DNA of 64,000 bases, taken from positions 1,455,418 to 1,519,417 of the forward strand of contig NC_057737.1 in assembly GCF_004010195.1 (NCBI RefSeq). Direction: 5' to 3'. Below the pieces are notes generated by a model, which had not been told where the DNA came from, ran no database searches, and saw nothing but the letters and a program-made list of their open reading frames with translations. Position 1 is the stretch's first letter. Every line of letters starts with the position of its first letter. Origin of the DNA: Chiloscyllium plagiosum. Lineage: Eukaryota. Made by a program: the position numbers and the translations under genes. Shown here piece after piece: positions 1 through 64,000 of this stretch.

Positions 1-1104
1 CTTGACTGCAATCTTGGAAGGGGATTCTGACCAATGCTCAGCAAAAGGAGGGGTGTTCTACAACCCCCACCTGTCAGACCCCAGTGTGATCCACACAGCC
101 CGTTCAGCTGACTGCTTCCACCCACAATTGGTTGCTTTTAGGTGATGCCCCCATACATAGGTTTGCTCTGGAATGATAGATTAATAGACGCTGTGCCATG
201 GTCCCCATTATATGGCTGCCCAACAATCCCTTCTGTTCACACCACCTGTCACAGGCATGTGTTGGAAGGATTCAGAAGCTGTTCCTGTTTGGTTTCTTTG
301 TGACGGCACTTTCCTTGGCAACAAGCTTTGGAATGGAACATGAGCCCGGAGCTGGCTCAGAAACCTCTAGCATGTTACCCTTTTCAGCAGAAGCCCTTAA
401 AATGTAGCTCCATTTAATCATGAGGTGTGTACCTCTGATCAGCAGCAGCATGGGGTTCAGCAGACATTGTGCTGGTTGATGGATTAGCCTTGCCTATTCC
501 TAGTTTGACCACTGGTGACTCAGTGCAGCTCAGAAGGTCCATGTCCCCTCGGGTGGGCTGTGTAAGGGACGTTTGCTCATGTCAGTGAGTTATGGAGGGG
601 CTGGATGGTGAATGGCCTGCCTGACTCACTGTCCATTCCTCCATGTTCTGGTAAGCTGTGCTCCTTTAATGCTTTCTGTTGTTGAATAGTCTGTTCATCT
701 CCATCACTCTGAATGAGTGGCATGTGGAAATGAGGCTTCCATGTGACCCAGGACCTTGCAAGGTTGGAGTGGGGATATACAACACAGGCACATTTACAGG
801 TGGCCACTAAGACCAGAGTATATGAGGTGCGATTTGATACAATTACATTTACCAAGAGCTCTCCAAATCCTCTAGGATCCATCTTTCACTTCACATGGTT
901 TCTCTTTCCCATTTTAAAAGGGATTGATTCTGAGAGAGATCAGTCTGGTGATTTGCCAGAGTAGTAGCCTCAAATAGTAAATTATAACTATCCATTTTAC
1001 TGAGACCTGCTGGATGTATTTGACAGATCAGCTCAACGTTAACTGTTTCTGTCCACAGATGGAGTTAGACCTGCCGAATTTCCCTGGCAATTTCTGGTTT
1101 TGCT

Positions 1105-1710
1105 TTATCTCTGCAGGAGCTCCTCAGGCTAATGTCCTGGGCTCAACCATCAATGACCTTCCCTCCATCATAACCATTCCTCCTTTAACACACAGTGGCT
1201 GAATCCCCAATATCACTACCCTGATTGACCAAAAACTGAATTGATCTAGGCACATAAACTGATCTAGCTACAAGAGCAGGTCAGAGGCTGGGAATCCTGC
1301 AGCAAGTAACTCCCCTCCTGACTCCCCAAAGCCTGTCCACTATCTACAAGGCACAGGTCAAAAGTGTGGTGGAATACTCCCCATTTTCCCTGGATGGGGG
1401 TAGCTCCAACAACACTCAGGAAGCTTGACACCATCCAGGACAAAGCAGCCCACTTGATTGGCACCACATCCACAGACACCCACTCCCTCCATCACTGACA
1501 CTCAGTAGCAGCAGTGTGTACTATCCACAAGATGCACTGCAGAAATTCACCAAAGATCCTCAGACAGCACCTTCCAAACCCATGATCACTTCCATCTGGA
1601 AGGAAAAGGGCAGCAGGTAAATGGGAACACCACCCCTGCAAGTTCCCCTCCGAGCCCCTCACCATCCTGACTTGGAAATGTATCACCATTCCTTCACTGT
1701 CACTGAGTCA
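1105..1710 (+). mobile_element. Degenerate L2/CR1-clade LINE 3' fragment
   Basis: Eroded RT motif (ISAGAPQANVLGSTINDLPS, from the GVPQGSVLGP..INDLP consensus); same family present on - at ~9737-11040. Boundaries approximate. Confidence 0.65.
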
Positions 1711-3593
1711 ACAGCGTTTTTCCTCACTCCTTACAGCTCATTGCTAAAGTCCTCATTCAGACCTCCTTCATGTGTGGACCTGACTATTCCAACTCACTCT
1801 GGTCAGAATAAGGGATCAGCAAGAATTTCTTCTCTGAGGGGAGTGAATCTGGAATTCTTTACCGTAGAGGGCACGGTCATTAAGGATATTCAAATCTGAC
1901 ATAGAGATTTTTAATCCAGAAGGGAATCGCGATTCATAGGGAAAAGGCAGGAGTTGAGGATGATCAGATCAAGCCATGATTTCATTGATTGCAGACTGGA
2001 TGGGCTGAGTGGCCTACTTCTCCTATAGTTTACTATGCTGTTTGTGGTAATATGCTGTGCACTAACTGGTTGCTACGTTAAAACAGTTTCAGTTGGGTGT
2101 AAAGGGTTTTGGTGTGACCCAAGGTCATGAAAAGAATTTTAAAAAACAGGAACAAACTCTGTTCCCCTGCCAGAGGCACAGTCATTACCCCCGAAACCTG
2201 GATGAACAGTGACACCTGGTGATGGCAATGTGTACATGTGGGTAGCATGGTGGATCAGTGGTTAGCACTGCTGCCTCTCAGCACCAGGGACCCGGGTTCG
2301 ATTCCAGCCTCCGGCCACAGTTGTGGAGTTTGGTAAAAATCACACAACACCAGGTTATAGTCCAACAGGTTTATCTGGAAGCGCTAGCTCTCAGAGCGCT
2401 GCTCCTTCATCAGGTAGTTGTGGAGAAGGACCATATGAAACTGAATTTATAGCAAAAGATTAGTGTCAGGCAACTGAAATGATTTGTTGAATGTTCTCCG
2501 TACTGTGGGAAATTGCCCATTGTATCCAGGGAGCACGAGCCATGGGAAATGCAGGGTTAACTGGGACGGGGCGGGACGTTCCAAAGAGCAATGCTCCCTG
2601 GGAGAGTAGCCCCAGAACCTGTCATAGTCTCATACAGAATGGAAACAGGCTGTTTTTACATCCATATCAAAACCAGAAGACCTGCAGATGCTGTCAGTCA
2701 GAAACAAAACCAGAAGTTACTCAGAACAGGAGGGTCACTGGACCCGAAACGATAACTCTGATTTGTCTTCACTGATGTTGCCAGGTCTGCCCAGCGTTTC
2801 CAGCAATTTGTTTTAGTTTCTTCACCCATCCATACTGACCACATTTAAACTGAACTCTCATATAATCAACAAACATGTTTCATTTGACTAAGATTTGATA
2901 TGATTGTGAAGTATTTATTATTTTTGTTTTTCAAAATCCCAGTATATGATGTCCAGCTTTTCTGGCTCAGACGATAACGTCTGCTCTTTCATTAGAGATG
3001 GTGTGGGGGGATTGGGGGGAGCTAGCCGGTGGTGAGTTTAACCTGAGGCTCCCCATGCCTCCAGTGAGGGTGAGAGGGAGGGTCCTTTATGGCCCAAACC
3101 AACAACAACAACAGAAATTGCTGGAGAAACTCTGCTCCTCTGGCATCATCTGTGTAGAGAGAAACAGAGACTTTGAGTCTAGACCTGATAGTAACTAGCA
3201 CTAGGAAAAGGTGCTAATTATGTTGATGATAGGGAAGGGGAGAGGGTATGTGGGGTAAGTGGATAGGTGGAGGCAGAGCCGAGCGAGAGGGAAAAGGTGG
3301 GGGCTGCAGGTAAAGGGATTGTTGATGCTAAATCCAGGAAGAAGATAGGTGACAGTGGGGACAATGAACAGGTGACAGTGAGTTGGCAGCTCGTGACACG
3401 TTTTACCTGGTCACCGCTCTAAAGAAGGTCAGCTCTTTGAGCATTTCTCTCGCCAGCAGCAATTACACCTCCAAACTCTTTCATTGGCTGAAGAGGAAAG
3501 ATGCTATCAAAACAAATCTGCTTTTCATGAAATGAATTGGAGACTTCCTGACCTGAGACATTGAAACAATATCTCCATTCTTCTCTCTAAAAG

Positions 3594-3764
3594 ACTGTCA
3601 AAGGATCTTCTGAAGGATCTGACAAAGCCTCAGAATCTAAACAGCTCAGCAGGAAATCAGACCTTCCTGTAGGAAGCTCCCCTCGCAGTGGGAAGGATTT
3701 GGAGCAGGGACTGACAGAATTAGCGGAGAAATTATTTGGTGATGTGATCCTGGGCAGTGTGTGA
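3594..3764 (+). CDS. Possible terminal coding exon of an unidentified upstream gene
   Basis: Pyrimidine tract + AG at 3592-3593; 56-codon open frame (TVKGSSEG...LEQGLTELAEKLFGDVILGSV*) in non-repetitive DNA; AATAAA at ~3973 and ~4016. No homology recognised and the phase is ambiguous. Confidence 0.25.
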   Translation, partial: TVKGSSEGSDKASESKQLSRKSDLPVGSSPRSGKDLEQGLTELAEKLFGDVILGSV

Positions 3765-6675
3765 GAACATATCTTCAGGCTATGTAACTCCCAATCATTA
3801 TCAACCACGGGATCTGCCCAGACTTTATAAGGAATGTTTTGGCAATGAGACTGAAAAGTTTCTCCATAATTACAGTTTTAAGTCTTGCACTGTCCCACTG
3901 ATTGTTAGCTGAGCTACCAACTAAGGTCAATCTGGGATCTGCAGATAATGTGGGTTATAGATGCATCATTTTAATAAACCTAATTAACATTAAGCTACGA
4001 GACAGGGATTAGAGAAATAAAGCTGCTTTCTGTCATTAAGAAAAGCCTTGTATCTGTTTATCACTGACCCAGCTGTCCACTGTAGACAGGAGTTTGTTTC
4101 AAAGAGGATTCTCATGATATTGGCTGACAAACTAACTCTCCTTGTATTCGCATTCCGTGGTCTTCGGGTCCCCTACACAGTTTGAGAGAAATCTCTGCCA
4201 TTGCCCTGTCCCTGAGGCTGCTCAGTTAGTTACTGGCTGTTACTGGCTCTTTGAGATACAGCCCTGACTCTGTGTCATGTTTGAGACTCACACTCAGATT
4301 ATTACTCCATGGCTGAGGATTTTTGTCATGTATTCCTGGCAGCTGGGTGTCACTGATATTTATTGTCCAGTTCCCTTGATGATGGTTGTCATGAGCGGGA
4401 TCAGAAATCCCAGGCCCTAGTACTGCCCCTAGTCTGAATGATGCCCCATCCCCCTGCCTGCCATCCCGACCTCAAGCCCATGGTGCCTCAGTGTATCCCC
4501 TGAACTATCCCTGGGTGTCAGCCACCTTTACTGAGTCACAGAGCTCTATGGTTCATGTAATGGCCCATTGAGTCTGCTCCACTCCAAACCAACCCCCTGA
4601 CTATTCTAATCCCATTTCCCAGTACGTGGCCCATTGCTTCGGCATTACAAGTGCACAATGAAATCTTCTCAGCCACTTTAGGCGATGATATACACTGCAT
4701 GCTGTTAGGGAGAGAATTCCAGGCTTCTGACCCAGTGACAGTGAGGGAACAGCGATATATTTCCAAGTCAGCAAACGCAGGGGCTTGGAGAGGAACTTGC
4801 AGGAGGTGGGCTGTAGGTATTCCCATGTAGCTGCTGCCCAACACTTCCCTATCTTTTACCCCAATTCCCAAAACCCGGTGGGGATAAAGGCTGGCGTTCC
4901 ATTCACCTTCCTCATTACTTGCTGCACCTGCATGTTCACCTTCAGTAACTTGCAGACAAGGACACTCTCATCCCTTTGTTCATCTACACTTTGCAATCTC
5001 TTACATAAAAGCCAGAAGCAGGAGGAGGCCATTCTGCCCCTCAAGCCTGTTCTATCATGGCCGCAATTCCACTTTCCCACCCACTCTCCATGACCTTACA
5101 ACCTGTTACTCATTAAAGATTTGTCTGTCTCCTCCCCACATTTATTCAGTGTTCACCACTCTCTCTGCGATAGTCAATTCCACTGATTCAAAACCTTAGA
5201 AGAGAGGTAATTCCTCTCATGTCTGACTCTGCTTTCTCCCAAAACTATCCCCTCTCCTTCTAAACTCAATCCCCTTCAGCATGTTACATACCTCATTTAC
5301 AGAACAGACAAGTGCTAGGAAGAGAGGGGGAAGTAGCAATTTAAGAAAACTTCTGCCCGGCCGTGACTCATCCAAAAGTGGAGAATCTTATATTTTTGGA
5401 CATTATATTTGATCAGTCACATTCTTACCCATTCACTAAGCCTATTCAAAACCCCCCACCCGAAGCAGTTTTATATCTTCCTCACCACACACATTTCCTT
5501 TGTATCATCTGCAAATTTGGAACTATCTCATTTGGACCCCATTTCCAAATCATTAAACTATATTATAAACAGCTTCGGGCAAATACCGATCCTTGTGATA
5601 CCCATGGGTCACAGCCACACAAGGTAAGAATGACCAATTTATTCCTACCCTCTGTTTTCAATATTGGTCAATAATTAATCCATGCTTCCTATCTCATCTG
5701 CTTTAATTTTGGAGGGAATTTATGAAAAACCTTCTAAAATTTTAAGTGTTATTATGTCCATCTTGTCCTTCGTCAATTTTGTTCAACACCTTCAAAAAGC
5801 TCGAAGTCAGTCAAACACAATTTTCCCTTTGCAAATCCACGCTGATTGTGCCCAATCAGATCATTATTATCCAAGTTCCTGATAATCACATCCATAATAA
5901 CAGATTCTAACAGAACATTTTCCTACCACTGATGCAAGGCTAACAGGACTGTGGCTCCCTGTTTTCTGCCATTCCCTTCTTAAATAATGGGGTGACATTG
6001 GTTATTTTCTAACCTACAGGAATTATTCCATAATCTATATAGTTTGTAAGATAATCACCAATGCATCAATCATTTCCATGGGCACCATCTTCAAATTCTG
6101 GGATGTGGAATATCAAGTCCTGCCCGTAAATAAACTTCAGCCCCATTAATCCCTCTGGTACAGCCTGCTTGCTAATACTGATTTGTGTTTTTGTTGGATT
6201 CTCCAGAGTGTGGAAACAGGTCATTTGGCCCAACCAGTCCACACTGACCCTCCAAAGAGTAACCCACCCAGACCCATTCCCCTCTGACTAATGAACCTGA
6301 CACTATGGGACACTATTGGACTGTGGTGTTCTATTCCTCATTCTCCCTCACCTTTTGTATCTCTATTTTTGGGAGATTTCATGCATCTTCCTCAGTGAAA
6401 ACAGACACAAAACAATCATTTAGCTTCTCGCTATTGCTAATTATAAATTCCTCTGATTCTGCCCACCAGCAATGTACATTAATTTTAGTCAAATGTTTCT
6501 TTTCCATGTACCTATAGAAGCTTTTATTATCCATTTTTGGTGGGTTTTGTTTGTTCTAGATTGCATTCATATTGTATTCTCCCTTTGCTTATCAGTTTCT
6601 TAGTCCTTTTTTGCTGTGTTCAAAAAACCTCCCAACCCTCAGATTTATTACTCTATAGACCTCTTGTATTCTTAT

Positions 6676-7001
6676 TAGATTAGATTAGATTAGATTACAT
6701 TACATTACAGTGTGGAAACAGGCCCTTCGGCCCAACAAGTCCACACCGACCCGCCGAAGCATAACCCCCCCATTCCCCTACATTTACCCCTTACCTAACA
6801 CTACGGACAATTTAACATGGCCAATTCACCTGACCTACACATCTTTGGACTGTGGGAGGAAACCGGAGCACCCGGAGGAAACCCACGCAGACACGGGGAG
6901 AACGTGCAAACTCCACACAGTCAGTCGCCTGAGGTGGGAATTGAACCCGGGTCTCTGGCCCTGTGAGGCAGCAGTGCTAACCACTGTGCCACCATGCCGC
7001 C
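6676..7001 (-). mobile_element. HE1-like tRNA-derived V-SINE
   Basis: Reverse complement has a tRNA-like head with A/B boxes, the V-SINE central domain and a (TAATC)n tail. Confidence 0.85.
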
Positions 7002-7909
7002 CTCTTATGATGTGGAGGTGCCAGTGTCGGACTGGGGTGGGTAGTCAGAAATCACCCGTCACCAGGTTATAGTCCAGCAGGTTGATTTGAAACGTAGTGC
7101 TCCTAAAGCTTGTGATTTCAAATTAACCTGTTGGACTATGACCTGGTGTCAGATGACTTCTGACTTTATTCTTATGCAATTCTGAACTTTCTTTGTGAAC
7201 AGTAGTTGACTGACCTTTTTGAACTTTGAAGAAATGTATCATCGCTGTAACTCGTGATCATTCTTTAAGGACTGTTCATTGCCCATATACGGTCAAGTCT
7301 TTAAATGTATTTTCCCAATCTACTTCAGCCTGTGCCTTATTTCTTCATAATTTCCCTTATTCAAATTTAACACACCCACAGAAATGTAACTCTTGTTTAA
7401 CGTGAAGCACTGGGTTAGTGATTTTTTTTCAAGTCGTGGCCTTCATGAGGTTGATAGATGCAGATTCCTGACTGTCACGGAATTCACCTGCTCACAGCCT
7501 CAGAACCAACGCACCGTCGTCGGTATCGCTCAATCACCTTACTGGCACAGCAAGATCCCACTTGTAGCTGAGGAACCCTGAAAAGCTGCTTTGATTCTGA
7601 AATATCTGAGAGTGCATCACCCAGCACTCGGACAGTGGAAGAATTGTGAGATTCACCTTGTTCTAGTGCCTTCTCTGAATGTAAATTATCGCCCAGTGCA
7701 CAGAACAGAAATGAACCCCCACATTCTCCAGTTGAATCTACAGGAGGCAGTATTCACTGGTCAGGGGTATGGTCAGTGCTTTCGATGTTCTGTGCTCAGA
7801 GAGGAATAGATCAGATTAGCCTCTAAGTTCCCATCCCTGATTACAATCCAGTGACTCCTGATATTTGTGTTTATTTCTTCAAAGAATGTGTGGGTCCCAA
7901 TATTTTAGT

Positions 7910-8219
7910 GGGCGGCACGGTGGCACAGTGGTTAGCACTGCTGCCTCACAGCGCCAGAGACCCGGGTTCAATTCCCGCCTCAGGCAACTGTCTGTGTGGA
8001 GTTTGTACGTTCTCCCCGTGTCTGCGTGGGTTTCCTCCGGGTGCTCCGGTTTCCTCCCACAGTCCAAAGATGTGCAGGTCAGGTGAATTGGCCATGGGAA
8101 ATTGCCCGTAGTGTTAGGTAAGGGGTACATGTAGGGGTATGGGTGGGTTGCGCTTCGGCGGGGCGGTGTGGACTTGTTGGGCCTGTTTCCACACTGTAAG
8201 TAATCTAATCTAATCTAAT
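7910..8219 (+). mobile_element. HE1-like tRNA-derived V-SINE (young copy)
   Basis: Head GGCGGCACGGTGGCACAGTGGTTAGCACTG...GGTTCAATTCCC; V-domain GTGTGGAGTTTG...GGTTTCCTCCCACAGTCCAAAGATGTG; (TAATC)n tail. Confidence 0.9.
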
Positions 8220-8276
8220 TTATTGCCTGTCCCTAGTTGCCCTTGAGAAGGTGGGGGTGAGCTGCCTTCTTGAACC

Positions 8277-9736
8277 ACGTTAAAAATCACACAACACCAG
8301 GTTATAGTCTAACAGGTTTATTTGGAAGCACTAGCTTTTGGAGCGCTGCTCCTTCATCAGGTAACTGTGAAGCAGGATCAAAGACACAGAATTTATAGCA
8401 AAAGATTACAGTGTCATGCAGGTAAAATATATTGAACAAACCTAGATTAAATCTTTCATCTTTTAGAATGGGTTTGCTGGTTTCAGTTCTTTAATATGTA
8501 AATCCCAGAACTTTTTAAGTCACATTCTAGAGATGTTAAGGTTTTATTTTTAAAAAAGGTGCCATCTCAGCTCAGACAATGCATTAAAGGTGTGAGGTGT
8601 GTCTGTATCCCAATCTTGAGTCAGACTGGTTCTATTTCCAAAGTAGGAATTTATAAAATATTACATGGATTGACTGCCTGCAGATTGTGTGCTTTTAAAC
8701 AAAATAGAATGATTCTGCAAATATAATATAGATAGATAAATATAAATAGACTTACCTGTGTGAGCATGTGCTGGAGAAAGACAGACAGAATGAGTGTGTG
8801 CATGAGTGCGCATGAGAATGTGCATGTTTGGTGTGTACAAGCTTGGTAAAGTATGTGTTTGTGTGTGTGAGAGAGAGATGGGGCATAAGCCTGTGAGAGG
8901 GTGAGAGTGTGGGGGGTGTATGTGTGTGAACCCAACCCATCAACTAGCCTCAACTAGGACCTTGGGTTCATGTCACACTACAACTGACCCCACTGCAACA
9001 CACACACATACACACAAGCGCTCTCTCATATACACACACACACACACAAACCCTCCTCACACTCTCACCCACGTACACACCCTCTCACAGGCTTATGCCC
9101 CATCACACACACACACATACTTTACCAAGCTTGTACACACGCAAACACGCATTCTCTCATGTGCTCTCACACGCACACGCTCATTCTGTCTTTCTCCTGC
9201 ACATGCGCACACAGGTAAGTCTAAGGGGTCATTTAACATTTGCACAATTATATTTGCAGAATCATTCTATTTTGCTCAAAAAGCACACAATCTGCAGGCA
9301 GTCAATCCATGTAATATTTTATAAATTCCTACTTTGGAAATAGAACCAGTCTGACTCAAGATTGCGATACAGACAGACTCTAACATCAAACCTTTAATGC
9401 ATTGTCTAAGCTGAGATGGCATTGTTTTTTTTAAATAAAACCTTAACTTATCTCGATAATGTGACTATAAAGTTCAAGGATTTACACATCAATGAACCAA
9501 AACCTGTAACCCATTCCAAAAGATGAAAAACTTAATCTAGTTTGTTCAATATATCATTTCAGTTGCATCACACTAATCTTTTGCTATAAATTCTGTCGTA
9601 TGATCCTGTTCCACAGTTACCTGATGAAGGAGCAGTGCTCCGAAAGCTAGTGCTTCCAAATAAACCTGTTAGATTATAACCTGGTGTTGTGTGACTTCTG
9701 ACTTTGTACACTCCAGTCCAATACCAGTTTCTCCAA
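8277..9736. mobile_element. Non-autonomous Penelope-like element with ~650-bp inverted arms
   Basis: 8281-8928 is the reverse complement of ~9040-9700; flanked by a 10-bp duplication TTCTTGAACC (8267-8276 / 9737-9746); CTGATGA...GAAA core at 9621-9645. Confidence 0.75.
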
Positions 9737-11040
9737 TTCTTGAACCGCTGCAGTCCCTGTGCTGTGAGTTGACCCACAATGCCCTTAGGGAGGGAATCCC
9801 AGGATTTTGGCCCAACGACAGTGAAGGAACGGTGATACATTTCCAAGTCAGGATTGTGAGTGGCTCGGGGGGGGAGCTCCCAGGGGGCGGTGTACCCATG
9901 TATCTGCTGCCCTTGTCCTTCTAGCTGGAACTGGTTGTGGATTTGGAAGGTGCTGTCTGAGGGTCTTTGTTGAATTAACACAGGGCATCTGGTAGATGGT
10001 ACACACTGCTGCTACTGAGCGTCAGTGGAGGAGGGAGTGGGTGTTTGTGGATGTGGTGCCAGTCAAGCAGCTGCTTTGTCCTGGATGGTGTCAAGCTCCT
10101 GAGTGTTGTTGGAGCTGCCCCCATCCAGGGCAAGTGGGGAGTATTCCACCACACTCCTGACTTGTGCCTTGTAGATGGTGGACAGGCTTTGGGGAATCAA
10201 GAGGGGAGTTACTCACTGCAGCATTCCTAGTCTCTGACCTGCCCCTGTAGCCAATGTGTTTATGTTTGTTTTTCCTTTTCATTTACTGGATGAGGGTGTC
10301 ACTGGCCAGGCCAGTATTTATTGCCCATCCCTAATTATCGAGAGGGCAGTTAATAGTCAACCACATTGCTGTGAGTCTGGAGTCATTCATCGACCAGACC
10401 AGGTAGGGATGGGCAGTTTCCTTCCCTAAAGGACATTAGTGAACCAGATTGCTGGGATTTTCCAGCAATTGATAATGGATTCATGTTCATCATTAGGCTC
10501 TTAATCCCGATTTCAAATTCCACCATTTGCCGTGGCGGGATTCAAACCTGGGTCCCCAAAACATTACTTCAGTCTCTGGGTTATTATCCAGCGATAATAC
10601 TGCTAGGCAATCACCTCCCCAACATGGGGGTCCAGTTGAGTTTCTGGTCAATAGTAACCCCCAGGATGTTGATAGTGGGGGATTCAGTGACGGTAACACC
10701 ATTGACTGTAAAGGGCGGTGGTTAGAGTGTCTCTTATTGGTGATGGTCATAGCCTGGCATTTGTGTGGTGTGAATATTACTTGCCGTTGTCAGCCCAAGC
10801 CTGGATATTGTCCAGATTTTGAACATGGGCTGCTTCAGTATCTGAGGAGTGGTGAATGGTGCTGAACATTGTGTAACCATCGGTGAACATCCCCACTTCT
10901 GACCTTATGATGGAGGGAAGGTCATTGATGAAGCAGCTGAAGGTGGTTGGGTCTAAGACACTGCCCTGAGGGACTCCTGCAGAGATGTCCTGGAGCTGAG
11001 ATGACTGATCTCCAACAATCACAACCATCTTCCTATGTGC
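9737..11040 (-). mobile_element. L2/CR1-clade LINE fragments with nested repeats
   Basis: Minus-strand translation ISAGVPQGSVLDPTTFSCFINDLPS...MFTD (RT motifs). Confidence 0.75.
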
Positions 11041-11224
11041 TGTTGGAGAGTGAAGGTGAGATTGTATCTGTGTCCGTGTGTGTGCGTGTGTCTGTGTGTG
11101 TGAGACATTTCTACTCCCCAGACTCACCCCCACCCCTGCCCCTTTGCCTCCAGCAGAGAAAGTGAAGGGATAGTCAGGAATCGGAGTGGACTCTGGGTAA
11201 CGAAGGGGAATTAGAAACAGCCCC

Positions 11225-11360
11225 TGTGAATCCTGATTAATGGAAACAAATCCTCGTGCAGCAGCTGGTTACTTAGATCGAGGTTAAGAAAGATGATGAT
11301 GTGCTGGGGAGGGAGATTGTGTCGATGATGTAGCTAAGCTGTTTCAGCTTTAAAACCAGC
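11225..11360 (+). promoter_or_regulatory. Putative pinopsin proximal promoter
   Basis: Unique DNA just upstream of the ATG with an Otx/Crx-type GATTA site (CTGATTAAT ~11233), TAAGCT and a TATA-like TTTAAAA (~11349). Short motifs only. Confidence 0.3.
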
Positions 11361-11464
11361 TTTAGGAAAGCATGTTGACCACACACTGCAGGCTGATGGA
11401 CAGAGAGGTTTGGCTCAGTCCAGCCTCTCAGAGAATCAACAGCCTCCCGTTTTCCTAAAGCTGG

Positions 11465-11810
11465 ATGGGTTTCTCAGAGTCCCCCGTTGGGGTGCCCAAT
11501 CTGACCATTGGTCCATTCGATGGCCCTCAGTGGCCACATATTGCCCCGCGGGGCACCTATGTGACGGTGGCCATTCTGATGGGCACTGTGGTCATCCTAG
11601 CCTCCTTCATGAATGGGATGGTCATCCTGGTCTCGGTCAGGTACAAGAGGCTCCGCTCCCCCCTCAACTACATCCTGGTCAACCTGGCCATGGCAGACCT
11701 GATGGTCACCTTCTTTGGCAGCACCATCAGTTTCTCCAACAACATCAATGGATACTTCACTCTGGGGCAAGCTATGTGTCAGTTCGAGGGTTTCATGGTG
11801 TCTCTAACAG
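11465..11810 (+). CDS. OPNP: Pinopsin exon 1 (N-terminus to start of TM3)
   Basis: MGFSES...GPFDGPQWPHIAP...YKRLRSPLNYILVNLAMADL...CQFEGFMVSLTG; C110/E113 equivalents present; GT donor at 11811, phase 1. Confidence 0.93.
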
Positions 11811-11849
11811 GTGGGTCTTCCCTCAATTTCTCCCCAGGATTCTCCTGAT

Positions 11850-12830
11850 ATTTCCGCTCTCTCCCCCACCTTCCCTGCAAACACCCCCCCACCTCCCTTC
11901 CCTCCATCCCCCAACCCATGACCACCTCCTGAAAATTACTTTGCTCTGGATTCTGCTACCCTCAATCTTGGAGAGGGGAGCTTGGTTTTCTGGAGTTGGC
12001 ACGATCAATGGTCTGTACCAAGAGCGTCAGGAACACTGCTCCTTCATTCATGCAACCCCAAACAGCCCGCTTGTACCTCCTTCCCAATCCCACCGACAGG
12101 TCTGCCCAGACAGACACATTGTTTCTGCCTGCTCCTGCCCCACAGAACTAATCTCTTCCTATTTCATTTTGATCTTTTCTCTCCTCATCCTGTCCTCTCC
12201 CACTTACACCTACAATTCCTATGACACTTTATATCAGTTTCAGAATTTCCAGTTTGCAGGCTCCAGCTGCATCCTCTTTAACATGGATGTGCAATTCCTT
12301 TATACACCCCCCCCCCAACCAGGATGGTCTTCGGGCTGTATGCTTCTTTCCAGATATGAGGCCTAAACTGCTCCTATCAAGCACCACCCTCCTTCACCTG
12401 GCGGAGTTCATCCTCACCCTGAACAACTTCTGGCTTCCCTCATTTTCTTCAGGTCAAAGGGATAGCTACGTGTACCCTCATGGGTCCCAGTTATGCTTAT
12501 CTCTTTGTAGAGGTATGTGGAACATTCCTTGTTCCAGTCCGATTCCAGCTCCCACCCAGAAGTCTTTCTCTGGTATATCAATGACATCATCAGTGCTGCC
12601 TCTCTCTCTCATCTGGAATTGGAAAAGTTTATCTGGTTTCTGGTTCACCCTGCTCTCACCCTTATCTCTGATATCTCCCCTCCCTTCATCGACACCTCTG
12701 CTTCCATTTCTGGGGATAGGCTGGCCACCAATATCCATGACAAACTCACTGACCCCCACAGTGACCTGGCCTATACATGCTCACACCCTGCTCCCTGTGA
12801 TTACTCCATTCCGTTCTCCCAGCTTCTCAA
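11850..12830 (+). mobile_element. Decayed Penelope-like RT remnant in pinopsin intron 1
   Basis: Eroded MGPSYACLFV, WYINDI (RYIDD) and KLTDPHSDL (KPTDSHSYL) motifs, with frameshifts. Confidence 0.65.
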
Positions 12831-13016
12831 ATTCATCCCAGCTGCACAAACTGAGCTCACTGCCCACTCACAGGGTGGGGTGAGACTGGCAGCAGCTATG
12901 GGGTTAGACTGCTCCTAGTGGGCACTCCCTCTGGCCAGGCTCTCGGGGTGGCACAGGCGAGGGAGGCAGAGTTGAAAGGGGAGCAGCTCAGTTGTCTTGT
13001 TTGTTGTTTCTGACAG

Positions 13017-13199
13017 GTATTGTGGGGCTGTGGTCGCTGGCTATCTTGGCTTTCGAACGCTACATCATCATTTGCAAACCGATGGGCGATTTCCGCTTCC
13101 AACAGAGGCATGCAGTGTGGGGCTGTCTGTTCACTTGGATCTGGGCTTTGGTGTGGACTATGCCCCCTCTCTTGGGTTGGAGTAGTTATGTACCTGAGG
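13017..13199 (+). CDS. OPNP: Pinopsin exon 2
   Basis: AG|[28 protein letters not shown]...GWSSYVPEG|GT. It is 183 nt, i.e. 14 nt longer than the 169-nt exon 2 of rod/cone opsins; this shifted second intron is characteristic of pinopsin. Confidence 0.95.
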
Positions 13200-13274
13200 G
13201 TAAGACAATGTGCACGCAAATATTCTGAACATACAGCCACCTCAAACACAACTGTCAAAACGTGACATTTATTG

Positions 13275-13785
13275 GAGACAGTTCTGGTCACCTCACTACC
13301 AGGAGGATGTGGAGCCTTTGGAGAGGGAACAGAAACGATTTATCAGGATGTTGCCTGGTTCGGAGGGGATTAGCCAAGAGGAAAGATTGGACAAAGTTGG
13401 TTTGTTTTTCACTTGAACGAAGGATGAGGAGTGACCTGACAGAAGTTTATAAAATGACAGGTGTGGACAGTCACAGTATTTTTCCCTAGGGTAGAAATGT
13501 CAATTATTAGGGTCATAGAAGGAGGTGAGTTGAGAGGAGATGTGAGAGGTCACCGAGGGTAGTGAGCGCCTGGAAGGTGCTGTGATAAGAGGTGTTGGAA
13601 GCTGATACAACAGCAACGTTGAAAAGCTATCTTGACAGATATGTGACCGGGCAGAGAATTGAGGAATATGGACCAGATTGAGGTTTAAGGTGCTTAGTTT
13701 GGAAAAGGTATCAAGAATTGAGCCAGGACTGATGGGCTGAAGGGCCTGTTCCTGTGCTGGACTACTCTTTGTTCTTTATGTTACA
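13275..13785 (+). mobile_element. CR1 LINE 3' fragment
   Basis: QFWSPHYQEDVEPLERE..RFIRMLPG motif and CR1 3' UTR tail. Confidence 0.8.
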
Positions 13786-14514
13786 AAAAGAGACTAGGAG
13801 CAGCAGGAGGCCATTCAGCCCCTTGCTGTACTGTCCAATAAGATCACGGTTGACCTTTGACCTCAGCTCCACCTACCCACCCTCCCCTCATATTCCCTTT
13901 CTCCAATGATTGAACCATCTCAGTCTGGAATGGACTCTCAGCTCGAGCATGGGATAGAGAATCATCAATAACTTCCAACACAGAAACAGACCATCTGCTC
14001 CACACAGGCCTGGTCCCAGCCTCTCTCCCTCTCACCCAACCATTCTGTTCCTTTCTCCCTCGTGTGTTTCATGTGTTGACTCAATCGTGTCATAACTCGA
14101 ACCTCTCCCTGCACATCTGAGTTTCACAATGTCAACGCTCTTTGCTGAAGGAGTTTTTCCTGAATTGCTGATTGCCTGTTTGTCTTTAGCTTATATTTGT
14201 GACCCAGTATCTCCTCAGCAATTAGCTTATATTTGTGACCCAGTATCTCCTCAGCAACTGTTATCATTTTAAAGACCTTGATCTTCCCTGTCCCAGGAAA
14301 ACGATCCTGGTCTCTTTAACTTCTCCTGAGAGACAGAAAACCCCTCCGTTCCAGTGTCACCCGAGTGAATCATTTCTGTCCCTTCTCCAGTTCTTCCCAT
14401 TCCCTCAGGATTTCTGCAAGAATCCCGTCAGAGACCCATGGGATGAGCCTTTGCTCCTGAAGAATATTTCTCTGAGGGTGAGATTGGTGTTTCTCCCTCC
14501 CCTTTATATTTACA

Positions 14515-14810
14515 CTCAGTGGGTTACACTCCAGTTCTGAGTCGGAAGTTGTGATTCAGGACGCCTTTGATGATTTAAGCTCATGGCCCAGGCAACCCCA
14601 GCAAGTGCAGTACCGAGGGAGTGTTGCCCTGTTGGAACAGGGAGTTTAAAGGAGACATGTGTTCCCCGCTCTCGGAGATGGGAAAGATTCCAAGGCATTA
14701 TTCTGAAGAGGATCGAGTGATCTCCCCGGTGTCCTCGCCAATATTTATTCCGCAAGATCATAACATAATCGACATCCCCAGTTTTAAATTGTTGGTCCCT
14801 GGAGTTTGCT
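14515..14810 (+). mobile_element. Deu-domain SINE remnant
   Basis: GCAGTACCGAGGGAGTG and GTGTCCTCGCCAATATTTATTCC resemble the DeuSINE core; tRNA-like head. Confidence 0.55.
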
Positions 14811-14849
14811 ATGATTATGGTTACTCTTGATGGGCCAGAATTCTGCTCA

Positions 14850-15905
14850 TTTTCCCAATCTCTGCCCTCCAGTCCCGGTAACATCCTCAGAAACATTTTC
14901 TGCAGCTTTTCCAATTTAATAATATCCTTCCCGTAGGAAGCTGCCCTCCTTCAGGACATTGCAAAGAGTCTGTATCTGTGACAAACTGCATTGCACACTC
15001 ACACTGTGTACTTCCAATGTAGTCATAGAGTGATAGAGCACAGAGACAGACCCTTCCATCCAACTCATCCATGCTGACTCGGTTTCCCAAACCAATCTAG
15101 TCCCACCTGCCTGCATTTGGCCCATATCCCTCTAAACCTTTCCTGTTCATGTACCTGTCCAAATGTCTTTTAAATGTTGTAACTATATTTGCATCTATCA
15201 CTTCTTCTGGCAGCTCATTCCACATAAAAGCCACCCTCGGTGTTAAAAAGTTACCCCTTGGGTCCCTTTTATATCTTTCTCCTCTCACCTTAAACCTATA
15301 CCCTCTTGTTCTGGACTCCCCCCACCCTGGGAAGAAAAAGCTATTTGCTATTTCATCTTATCTCTGTGCCCTTCATGATTTTATGAACGTCTATAAAGGT
15401 CACACCTCACTCTCCTACGCTCTGGTGAAAAAAGTCCCAGCCTAACCAGCCTCTCCTTATAATTCAAACCCTCCATTCCCAGGAACATCTTCATGAATCT
15501 TTTCTGAACCCTCTCCAGTTTAATAATATCCTTTCTATAACAGGGTGACTAGAACTACACACAATACTCCAGAAGAGGGCGGCACAGTGGCTCAGTGGTT
15601 AGCATTGTTGCCTCACAGCACCAGGGACCCAGGTTCAATTCCTACAATCCAATGATGTGCAGGTTAGGAGAACTGCCTGTGCTAAGTTACCCATAGTGTT
15701 CAGGGATGTGCAGGTTAGGAGAACTGCCTGTGCTAAGTTACTCAAAGTGTTCAGGGATGTGCAGGATGGGTGCATTAGTCAGGAGTAAAATGTAAAGAGA
15801 TAGGGTAGGGTCTGGGTGGGTTGCTCTTTGGAGAGTCAAAGGGCCTGTGTCCACACTGTAGGGATTCTAAGAGGCCTCACCAACATCCTATACAACCTCA
15901 ACATG
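14850..15905 (-). mobile_element. CR1 3' fragments with nested V-SINE (+, ~15578-15870)
   Basis: RGERYKRDPRGNF..RV..WNELP motif and CR1 tail; SINE head at 15578. Confidence 0.8.
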
Positions 15906-16214
15906 TACCTCCTGTACACCCCAGCTCCTGAATGGACAATTTTCCACATTTTCAGTCGAAGGCTGTGGTCACACAGCGTGCTTTTAGCGTATACTTTGTG
16001 TAATTGCAGTATGTACTCAGACTGTGTACACTGAACTCTGTGCCTGTACTGTGTATTGATTGTGTGTGCCCGTGCTGTGTCCATTTACCCACATTGACTA
16101 TGTATGTGTCTGTATTGAGTACAGACTGTATGTGCCTGTACTGTATACTGACTGAACTCTGTGCCTGTATTGTGACAGGTCAATTATTAAAACTGTCTCT
16201 TTTCTGGGCATTAG

Positions 16215-16360
16215 GTTTACGAACGTCTTGTGGCCCGAACTGGTACACGGGAGGGAGTAACAACAACAGTTATGTGGTTGCACTCCTTGTCACCTGCTTC
16301 ATGATGCCCCTCAGTTTGATTGTGTTCTCCTATGTCAGTCTGTTGGTGGTTCTCCGAGCT
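16215..16360 (+). CDS. OPNP: Pinopsin exon 3
   Basis: TTAG|(G)LRTSCGPNWYTGGSNNNSY...FSYVSLLVVLRA|GTGAGT; C187 and P189 present; phases consistent with exons 2 and 4. Confidence 0.95.
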
Positions 16361-16987
16361 GTGAGTATGGGGTGAGGGAGGGAGGGGAGGGGAGGCTGGG
16401 CATTGTTACTGCTCTGTTTGTCCACCCTCTACACCCCCCTCCCCCACTTGGTCACTTGCTCAGCTCCTAGTCCTGGCATATCTCAACATGGAATGGGGGA
16501 GGAGGTCATTGCTCTCACCCCGCTCCCTCCATGGAACTACCACTTATAGTCATAGAGGAACAGAAGTAGGCCATTCAGCCCCTCGAGCCTGACCTGGGAC
16601 CTAACTCCATACACTCACCTTTCATCCATATCCCTCGGTATCTTTGCACAACAGAAGTTCACCTCCACTTTAAAATTAACATTTAAAATTAACTGCTGTT
16701 TGTAGAAGAGAGTTCCAAACCTCCCTCACTCTCTGTGTGTCAAAGTGTGCACTCCCCTCCCCCAGTCGCCTCCTGCCACTCTGTCCCACACCAGCAGCAG
16801 ATGGATTCCCTGGAAGGAGGCGTATTCAGTCAGTGGGGATGGCACAGCCCCTTCATGACCTCATCACTCTCTTAGACCCATCTAGTTCGTTCAGGTTCCT
16901 CGCACAGATCTGCAGCACAGGCCTGGTCATATGTGACTCCAGTCCGCCACTGGCTGCTTCCTCCTATCCCATTGCTGTACAACATTC

Positions 16988-17138
16988 GATGGGGACAGTG
17001 TAGAGGAAGCTTTACTCTGTATCTAACCCCGTGCTATTCCTGTCCTGGGAATGTTTGATGGGGACAGTGTAGAGGGAGCTTTACTCTGTATCTAACCCCG
17101 TGCTGTCCCTGTCCTGGGCGTGTTTGATGGGGACAGTG
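16988..17138. repeat. ~69-bp tandem repeat, ~2.2 copies
   Basis: GATGGGGACAGTGTAGAGG(A/G)AGCTTTACTCTGTATCTAACCCCGTGCT...GTCCTGGG repeated. Confidence 0.8.
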
Positions 17139-17139
17139 C

Positions 17140-18185
17140 CTATTTCTCTCATCTTGATGAATTTCATGTCTTTGAGAAGATTCTGGAAGGTGTCAATGAA
17201 CAGTTTCAGAAGGATAGGCAGGTGGGAGATGGAGGAAGTGCTGTTTTGTGGGTGTAGGAGGAGATCAGCGCTGCGATGAGAAATAATATCAGCACTGGGG
17301 ATTGGGACATGGAATCAGACTGGATAGAAATTAGAAATGGCAAGGGGAAGAAATCCTGGGTGGAAGTAATTGAAAGGAATGACAAATATCAGGAGGTGAT
17401 TTTCACATGCATAAGGACTAGATAAGTCCAATAAACCTTGAGGGAGACTTCACTGAATATTTCAGCGTTTGGTTCCACAACATTCTGCTCCAAGAATCAG
17501 GAAGCAGGTTATTCTGGATTTGAAATGATGCAATGAGGTGGGATTAATCAATGATCTCAGAGTGAGGGATCCTCAAGGGAAGAGCGATCACAACATGCTA
17601 GAATTTCAGTTGGAGGGAGAGAAACTGGAGACCCACACTAGTGTTCTAGAGTTAAACAACGCTACTTAAATTGACATGAAGTCAGATCTGGGCCGGAAAG
17701 CTGGGCAGGTGATGGGCAATGGGAGAGGTTTAAGGAGAATGTCACTTGCTCCCAACTAAAATATATTCCAGAGAGGAAGCAAGATTGTAAGAGAGATGAA
17801 ACAAAACACATCCATAGCTAAGCAAAGAAATTAAAGATGATATACAGACAAAAACAATTGCACCTTACTGCAGAGGTGAGGGTAGGCAGGAAAACTGGGA
17901 CCAGCAAAGAGTGGGGCAACAAAGAGGTTTAGCATTATGGGGGTTTGGGGGGAGGGGGTCGTAGATTTAAAACTGAGAAGGAATTACTTTTCTCAGGGCC
18001 ACCTGTGCTTCACTCCCTGAGTACGGTGGATCCTGGGATATCGAGTAAGTTCAGGAAGGAGATAGACAGATTTTTAAGGAGTAATGGGAGGAAGGTGGAG
18101 TTGAGGTGCAGATGAGATCAGCCATGATGGTATTAAATGGTGGAACAGGCTCAAGGGGCTGAATGGCCTCCTCCTGTTCCTAATG
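17140..18185 (+). mobile_element. Old CR1 remnant ending at the pinopsin exon 4 acceptor
   Basis: Eroded endonuclease-region sequence, then CR1 3' tail GATCAGCCATGAT...GAATGGCCTCCTCCTGTTCCTA. Confidence 0.7.
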
Positions 18186-18205
18186 TTCACTGCTTCCTTC
18201 CGCAG

Positions 18206-18445
18206 GTTGCTCAGCAACAGAAGGAGTGTCAGACGACACAGCGAGCAGAACGAGAGGTGACCCGTATGGTGGTCGTCATGGTGATGGCGTTTTTGATCTG
18301 CTGGCTTCCTTATACAACCTTTGCCCTAGTTGTTGCTGTGGATAAGGACATTGTGATTTACCCCACCTTGGCCTCCATGCCATCCTATTTCTCAAAGACC
18401 GCCACCGTCTACAACCCCATCATCTACGTCTTCATGAATAAACAG
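18206..18445 (+). CDS. OPNP: Pinopsin exon 4 (TM6-TM7)
   Basis: CAG|VAQQQKECQTTQRAEREVTRMV...WLPYTTFA...SYFSKTATVYNPIIYVFMNKQ|GT; 240 nt; retinal-binding K296 and NPxxY present. Confidence 0.95.
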
Positions 18446-18467
18446 GTAGGAGCAACTCTTTCACTCA

Positions 18468-19100
18468 GAGTCATAAAGTCACACAGCACGGAAACAGACC
18501 CTTCACTCCAACCAGTCCGTGCCGAATATAATCCCAAATTAAACTAATTCCACCTGCCTGCTCCTGGCCCATATCCCTCGAAACCTTTCCTGTTCACTTA
18601 TCTATCCAAATATCTTTTAAATATTGTAACTTTACTCACATCCACCCCTTCCTTGGGAAGTTCATCCCACACGTGAATTGGAACCCTATGTGTAAAAAGA
18701 AAAATTGACCTTCATGTCTTTTTAAAATCTTTCTCTTCTCACCTTAAAAACGTGCCCACGTCTTGAACTCCCCCATCCCAGGGAAAAGATAACTACCATT
18801 AACTCTACCTATACCCCTCATTATTTTATAAACTTCTGTCAGGTTGTCTCTCAACCTCCTACACTCCAGTGAAAAACGTCCCAGTCTATCCACCCTCTCC
18901 TTATAACTCAAACCTCCTGATAAATCTCTTCTGAACCCTCTCCACCTTAATAATATCCTTCCAATAACTGGGTGACCAGAACTGGACACAGTACTCCAGG
19001 AGAGGCCGCACCAATGTTGTTCAATCTCGGCATAACTTCCCAGCTCCTATACTGAAAGGACTGAGGCAGTAAAGACCAAACCCTTTTTAACAACCTGGTC
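18468..19100 (-). mobile_element. CR1 LINE 3' fragment
   Basis: [33 protein letters not shown] on the minus strand, plus tail. Confidence 0.85.
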
Positions 19101-19252
19101 TACATATGACATATCTGAACCAAGGCTGTGTACGTTAACAGTTGCCAACTCCGCTGTAATGGGTTCCTGGAGGTTTTATCACATGACTCTGGCTTCCATC
19201 ACTCTCCTGTCATTGGTCATTCCATCATTACCAAGTCCCACCTCTCCATTAT

Positions 19253-19752
19253 NNNNNNNNNNNNNNNNNNNNNNNNNNNNNNNNNNNNNNNNNNNNNNNN
19301 NNNNNNNNNNNNNNNNNNNNNNNNNNNNNNNNNNNNNNNNNNNNNNNNNNNNNNNNNNNNNNNNNNNNNNNNNNNNNNNNNNNNNNNNNNNNNNNNNNNN
19401 NNNNNNNNNNNNNNNNNNNNNNNNNNNNNNNNNNNNNNNNNNNNNNNNNNNNNNNNNNNNNNNNNNNNNNNNNNNNNNNNNNNNNNNNNNNNNNNNNNNN
19501 NNNNNNNNNNNNNNNNNNNNNNNNNNNNNNNNNNNNNNNNNNNNNNNNNNNNNNNNNNNNNNNNNNNNNNNNNNNNNNNNNNNNNNNNNNNNNNNNNNNN
19601 NNNNNNNNNNNNNNNNNNNNNNNNNNNNNNNNNNNNNNNNNNNNNNNNNNNNNNNNNNNNNNNNNNNNNNNNNNNNNNNNNNNNNNNNNNNNNNNNNNNN
19701 NNNNNNNNNNNNNNNNNNNNNNNNNNNNNNNNNNNNNNNNNNNNNNNNNNNN
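19253..19752. other. Assembly gap, exactly 500 N (probably an arbitrary-size scaffold join)
   Basis: N run; round length identical to the gap at 49399-49898. Confidence 0.95.
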
Positions 19753-19794
19753 TTGGGAGGACACAGGTTAAGCGGCTGCCATTGGTTCTGGGCA

Positions 19795-19852
19795 GGATAT
19801 CATCATATACTGTAAGTTCACTATTCATGTACTACAGTATAGATGATGTACT
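19795..19852 (+). ncRNA. MIR144: pre-miR-144 (5p 19795-19816, 3p 19833-19852)
   Basis: GGATATCATCATATACTGTAAG and TACAGTATAGATGATGTACT match vertebrate miR-144-5p/3p; they form a hairpin with paired flanks; located downstream of and antisense to ERAL1, as in human. Confidence 0.97.
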
Positions 19853-20329
19853 ATTCAGTGCCTGTTCATACCTGAAGGAGCAGTGGGTTCAGGTCCATCA
19901 CCAGACGGAATAATCACGATGAAGGAAGTGGAAATGATCTTAGCTTTCAGCACAAGAGACAGGCACGATGTCACTAACTCTGTGCTCTGTGTTTAATGGG
20001 CCAACACATGAGGATCGACAGCTTCCCAAATATCAGGTTTCATTCTTTAAAAATGTTTATCCTTTGTCAGATGTCGGCGTCTCCAGTCAGACCATCATTT
20101 GGTGTTTGCCGCGGTGCTGGGCTATTTCAGAGGGTGCTCAAAACCAACACCATTGCTGTGGGCCTGGAGTGACATAGAGGCCAAACGGGGTAAAAAGGAC
20201 AGACTTCCTTCCCGAAAGGAGATGGATTTGACAGCGATTAGTGATAGTTATCATGGTCACCATGGTCTGGTTCACCATTCAAGATTTTATTTATTGAATT
20301 TAAATAGCATCAGGTTCCAGACTGATTAG

Positions 20330-20657
20330 CACCAACCCTGACTCCCCCAACTCACCCATCAACCCCGACTCCCCAACCCAGACTCCTCCAACCCCACCAC
20401 ATCAAACCTGACACCCTCAACTCCCCCAACTCCAACTCCCCCACCCATCCTCTCCCATCTCTACCTCCCTAACCCCTCCCAAACCCAACTCTTCCACCCC
20501 AAACCCTCCCATCTCCAACTCCCCCACCCATCCTCTCCCACCTCTACCTCCNNNNNNNNNNNNNNNNNNNNNNNNNNNNNNNNNNNNNNNNNNNNNNNNN
20601 NNNNNNNNNNNNNNCCTCCCCCACTCCCACCTCCTCCCCAACCCCTCCCCCTTCCCC
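20330..20657. repeat. C-rich low-complexity repeat containing a 63-N gap (20552-20614)
   Basis: Repeated CTCCCCCAAC / CCCACCCATCCTCTCCCA units. Confidence 0.8.
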
Positions 20658-21051
20658 ACTCCCACCTCCTCCTCCTTGTTGATTGTTCATCTGGTTCACT
20701 AATGCCCTTTAGGGAGGAAACTGCCAACTTTATCTGGTCTGGCCTCTATGTGACACCCGACCCACAGCAGTGGGGTTGACTCCCATCTGCCCAATAAATG
20801 CTGACCCAGCCCGTGACCCCCTCATCCCATGAATCAATAAAGGAAGGAAGTTGTTGAGTCACAGAGATGGACATGCGGCTGACCCTGTGGTTGGAATGTG
20901 CAGACCGTCCAATCGTGGCCAATCCCTCACTCCCCTGTGAGTCTCTGCTGCTCAGAGTTTGCCATGAAACCCCTTTCATTTCCCCTCCCCCTCCCTCTCG
21001 CTGTGCCCGTGCCCAGGAAGGATGGCCGAACGGGGAAGGGGGGTGTCGGTT

Positions 21052-21092
21052 AAACCGTTACCATTACTTGTTTAAGTACTGGTAAAGGTTGT
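21052..21092 (+). ncRNA. MIR451: pre-miR-451 copy A
   Basis: AAACCGTTACCATTACT (nt 1-17 identical to miR-451) in a short 41-nt hairpin with a 4-nt loop: AAACCGTTACCATTACTTGTTTAAGTACTGGTAAAGGTTGT; lower stem formed by GGGGGTGTCGGTT / ACTGCTGCTCCC. Confidence 0.93.
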
Positions 21093-23080
21093 ACTGCTGC
21101 TCCCAAACTCATCTCAGCTGCTGCACAGACCGGGAGGGGAGGAGGACTGCCAGACCTGAAACCTTAACTCTGCTTTCTCTCCACAGATGCTGACAGAGCT
21201 GCTGAGATTTTCCAGCAATTTGTGCTCCTGATTTCCAGCATCCGCAGTTCTTTTCTACTGAAGGTTTGTATCTGGACTGGATGTTAATCCAACTGCCTCA
21301 GCAACCTCTCCCTGCTCACCACCCTGCCTGGCTGTTACTGCGAACAGCAGCCCAATGGGTCAGGCCTGCTCCCTCCTCTCTCTCCAGCCTGCTGCCCCTG
21401 GGCATGTACCTCACTTTGTGCAGCTGTTGGCCAGGACACTGCCCTGAATCGACTGCTCATTGCCGGGGGAGGGGATAAGAGAACGAGTGTTTCCAGTGGG
21501 TTATCCACTGGCCGTGTAAAATAACGATGGTGTTGCTCCCTGCCCAAGGTGCCGTGGGAATGAAGGACCCTCAGAGATGAGTCCACCAGGAACACTGGTC
21601 ACAGACAAGGACTAGTGATGAGCAGTGCGGCTGAGAGTCGTGGGCAGGAGGTTGGAAGGGAAGCAGAAAGCAATTCAGTCCGCACTGTACGATTTCCATT
21701 TGTAAGGTTCAATGATATGTTCCTTCCCTTGGGTCAGTTCTCCTCAGTTCCTTCCTGCCTGCACTCGTTGGGTTTGAAGTCAGTGGAGCTATTTTTAAAT
21801 TCACACAGTCATCGCTCAACGGGTGGTTAGCGAATCCTTTCTGGTGAACCTCAAGCAAAGTGTACATTGTGTCGAAAGAAAGCAATGACAAGGCTGATGA
21901 TCTCACCTTGTTCTTGTANNNNNNNNNNNNNNNNNNNNNNNNNNNNNNNNNNNNNNNNNNNNNNNNNNNNNNNNNNNNNNNNNNNNNNNNNNNNNNNNNN
22001 NNNNNNNNNNNNNNNNNNNNNNNNNNNNNNNNNNNNNNNNNNNNNNNNNNNTGCCAACATGATGGCAGTCTGAGAGGGTACACTATGCACTCTTTCCTGT
22101 ACTAACTCTATACTTGAGAATAGTTGCAGCCAATCAGCTTCAAAGGAGATTTGAAAAGCTCATGTTTTGCTGTTTTTTTTCCCCCGCCTTCCTTGGATAA
22201 AATCAACTGAAAGGTTCAGGATCCATCAATGTGACTTAAGCAAAGTCAGGGCAAAGCTGCATCGAGAATGTTGTGAGGGTCTAGAGGGTGAAATGACAAG
22301 GACAGGTCACCACGATAATCTATAATCAATCAGGTGGAGAAGAGAAAGGAAGTGAACTGATCAAATTATTTTGTCAAGGGGCTCTTGTGGTGTGGTGGTA
22401 GTGACCCTACCCCAGAGCCAGGAGAGCCAGACATCTCTGAACAAATTAGGAGACGAGAAAAAGATCAGGCGACTGTTTCAGGTGACTGCAGGATCCATCA
22501 GGGCCATTCACCAGAAAGCCCTCCTGAACGGTGGGAGATTGTATCTCCCATTCTAGACTATCTTTCAATGCCTTTCACCAAGGTCATGCCTGGGGCAGAC
22601 CAGAAAGGAAATCTTCACATAAACGGAGGTGAAAGTCTGAAACCTCACCCTTAAAAACAGCCAGATGCTGGGGTTCAATTTCAACACTGATTAAAGATGG
22701 CAACACAATGGGTGAGCATGGATGAATCACCTCCTTCCCCTTGTATGGTCATTCCTTGGTGTTCCCTTCTCCAGCCGATAATGCTGTGGGAATGGGTGAA
22801 CAGTGTAAGGGAAACAGAGCAGTAATCGATTCCTGTTAGTGTGGCAAGGCCAGCACCTCCAGTGGGGTATTAACACAGACAACCAGGTGCTGGAGGTTAA
22901 AGCAGTTTCGGGAGCACCTTTCAGTGTTTGATGTAGAAAGTGTCCCTTTCACAATGGTCAATCCAGAGGCACAAATCGACTCCTGATCTGAGTTTGTGAT
23001 GCTGTCCATGCTTTTCCTTTGACCATGTGCTCACACTCAGGATGGACTGATTGGACTGTGAAGGAAGGGGGGTGTCGGTT

Positions 23081-23121
23081 AAACCGTTACCATTACTTGT
23101 TTAAGTACTGGTAAGGGTTCT
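23081..23121 (+). ncRNA. MIR451: pre-miR-451 copy B
   Basis: AAACCGTTACCATTACTTGTTTAAGTACTGGTAAGGGTTCT; the 3' arm end GGTAAGGGTTCT is the fish-type G6-G35 form. Confidence 0.95.
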
Positions 23122-23273
23122 ACTGCTGCTCCCAAACTCATCTCAGCTGCTGCACAGATGAAGACACTGAGCAGGAGAGTGGGATTAAGACTTCTCCGGT
23201 GATGAAGATAAAGATAGGTGTGGAGGATTTCCAGAGGCTCTGCTGTTGTGATTGTTACATTAAGTTTATCTCC

Positions 23274-23279
23274 AATAAA
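23274..23279 (+). terminator. Candidate poly(A) signal of the pri-miR-144/451 transcript
   Basis: AATAAA ~150 nt after the last miR-451 hairpin, followed by GT-rich sequence. Confidence 0.4.
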
Positions 23280-23593
23280 AGACATCTGCTGCTGTGCATT
23301 TGTGAAAGTAAATCCAAACATCAAAAAATTGTCCGCAGTGAGATCTGATCAAATATCACTACAGAGTATTTGTTTGTGTGAGCATGACAGAGTGCGAATG
23401 TGTGTGAGACAGTGTGTTTGTGTGCAAGTGAGAGTGACCGTGTGTGTGTGTCTGTGACGGAAAGAGTGTGTCTGAGACTCTCGAGGGAGGGTGTGTGAAT
23501 CTGAGTGAGTGTGTGTGTGTCGGTAAGGGAGGGCGTGTATGTGTCTGAGAATCTCAAGGGAGTGTGTGCGTGCACGGTGTGGTGCGTGCATGC

Positions 23594-24416
23594 GTGTTTG
23601 GTGGGTGCGTGCGTGCGTGTGTTTGGTGCGTGCGTGCGTGTGTTTGGTGCGTGCGTGCGTGTGTTTGGTGCGTGCGTGCGTGTGTTTGGTGCGTGCGTGC
23701 GTGTGTTTGGTGCGTGCGTGCGTGTGTTTGGTGCGTGCGTGCGTGTGTTTGGTGCGTGCGTGCGTGTGTTTGGTGCGTGCGTGCGTGTGTTTGGTGCGTG
23801 CGTGCGTGTGTTTGGTGCGTGCGTGCGTGTGTTTGGTGCGTGCGTGCGTGTGTTTGGTGCGTGCGTGCGTGTGTTTGGTGCGTGCGTGCGTGTGTTTGGT
23901 GCGTGCGTGCGTGTGTTTGGTGCGTGCGTGCGTGTGTTTGGTGCGTGCGTGCGTGTGTTTGGTGCGTGCGTGCGTGTGTTTGGTGCGTGCGTGCGTGTGT
24001 TTGGTGCGTGCGTGCGTGTGTTTGGTGCGTGCGTGCGTGTGTTTGGTGCGTGCGTGCGTGTGTTTGGTGCGTGCGTGCGTGTGTTTGGTGCGTGCGTGCG
24101 TGTGTTTGGTGCGTGCGTGCGTGTGTTTGGTGCGTGCGTGCGTGTGTTTGGTGCGTGCGTGCGTGTGTTTGGTGCGTGCGTGCGTGTGTTTGGTGCGTGC
24201 GTGCGTGTGTTTGGTGCGTGCGTGCGTGTGTTTGGTGCGTGCGTGCGTGTGTTTGGTGCGTGCGTGCGTGTGTTTGGTGCGTGCGTGCGTGTGTTTGGTG
24301 CGTGCGTGCGTGTGTTTGGTGCGTGCGTGCGTGTGTTTGGTGCGTGCGTGCGTGTGTTTGGTGCGTGCGTGCGTGTGTTTGGTGCGTGCGTGCGTGTGTT
24401 TGGTGCGTGCGTGCGT
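23594..24416. repeat. 21-bp minisatellite (GCGTGTGTTTGGTGCGTGCGT)n, ~38-39 near-perfect copies, within a (GT)-rich tract ~23370-24600
   Basis: Direct inspection; gives 7-aa periodicity in the ORF track. Confidence 0.95.
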
Positions 24417-24759
24417 GGCGTGCGTGTGTGTGTTTGGTGCATGTGTGTTTGGTGCGTGCGCGAGTGTGTGTTTGGTGCGTGCGTGTGTGTGTGTGTGTTT
24501 GGTGCGTGTGTGTGTTTGTGCGTTTTTGTGTTTGTGCGTGTTTGTGAGTGTGTTGTGTGTGTTTGTGAGAGTTTGAGAGAGAGAGCGAGAGAGCGAGAGA
24601 GACCAGAATAGTGAGGATATGCGGGAGAGGAAAAGCTAAATAGTCCAGGACTCATCTCACCAGAAGGTGAAACTCTGGCCTGATAGATATTAAACCAGCT
24701 CAACAGGGTGGACAGAGATTTCCATTTGGGTGACGGATCAGAAAAATAATAATCACAAA

Positions 24760-24835
24760 AGTGCGGCACTCCCTCAGCACTGATCCTCCGACAGTGCGGT
24801 GCTCCCTCAGCACTGACCCTCTGACAGTGCGATGC
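24760..24835. repeat. Short tandem of a Deu-SINE-derived unit (CTCCCTCAGCACTGA..CTC.GACAGTGCG)
   Basis: Two adjacent similar units visible. Confidence 0.55.
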
Positions 24836-25714
24836 TCTGGTTCTACCCATGCTGAGTCCAGAGGTCAGAGAGGACTCCTATCCCTGTTAACCACATCACC
24901 AGCTGTCTCCACTGTGGAGGGTCAGTGTCACTGAGGAAGCAAAGCCTTGACCATGGCTGAAGTCCTGGTGAGTTTCCCACCGTTCTCCTCCTGACCCCCC
25001 ACCCGGACTCCCTGATGAACTGGTTTTCACTCTCCCACAGCAGCCATACCTGTTCGGGAATGAGATTCATGGCTAAAGGCACAAAAGCAGAAAACGCTTG
25101 AGAGAACACAGGGTGTCCACTGGAGGAGCCACAAAACCTGACAGCAAAACTGGTGGCTGCTTGTTGCAGAGTGTGACCACCCCACACCGAGTTACAGAAT
25201 CTCACCAGAGCTGTTGGGAATCAGACAGTTATCCCTGAGCTCATGGAGTGGAGAATAATGTCCTTCCCATATCTGGTCCCGCCCACAAGCAGATGGGGGC
25301 TTCATTCAAGGGTGGTGTCACACCTGCATCAGAGAGACTTGGTCCTAACCAATCCCTAAGACAGTGTTAAATATTATTGCCATCCATGGCAGTGGCCTAT
25401 CACCACTGATCTGTGACATCGTACTGACTGAAGATCATTGCCCACACATTGGCTTCTGCTAACTTGCACTGAAAACAAAAGCAGACAGATCACTAGCTCA
25501 TCACATCATGGTTTAGTTTTGGGGGGGTCTCTTAACGTGTACAAATTAGCCCCACATTTCCTACTCCTGCCACTACTTTCAATATCCTTCATTGATAATA
25601 GAGTGCTTTGGGACACAATGAAACTGTATCAAGGCAGGATCTTGGGAATATCGCCTTTAAAGGCAAAATTCCCATATGTGGAGACCTTCAACGTGCTTTA
25701 TCAATATGCGTAAC

Positions 25715-26575
25715 AAACAAAAACAGAAATTGCTCAAGAAACTCAGCAGGTCTGGTAGCACCTGTGAAGATACACACACCCCCTCCCCTGCCCTGCCAGC
25801 CATCTGCAGGGCCCATTCACCCCAGGACACCTTGGTCTTCTCCTCCTCCTCCTCCATTCCCACCATCCCCCCCCGTCCCCTTCCCACACAATCTGTGTCC
25901 ATTTATCTACTCTTTCCTCAATTTCCAAAGTGCCAAACACACACCCCCATTGAAGCAGTGTTTTGCCTGCACTTCACTCAATCCAATCAACTGCGTTCGC
26001 TGCTCACAATGTGGTTCCCTCTCCCTTGGGGAAGCCAAGGGTAGACAGGGGCACCGCTTTGCAGACCACCTACATTCTGCCTGCATAAAAGCCCCTGAGC
26101 TTCCAGCTGCCTGCCACCTCAACAGCCCACTGTGTGTTCCCTGGCCAACATCCCCATCTCAGGCTTGCTGCAGTGCTCCAGCAAAGCTCAGCACAAGCTG
26201 GAAGAACAGCACCTCATTTTGTGCTTGGGAAGCCTGCAGCCTTCAGGAACATCTCCTTCCAGGTCCTTTCAGTACAGCTAACCCATTCCCGCCTCCTCAT
26301 AGACCCAGTCAGCATTTCCCAGGCTTCTCTTCTTTCCTGGTATACCATGAACAAACACTTTGCCTGCTCACCATTTTTCCCTCTCTCTGGGATCCATCTC
26401 CATCTATTTCCTCAGTCCTCTCCCAGCATCAGCAAATATACCACCTTTTTCCAGCTGCTACTGGTTCTGAATAAGGGTCAGTGGACTCAAAACATGAATG
26501 CTTTTTCTCTTCGCAAACGGAGACTGCTGAGTTTCTCCAGTACTTTTTTGTCATTTGTTTCAAACTTCCAGTATC
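25715..26575 (+). mobile_element. Penelope-like remnant with GIY-YIG endonuclease relic
   Basis: FACTSLNPINCVRCSQCGSLSLGEAKGRQGHRFADHL...ACHLNS resembles the PLE GIY-YIG (CxxC, YIGET, RFAEH); terminal repeat fragments on both sides. Confidence 0.75.
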
Positions 26576-26999
26576 CAGAGTTATTGACTTTATTTTGTCA
26601 AAATGTGCCACTGACTGAATGCAAGAGACACCTAATGTCCAGCTCAGCAACGTGCACTTTGCGATAGATCTCCACAGCCTGTCACCCCACTACAGGAATG
26701 AAAGGGAACAAAAGGCATTTTCTGTTCCCCTCTGATGTGATAAACATATACCCTGCCAGGCAGAGGAAAGCTGAAAACAGACAAAACCCAGAAGTGGAAT
26801 CGAATGACACATTTGCCAAGTTAAAATGTTAATCACAGAAGTGGAGATTCTCAGGGGTTTCACAGTTAGGAAACGAGCAGGAAGCTGGAGGAAGCAGTCA
26901 GAATGTGAGCTGGTTGCCTCTCTCCCCCTTTGGAAGAAAGCTAGACAAGGGCTTGTCGCCCAGGAGAGGCTGCACGGCAACCACAAGATCAGCTACTTC

Positions 27000-28000
27000 A
27001 CAGAACATTCCAGCGCAGTACAGGCCCTTCGGCCCTCGATGTTGCATCGATCTATGGAACCAATCTGAAGCCCATTTATCCTACACCATTCCATTCTTGT
27101 CCATATGTTTATCCAAAGACCATTTAAATGCCCTTTCCACGCCCCTCGTACCCTCTGCAGCACGACCTTGTGGCTCTGAAACGCAATCCCTCTACCGAGA
27201 AAAGCCAACACACTGTATGCCTTCTGAACAGCCCTATCAATCTGGGTGGCAACTTTCAGGGATCTATGTACATGGACACAGATCTCTCTGCTCATCCACA
27301 TTACCAAGAATCTTATCATTAGCCCAGTACTCTGCATTCCTGTTGCTCCTTCCAAAGTGAATCACCTCTCACTTTTCTGCATTAAGGTCCATTTGCCACC
27401 TCTCAGCCCAGCTCTGCAGCTTATCTATGTCCCCCTGCAACCTGCAACATCCTTCGTCACTATCCACAACTCCACTGTCCTTAGTGTCATCTGTAAATTT
27501 ACTAACCCATCCTTCTATGCCCTCATCCAGATCATTTATGAAAGTAACAAGCAACAGTGGCCCCAAAATAAATCCTTGTGGTACACCACTCGTAACTAAA
27601 CTCCAGGATGGATGTTTCCCATCAACCACCACCCTCTGTCTTCTTTTAACTTGCCAATTTCTGATCCAAACCGCTAAATCACTCTCAATGCCATACCTCT
27701 GTATTTTGTGCAATAGCCTCCCGTGGGGAACCTTATCAAACACCTTACTGAAATCCATATAAACCACATCAAATGCTTTACCCTCATCCACCTGTCTGAT
27801 CACCATCTCAAAGAACTCAATAATGTTTGAGAGGCACGGCCTACCCTTCACAAAACTGTGTTGACTATCCCAAATCATTTTATTCCGATCAAGATGATTA
27901 TAAATCCTACCTCTTATAATCTTTTCCAACACTTTAGCCACAACCGAAGTTAGGCTCACTGGTCTATAATTACCAGATGTCTCTACTCCCCTTCTTGAAC
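27000..28000 (-). mobile_element. CR1 LINE RT fragment
   Basis: NYRPVSLTSVV...VYMDFSKVFDKVPH...GVPQG..LGP...KFTDDTK. Confidence 0.92.
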
Positions 28001-28069
28001 AATCGAATTCCTTCATTAAAAGCACTATGCTGGAGAACTCAGCAAGTCTGACAGCGTCTGTAGAGATGC

Positions 28070-28680
28070 TTTGAGTGGATGTTAATGTGCTTGAACATGG
28101 TAGAAACGTTTGCACAGGAGGTGCAGAAATTAAGGAATTAGGGCTTTTATTGCAAAGGATTTGAAGTTTAGAAATATTCAATTCATGTTCCATCTGTACG
28201 GAGTATTGGTGAGGCCACATCAGGAGGATTGGACAGTTCTGTTCCTGATACTTAAGGGTGTGCTGGTAGCTCACAAGAGATTCACTGGGCTATTTCTGGG
28301 ATGAAGGGTTGACTTACACAAAACAGTTTAAGTCTTTATTGAGTTTTTAAAGAACGCAGTAAGGTTGGAGGGTAGATATGGTGACGATGTTCCCATTCAC
28401 AGAGGAATCTCTCTATTAGATAATAAGGGGTCACTCATTCAAAACAGAGATGGGAAGGAATTTCTTCTCCCAGAGTAAAGACTGTCTGGAATTCTCCATT
28501 CCTGATACTTGGAGTCTAGATCACAGGAGTTGGATAGATTTTTGAAATATCGAGGCATTGAGGGCCATGATGAACTAGCGCAAGAGGAGTGGAGACCTGG
28601 GGCAGATCAGCCATGATCAGGATGGATAGCAGGTCAGGTTCGATGGGGCCAAATGGCCTACTCCTGCTCCTAAATTCTTA
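28070..28680 (+). mobile_element. Degenerate CR1 3' fragment
   Basis: LVRPH-like motif and tail AAATGGCCTACTCCTGCTCCTA. Confidence 0.7.
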
Positions 28681-30020
28681 AGACCCCTCTGGGAACCCCA
28701 GTACTTTTTATTTCAGAGCTAATTCTTAGCTCTATCATTCTCCAGAGTGGAGTGTATCAGATACAGACAGAAAACAAGGATTTTACTCAAAATCTTTTAA
28801 TTGAGTTCTGACATTTTACCATCAAACACAAACTAAACTCCCCAAACCGATAGCTCAGACAGTGTCAAATTCCTCATCCAGACACTGATCAACAAGATTT
28901 TAAACTATCCATTAAATACCAAGTGCAATAATTGTTGAAATAATCAGAGTCCAGGAGCAGTCTGTGTGTGAAGCCTCAATCTGGTCACTCCTTTTACCTC
29001 ATTACTGAACAACCAAGTCTCAGGGTTTGTAAATATCACAGAGACTGGCTGGAGGCAAATGAAATTAGACTTTAGGACAGGCCTGTGTGGCTGGATCAGA
29101 GCACAGAGATTTAAATCTCATTCGAGAATTTGAATACAGTTTGAAATTCTCAAACTAAGTCAGTTATAGTTTTTTACATAACACCTGTGAGTTGGTCAAG
29201 TTGTCAGCCTTTCAGGGTGAGTGTTCACCCAGGTGGGATCCACACTTCACTCCAAACCCAAACACCTATGTACTTCACTGAAGTGCTGTCTCAAAGGCGC
29301 CAATGTCCTACCAGATCATAGGGGGCTACTCTCTCATTCCAGGGGAGAGCACTCAAGGTGACTGGTGGTGGTTTAATTGGAGGGTCAAGGGGAGAGGTCG
29401 AGATGGTGTGCCCTTCATGTTAACCTCAGCCAGTGCAGGAAGTGAACCCTCACTCACTCTGCACTGCAATCCAGGTAACTAAGCTAACTGAACCCCCCGA
29501 AGCATCCCAGCAAACTCCTCAGTTTTAACCGAAATCCCATCTCAGATTTTTACAGACAGACAATAAATGCCAATCTCTCGCTGAGAGTGAATGATAAGAG
29601 GATATTGGTTTAAACTCAGCATACCAACTGTGTTACACCTTCCTCAGGACCCCGTGTCTGGCACGATCACAGGAAAACATCTAACAGCAGCAGCCTCTGT
29701 ATGATCCATCAGCATCATGCTACTTTCAACCTCACCCCACAGCTTGCTTCAGAAAATTTACCCAGCAATAAAGTACTGCTTGCTAACAAAACATTATTAA
29801 AACAGGGCTCCTCAGAATAAGACCCTTGGTCCATGCTCATAGCAAACTGCAGGGGCCTTCCACATCGGGCCATGTGGCTCACACACATGGCGAGAGGTTG
29901 ATTAGAAGCAGACCGCAGTTCGAGGGGAAAGCGTATACACAGAGTAGGGTTCACATAGTGTGTCTGATGATTCAGGGCCAGCAAGGAGTCACTTCAGAAA
30001 GACAGCAAGGAATAGCAGAG

Positions 30021-30143
30021 TCACTTCTTCACCTTCACACACAGCTTCAACTGCACATCACAGAGAAAGACGTTCATTAAATCCTGGCCCACGTCTTGGG
30101 CAATTTTACCGATCAGCTGACCTCCCTGGCCAATTAACAACTT
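30021..30143 (-). CDS. ERAL1: ERAL1 last coding exon (end of KH domain)
   Basis: CAG|KLLIGQGGQLIGKIAQDVGQDLMNVFLCDVQLKLCVKVKK*; aligns with the human C-terminus. Confidence 0.95.
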   Translation of the reverse strand, partial: KLLIGQGGQLIGKIAQDVGQDLMNVFLCDVQLKLCVKVKK

Positions 30144-31149
30144 CTGTGGAGACAAAATTTCAAAACACACTAAGTACTATGATCTCAATGTTGTTATTAA
30201 ACTCCAGAATAAAACCTTGCTCGATGGGTCATTTTGTTTGGGTTTTAACAAGGTGGCCTTTCATTGAAACACAAGCACACAGTGCTGTGGATTTGGGAGC
30301 TGGTTTAAACAAAAACTTCTTTATTACATAAAGACAGACAAAATTGTACACACCAAACTATTTACATACAACACACATTTCAAGGTTTCAAAGCACAGTT
30401 GTAATAAAATGCCAGCAGCATGCCATGCTGTTACTCAAACACCAAAGAGAATGCCCTCCTCTATCCCACAGACCTTGACTTGAAAGAAGCTTCAATTCCT
30501 GGTCATGTGAGTCTGATCACCTCTTCCTTGATTTGTCATAACTGAGCTTCGACGTTCTCAGCTTCACATAACCCCTTTCAGGATTTTAACCAAACACTTC
30601 TGGTCTGGAGTCTTTAAACTCACCTTACATTCAGGTTAACCTAGCTTTAACACTTCTAAATTATCGCTTCCTTGCTCAAGAGCAGCTGCTTTCCACATCC
30701 AACTAAGAAACCTGCAGAACTTTCAAATGGAGGAGAAAAGGCAGGAAAGCAGAGATGAGGGTTATCAGACGAGCCACAATCTCACTGATGAGCAGAGCAG
30801 ACTCGATGGGCTACTGCTGCTCTTTATGTCTCCTGGCCTTTTTTCACCATCTCACATCCAGTGAGCCAAGTGAGTGTAGTAGCTCAATACATCAGTAAAT
30901 AAATGAATTAGATGTTGATCTAAAGCAGTACGTTGGAGATAATTAAAGGAGTTGATATGGTAGATGCAGAGAAATCATTTACTCGGGTTAATGTGGTCTG
31001 GAACAAAGGGACATCACTTTAAAATAAGGACTAGTTCATTCAAGAAGTAAGTCAAGTGAAGATATCTTTAATTGAAGAGATGAATAGACTAACATGTCGC
31101 ACTGTGAACACAGCAAATATGCAGCAGGTTGTGTAAAGAACAAACCAAC

Positions 31150-32585
31150 TTGAACTCCTCTGACTTTCTCCAGGTCAAACAGCTGGTCATGGGTACCACA
31201 TGAGCCCCAGTAACACCTCAATCTTTGTGGGGTCCACAGAACATTTCTTGTTCCAGTCCTACTCAGGTCCCTCCCCACAACTTTCCCTTCATCATTGCTG
31301 CTGCTCCCCTTTCTCATCAGAATTGGAAAAATTGATTAAGTTTGCTTCCAGTTCCCACCCCTCTCTCACCATCACCTGCTCCATCGCTGAGTCCTCCCTT
31401 CCCTTCCTCAACATCTGTTTCCATTTCTGGGGATAGGCTGACCACTGATACCCATAACAAACCCACTGACTCCCAGTTACCTAGACTGGACATCCTCTCA
31501 CCCTGCTTCCTGCAAGGTCTCCACCTCATTCTCCTTGGCATCTGCTCTGACAATGCCACCTTCAACCCAGTGCAGCCTCTGAAACATCCACCTTCTTCCT
31601 CAGCCGAGGATTCCCCAACACCGTTGCCAACAGGTGGACACAGCGCCCAACCCATTTCCCGCACTTCAGCCGTCACCCTCTGTCTTCCCTCCCACAACAG
31701 TGAGAGGGTGCCCCCATGTCCTCACCTACCATCCCACCAGCATCCAAACCAAAAGGATCATTAGCCTCCACCAGACACATTGCCCTTCCCTTCCTGCTGG
31801 CCTTCTGCAGGGACCTACGCTCCATGACACCCTGGTCCACTCCTCCATCACTCCCAATATCTCCCCAGACCCCCACAGAACCTTCCTATGCATTTGCAGA
31901 AAATGTAACACCTGCCTGTTACTTCCTTACTCCTCACTATCCAATGCCCAGATACACCTTTCAGGTGAAGCAGCGATTTATCTGTACTTCACACAATCTA
32001 GTCGACTGTATTTGCTGCTCACAATGTGGCCTCCTCCTTTACTGGGGAAACAAAGTGCAAACTGGGGGCCCGCTGTGCAGAATACATAGGCTCTGGCTGC
32101 AAAAACAGACTGAGCTTCCTGTTGCCTGCCACCGTGTTCCCTGTCTCAGGTTTGCTGCAGTGCTCCAGCACCTCCTTTTTCATTTGGAAACCCTGCAGCT
32201 TTCAGGACTCAATACTGAGTTCAGGAAGGTTAGGGCCTGAGCACTTTCCTCCATTTCCTTTATCCCCACACACCTCCAGCCTGGTCATCACAATGGCTGC
32301 TTTCAAAGGCAACCGATTTTCACTCACAAATGGTCTCCATTAGCAGCTTCTATCTCTCTCCGCGGCTCAGCATTACTCATTCCATTGTCTGCCTGACTGC
32401 TGCTCTCTCTCTCACTGTCTCTGGAGGTTCCATCTCCACCTAGCATTTATACTTTCCCTTCCCCACCTTCAACATATATACCACATTTCCCTAGTTAGAG
32501 TCAGCTCTGGAGAAAGGTCACTGGACGCAAAATGTTAACTTGTCTCTCCAGACCCGTTGAGTTTCTCCGGTAATCTTTGTTTTTG
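31150..32585 (+). mobile_element. Penelope-like element remnant (RT + GIY-YIG) in an ERAL1 intron
   Basis: SIFVG, LPFLN, NKPTDS, FICTSHNLVDCICCSQCGLLLYWG motifs with frameshifts. Confidence 0.8.
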
Positions 32586-32879
32586 TTACAAAGAGAACTG
32601 CTTCGGGTTGAGTTCAGGTTGGCCACAAGGAGCAGTTTGGACACCCCTACTTTAAAAGGGACATATGGAAAGGGAACTGTAACACTCTGAATTTTGTCCT
32701 TGTTTACATGTAATGCTACGTGTGTGACTGTATGGTACAGAAAGGTGGGCAGCTTCTTTATAAGCAGAGCTGTAATTAACTCTTTCAGAAAGACATGTGT
32801 TTTCATAACTGAATAACAACACCGTGAATCCAGCTAGGCCCTGATTACAGCACAGCTTCTATCCCGCATGGATACTGAC

Positions 32880-32960
32880 CGCATGGTTCTTCCTGGCGAC
32901 TGTGATGTTCTGTAGAATTCGGAGCTCCCCGCTCGGCCCTTCTTCCCACAGTTCAGTGCT
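32880..32960 (-). CDS. ERAL1: ERAL1 exon
   Basis: STELWEEGPSGELRILQNITVARKNHA, 81 nt, AG/GT bounded. Confidence 0.93.
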
Positions 32961-32994
32961 CTGAAAGAGCAAGAGGCAGTTAATCTGGCTGTTA

Positions 32995-33330
32995 TAGAGT
33001 CATAGGGATGTACAACACAGAAAAAGATCCTCTTGTCCAACTCGTCCATGCTGACCAGATATCCAAAACTAATCTAGTCATATTGATCAGCACTTGGCCC
33101 ATATCCCTCCAAACCCTTCCTATTACGATACCCATCCAGATGCCTTTTAAATGTTGCAATTGTACCAGCCTCCACCACATCCTCTGGCAGCTCATTCCAT
33201 ACACACATCACCCTCTGCATGAAAAAGTTGCCTCTTAGGTCTCTTTTATATCTTTCCCCTTTCACCCTAAACCTCTAGTTGCCCTCTAGTTCTGGACTCC
33301 CCCACCCCAGGGAAAAGACCTTGTCTATTT
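32995..33330 (-). mobile_element. CR1 3' end
   Basis: GERYKRDLRGNFF..RV..WNELP plus (CTATGA) tail. Confidence 0.85.
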
Positions 33331-34226
33331 TTGAAACTTCCGATTACAAATACAGCCATTTCTTCTATAAATCAATAATCGCATTCCAGTGTTAGACAAG
33401 AATCACACAATACAAATAGCACTTAAAGTATTGACCATGCAATTTGTTAAAACTTTTTTGCCTCTCATTGTCTCTCATGCTCAACTCTGGTACTCCTCGC
33501 AGGTCTGATTTACACAACTCCCCCATGGAAACTGCTCATAAAGTTTATCCAAGTCAAAAGTTTCTGTGCTGACCCAGATCAACAGGTTTGAGGGCATCAC
33601 AGCCAAGATTGGGTCAGTACCATCCACTCAGATGACAGGAAGCGATGGGAGGTAGTGTTGGTGCAAAGGCAACAGGAGTGGGCAACTGAAAAATAAAATG
33701 CCCTCATTGGAACGAATTTGCCCCTCATTAAAGGGAGATATTCAGATCCCTAGTGTTGACACAAAATACATTCAGGTCATCTTTAGCATTCTCTATACTC
33801 AGAGAAACAACTTCTGAAAACAACAGTGCACAACATCTCATCTCCCTTGCTTGCCATCTTGGTGAGTGAGGTACACTCTCATGCTGGGATCCAAAAGCAA
33901 CAGAGGAATAGATCGGCAGAAACATTGCTCAAAGCTTCACAGTCAGTGAGCCATTCAGAAATGTACCCCGAGTGGAAGAGAAAACAGGACAGCCAAGATC
34001 TCTCACAACAGGGAGATGACCAACCATGGCCAAAACACCAAAATCTCCTTCAATGGGGCCAAGGAAGCTTAGTCACCGACCTGGAGATAGACAGAACCTT
34101 GTCTAAATAGCTCAGTAATGGATGAAGGATACTGAAACTCACTTCAGTACCACCTGCCCAGAGGCTTTCAGATTGAAACCAGAGAGGCCTGCGAAGAGCC
34201 AGTGCAGCCCAACCACCCACCATTAC

Positions 34227-34376
34227 CTGAGTGATGTTGTATGGCACCTCTTGAGGCAGGTATTCCAATAATCGCTCTCGGATCAGGTTACGACAGATCT
34301 CCTGGGGTGACTGGTCAGTGAGGACAGCACTGTGATAATCCCAGGATCCTGGCTTGGCTTGTGATATCAGGTACCG
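34227..34376 (-). CDS. ERAL1: ERAL1 exon
   Basis: RYLISQAKPGSWDYHSAVLTDQSPQEICRNLIRERLLEYLPQEVPYNITQ, 150 nt. Confidence 0.95.
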
Positions 34377-35051
34377 CTGGATACAGGAAAAAGTTCATGG
34401 TGTAGGATTTCAAGATTTTTTTGGAAACATGAAAAGACATCCTTGAACCCACTGACACTTTATTTCAGTGACGTTCCCCAATTACTCCAATAGCTCCTTC
34501 TGCAAACTGCCCAAATTATTTACATTAATAACATTTGATAAGTGTCTCTGAACATCGGATGACACTAAAAAATGCTGCATAAAAGTAGTAATTACTGAAC
34601 TACTTACTAGCATTTCCTATACAGCCTGAATGGATTTTCAAACATGACTTTTAAAGTTCTGAACACACCAAAGGAATTAGGAAAGAGATTGTCTTTAACT
34701 ATCCTAACAACTTCTTTAATCATTTAAAAAATGTTAATTAAATCATCCATTAATTGCCTATATTTAAAGGACAGTAAACTCCCTTTGTGCAGTCTGTCCT
34801 TCTAATTTAACTTATGTAGCCCAGGTATCATTTTGCTAAATCTGTGCTGCACTGCTCCAAGACCATCATATCCATATCTGAGAGACAGTGCAAGGACTGA
34901 ACACAGTTACACCAACTGTTTTCTCTCTAAAGTTTTAATTAACCCTTCACATTGCTGATTGTCTGGGAACTAAAAGCGAATATTTCATGAACTTTTCCGT
35001 TATGTTTTGCACCCATCATGCTACTGAGCAATTGAAAATGGTTTTGCTTAC

Positions 35052-35510
35052 CTGCAGAGTTTCCACTTCCTCCCCGTTGATAGCTGAAAGCATAAACACT
35101 TCAGTGAAGTGAGGCCAGCCCTGCTGGTTTTTCAAACCTCTGCACGGCTCAGTTAATCGCTTCTCCTGCCCTATGGGCTCTGGATTTGCTGATTGCTGTA
35201 TGCTGCTCTCACCGTCAGAGATGTGGTCAAGAGATTGGTCTGTATGAGGTATCTCCAGGTTTCTCTGCCAAGAGGCAGTGGGGGCTCTCTTATGCGTAAC
35301 AGACGTGTTGTCCATGGCTCCAGATTCAACTGCTGTCCCACACTCTTTCCTCCCAGTTCTACTTTTTCCAGACAAATTTCCAGTCAGAGCATTCTGCTTC
35401 AGCGAAGAATTGAACTTGGATTTTACTTTCAGTTTCTTATTGTTCACGAATCCTTCAGTCAGCTTGGCGGTCAATTCCAGGAGGAGGCCTTTATCCTTTA
35501 ATCCGTCCAC
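35052..35510 (-). CDS. ERAL1: ERAL1 exon (end of G4, variable insert, G5 SA motif)
   Basis: VDGLKDKGLLLELTAKLTEG...GWPHFTEVFMLSAINGEEVETLQ, 459 nt. Confidence 0.95.
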
Positions 35511-36129
35511 CTAGCGCCAACCAACAAACAACAGTGACAGAATCAATTGGCTGGGTTTTGTGTGTGTGTGTTCTGCAGGACTAATTTCATTGACATGTAG
35601 CCCACTGCATTCATCTTGTTAATGTTCCCTCTTCAAATGGAAGACTTGCATTTCCATAGCAGCTTGCGCATTCTTACAACGGACCCGAAGCTCTTTACTG
35701 TGCAGTCACTTGTGTATGCCAGGAACACAGCAGCTAGTTCACATCAACTCCCACAGACAGCAATGAACAAACAATCAAATCAGAACAGATGGCTTTTTGC
35801 AGTAAACAGACATTACTTGTAGGATGAACGTTTATCAGGGAAACACAGGAGAACTTTACAACACTTGTTAGAAATGTTAAGGTGGGATCTCTTAAGTCCA
35901 TCTGAGGAAACTCACATCAATAGTGCCACACTCCACAGGCCTGCAGCAAGATCAGCAGCTGCAGAAGATGGGGGCCCAATCTTCTCATTTGGAGTTGTGC
36001 TACACTCTCGAGAAATGGGTTTATTTCAATGAGGTCTCTTATATTGTTTATTTAATTCCCAAGATATTTCCTTCTGGAAGGATGTCCAAGTTCCCAAAAC
36101 AGTGGTGAGTCAAGAAATGAGAAGCTTGG

Positions 36130-36483
36130 GAAGTTTATAAAATCATGAGGGGCATGGATAGGATAAATAGACAAAGTCTTTTCCCTGGGGTGGGCGAGTC
36201 CAGAACTAGAGGGCATAGGTTTAGGGTGAGAGGGGAAAGATATAAAAGAGACCGAAGGGGCAGAGGGTGGTACGTGTATGGAATGAGCTGCCAGAGGATG
36301 TGGTGGAGGCTGGTACAATTACAGCATTTAAAAGGCACCTGGATGGGTATATGAATAGGAAGGGTTTGGATGGATATGGGCCGGGTGCTGGCAGGTGGGA
36401 CTAGATTGGGTTGGGATATCTGGTCGGAATGGACGGGTTGGACTGGAGGGTCTGTTTCCGTGCTGTACATTTATGACTCTATG
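36130..36483 (+). mobile_element. CR1 3' end
   Basis: YKIMRGMDRIN...SRTRGHRFRVRGERYKRD plus tail. Confidence 0.85.
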
Positions 36484-36497
36484 TCACAGTTTCTTAC

Positions 36498-36610
36498 CTT
36501 GTTTAAGACCAGAACTGCTGGGACATGGGAATACGTTGTAAGGCATTTCAACAATTCAGTGTGGAGCTTGCTGCGTGTCCAGTGGTCTGAGATGTCTACT
36601 AAAGCAAGCA
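36498..36610 (-). CDS. ERAL1: ERAL1 exon (G4 NK)
   Basis: (V)LALVDISDHWTRSKLHTELLKCLTTYSHVPAVLVLNK, 113 nt. Confidence 0.94.
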
Positions 36611-36702
36611 CTGGGAGGCAAACACAATGAAGGTTTTCACTCAGTCAGCAGGTCCAGGCACATTGAACTGTCTGGATCAAGATAAATTTCTCTCTCACTC
36701 AC

Positions 36703-36764
36703 CCAAGTCTGCTTCTTTCACCGAGTGCCAGGGGTCAACCAGTAAGGATGCCTCCAGGTTGTGC
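36703..36764 (-). CDS. ERAL1: ERAL1 exon
   Basis: (R)HNLEASLLVDPWHSVKEADL, 62 nt. Confidence 0.93.
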
Positions 36765-36847
36765 CTGGCCAGAAGGGAAAGGTAACTTACTGAACAGATC
36801 AGAGAAATCGTAAAATATGAAATAAAGAGAGAGAAAACATGTGGAAC

Positions 36848-36894
36848 CTTTTTCCTTTGATGGCAGGAACGATACCAGGAGTATCCAGAAGAAC
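36848..36894 (-). CDS. ERAL1: ERAL1 exon (G3 DTPG)
   Basis: VLLDTPGIVPAIKGK(R), 47 nt. Confidence 0.93.
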
Positions 36895-37827
36895 CTGAAC
36901 AGAAAGTGAGACAGAGAATTCAATCAGGAACAGCAAGAAAATGAAGATGAATCTGCACCAACAGAGCACATTACAATGATGCCAGGCTTATCGAAAGGCA
37001 TTTGGGAAATTAAGCAGTGACTTAATTTTAAGGCTTGAGCATCTTGGGAAGGGGATAAGGAAGCGAGGGATAAAGCAAAGAGTAGGAATTTAGGAGAGAG
37101 CTTCTGACTGCACTGGCATATGTGACAGATCCAACAGCAAGGACTTGAGAGGCAAGAGTCATCAAAGAGGTGGTGATAACCTGCAAGCCCTCAGCTGCGA
37201 AGGATTGGACACTCGAGGGTTTAGGTTTACCCAAGAGGACTATTTTACAAGTAGGGAAAGTGAATGGTCAGCACACTTATGAAAACTGAATTGAGGACAA
37301 GGTCTCAAAGAGAAGTCAGACTCCGAGAAATGCAAGGGAAACTCCAGCAAGGCGGGCTACGGTCACAGGCAAGGCTGGGCGGTCAGTGCTTTGCTGGATC
37401 GAGGGAAGAAGCTGAACGATGGGGTCAACCTTTAGTGGCAAAGTCCATGGGCTGCTTACACTTGGTGTAATATACAGATAAGCGGGGTTTAAGGAGATAG
37501 TTAGTTGGACTTGCTCATAGACTGCTAGCCATTCCTCTCTGTGGAACCAGTCACTAAGAGCGGTGTCGTAAACTAGAATGGACACTCAGTTATCCTTCCC
37601 TGCAATGGCTGAAACAGTCACTTTCAGGGGTTTGCACTCCCATGAAGAGTCATACCCCAGCAACAAGCTCAACAGGCAAATACAAATGGCCTGGGCCACT
37701 CACATTCCCATACAAAACAAAGTTTCTCACTTCACTCAAACCTTCACCTCATCCAAAACAACATTCAATCAGATGGAACTAAAAGCTTTTGAAAACAAGA
37801 TACTTCAGGAGAAAGGTGGGCACACAC

Positions 37828-37905
37828 AATTTGTGTCTCTCCATCAGTGATGACTCCTTGAGCTCGACAGCGTGTTGTGTGAACTTTGCTCGAAACAGGA
37901 AAGAC
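37828..37905 (-). CDS. ERAL1: ERAL1 exon (G2 TTR)
   Basis: [26 protein letters not shown], 78 nt. Confidence 0.95.
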
Positions 37906-38109
37906 CTACAACATAATAAGCAGAAAACATGAACAACAAGCAAACCAATTCAGGCACACGGTTCCAGCCAGCCAGCAAAGATAGGGTACAGTTCATATCC
38001 TGCTAAACATCACACTCACCTATTTAATTCTTAAACTATCTCAAGATATCTCCACCCCTCACTAACAAATGTTTGATTGTATTATTTTATTGAGAAATGT
38101 GTACATTTG

Positions 38110-38730
38110 ATTAGATTCCCTACAGTGTGGAAACAGGCCCTTCAGCCCAACCCAGTCCACACCAACCCTCCGAAGAGTAACCCACCCAGATCCATTTCCC
38201 CCTGACTAATGCACCTAATAATACAGGAATTTAGCACGGCCAATCCACCTGACCTGCACATCCTGTGGGAGGGAACCGGAGCACCCGGAGGAAACCCACA
38301 CAGACACGGGGAGAACGTGCAAACTCCACACAGACAGTCATCCGAGGCTGGAATCAAACCCAGGTCCCTGGTGCTGTGAGGCTGCAGTGCTATCCACTGA
38401 GCCACTGAGTCTCAATATTTCACAATATGCCACCAGGGTGACACAGTGGCTCAGTTGTTAGCACTGCTGCCTCGCAACACCAGGGACCCAGGTTTGATTC
38501 CAGCCTCGGCTGACTGTGCAGACTCCACACAGACATTCTCCTCATGTCTGCGTGGTTTCCTCCCACAATTCAAAGACGTGCAGGTTAGGTGAACTGACCG
38601 TGCTAAATTGCCCATAATGTTAGCCGCATTAGTCAAAGGGAGATGGGTCTGAGTGTGTTACTCTTCAGAGGGTCTATGTCGAATTGTTGGGCCAAAGGGC
38701 CTGTTTCCATACTATCGGGAATCTAATCTA
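38110..38730. mobile_element. Head-to-head pair of HE1-like V-SINEs (-, 38110-38408; +, ~38439-38730)
   Basis: Two SINE heads facing apart ~30 nt from each other; V-domains on opposite strands. Confidence 0.85.
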
Positions 38731-39101
38731 TATTCTAACACTTGCTGCCACTAGTTACATTGAGTGAAAGCTCAGAATCTTCCTCAGTGTCACCTGAGGG
38801 TGGGCAAGTAACAGGGACTTCAGTCCAAGGTCCAGTTACTCCTGTTCATTTACCACTGCCCCCATCCTGCCTTACTGAATTCTTCCCTGGTCTCCACTCT
38901 TCCTCTCCTCCTCCTTGCCATTCCACCGACAGGAACCTGTTTCAGCTGTAACATTTTCCAATCCTGATACAAGGTCATTGACCTGAAACATTAACTGTTT
39001 CATCCTTGTCTGACCTGCTAAATGTTACCAATATTTTCAGATAATATCCAGATCAAATCAAGAGCATCAAGTCTTCCTCTCAAACAGTAAGCTGTGATTA
39101 C

Positions 39102-39229
39102 CTTTCTGCGAAGCAGCTGGTTGGACAAGGTGGATTTCCCGGCATTTGGAGCCCCAATGATGGCGACTCGGAGCACACGGGGGTTTCCAGGCTGGTCTGG
39201 CTGAAGGAGCAGGAGATCATCCTGCTCAG
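39102..39229 (-). CDS. ERAL1: ERAL1 exon (G1 P-loop)
   Basis: (A)[42 protein letters not shown], 128 nt. Confidence 0.96.
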
Positions 39230-39394
39230 CTGTAGGACAGAAACACATCTTTAATCATTCAGAAAACTGAATCTTGTGAGCAGAGTGCCAGGCAGAGTCA
39301 AGAATGAATCACTGAAGAGAAATTGTTTAGGCCAATCTACAAAAGCTGCATCAGGCATTGCACCTCAATAGTCATACAGGCCTCAGAAAGGGTA

Positions 39395-42300
39395 CAGAGA
39401 ACATAGAACAGATCAGCACAGTATAGGCCCTTCGGCCCTTGATGTTGTGCCGGCCTTTTATCCTACTCTAAGATCAAACTAACCTACATAGCCTTCATTG
39501 TACTGTCTTCCATGCCCCTAATGTATCTGACTCTACCACCGCTGCTGGCAGGGCATTCCACACCACTCTGTGTAAAGACACTGCCTCTGCCATTTACCCG
39601 AAACCTTCCTCCAATCACCTTAAAATGCCCCCTTGGGATAGCCATTTCTGCCCTGGCAGGTGAAATGTGAGGAGGATGTTAGGAGATTACAGGGTGACCT
39701 GGACAGGTTAGGTGAGTGGTCAGATGCATGGCAGATGCAGTTTAATGTGGATAAATGTGTGGTTATCCACTTTGGTGGCAAGAACAGGAAGGCAGATTAC
39801 TACCTAAACAGAGTCAAGTTAGGTAAAAGGGAAGTATGAGATCTAGGTGTTCTTGTACATCAGTCACCAAGCATGCAGGTACAGCAGGTAGTGAAGAAGG
39901 CTAGTAGCATGCTGGCCTTCATAACAAGAGGGATTGAGTATAGAAGCAAAAAGGTTCTCCTGCAGCTGTACAGGGCCCTGGTCAGACCGCACCTGGAATA
40001 TTATGTGCTGTTTTGGTCTCCAAATTTGAGGAAGGACATTCTGGCTATTGAGGGAGTGCAGCGTAGGTTCACAAGGTCAATTCCCGGAATGACAGGACTA
40101 TCTTACGGTGAAAGACTGGAGCGACTGGGCTTGTATACGCTTGAGTTTAGAAGGCTGAGAGGGGATCCGATTGAGACGTACAAGATTATCAAAGGATTGA
40201 TCACTTGGAGGCAAGAAACATGTTTCTGCTGATGGGTGAGTCCTGAACCAGAGGACACAGTTTAAAAATAAGGGGTAGGCCATTTAGGACAGAGTTGAGG
40301 AGAAACTTCTTCACCCAGAGAGTGGTGGGTGTGTGGAATGCTCTGCCCCAGAAGGCAGTGGAGGCCCAGTCTCTGGATACTTTCAGGAAAGAGATGGATA
40401 GAGCTCTTAAGGATAGTGGAATCAAGAGTTATGGGGATAAGGCAGGAACATGATACTGATTGTGGATGATCAGCCATGATCATAATGAATGGTGGTGAGG
40501 CTTGAAGGGCCGAATGGCCTAGTCCTGCACCTGTTGTCTATAAAGTCTTTAGCTATCCACTCTATCTATGCCTCAACATCTTGTACACCTCCATCAAGTC
40601 ACCTCTCATCCTTCTTCACTCAAATGAGAAAAGCCTTAGCTCCCTCAACCTTTCTTCATAAGACATGCCCTCCAGTCCAGGCAGCATCCTGGTAAATCTC
40701 CTCTGCAACCGCTCTAAAGCTTTTACATCCTTCCAATAGTGATGCGACCAGAACTGAACACAATATTCCAAGTGTGGTCTAACCAGGGCTCTATAGAGCT
40801 GCAGCATAAACTCAATCCCCCTGCTCATGAAAGCCAGCACACCATATGCATTCTTAACAACCCAATCACCTTGGGTGGCAACTTTGAGGGAACCATAGAC
40901 ATGGACCCCAAGATCCCTCTGTTCCTCCATGCTGCCAAAGATCCTGCCTTTATCCCTGTATTGGGCATTCAAATTCGACCTTCTATAGTGAATCACTTCC
41001 CACTTTTCCAGGTTGAACTCCGTCTGCCACTTATCAGCCCAGTTCTGCATCCTGTCAATGTCCTGTTGCAACCCACAACAGCCATCCACCACACTATTTA
41101 CCACTCCACCAACCTTCCTGTCATCAGTAAACTTACTAACCCACTGTTCCATTTCTTCATTCAAGTCAATTATAAAAATCACAAGGAGCAGAGATCCCAG
41201 TACAGATCCCTGTGGAATACCACTGGTCACCAAGCTCCAGGCTGAATACTTTTCATCTACCACCACCCTCTGTCTTCTATAGGCCAGCCAATTTTCTATC
41301 TGGACAGCTATATCCCATGCCTCCTTACTTTGTGAATGAGCCTATCATGGGGAGCCTTATCAAATACCGTGCTAAAATCCATGTACATCACATCCACTGT
41401 TCTACCTTCAATGGGTTTTGTCACATCCTCAAAGAACTTAATAAGGCTTGTGAGGCATGACCTGCCCCTCAAAGCCATGCTGACTATCTCTAATCAAGCT
41501 ATGGTTTTCCAAGTACTCATAAACCCTGTCTCTCAGAATCCTTTCCAATAACTTGTCCACCAGTGACTTAAGGCTGATTGGTCTGTAGTTCCCAGGATTA
41601 TCCCTATTCCCTTTTGTGAACAAGAGAATATCACTTGCCACCCTCCAGTGGATAGTGAGGATGCAAAGATCATCGCCAAAGATGCAGCAATCTCTTCCTT
41701 TGCTTCCTTTAGTAATCTTGGGTAAATCCAATCTGGCCCAGGGGATGTATCTATCCTTATGTTTTTCAAAACTTTCAGCACATCCTCCTTCAGAACATCA
41801 ACCTGTTCTAGCATATTGGTCTGTTTCACACTGTTCTCACAAACTCCAAGGTCCCTCCCAGTAGTGAAAACTGAAGCAAACTATTCAGTAAGGACCTCCC
41901 CTACCTCCTCCGACTCCAGGCAGATGTTACTTCTGCTATCCCTGATTGGTCCAACCCTCACTCTGGCCATTCTCTTGTTTCTCATATAAGTGTTGAATGC
42001 CTTAAGAATTTTCTTAACCCTTTCTGCTAAAGCTTTTTCATGCTCCCTTCTAGCTCTCCTAAATCCATTCTTCAGTTCCTTCCTTGCTACCTTATAACCT
42101 TCTAGAGTCCTGTCTGATCCTTGCCTCCTCAACCTTCAGTGAGCTTCCTTCTTCCTCTTGGCTAGATGTTCCACATCCCTTGTCACCCCAGGTTCTTTCA
42201 CCCTACCATCCCTTCCTTGCCTCAGTGCGATAGACCTGTCCAGCACTATCAGCAAGTGCTCCCTAAACAACCTCCACATTTCTGTTGTGCATTGCCCTGA

Positions 42301-42410
42301 AAACATCTTGGGCGCCCCAGTTCCTGCCTAATAGCTTTGTAATATCCCCTTCCCCCAATTAATCACTTACCCATACTGTCTGCTCCTGTCGCTCTCCATT
42401 ACTGTAGTAA
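39395..42410 (-). mobile_element. Long CR1 LINE (-) interrupted by a nested CR1 (+, ~39657-40540)
   Basis: RT motifs GIPQGSVLG, KFTDD and [14 protein letters not shown] on -; an independent 3' CR1 segment on +. Confidence 0.9.
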
Positions 42411-42967
42411 GGGGGAGGGGAGGGTGCATTTAAGCCACAATTACACCAGGGGTGAGAAGGTTAAATTATGAAGACAAATTGGATTGAAGAAGCTTGAATT
42501 GTCCTGAGTTTAGAAGCGTTTAAGGTATAGACAGGCTGTGCATCACAGGATTTGGAGAAAAACCAGTTGAGGTACAGGTCAGTCATGACAAATATATTAC
42601 AGAACACGTTCTGTAGATGAATAACCTTCTTTGTTCCAAGATGCAAACATACACCAACACCACATACATCACTACTGTTAAAAATAACTCACTGGTAATG
42701 TGTAGACTCTTCAACTTCTCAAAATATTTCAACTTCTATTTCTTCCAATGAATACTTATACATAACATGATGCAGGGAAAGATGGTGAGGAAAATTGACA
42801 AGTGTTCCACTACAAGTCCAACTCCAGAGAGTCTTATATCCAGCATAAGGCGACTCATGTTGCAGTGCCAACTTTCTCATAACTGAGCTGTGTAATGATC
42901 TTGTCAAAGCAAGTTGATCATAATTATGTATAAATTGGCAATGGCAAGCAAACTAGTTTCAGACATG

Positions 42968-43181
42968 AGTCGAAGAGTGTGGTGCTGGAAAAGCACAGCT
43001 GGTCAGGCAGCATCAGAGCAGTAGAAGAATAGATGTTTCTAGCATAAGCCAGTCATCAGCAATGAAGGACTTAACGATTGAAACCTCGATTCTCCTGCTC
43101 CGCAGATGCTGCCCAACCGGCTGTGCGTTTTCAGCACCACTCTCAACTCTGATCTCCAGCATTTGTAGTCCTCACTTTTTC
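42968..43181. mobile_element. Short inverted Penelope-type element
   Basis: Self-complementary halves; 15-bp duplication CTAGTTTCAGACATG at 42953-42967 and 43182-43196. Confidence 0.75.
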
Positions 43182-43467
43182 CTAGTTTCAGACATGCCAC
43201 CATACCCTGATAGCAGTGTGCAAGAACAGGAAAACGTGCATCATACTGGTCTCAGTCTGTAATTTACTATACATTACTGTCTTTCCCATTCTTCAAAAGA
43301 TGGATTTGTACCAGGCCTTGGGAGTTTGCAGTCGTTTAAAAATTGTCAATCATGGTATACCCAACTTGACAAAAATTGCTTGTAGAAAACCATTTAGACG
43401 AGTATGTTAAAAAACTTACAGGTCATCCAACTTTAAAAAGAATCCCAGCACAAGTAACAGAGCTCAC

Positions 43468-43626
43468 CTTTACTCACAGCGACAGCAGGTGGGTATTCTC
43501 CAATGACACCCTCAGTTTCTTGTTTCGGAACACCATACATACTTCGTAAAGCCGAAGTACGGCTCTGGTGACTAGCAAGTGAGCGGGTGACTCTGGGAAG
43601 CCAGTCAGCTTGAAGAAATGCAAATG
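43468..43626 (-). CDS. ERAL1: ERAL1 most upstream visible coding exon (no start codon)
   Basis: TTAG|..FAFLQADWLPRVTRSLASHQSRTSALRSMYGVPKQETEGVIGEYPPAVAVSK|GTGAG; phase matches the next exon; resembles human SALDHFLG...PAVSMNR. Confidence 0.8.
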
Positions 43627-45519
43627 CTAAGAACCAAAAAAGCAGCAGACAATGTTACATAGAACAGCTCTAACAGTCAACCTTCGCACCTTTTTCCAAG
43701 TGCCTCCTGTTCACTTGCATATAACCTATTAATTTTCTAACTTTGAATTTTGATCAAAGTTAACTCACTTGACATGAACAGTTCTTTTTCTCTGCATGGA
43801 TGTTGTTGACCTGAGTACTTGCAGTATTTTGTGTTCTTTTGTCAAAACAACATGATACTGGATTAACAACAAAAGGCTGCAAACAAAATCATCTGGCAGC
43901 CACGACAACTTCCTCCATTGTTAACCCATGTTCATATTATCTCAGCACATGGTGTAGATTAACCACTCATCTATAAAACTTCCACTTCAGTTCCCCATAC
44001 ATGCTTTCAAATAGAATTATAGAAATTCTGCATCTTGCTAGAAAGGAGATCAGTCAATGCATTCGATGCTCCATTGGTCCTCTCTGATATTACTGAAGCC
44101 CCATTGCACTGATTGTTTAATTAAATACATAGCTTCTTCTATAAGTCACAGCTTTTTTCAGGCCTGTTTCATTGTAGACATCACCCAATAAAGCACCTCA
44201 AAACTGGAAACAACATTTAAATCAGGTGAATGCAACATAATTTAGTCCAATAGACTTTACTTTGGGAATCTCTCAACCCCAAAAAAATGACCAGTGATCA
44301 TATTCACAACTTATTTTAAATAACAGTTGATTTTTAAAAAGTATATATATTACTTAAAACTACCTGTTCATAATCTTCATCCAAGTCATGTTCATCTTTG
44401 GGATAATGCCTTGAATTAATTTATAATTTGAGAGTGTAAATTTATCATTTTGGCTTTAAAAATCTGATTGTGAAAAATAAATAACTCCAGTCGCTGCTGA
44501 AATGGGTGTGAATCTTATGAAGGCCATGTGATTAGGTCATGACAAAAAATTTCATAATGTCTAATGAAGACAGATTACAAACAAGAGTGCCAGCATTTAT
44601 TTTTAATAATGATGACAGCAAACAAGGTGCTTCAACCAAATGCTGATTACCTCCTAAAAAAGAACCAAACTTTACATTGCGAAATTGCATGTAGCTCATA
44701 AGCACAGTTGCAATTTACAGTTATAGGATATAAAACAGTAGCAGGACAGTGATAATTCTGGGGTAGCAGTGTTGTTGCTGAGGGAGAAAAAGTGGCCATG
44801 GACTGCGAGTTATGTTTTGGGTGTCATGAAATTTTCCAATACTTGAGCCACAAGCAGCAAGTTGCCAGTTTATCCTCTCGTCTGAATGACTCTTCATGAC
44901 GATACGTTCACAATCCTATCCCGCAGTCTGAGTGTAGTCCTGGACTACACAATAAATACCAGCCTGAACATGGAAATGCACCCAATGAATAAGAAAAACT
45001 ACAAGGGTGATTGAGAATTATTACTGAATCTCTGAAATTCCCGCCCCAAAGCTTTTCCCTGATCTTTAAACCTTTCTGATCAAATATCTGGTCACCTGTT
45101 CTCTCCACAGATGCTGCTATGCCTGCCATGTATCTCCAGCATTTGCTGCATATTATACCCAATATTTTTTATCCTGGTGTCAACTTACTTGTCGAATTAA
45201 AGTCACATGAAGAACCTTGGGATGTTATCCCAGGTAATGGATGCTGTATAATTGCAAATTATTGGTTACTGAATACGGGTTAGCTTAGTAAATATGCAGG
45301 GACCATACGAAAGCAGAACAGGAGTAGGTTTTTCAGCCTCAAGCCTGCTCCACTCACCAATCGGATCATGACTGATCCAACACTCTTCTTGTCCACTTTT
45401 CTGCCCTTGCCCCCTAACCCTTAATTTTCTGGCTGATCAAGCACCTAGCTCACCTTTAAATATATACAAGGACTCTGCCCCCACAGCTCTCTGTGGCAAT
45501 GAGTTCCAAAGACACACAA

Positions 45520-48500
45520 CAGGGCATGGTTAGGAACATGGGACTGGGATATCATAGCAATTACACAAACATGGCTAAGGGATGGACAGGACTAGCAGCT
45601 TAATGATTCAGGATACAAATGCTACAGGAAGGACAGAAAGGGAGGCAAGACATTTTTGATAAGGAATAGCATTACAGCTGTACTGAAGAAGGATATTCCC
45701 GGAAACACATCCAGGGAAGTTATTTGGGTGGAACTGAGAAACAAGAAAGGGTTGATCACCTTGTTGGGATTGTATTATAGACTCCCTAATAGTCAGAGGG
45801 AAATTGAGAAACAAATTTGTAAGATCTCAGTTATCTCTAAGAATAATAGGGTAGTTACGGTAGCGGATTTTAACTTTCCAAACATAGACTGGGACTGCCA
45901 TAGTGTTCAGGGTTTAGATGAAGAGGAATTTGTTAAGAGTTTACAAGAAACTTTTCTGATTCAGTATGTGGATGTACCTACTAGAGAAGGTGCAAAACTT
46001 GACCTACTCTTGGGAAATAAGGCAGGGCAGGTGACAGAGGTGTCAGTGGGGGAGCACTTTGGGGCCAGCGACCATAACTCTATTAGATTTAAAATAGTGA
46101 TGGAAAAGGATAGACCAGATCTAAAAGTTGAAGTTCTAAATTGGGAAGGCGAATTTTGACAGTATTAGGCAAGAACGTTCAAAAACTGATTGGGGGGCAG
46201 ATGTTCGCAGGTAAAGGGATGGCTGGAAAATGGGAAGCCTTCAGAAACGAGATAACGAGAGTCCAGAGAAAGTATATTTCTGTCAGGGTGAAAGGGAAGG
46301 CTGGTAGGTATAGGGAATGCTGGATGATGAGAGAAATTAAGGGTTTGGTTAAGAAAAAGAAGGAAGTATATGTCAGGTATAGACAGGATAGATCGAGTGA
46401 ATCCATAGAAGATATAAAAGCAGTAGGAGTATACTTAAGAGAAAAGTCAGGAGGGCAAAAAGGGAACATGAGATAGCTTTGGTAAATAAAGTTAAGGAGA
46501 ATCCAAAGGGTTTTTACAAATACATTAAGGACAAAAGGGTAACTAGGGAGAGAATAGCGCCCCTCAAAGATCAACAAGTCGGCCTTTGTATGGAGCCGCA
46601 GGAGTTGGGGGAGATACAAAACGAGTATTTTGCATTAGAATTTACTGTGGAAAAAGACATGGAAGATATAGACTGTAGGGAAATAGATCTTGAAAAATGT
46701 CCAGATTACAGAGGAGGAAGTGCTGGATGTCTTGAAACACATAAAAGTGGATAAATCCCCAGGATCTGATCAGGTGTACCCTAGAACTCTGGAAAGCTAG
46801 GGAAGTGATTGCTGGGCCTCTTACTGAGATATTTGCATCACCGATAGCCACAGGTGAGGTGCCGGAAGACGGGAGGTTGGCTAATGTGGTGCGCCACTGT
46901 TTAAGAAGGGTGGTAAGGGCAAGCCAGGGAACTATAGACAAGTGAGCCTGACGTTGGTGGTGGGCAAGTTGTTGGAGGGAATCCTGACGGACAGGGTGTA
47001 CATGTATTTGGAAAGGCAAGGACTGATTAGGGATAGTCAGCATGGCTTTGTGCGTGGGAAATCATGTCTTACAAACATGAGTTTTTTTGAAGAAGTAACA
47101 AAGAGGATTGATGAGGGCAGTGAGGTAGATGTGATCCATATGGACTTCAGTAAGGCGTTCGACAAGGTTCCCCATGGGAGACTGGTTAGATTAGATTCCC
47201 TACAGTATGGAAACAGGCCCTTTGGCCCAACCAGTCCACATTGACAGTATGGAAACAGGCCCTTTGGCCCAACCAGTCCACATTGACTCTCCGAAGAGTA
47301 ACCCACCCAGTCCCGTTTCCCTCTGACTAATGCACCTAACACTATGGGCAATTTAGCATGGACAATTCACCGAACCTGCACATCTTTGGACTGTGGGAGG
47401 AAAATGGAGCACCCGGAAGAAACCCACACAGACACAGGGAGAATGTGCAAACTCCACACAGACAGTCACCCGAGGCTGGAATCGAACCTAGGACACTGGT
47501 GCTATGAGGCAGCAGCGCTAACCACTGAGCTAACTGTACCGCCAAGGTTACATCTCATAGAATACAGGGAGAACTAGCCATTTGGATACAAAACTGGCTC
47601 AACTGTAGAAGACAGGGGGTGGTGCTGGAGGGTTGTTTTTCAGACTGGAGGCCTGTGGCCCATGGAGTCCGACAAAGATTGGTGCCAGGTCCACTATTTT
47701 TTGTCATTTATATAAATGATTTGGATGTGAGCATAAGAAGTTTGCAGATGACACCAAAATTGGAGGTGTAGTGGACAGTGAAGGAGGTTACTTCAGATTG
47801 CATCAGGATCTTGATCAGATTGGCCAATGGGCTAAGGAGTGGCAGATGGACTTAAATTTAGATAAATGTGAGGTGCTGCATTTTGGGAAAGCAAATCTTA
47901 GCAGGACTTATACACTTAATGATAAGGTCTGAGGGAGTGTTGCTAAACAAAGAGACCTCGGAGTGCAGGTTCATCGCGCATTGAAAGTGGAGTCGCAGGT
48001 AGATAGGATAGTGAAGGCGGCGTTTGGTATGCTTTCCTTTATTGGTCAGAGTATTGCGTACAGGAGTTGGGAGGTCATGTTGCGGCTGTACAGGACATTG
48101 GTTAGGCCACTGTTGGAATATTGCGTGCAATTCTGGTGTCCTTTCTATCGGAAAGACATTGTGAAACTTGAAAGGTTCGAAGTTTGAGAGAAGATTTGTA
48201 GCTCGGGTGCTCGTTGTTGTGGTTCTGTTCGCCGAGCTGGGAATTTGTGTTGCAGACGTTTCGTCCCCTGTCTCGGTGACATCCGGAAGCGGCAGATTCA
48301 AACCACTACAAATGCTGGAGGAAAGATCACAGAAGCGCTTCACAGGAGGCTCCCAAGCTGAGGATGTCATCTAGAGCCCAGAACTAGAGGGCAGAGGTTT
48401 AGGGCGAGAGGGGAAAAATATAAAACAGACCTATGGGGCAACTTTTTCATAGAGTGTAGTTAGGGTATGGAATGAGCTGCTAGAGGAAGCGGCGGAGGCT

Positions 48501-48660
48501 AGTACAATCATACTTGGATGGGTATATGAATAGGGAGGTTTTAGAGGGATATGGGCCAGGTGCTGTAAGGTGGGACTGGATTGGGTTGGGATATCTGGTT
48601 AGCATGAATGAGTTGGACCGAAGGGTCTGTTTCTGTGCTGTACATCTCTATGACTCTATA
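45520..48660 (+). mobile_element. ~3-kb CR1 LINE ORF2 remnant (APE endonuclease + RT) with nested V-SINE (-, ~47185-47545) and a Penelope fragment (~48175-48376)
   Basis: [49 protein letters not shown] motifs with frameshifts. Confidence 0.92.
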
Positions 48661-48894
48661 CTCATCTCAGTACTGAACTGGCACACCTTTATCCTGAGAT
48701 GATGCCCTCTGGCCTCATTCTACCCCAGGAGGGGGAACATCCTCTCAGCACTGACCCAGTCAAGCACCTTCAGAATCCGACATGTTTCAATGAAGTTACC
48801 TCTCATTCTTCTAAACTCCAGTCAGTAGAATCACAACCGGTTTAGATTTTGCTCACAAAACAATTCCTCCATAACAGGGTTTGGAGATGCCGGT

Positions 48895-49100
48895 GTAACA
48901 GCACACCAGTCAGCACCTTCAAACTCCAGCATCCCCTGGGTAACAGCACACCATTCAGCACCATTAAACTCCAGCACCCCCTGGGTAACAGCACACCATT
49001 CAGCACCATCAAACTCCAGCATCCCCTGGGTAACAGCACACCATTCAGCACCTTCAAACACCAGCATCCCCTGGGTAACAGCACACCAGTCAGCACCTTC
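48895..49100. repeat. 45-bp tandem repeat, ~4.5 copies
   Basis: GTAACAGCACACCA(G/T)TCAGCACC(T/A)TCAAACTCCAGCATCCCCTGG repeated. Confidence 0.9.
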
Positions 49101-49398
49101 TCCAAGCCATGTGTTATCTTGTAAGTTTCTATTTGTAAGTTTCTTGTAAGTTATCTTTTAAGTTTCTATTTGATCTCCCCTTAACCTTCTAACCTCCAAT
49201 GAACGCCCCTGAGCGTTCACGCTGTTTCAGAGCAAATCTCTGACTGGCTACACGCCTGCTCGTTCATTTAGTTTCACCCGTGAGTTTTAGTAGAAATCAC
49301 TTCTCTGAAATAAAGCAAGTAACTGTAGTACTATCAGCAACACTGTGGTGTGGACGGGCCGGTGCTGGACTGGGGTGGACAAAGTTAAAAATCACACA

Positions 49399-49898
49399 NN
49401 NNNNNNNNNNNNNNNNNNNNNNNNNNNNNNNNNNNNNNNNNNNNNNNNNNNNNNNNNNNNNNNNNNNNNNNNNNNNNNNNNNNNNNNNNNNNNNNNNNNN
49501 NNNNNNNNNNNNNNNNNNNNNNNNNNNNNNNNNNNNNNNNNNNNNNNNNNNNNNNNNNNNNNNNNNNNNNNNNNNNNNNNNNNNNNNNNNNNNNNNNNNN
49601 NNNNNNNNNNNNNNNNNNNNNNNNNNNNNNNNNNNNNNNNNNNNNNNNNNNNNNNNNNNNNNNNNNNNNNNNNNNNNNNNNNNNNNNNNNNNNNNNNNNN
49701 NNNNNNNNNNNNNNNNNNNNNNNNNNNNNNNNNNNNNNNNNNNNNNNNNNNNNNNNNNNNNNNNNNNNNNNNNNNNNNNNNNNNNNNNNNNNNNNNNNNN
49801 NNNNNNNNNNNNNNNNNNNNNNNNNNNNNNNNNNNNNNNNNNNNNNNNNNNNNNNNNNNNNNNNNNNNNNNNNNNNNNNNNNNNNNNNNNNNNNNNNN
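49399..49898. other. Assembly gap, exactly 500 N
   Basis: N run; the 5' ends of both ERAL1 and the TRPV gene point into it. Confidence 0.95.
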
Positions 49899-50202
49899 TG
49901 TGTGTGTGAGAGAGACAGAGGGAGGGGGTGAGTGTGTGCGCGTGTGCATTTAAGAGGATGTTTGCCTTTGTCCAGTCCAGTCCAACACCAGCGCCTCCAC
50001 ATCATTCCTTTCACATGACTCTGTACTTGATTTGACAATTTCTTTCTTTCAGTTCCTCCAGTCCTGTAAGGTTAGCAGATAAAGCCTGCCCATCCGAGGT
50101 CGAAGATGTCTTGTTGCCCTCAGGTCACTCCTTGGTTTATGGTTTAACACAGCTCCTGTACTGTGAAGTCTGATTTGTTTTCCCTCTCTCCACTGCATTT
50201 AG

Positions 50203-50361
50203 AACAGGCACCTACTGCTCTCTGTGGAACCCCTGAACACTCTTCTTGAGCAGAAATGGGAGAAATTTGCAGTCTATATGTTCGCTATCAACTTCCTCCT
50301 GTATCTGTCTTATGTCATCACTTTCACTGCTGTTTATTACGACTGGTCTCATGCAAACAAG
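50203..50361 (+). CDS. TRPV3: TRPV3-like channel exon (pre-S1, S1)
   Basis: NRHLLLSVEPLNTLLEQKWEKFA..FAINFLLYLSYVITFTAVYY..., 159 nt, AG/GT bounded. Confidence 0.88.
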
Positions 50362-51485
50362 GTGAGTAGTCCCCTTAAAAAGACTTGTCATTTCCGAAGG
50401 AGCAGTGCTCCGAAAACTTGTGATTTTAAATAAACCTGTGTCATGTCACTTTTGACTATGTCCATTCCAGTCCAACACCAGCGTCTCCACATTTTTAATT
50501 CATAAAGAAACTTTCACAACCTTTGTACCTTCTCCGCGTGTCTGCCTGGGTTCCCTCTGGGTGCTCCGGTTTCCTCCCACAGACCAGAGATGTGCAGGTT
50601 AGGGTGGATTGGTCACAGGGATTGCAGGATTATAGGGATGGGCTGGATCTGCGTGGGATGCTCTTGGGAGGGTCAGTGTGGACTTGATGGGCTGAATGGC
50701 CTGCTTCCACACTGTAGAGATTCAATTCTACTCAACCTCACAACATCCCAAGTGTAATACCCCAACGCACTTGCTGAATTTGGTTAGGTGTGTGATGATC
50801 TGCATCTCACACGCTATGAAACCACAGATTCACCTTTGCCAGCCCGCTGTGGATGTGAGAAACAACGAACTGCCCCATCCCACAATCTCTCACAATAAAA
50901 AACACTTGGATCATAACTGACTTCTTACCTCATCTCAGAGTGCTCAGTAGTGCTGAGCAGCTAGAGGAGTATTTGATGAACATTGCCATAATGTAGGAAA
51001 AGCAGCAATAACTTTAACAAATCATGTTCTCACAGAACAGCTGAAAATCAATAACAATTAGATGACGATAAACTGCAGAAATTGGTCAAAGGCTAAATAT
51101 TGGGTGGATCACCAAGGATCACGAGGTAATGGCTGTGGAAGATGGCTTCACAACTCAATCAAAGGACAAGATTTACCCCAGTGCAGCACTCCCTCTGCAC
51201 CGCACCATCGCGGCGGCCTCAGACTTTTGAGCCTGTTCCTGGAGTGGGACTTTCAGAATACGGGACCCTACACTTCCCACCTTTAAACATCTGGCCAGCT
51301 GTACAGCCCTGCAGCAGTTTTGGGATTTTGCTCCTTGCTCCTCCTTCCCAATTTGGAGGAAAGGTCAGGATTAGGATTGAGGTCACCTACCTTCCCACAC
51401 AAATACCAACAGGTCACAATGAAGACTCTCCAAAATAAACCCCTGGCATTTCTTTGCAGTCAATAGATTATGTTTTCTGTTTCAG

Positions 51486-51569
51486 ACAGACATCATGTCC
51501 ACTACATCAAGACAACTGAGTGGACAGATCTTTATTTTAACATGGGCTGTTGCCTTACTTTTCATAGAA
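51486..51569 (+). CDS. TRPV3: TRPV3-like exon (S2)
   Basis: TDIMSTTSRQLSGQIFILTWAVALLFIE, compare TRPV3 QLLGRMFVLIWAMCISVKE; TTTCAG acceptor, GTAAGT donor. Confidence 0.8.
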
Positions 51570-52366
51570 GTAAGTACACAATTCCTTTATCCTACATTGA
51601 GTTTCTTTGTCTAAAGGGTCAGGAAATATTTCAAAAGGCACATGACCTGATAACCTGCATAATAAACAGGGTGAGAGAATAACAGAAAGGACATTTTGCG
51701 AATGTGCCTTTAGCGCAACTACATCTGAAAAATATTTAACATAAAATCATATGAATGAGAGGAGGTGGCCATTCAGCCCATCTAGACAGCTCTTTCACTA
51801 AGTAATGACTGATCGCATTGTGGGTTAAACTCTATCTTCCAGCCCGTCCCCAATAATACTCATCGCCCTCATACATCAAAAATCAATCCAGCTCAGCTGT
51901 GAGATATTCCTTTGACTCCAACCTCCAATACTCTCTGGGAAACAGAATTTCTAATGTTAACAATTCAAGAATCCGCTCATCTCCATCTTAAATGGAAGAC
52001 CCCTGATTTTTCAATGTACCCCCAGTTTCTCCCACAGTTGTGTACTCGCAACATCTTACCCATGAAGCCCATCAGAATTTTGTATATTTCAATAAGATTA
52101 CCCCTATTCTTCTAAACATTTACTGTCTATAATTTTCCTCATTGCTGAAGGGGGTGTGACCAACGTCCCCAAGATTGATTTTCCAAGTGAGGTCCATGTC
52201 CTCAGTAAAAGAGACATCCTTTGCCAAAATAAAAAGGGAAGGTGGTTTGGAAGAATGAGAAACGAAACACAAGATTCTGAGGGATCTCGACAGGATGGCT
52301 GTTGTGAGGACATTTCTTCTGGGGGTCATAATCTCAGATAGAAACCCCCTCATCCACATGGAGATT

Positions 52367-52490
52367 TGAGTGAGAGTGAGGACAAGAGTGTGAGAGAGAT
52401 TGAGTGAGTGAATGAGTGAGTGAGAGATTGAATGAGTGAGAGATTGAATGAGTGAGAGAATGAGAGTGAGTGAGTGAAAGTGAGTGAGAG
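52367..52490. repeat. (GAGT)n-type microsatellite
   Basis: Direct inspection. Confidence 0.85.
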
Positions 52491-52737
52491 CACCAGAGCA
52501 TGCAGCAGAGGGCAAGAGCAAGAGTACAAGACAGAATCATCAAAGATAACTCCTGAACTGATTGTGTCCTGGAGTCCCTGCTGACCTTAACTAAACTGAA
52601 TTGTACCCAACAGCAGTAAACTGGTTGGTCTTATAATTACCCCTATTTTGTGTTGTGTTACACTGTAGTTATGGAGCATTATAAATTTGATCTGGTTATT
52701 TGTATAATGTGGGGTTGGGTAGGGCTTTGTTATATCA

Positions 52738-52937
52738 GTGGTGCTGGAAGAGCACAGCAGTTCAGACAGCATCCGAGGACAGGCAAAGTCCGAGGACGGG
52801 CTTTTGATTCCTGATGAAGGGCTTTTGCCCGAAACGTCGATTTTGCCTGTCCTCGGATGCTGCCTGAATTGCTGTGCTCTTCCAGCACCACTGATCCAGA
52901 ATCTGGTTTCCAGCATCTGCAGTCATTGTTTTTACCT
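52738..52937. mobile_element. Short inverted Penelope-type element with hammerhead-like core
   Basis: 13-bp duplication CTTTGTTATATCA (52725-52737 / 52938-52950); CTGATGAAGGGCTTTTGCCCGAAACGTC at 52811-52838. Confidence 0.75.
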
Positions 52938-53484
52938 CTTTGTTATATCACATTAACTTGAATTTGGCTGAAGCTGGTTTTGGTCATTTCTAAATGGCTT
53001 GTTAATGTAATCAGAGTGACATAGTGCTCACATCGCTAGATGAATAAGCCAGAGACTCTGGCGATGACCCAGAGACATGGTAACATTTCACAACGGTACC
53101 TTGAAAATAATTGGATTCAATTATTTAATTAAATAGAGGTTAAACAGCTAGCGTGGTCTCAGAAATGGTGGCCAGGGAGCTGTTTGATCGCTGCAGAAAC
53201 CCAACAGATCCTTCCGGAATGTAGTCCAAGTGATGTCAGACCTGCATCAACATGATTTACTCAACTCCGAGTGAAATAGCAGACCAAAGGCAGGTTGTGC
53301 TCATCTCCTGGGCAATGATCACAACCATATAATTGCCCACATCCTAGGATTCCATTAATTCATCCATCCCTTGCCTGTTTTGTTTTGAAATAAGCTGGAT
53401 TTGTTTATGAGTTCTTTTAAAACTGATTCTAGTTGCATTGAATTGGTATGATTTAATATTAAAAATTTTTAAAAAATCTTATAG

Positions 53485-53558
53485 GTAGCATCAATAATTC
53501 ACTTGAGACTTTCGGACCTGCAATCAATAATGACAGATGCATGGTTCCACATCCTGTT
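53485..53558 (+). CDS. TRPV3: TRPV3-like exon (S2-S3 linker)
   Basis: VASIIHLRLSDLQSIMTDAWFHIL(F), compare TRPV3 LRPSDLQSILSDAWFHFVF; 74 nt. Confidence 0.9.
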
Positions 53559-55480
53559 GTGAGTGTACCCCTTAATATTTGAATTGGGGTTGGGGAGTTG
53601 TCAGCAGAATTGAGGAGGGGGTGGATGAGGGGTTTAGTGAGCTGGAGTTGGGGAGGGGGTTGGGGGGGTCAGTTAGCTGAGNNNNNNNNNNNNNNNNNNN
53701 NNNNNNNNNNNNNNNNNNNNNNNNNNNNNNNNNNNNNNNNNNNNNNNNNNNNNNNNNNNNNNNNNNNNNNNNNNNNNNNNNNNNNNNNNNNNNNNNNNNN
53801 NNNNNNNNNNNNNNNNNNNNNNNNNNNNNNNNNNNNNNNNNNNNNNNNNNNNNNNNNNNNNNNNNNNNNNNNNNNNNNNNNNNNNNNNNNNNNNNNNNNN
53901 NNNNNNNNNNNNNNNNNNNNNNNNNNNNNNNNNNNNNNNNNNNNNNNNNNNNNNNNNNNNNNNNNNNNNNNNNNNNNNNNNNNNNNNNNNNNNNNNNNNN
54001 NNNNNNNNNNNNNNNNNNNNNNNNNNNNNNNNNNNNNNNNNNNNNNNNNNNNNNNNNNNNNNNNNNNNNNNNNNNNNNNNNNNNNNNNNNNNNNNNNNNN
54101 NNNNNNNNNNNNNNNNNNNNNNNNNNNNNNNNNNNNNNNNNNNNNNNNNNNNNNNNNNNNNNNNNNNNNNNNNNNNNNNNNNNNNNNNNNNNNNNNNNNN
54201 NNNNNNNNNNNNNNNNNNNNNNNNNNNNNNNNNNNNNNNNNNNNNNNNNNNNNNNNNNNNNNNNNNNNNNNNNNNNNNNNNNNNNNNNNNNNNNNNNNNN
54301 NNNNNNNNNNNNNNNNNNNNNNNNNNNNNNNNNNNNNNNNNNNNNNNNNNNNGCCGGGGTGGGTCAGTTAGCTGGGGTCGGGGAGGGGGTCGGGCGTGGG
54401 TCAGTTAGCAGAATTGGCCCAGTTGATCAGCGTGTGATACAGAGTGATACCAACATTGGGTGTTGAACGTCCCACCCTGCCTGGGGTTACAATGAAGGAC
54501 TCTCCTCATCAACCTCTCCCCTCACTTGTGGTAAGGTGCCCCCCAGTTGAACCACCTCTGCCTCTCTCTCACACACACACACACATGGGAGCAGTTGTAC
54601 TGTTAAGAACTATGGTAACTTTACCTTTAATCATCAAATGGATTAGGACAGGGGTCTCTTGTTAACCAAACTGTAAAAAAAATTGAGCTCCATTCAAAGA
54701 CTTGGATATAATCTAGGCTGGCAATCAGGAATGTTGCATTATCGAAGCTCATCCCCTTTCTCAAATAAATCCTTGAAAGGATGGACACATCAGTGCCTGC
54801 CTGAAATCCTCGTTGCCCTTGGGATGATGGCTCAGTGCTGCTTTATTGCACAGCTGCAGTCCACATGGAGTCGATAGATCCACAATGCCAGTAGGAAGGC
54901 ATTCCTGTGTCCCAGTCACATGGACGGAACAGTGATCCATTTCCCAAACTGGACGGTGAGGGGGTTTGTAGGGGTACATGAACAAACTAGCTGCCTCAAA
55001 ACTCCAGGCATCATCTTTTATATTTGGGTTAGAGTCTTCATGGACCACCCCCAATAGTCTCAGGTTTCATCACTCCAAACAAAGTCACCAATTTTAAGAC
55101 TTGGGTTTGCAGATCTAGGTGTAGAGTAGATTGCAATATTCAAGAAATGTTGCATGGGCAGAGGCTAAAAGTAATCCATCAGCTAACACCTCAACAAAAT
55201 AAATGTTGGTTATCACATAGTTGCTTACTGCCTGCAGATCAGTTGTCCCATTTTCTACATGAAAGCAACAAACCTGTTTCAAAAGTAGGAGAGATTGAGG
55301 GCTGCAGATGCTGGAGGTCAGAGTCGAGAATGTGGTGCTGGAAAAGCACAGCAGGTCAGGCAGCATCCGAGGAGCAGGAGAATTGACGTTTCCAGCACTA
55401 GCCCTTCATCAGGAATCCTTCAAAAGTTCTCCGTTGTGCTTTAGATTGATATAAATACAAAGGTTTTGTTCTCCTTCCAG

Positions 55481-55646
55481 CTTTTTGCAGTCTGGGCTGG
55501 CAGTCTTATGCACGATATTAAACTGGGCAGGTGTGGAGTCCCACCTGGCGATCCAGGTGTTGGCTATGGCTCTGAGCTGGATTAATATCCTGTACTATAC
55601 CCGCGGGTTCCAGAGCATGGGAATCTACAGTGTTATGCTACAGAAG
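55481..55646 (+). CDS. TRPV3: TRPV3-like exon (S3-S4, S4-S5 linker)
   Basis: FLQSGLAVL...VLAMALSWINILYYTRGFQSMGIYSVMLQK, 166 nt. Confidence 0.92.
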
Positions 55647-57666
55647 GTAAGAACCAGCCTTACAATTCAAAGCCCGAAACAAAAGGTGGATGAAGCATTT
55701 TAAGTTAAAGGTTTTTGTCCTAAGAGTCAGAGATGCACGCACAACAATTTCTACATCAATGAGAAGTGAGTGCTGAGGGCCATTTTGGGAATGAAGGGGC
55801 AGCAGGAACAGCAGCCAGGGTTAGCTCTCTGGTCAGACAGGCAGACTCTGGTCAGTCCAGTACTTCCACGGCAATGCAGCACCCCACGGCAAATATGTGC
55901 TCCCTTTTGTAAAGTCTAAAAACAACTAGCTTTTGCCTACATAAAACAACGTTGTGTTAACGTGTACAGCTTCCAGGACATGCAAACGCATCACACTTTC
56001 CAATGTAATTCTCAACACTGTCCAAATTATTTATTAAGAGTTACCCATCAGCAGTCACATCCAATGGTAGACCCGTGCTCAAAGGTTTACAAACCCTGGC
56101 TGCTTGACTGTGATTGACACACTGTCCACTGCAGAAGGTCAACAAGGGGAGTTGCATTTTGTTACATGACCATGCCAACACCCTGGTCAGAGTCTACCTC
56201 CCTGCACTGAGAAGTGAGATTGCCAAATGGCTGTTCCTGATCCATCTCCATGCCAACAACAAGCCGACCAACCAGCACTCTCTCCTTCTGCTATATAAAT
56301 TGGTGTCCTCTTCTCAAGTACATTTCCTGTGTCCCAGTCAAGGTGAGTCTAAGTTGAAAAAGTATGACTGTCTTTTTTTAAAAGCAATATTTATATTCTG
56401 AAATACTCCCACACAAAACATAAGAAACTAGGAGCAGGAGGAGGCTGTCTGGCCCTTCGGTGAGGACTGCAGATGCTGGAGATCAGAGCCAAGATTAGAG
56501 TGGTGCTGGAAAAGCACAGCAGGTCAGGCAGCATCCGAGGAGCAGGAATTCCTGATGAAGGGCTCCCGCCCGAAACGTCGATTCTCCTGCTCCTGTTCAA
56601 AAAAAAGCTACCTTAGCTTTAAAAACATCTACTGAAGTAACTGTCAGCTACTTCACTGGGCAGGGAATTCCAAAAATTCACAACCCTCTGGGTGAAAAAG
56701 TTCTTCCTCAATTCAGTCCTAAATCTGCTTCCCCTAATTTTGAGGTTAAGACCTCTTATCCTAGTTTCACCTGCCAGTGGAAACATCCTCTGATGATGAT
56801 GGAAATGAGCATGGAGGATTATTTGAAATAATGTCTTTCATGAACAAATGTTGCTGAAGGAGGAGGAGACTGAGTCATAGCAAGGCAGCCCAGAGATATA
56901 ACTGAACCAAGGAGAGTGAGGGAGTAGGAAACCCAATGAACTGCAGATGCTGGAAATCAGGAATTGCTGGAAAAGCTCAGCAGGTCTGGCAGCATCTGTG
57001 GAGAGAAATCAGTAAACATTTCAAGTGACCCTTCCTCAGAATTTGAGAGTGAGGAATAGTCTGTATGAACAACTTGCGTTCACGTAATGCCTTTGACACA
57101 AGATGACGATCCAAAGGAACGCAGCAGCCTTACGAAAATAATTAAAACCGAGCCAAAGAGATTAGGACAGAATCTCAGTCTTAAAGTGGTAGTGAGGTTC
57201 AATGAGGAATGGGTGTTTGGCCAAAGCAGCAGATGGCACAGCTGGTAGAGAGGCCCCAAAGGGAGTGAGGTTTAAAACAGGTTTTGAAACAGTTCTTGGG
57301 AGGCTGCAGAGATTAGGAAGGATAATGCACTGGGGGAGTCTGAACACAAAGATCACATTCTAAGTTTCAGTATTGCTCAACAGTCATTCCAAACTGGAAA
57401 TAGAAAGGCAGTTCAAGTTTAACATAAGATAGAAAGTGCTAACACGGCAACCGGGCTCCATACACATTGCAAGTTAAATGTAGGTAGACCTCTCCCCATG
57501 GTCTTTGCCTCCCTGCTCTGCCACAGCTGATCAGCAGGACCATGGCACACCACTGACTAGGCAGTGATAAAGAACTGAAAATGTGTTGCTGGAAAAGCGC
57601 AGCAGGTCAGGCAGCATCCAAGGAGCAGGAGAATCGACGTTTCGGGCATGAGCCCTTCTTCAGGAA

Positions 57667-58590
57667 GTAAAATTAGGGCGCATGGTATTGGGGGCAAAGT
57701 ACTAACTTGGATTGAAAGTTGGTTGGCTAATAGGAAACAAAGNNNNNNNNNNNNNNNNNNNNNNNNNNNNNNNNNNNNNNNNNNNNNNNNNNNNNNNNNN
57801 NNNNNNNNNNNNNNNNNNNNNNNNNNNNNNNNNNNNNNNNNNNNNNNNNNNNNNNNNNNNNNNNNNNNNNNNNNNNNNNNNNNNNNNNNNNNNNNNNNNN
57901 NNNNNNNNNNNNNNNNNNNNNNNNNNNNNNNNNNNNNNNNNNNNNNNNNNNNNNNNNNNNNNNNNNNNNNNNNNNNNNNNNNNNNNNNNNNNNNNNNNNN
58001 NNNNNNNNNNNNNNNNNNNNNNNNNNNNNNNNNNNNNNNNNNNNNNNNNNNNNNNNNNNNNNNNNNNNNNNNNNNNNNNNNNNNNNNNNNNNNNNNNNNN
58101 NNNNNNNNNNNNNNNNNNNNNNNNNNNNNNNNNNNNNNNNNNNNNNNNNNNNNNNNNNNNNNNNNNNNNNNNNNNNNNNNNNNNNNNNNNNNNNNNNNNN
58201 NNNNNNNNNNNNNNNNNNNNNNNNNNNNNNNNNNNNNNNNNNNNNNNNNNNNNNNNNNNNNNNNNNNNNNCTGATGGGTGAGTGCCGAACCAGAGGACAC
58301 AGCTTAAAAATACGGGGTAGACCATTTAGGACAGAGATAAGGAGAAACCTCTTCACCCAGAGATTGGTGGCTGTGTGGAATGCTCTGCCCCAGAGGGCAG
58401 TGGAGGCCCACTCTCTGGATTCATTTAAGAAAAAGTTGGATAGAGCTCTCAAATTTAGTGGAATCAAGGGTTATGGAGATAAGGCAGGAACAGGATACTG
58501 ATTAGGAATGATCAGCCATGATTATATTGAATGGCAGTGCAGGCTCGAAGGGCAGAATGGCCTACTCCTGCACCTATTGTCTATTGTCTA
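57667..58590 (+). mobile_element. CR1 fragment spanning a gap (57743-58270)
   Basis: KIRAHGIGGKVLTWIESWL before the gap; RTRGHSLKIRG..FTQR..WNALP and tail after it. Confidence 0.85.
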
Positions 58591-58753
58591 TTGTCTCACT
58601 TTCTCCTAGTGATAAAGAACAGTCAAGGAGGGAGTTTCATCCCTCAATGATACTACTGCTTAACGTGGGTAAAGCAAATAAGCATTCCCAATCTGTTTTT
58701 TTTTAAAAATGTAATCATTGATCCTGCTAAATCACAATTATTTTCATTTTCAG

Positions 58754-58820
58754 ATTCTGCTAACCGATGTTGCGCGATTCCTGTTTATTTATTTACTATT
58801 CCTAATCGGATTTGGTACAG
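58754..58820 (+). CDS. TRPV3: TRPV3-like exon (S5)
   Basis: ILLTDVARFLFIYLLFLIGFGT(A), 67 nt. Confidence 0.9.
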
Positions 58821-58919
58821 GTAAATTTTCTGTTGTATTTTCCAATTTCTCTTAGCCTGTAAATTCCTTTCCAATTTCTCTTAAAACTGTCGGGGTCCTA
58901 CAAATGCAAAGTCCAAGAG

Positions 58920-59268
58920 ATAGAATCATAGAATCCCCAGTATGGTAACAGGCCATTTGGCCCAACAAGTCCACACCAACTCTCCAATGAGCATCCCACC
59001 CAGACACATCTCTGTAACCCTGTATTTTCCATGACTAATGCAGCAAACCTACACATTCCTGGAAACTATGGGCAATTTTCCACTGCCAGTACACCGAACC
59101 TGCATATCTTTGTGAATGTGGGAGAAAACTGGAACAGCCAGAGGAAACCCAGGCAGGCACAGGGAAAATGTGCAAAATCCACACAGACAGTCGCCTGAGG
59201 GTGGAATTGAACTTGGGTCCCTGGCACTGGGAGGCCACAGTGCTAACCACTGAGCCACCATGCCACCC
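58920..59268 (-). mobile_element. HE1-like V-SINE
   Basis: tRNA-like head and V-domain on the minus strand. Confidence 0.8.
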
Positions 59269-59872
59269 TATTCCATTGGGATGATTCCATTGCACACAAA
59301 ACCAGCTCCTGATACATTCACTGATCCCAATTCCATTACAGCATTCTAACTGTTGTAAACAATGATATCTTCATCTAAACCAGATGATTCTGATGGAACT
59401 TTAAAATACAAGATTCATGATTCTTCCATTGCTCTCTGCCAATGCAACATCTTCCTGGCCCATATCTTCACTGTACAGAGACCCCCATCCTGCTGTTCCT
59501 GGCTAAACTTGGTTAACACCAGGACTGTCCGCATCCTGGAGCTGACAACTAAACAGCACAGTGGGTGTAACATCATGGCAAAGGATCGCCAACGCTTTAA
59601 AGGGCAACACCCACATATGATGAGCAAATAAAATGGAATTTCTCTGTGACACAAACAACCAATTCAAGATAAAAAGGCCTGGCTATTGGAAAGCTGCACA
59701 TTTGAAGGGTTCCTATGCAGAGGGAGGGAGGGATGAAGCAAAACAGACAAAAGATGCAGTGCAGGTCTATCCAAAACCACGGATGAAACTGCAGTGCCCG
59801 CTCATTAACGGGAGGTAGTTCAGTTTGAACTTCACTCTCTTCAAACATAATTTAAAATTCTGACTCCTACAG

Positions 59873-60144
59873 CACTTGCCTCCCTGATTCAGGGGTGCCA
59901 GGACAATGAACAGTGCAGTGCTTTCGCCAGTTTCAACACTGCAATTCTGGAGCTATTCAAGCTAACCATTGGACTGGGTGACCTGGAAGTACAGAAACAA
60001 GTAAAATACCCAGAGCTCTTCCTCTTCGTGTTGGTGTTGTATGTTGTCCTGACCTTTGTCCTCCTGTTGAACATGCTGATCGCACTGATGGGGGAGACCG
60101 TGGAGAACATTTCCAAAGAGAGTAAAAACATCTGGAAACTACAG
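59873..60144 (+). CDS. TRPV3: TRPV3-like exon (turret, pore helix, S6, TRP box)
   Basis: [38 protein letters not shown]...[32 protein letters not shown]; GLGD filter and short two-Cys turret as in TRPV3; 272 nt. Confidence 0.93.
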
Positions 60145-61189
60145 GTATCTCAAAAATGTCTGCTTCTATTATTACAACAGTTTTTCGATCAGGTGAAACT
60201 TCTCACAAACTGTTGAACTGGATGATCCTCCAGGCCCAGCCGCTGCTTTCCTGGTAACTCATTCAATTGGCCATCCCTTATTCCCCAAATCAGTCAGCTT
60301 GACAAGACCGAGAGGCCCTACACCATCTGTAAGCCCGACTGCAAACCACACACCATCCTATTAACACTGTCCTCTCACTGTCACTGGGTCAAAGTCCTGG
60401 GACATCATTCCGAGCAGCATGGCTAGTGTACCTCACCACAGGGATAGCAGTGGCTCATCACCAGACTGGACAATAATGCAGGAGCAATAAATGCCAACTT
60501 TGTCAGCAACACCTACATTCCATACAAATAAAGCCTGAAAAACTAACATTGCCTCCCCACAGTCAGCAAGCTGGGTGACCAAAGCAGAAATCCAAGTGCA
60601 ACACCCTACACTTCCAGACGTAATCAATGTCTGGACTGGGAATGGGAATGCCAGCCACATTTCCACATCTGAAATGCTAAAGCTTATAGTTTCCCTTCCA
60701 ACACCTTAACTCTGATCAGTTGGTGCTGGGACCTTCTGGTCAGTGAAAGAAGACTGAAGAGGGCTGAAGCTAATCTGTAAAGCCCTGCATCAGATCAAGC
60801 TGCATATTTCCAGAAGAGGCCATCACAGTAACTGAGAAACACTAACTGTACAGTAAAACAGAGCAAATCACCAAGGGGAGCTGTACAACCCCTGGCCTAC
60901 ATTGTCACACTATTAACTAATGAATTAAGCCATTAACAACTTTACATGACAGGACAAAAAAAAAGATTTTCTCTGACACAAAAATAACAATAACAACAAC
61001 AACTTCTGGAAACCAATTCAAAAACACCTTCTCCTTAAAATTATCCAATGCATTAAGCCAAGCGTTCTTCATTCACTCAATGTAAGCAATGATTTATTGC
61101 CCATCGCTAACTGACTTGGAGAAGCTAGTGGTTAGCTACCTTGTTGCATAGCTGCAGCCCAACTGCCAGTGCACGGTGTTGTCAGGGAG

Positions 61190-62135
61190 CTTGAACTGAA
61201 ATGAATTGAATTGAATTTATTGTCACGTGAACCGAGGCACAGTGAAAAGCTTTGTCTTGCGAGCAATACAGGCAGATCACAGAGTTAAGTAGCATAGATA
61301 AGTAAACAATTAGTAAGCAGCAAACACAAAATCACAGGTACAGATGAATGTTAAGAGTTTGTGAGTCCATTCAGTATTCTGATAACAGTAGGGTAGGAAC
61401 TGTTGTGAAACCGGCTGGTGCGTGTGTTCAGGCTTCTGTACCTTCTCCCTGATGGTAGAGGTTGTAGAAAATCATTTCCAGGGTGGGATGGATCTTTGAG
61501 AATGCTGGCGGCCTTTCCTTGACATTGGGCCTGGTAGATGGATTCTACAGATGGTAGGTTGGCCTTTGTGATTCCCCACTCTCTGTAACCATCTCCGATC
61601 TTGAATGGTACAGTAGCCATACCAGGTAGTGATACATCCGATCACAGAGTTAAGTAGCATAGATAAGTAAACAATTAGTAAGCGGCAAACACAAAATCAC
61701 AGGTACAGATGAATGTTAAGAGTTTGTGAGTCCATTCAGTATTCTGATAACAGTAGGGTAGGAACTGTTGTGAAACCGGCTGGTGTATGTGTTCAGGCTT
61801 CTGTACCTTCTCCCCAATGGTAGAGGTTGTAGAAAAGCATTTTCAGGGTGGGATGGATCTTTGAGAATGCTGGCGGCCTTTCCTTGACAGCAGGCCTGGT
61901 AGATGGATTCTACAGATGGGAGGTTGGCCTTCGTGATTCACCACTCTCTGTAACCATCTCCGATCTTGAATGGTACAGTAGCCATACCAGGTAGTGATAC
62001 ATCCGGACAGAATGCTCTCAATGGTGCACCTATCAATGTCGGCAAAGGTATTCGCTGTTATGCCAAATTCCCTCAGCTGCCTGAGGAAGAAGAGACATTG
62101 TTAGGCCTTTGTAACCAGTGCGTCCACATGAAGAC
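61190..62135 (-). mobile_element. Rex1/Babar-like LINE 3' end with ~365-bp internal tandem duplication
   Basis: CITTWYG.C...LQRV and DPSHPG..LQPLPSGRRYRSLNTRTSRF motifs; the block starting at 61275 is repeated at 61640. Confidence 0.75.
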
Positions 62136-62489
62136 GCACATGATTCACAGCAGTGAAGGAATGGAGATTTATTTCAGAGTCAGGATGATGAGGGGTGCTC
62201 ACCTACATTTGCTGTTCTCTTCTTTCTACATGGAGGAGGTCTGAGGTGGGGACAATGCTGCAGTGCACCTTGTACATGCTGCTGCTACTGTGCAGCAAGA
62301 AGGTAACCTGCTTTACATTCCCTCCAATTTTTCTTGCTGCTGCATGGATCTCAGAAGGTCATACACAGCAGCAGCTCCTGCAATTAGAAGTCAATGTGAA
62401 CACATTGTAATCAGAGTGCAAGACCCTGAGCAACCATGTAGCTTATTGGGAAGATGGAAGGTGGTATATTGCTTTATTTTCCTCCACAG

Positions 62490-63843
62490 GATATAGAACA
62501 GCATAGTACAGAACAGGCCCTTTGGCCCTCGATGTTGCACCAACCTGTGAGCTAATCTAAGCCCATTCCCCGACACTATCCCTTTACCATCCATGTGCTT
62601 ATCCAAGGATTGTTTAAGTCTCATTAATGTGGCTGAGTTAACTACATTAGCAGGTAGGGCATTCCACACCCTTACCACTCTCTGCGTAAAGAGCCTGCCT
62701 CTGACATCTGTCTTAAATCTATCACCCCTCAATTTGTAGTTATGCCCCCTCGTACACGCTGACGACATCATCCTAGGAAAAAGACTCTCTCTGTCTACCC
62801 TATCTAATCCTCTGATCATCTTGTATGTCTCTATCAAATCACCTCTTAGCCTTCTTCTTTCCAATGAGAACAGACCCAAGTCTCTCAGCCTTTCCTCATA
62901 AGACCTTCCCTCCAGACCAGGCAACATCCTAGTAAATCTCCTCTGCACCTTTTCCAATGCTTCCACATCCTTCCTGTAATGGGCCGACCAGAACTGTATA
63001 CAATATTCCAAGTGCGGCCGCACTAGCGCTTTGTCTAGTTGCAGCATGACATTACGGCTCCAGAACTCAATCCCTCCACCAATGAAACCTAACACACCGT
63101 ATGCCTTCTTAACAGCACTATCAACCTGGGTGGCAACTTTCAGGGATCTATGTACATGGACTCCAAGATCCCTCTACACATCCACACTACCAAGAACCTT
63201 TCCATTGACCCAGTACTCTGCCTTCCTGTTATTCTTCCCAAAGTGAATCACCTCACATTTAGCTGCATTGAACTCCATTTGCCACCTCTCAGCCCAATTC
63301 GGCAGTTTATCCAAGTCCCCCTGCAACCTGCAACATTCTTCCACACTGTCCACTACTCCACCGACTTTAGTGTCATCTGCAGATTTACTAACTCATCCAC
63401 CTTTGCCTGCATCCAAATCATTTATAAAAATGTCAAACTGCAGTGGTTCCAAAACAGATCCGGGCTGAATATTTTCCATCAACCACCACTCGCTGCCTTC
63501 TTTCAGAAAGCCAGTTTCTAATCCAAACTGCTAAATCACCCTCAACTCCATGTCTCTGCATTTTCTCCAACAGCCTACCATGTGGAACCTTATCACAGGC
63601 TTTACTGAAGTCCATGTATACCACATCAACTGCCCTAGTCTCATCTAAATGCTTGGTCACCTTCTCAAAAAACTCAATGAGGTTTGTGAGACACGACCTG
63701 CCCTTGCCGAAACCATGTTGACTATCTGAAATCAAATTGTTGCTTACTAGATGATTACAAATCCTATCTCTTATAATCCTTTCCAAAACCTTTCCTACAA
63801 CAGAAGTAAGGCTCACTGGTCTATAATGACCTGGGTCATCTCT
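62490..63843 (-). mobile_element. Relatively young CR1 LINE RT/3' fragment
   Basis: Long ORFs with DFSKACDKVPH, LVRPHLEYCIQFWS and RGDLIETYK. Confidence 0.92.
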
Positions 63844-63844
63844 A

Positions 63845-64000
63845 GATTACCTACAGTGTGGAAACAGGCCCTTCGGCCCAACAAGTCCACACCGACCCAC
63901 CGAAGCGTAACCCACCCAGACCCATTCTCCTACATTTACCCCATACCTAACACTACGGGCAATTTAGCGTGGCCAATTCACCTAACCTGCACATTTTTGG
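63845..64000 (-). mobile_element. HE1-like V-SINE 3' part, truncated by the window end
   Basis: Nearly identical to 6705-6850. Confidence 0.85.

Follow-up and report, generated by a model that had tools for sequence, protein, structure and literature searches.

The window, i.e. the whole stretch of 64,000 nt of DNA from the bamboo shark Chiloscyllium plagiosum analyzed here, carries a miR-144 hairpin followed on the plus strand by two miR-451 hairpins (Table 1). Each miR-451 hairpin lies in a block of 96 nt, and the two blocks differ, exactly as a preliminary description of this DNA had stated, only at A21086/G23115 and G21091/C23120 (blastn within the window: 97.9% identity, E 2e-41). Copy 2 matched Rfam family RF00722 at 23066-23136 with 69.2 bits, over the gathering threshold of 66.5, and the match of copy 1 at 21037-21107 reached 65.4 bits (E 9e-14), 1.1 bits short of that threshold. 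A search of the window for the mature 5′ 17-mer at up to 3 mismatches gave no copy beyond these two, the only other matches being the 3′ arms of the hairpins themselves. For a relic of a second miR-144, the spacer between the copies was searched by Rfam at E 0.1 and by local alignment, excluding the 133-nt gap, and none was found; in the local alignments of the spacer to miR-144 and its surroundings, 59, 91, and 112 of 200 shuffles scored as high.

Six N gaps are present in the window. Since two of them (20552-20614 and 21919-22051) intervene, all spacings between the hairpins are scaffold estimates, gap lengths included: 1175 nt from miR-144 to copy 1 and 3204 nt from miR-144 to copy 2. The interval from miR-144 to copy 1 also holds two AATAAA hexamers (20793 and 20836), located within or next to a repeat. 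Their use would sever miR-451 from miR-144; a contig of sequencing run X1 passes through both. Directly past the candidate 3′ end of the cluster, a 21-nt GT-rich unit forms a long array (23596-24650).

Table 1. Features of the miR-144/451 locus and its neighborhood. Positions are those of the window.
Feature	Position	Strand	Remarks
miR-144 hairpin	19785..19863	+	Rfam RF00682, 73.4 bits (gathering threshold 60); canonical "helper" of the cluster
N gap between miR-144 and copy 1	20552-20614
Copy-1 upstream flank	20945..21033	+	Faint homology (~60%) to the copy-2 upstream flank
miR-451 copy 1, 96-nt block	21034..21129	+	Includes the lower stem (21039-21051 paired with 21093-21104), the precursor, and a 3′ flank
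Predicted 42-nt pre-miR-451, copy 1	21052..21093	+	G6 opposite A35, A1 opposite G40, U13 opposite C28
CNNC motif, copy 1	21110..21113	+	17 nt past the predicted precursor end in both copies
Short high-copy repeat (SINE-like)	21150..21253	+	20 nt past copy 1; breaks up the downstream flank
Assembly gap between the copies	21919..22051	.	N run; spanned by no listed contig
Copy-2 upstream flank	22980..23062	+	Faint homology to the copy-1 upstream flank
miR-451 copy 2, 96-nt block	23063..23158	+	Rfam RF00722
Predicted 42-nt pre-miR-451, copy 2	23081..23122	+	G6 opposite G35, A1 opposite C40, U13 opposite C28
Candidate 3′ end of the primary transcript	23274..23328	+	AATAAA 23274, AGTAAA 23307, six-A run 23323-23328
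ERAL1 exon (mitochondrial Era GTPase)	39093..39230	-	Convergent with the cluster; Pfam MMR_HSR1; best PDB match mitochondrial Era (E 2e-13)

For the surrounding genes, 147 of the 273 open frames of at least 70 residues in the window were scanned against Pfam. Just upstream of miR-144 lie several exons of a pinopsin gene (11498-18446, +), whose first exon (11498-11818) shows 100% identity with a pinopsin-like protein of Chiloscyllium plagiosum and 92% with that of zebra shark, in agreement with a bamboo shark as the source; the last exon of the gene may lie near or in the gap 19253-19752. Further downstream, a TRPV channel exon (59851-60213, +) had TRPV3 as best match (E 8e-38) followed by TRPV4 (5e-27), and a 366-nt tandem duplication with 96% identity (61275-62005) may represent either a genuine repeat or two joined haplotypes. 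The locus resembles the vertebrate miR-144/451 cluster (RF00682 and RF00722) in the order of the hairpins on one strand, in the short miR-451 hairpin with its 4-nt loop, and in the convergent ERAL1 gene, which we take to be the expected neighbor of miR-144/451 in other vertebrates. It is unlike that cluster in having two copies of miR-451.

Both copies in independent sequencing runs

Contigs from 8 of 24 sequencing runs were compared with the window stretch 20660-23360. These contigs were assembled from 31-letter words and break at the start of a repeat; none of the runs is on record as RNA, and X6 is of unrecorded kind. The repeat at 21150..21253 had a summed contig depth of 4e4 to 8e5 vs. 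5-70 alongside, and it has self-matches in the window. In run X4, from another individual, the left-flank contigs stop at 21063 (copy 1) and 23092 (copy 2), each exactly 30 nt into the block. The right-flank contigs start 30 nt ahead of precursor position 35 (numbered from the 5′ A at 21052 in copy 1 and 23081 in copy 2) and run through the letters of their own copy into their own flank (21056-21181, differing only by T21112C; 23085-23360, without differences). The depths of these four flank contigs were 17.5, 17.6, 18.4, and 18.6, and that of the spacer was 17.6. Alleles would give split depths such as the 11.9 and 6.5 of a two-allele bubble in the spacer, which the flank contigs do not show. 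Contig depth, which here is that of single loci, also served as the only test for further copies elsewhere in the genome.

The same four flank contigs were obtained from run X19, which differs from the window by ~5% along the spacer (92 substitutions, ~1740 nt), with depths of 15.3, 10.7, 11.9, and 8.2. X16 (organism C) yielded both right flanks and a 92-nt contig stopping at the same 3′ edge. For X2, all flanks but one were recovered (three of four), together with a single 96-nt contig bearing the letters of copy 1 alone, for which a removed bubble may be the reason. X14 had no contig over either block, and X22, a raw single-cell run sampled to ~6%, contributed no reads. X14 was also considered as a second lineage and rejected: it carries the organism label of X19, but its letters match the window's organism. 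The label organism B covers two lineages, X14 matching the window's organism and X19 being the diverged one.

An assembly artefact, i.e. two haplotypes or a mis-join across the N gap, would fit the position of that gap between the copies, and among the listed contigs none spans it, so the adjacency of the copies rests on the scaffold. Mis-assembly has also been suspected elsewhere: in the available part of a survey covering 14 gnathostomes, this suspicion applied to the 10 tandem miRNA pairs, out of 24, whose precursors were identical (10.1101/2021.09.01.458616). The single copy-1 contig of X2 would be expected as well if only one locus existed, but bubble removal explains it equally. Against an artefact stand X4 and X19, both with four distinct flanks at full, equal depth and with right flanks phased with their own letters. 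These largely refute an artefact, which we consider barely conceivable, and they bear out the earlier view that the second copy is not an uncollapsed haplotype. The two blocks are thus, with near certainty, two separate miR-451 loci, and the 144-451-451 cluster with identical predicted mature products that had been proposed is supported by contigs of other individuals and of a diverged lineage.

Hairpin anatomy and predicted output of the two copies

miR-451 is a model Dicer-independent microRNA and a model case of cluster assistance. In the known pathway, as set out in the available text of PMC4050365, Drosha releases a 42-nt hairpin, a cut by Ago2 opposite positions 10-11 turns it into a product of 30 nt, and PARN shortens this product to 22-26 nt; pairing opposite positions 10-11 and an unpaired 5′ nucleotide are required. 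The precursor length of 42 nt and the cut site used here were taken from this source. In both copies, mature positions 1-17 including the seed match the Rfam consensus, pairs 7-12 are intact, and A1 is unpaired. Positions 2-18 pair with 39-23 with two mismatches and a 4-nt loop, giving a stem of ~17 bp that is too short for Dicer, and a 13-nt 5′ lower stem is present in both. The copies depart from the consensus at positions 18-20, 23, 28, and 35, and unlike the consensus both have a U13:C28 mismatch and an unpaired G6. The U13:C28 mismatch (21079 and 23108) is located two pairs off the Ago2 cut site, where the consensus is paired. Both hairpins fold alike (-33.9 and -35.9 kcal/mol), and four natural-type letter combinations at positions 35 and 40 gave one structure with -33.3 to -36.5 kcal/mol, i.e. 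folding energy did not usefully separate the copies. Among 28 differences listed over four runs, the sole polymorphism in the blocks was T21112C (X1 and X4) at an N position of the CNNC motif.

The two differences between the copies, assigned to the 3′ arm in the preliminary description, are indeed located there, at precursor positions 35 and 40. Because both fall in the fragment that Ago2 would discard, the mature RNAs are predicted to be identical; targets would match, and only processing could differ. Position 35, opposite G6, is A in copy 1, G in copy 2, and C in the Rfam consensus. The two right-hand contigs of X19 begin 30 nt ahead of this position, so the copies of X19 also differ there. 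Copy 1 of X19 likely keeps A35, since nothing is found at 21086 among the differences listed (four of six for that contig). At position 40, copy 1 of X19 has C as have copy 2 and the consensus, and G40 of the window's copy 1 is therefore likely a later change in the window's lineage.

The difference at position 35 may tune the rate at which Argonaute slices the precursor. Chen, Sive and Bartel are said to have reported in 2017 that fish pre-miR-451 carries a G:G mismatch at position 6 and that G:A at this position sometimes also helps. With respect to such an enhancement of slicing, the shark cluster holds two states of the site side by side, G6 being opposite G35 in copy 2 and opposite A35 in copy 1. 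In the available text of PMC11100590, which cites Chen, Sive and Bartel 2017 (its ref. 48) for a position-6 mismatch raising Ago2 slicing, slicing can be enhanced by G:G at guide position 6 (one guide gained 2.4-fold), and this mismatch brings no gain where position 7 is already a weak A:U pair. As miR-451 has U7:A34, the effect of position 35 may be small.

In the proposed mechanism, a single transcript in red cells would supply both precursors, and these would give the same mature RNA. After Microprocessor has cut each hairpin to the 42-nt precursor, slicing by Ago2 between positions 30 and 31 and subsequent trimming would yield 22-26 nt. The short stem and the 4-nt loop, kept in both copies, make miR-451 a poor Microprocessor substrate that relies on nearby miR-144. 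According to the available part of PMC13686912, cluster assistance works best at 120-250 nt, persists in part at 900-1200 nt, and becomes weak or is lost at 2000-3072 nt, and the endogenous spacing in the mammalian construct is 120 nt, compared with 1175 and 3204 nt here. Both shark spacings thus lie outside the optimum, which is a property of mammalian clusters and not a rule of membership. Repeats would have pushed miR-144 to ~1.2 and ~3.2 kb from the two copies, at which its help is expected to be weak or absent; the yield per copy would be lower than that of the mammalian gene, and the second copy would make up the dose in red cells. From this analysis, dose is the likely benefit of a second copy. 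An extra dose is not assured, because a second poor hairpin can compete and lower the miR-451 yield (PMC10576077, available part).

Contig depths gave a lead on expression. In X6, depth steps up 3′-ward at each hairpin (18.8, 65-69, and 489), the pattern expected of poly(A) RNA cut at both hairpins; the kind of this run is unrecorded, and contigs cannot show RNA ends or levels. Depths in X16 were 46, 87, and 234, and X1 was without such a rise. The X6 contig ends at the A run (23328), 44 nt past AATAAA, and contigs of X16 and X14 continue past this point. The spacer is covered piecewise by runs guessed to be RNA or of unrecorded kind, and miR-144 is located outside the compared stretch. Among the joints listed for that stretch, no GT..AG joint was found by which splicing would bring copy 2 closer to miR-144. 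One X6 contig joins 21056-21114 back to 20765-21051 and stops one base before the mature 5′ end, where contigs of X2, X4, and X19 continue; it has no splice-type ends and might stem either from a chimera formed in the library or from cutting by Drosha.

These data also bear on whether only one copy works, the other being a passenger kept by conversion, either copy 2 as out of reach of miR-144 or copy 1 as drifted at position 40. The distance of 3204 nt exceeds the published range of assistance, copy 1 remains under the Rfam gathering threshold, and the hexamers at 20793 and 20836 lie between it and miR-144. Nevertheless, we consider a single working copy very unlikely: the hairpins fold with nearly the same energy and have seed and cut-site pairs intact, both copies persist in X19, and the X6 depth, within the limits given above, climbs at each of them.

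Origin and maintenance of the duplicate

The preliminary description had held that the flanks of the two blocks do not align. This stands for the downstream side, where 14 of 16 anchored settings gave no signal vs. shuffles with the repeat in or out; in two 200-nt settings with the repeat kept, 9 and 12 of 1000 shuffles reached the score, but so did 58 and 83 of 1000 window pieces. It does not stand for the upstream side, where ~90 nt align. Anchored at the block edge, 60 of 99 columns are identical, and the similarity is above chance over 60-200 nt. At 90 nt, the score was matched by 0 of 1000 dinucleotide shuffles and by 1 to 5 of 1000 random window pieces; for the three remaining lengths it beat 990-998 of 1000 shuffles, and over all lengths 1 to 18 of 1000 window pieces reached it. 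An ungapped match of 17/22 at 20945 vs. 22980 lies near the same diagonal and was reached by 7 of 2000 controls. With harsher scoring the result was marginal, as high a score being reached by 2-7 of 150 shuffles and by 3-8 of 150 window pieces; an unanchored local alignment over 300 nt gave no significant score (37 of 300), and the length of the homology was picked after inspection. If this homology is real, the upstream flanks of the two copies have diverged by 0.56 substitutions per site vs. 0.055 between the window and X19, i.e. ~10 times as much. At the level of sequence, the faint homology points to a duplicate that was originally longer and is older than its core, which would have been homogenised afterwards, and the earlier claim that the duplication spanned only hairpin, lower stem, and processing flank is probably wrong.

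Within the block, all 54 bases outside the precursor are identical between the copies, which fits the earlier proposal that similarity was kept by selection or gene conversion. These identical bases include lower-stem letters with little conservation in the Rfam consensus as well as the 16 nt that follow the CNNC motif; identity of these 16 nt would arise by chance with a probability of 3e-4 at 60% identity. The block with 98% identity adjoins the upstream flank with ~60%, so that an identical tract lies within decayed homology, on the 5′ side only. We favor, at somewhat better than even chances, an old tandem duplication of at least ~190 nt, the 96-nt core of which was re-homogenised by gene conversion and then held by purifying selection.

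The order of changes in the block was used for dating. Copy 2 of X19 must carry at least one change, because its contig does not break. Placed on the tree, one change precedes the split between the window and X19 and at least two follow it, although ~82% of the branch length precedes the split; a single early change has a P of 0.08 for three events and of 0.02 for four. One early vs. at least two late changes favors an old duplication with a conversion tract some time before the split. The changes datable to the time after the split, namely G40 of copy 1 in the window and one or more in copy 2 of X19, were not homogenised. Among the differences listed for X19, which on the copy-1 contig are four of six and include none of the copy-2 side, no lineage-private change common to both copies was seen, i.e. 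conversion left no direct sign there; a change at 21038 shared by both X19 copies was considered and rejected, since the distance-from-end figures indicate a longer G run in copy 1 only. For selection, copy 1 of the window and of X19 were compared: one substitution was found among the differences listed in 92 nt vs. 4.9 expected (P 0.045), a count that draws on four of the six differences of the X19 contig and would change to P 0.28 if both others lay in the block.

A short, fairly recent templated duplication of the 96-nt segment just before the split, with identity due to youth and selection, would account for the sharp edges, for the missing clear homology downstream, and for a spacer without a relic of miR-144 or its surroundings. 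The 2% difference between the copies would also fit an age slightly over that of the 5% lineage split if the block is constrained. Such a duplication is rather unlikely in our view: it does not account for the collinear upstream similarity of ~90 nt in single-copy sequence (0/1000 shuffles; 17/22 ungapped, 7/2000 controls), and the copied piece would need to match the functional unit near-exactly.

Purifying selection alone on an old duplicate, with the whole block including its 3′ tail bound by processing factors and no conversion, appears less probable still. The block does coincide with a processing unit, as lower stem, precursor, and CNNC motif span ~75 of its 96 nt; its only listed polymorphism falls at the N position of CNNC, and the position-35 difference persists in two lineages, where steady conversion would erase it. 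Against this, lower-stem letters that vary across vertebrates in the Rfam consensus are identical here, the 16 nt past CNNC have no known constraint, and the block did change after the lineage split. Old duplication with conversion followed by selection remains the reading that we adopt.

Place among vertebrate microRNA duplicates

The shark pair resembles the tandem duplicates of ancestral gnathostome miRNAs in being a local second copy with a near-identical precursor. In the available part of the 14-gnathostome survey, such pairs are rare, none is common to taxa, many are likely false, and the elephant shark is the only cartilaginous fish (10.1101/2021.09.01.458616). Unlike the survey pairs, the pair described here is backed by reads and common to related lineages; as the 14 taxa of the survey are far more distant, there is no contradiction unless the pair extends across sharks. 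In the literature searched, we found no report of a shark miR-451 duplicate; the per-species tables of the survey and MirGeneDB, which covers two cartilaginous fish (PMC8728216, available part), may already list one, and the available part of 10.1101/2022.11.23.517662 holds nothing on this locus. The locus is set apart by a second, read-backed miR-451 copy in a known cluster, by atypical distances to miR-144, and by a difference between the copies at a site with an established bearing on slicing.

The duplicate adds no new target set and no new pathway. As a read-backed second copy in a shark, it departs from the general pattern that ancient vertebrate microRNAs rarely have tandem duplicates. 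Since the discarded arm alone distinguishes the copies, precursor and 3′-fragment reads can be assigned to each copy, which allows an in vivo test of the distance to miR-144 (1.2 vs. 3.2 kb) and of the position-6 mismatch (A vs. G). A bolder reading, to which we give little credence, is that the duplication is ancient across sharks and perhaps rays, that conversion has kept the copies alike except at position 35, where selection would hold both a G:A and a G:G form of the Ago2 slicing switch, and that processing at 1-3 kb from miR-144 would proceed largely without the cluster assistance that mammals need. If true, nature would have set up at this locus an experiment on Dicer-independent microRNA biogenesis, with two alleles and two distances.
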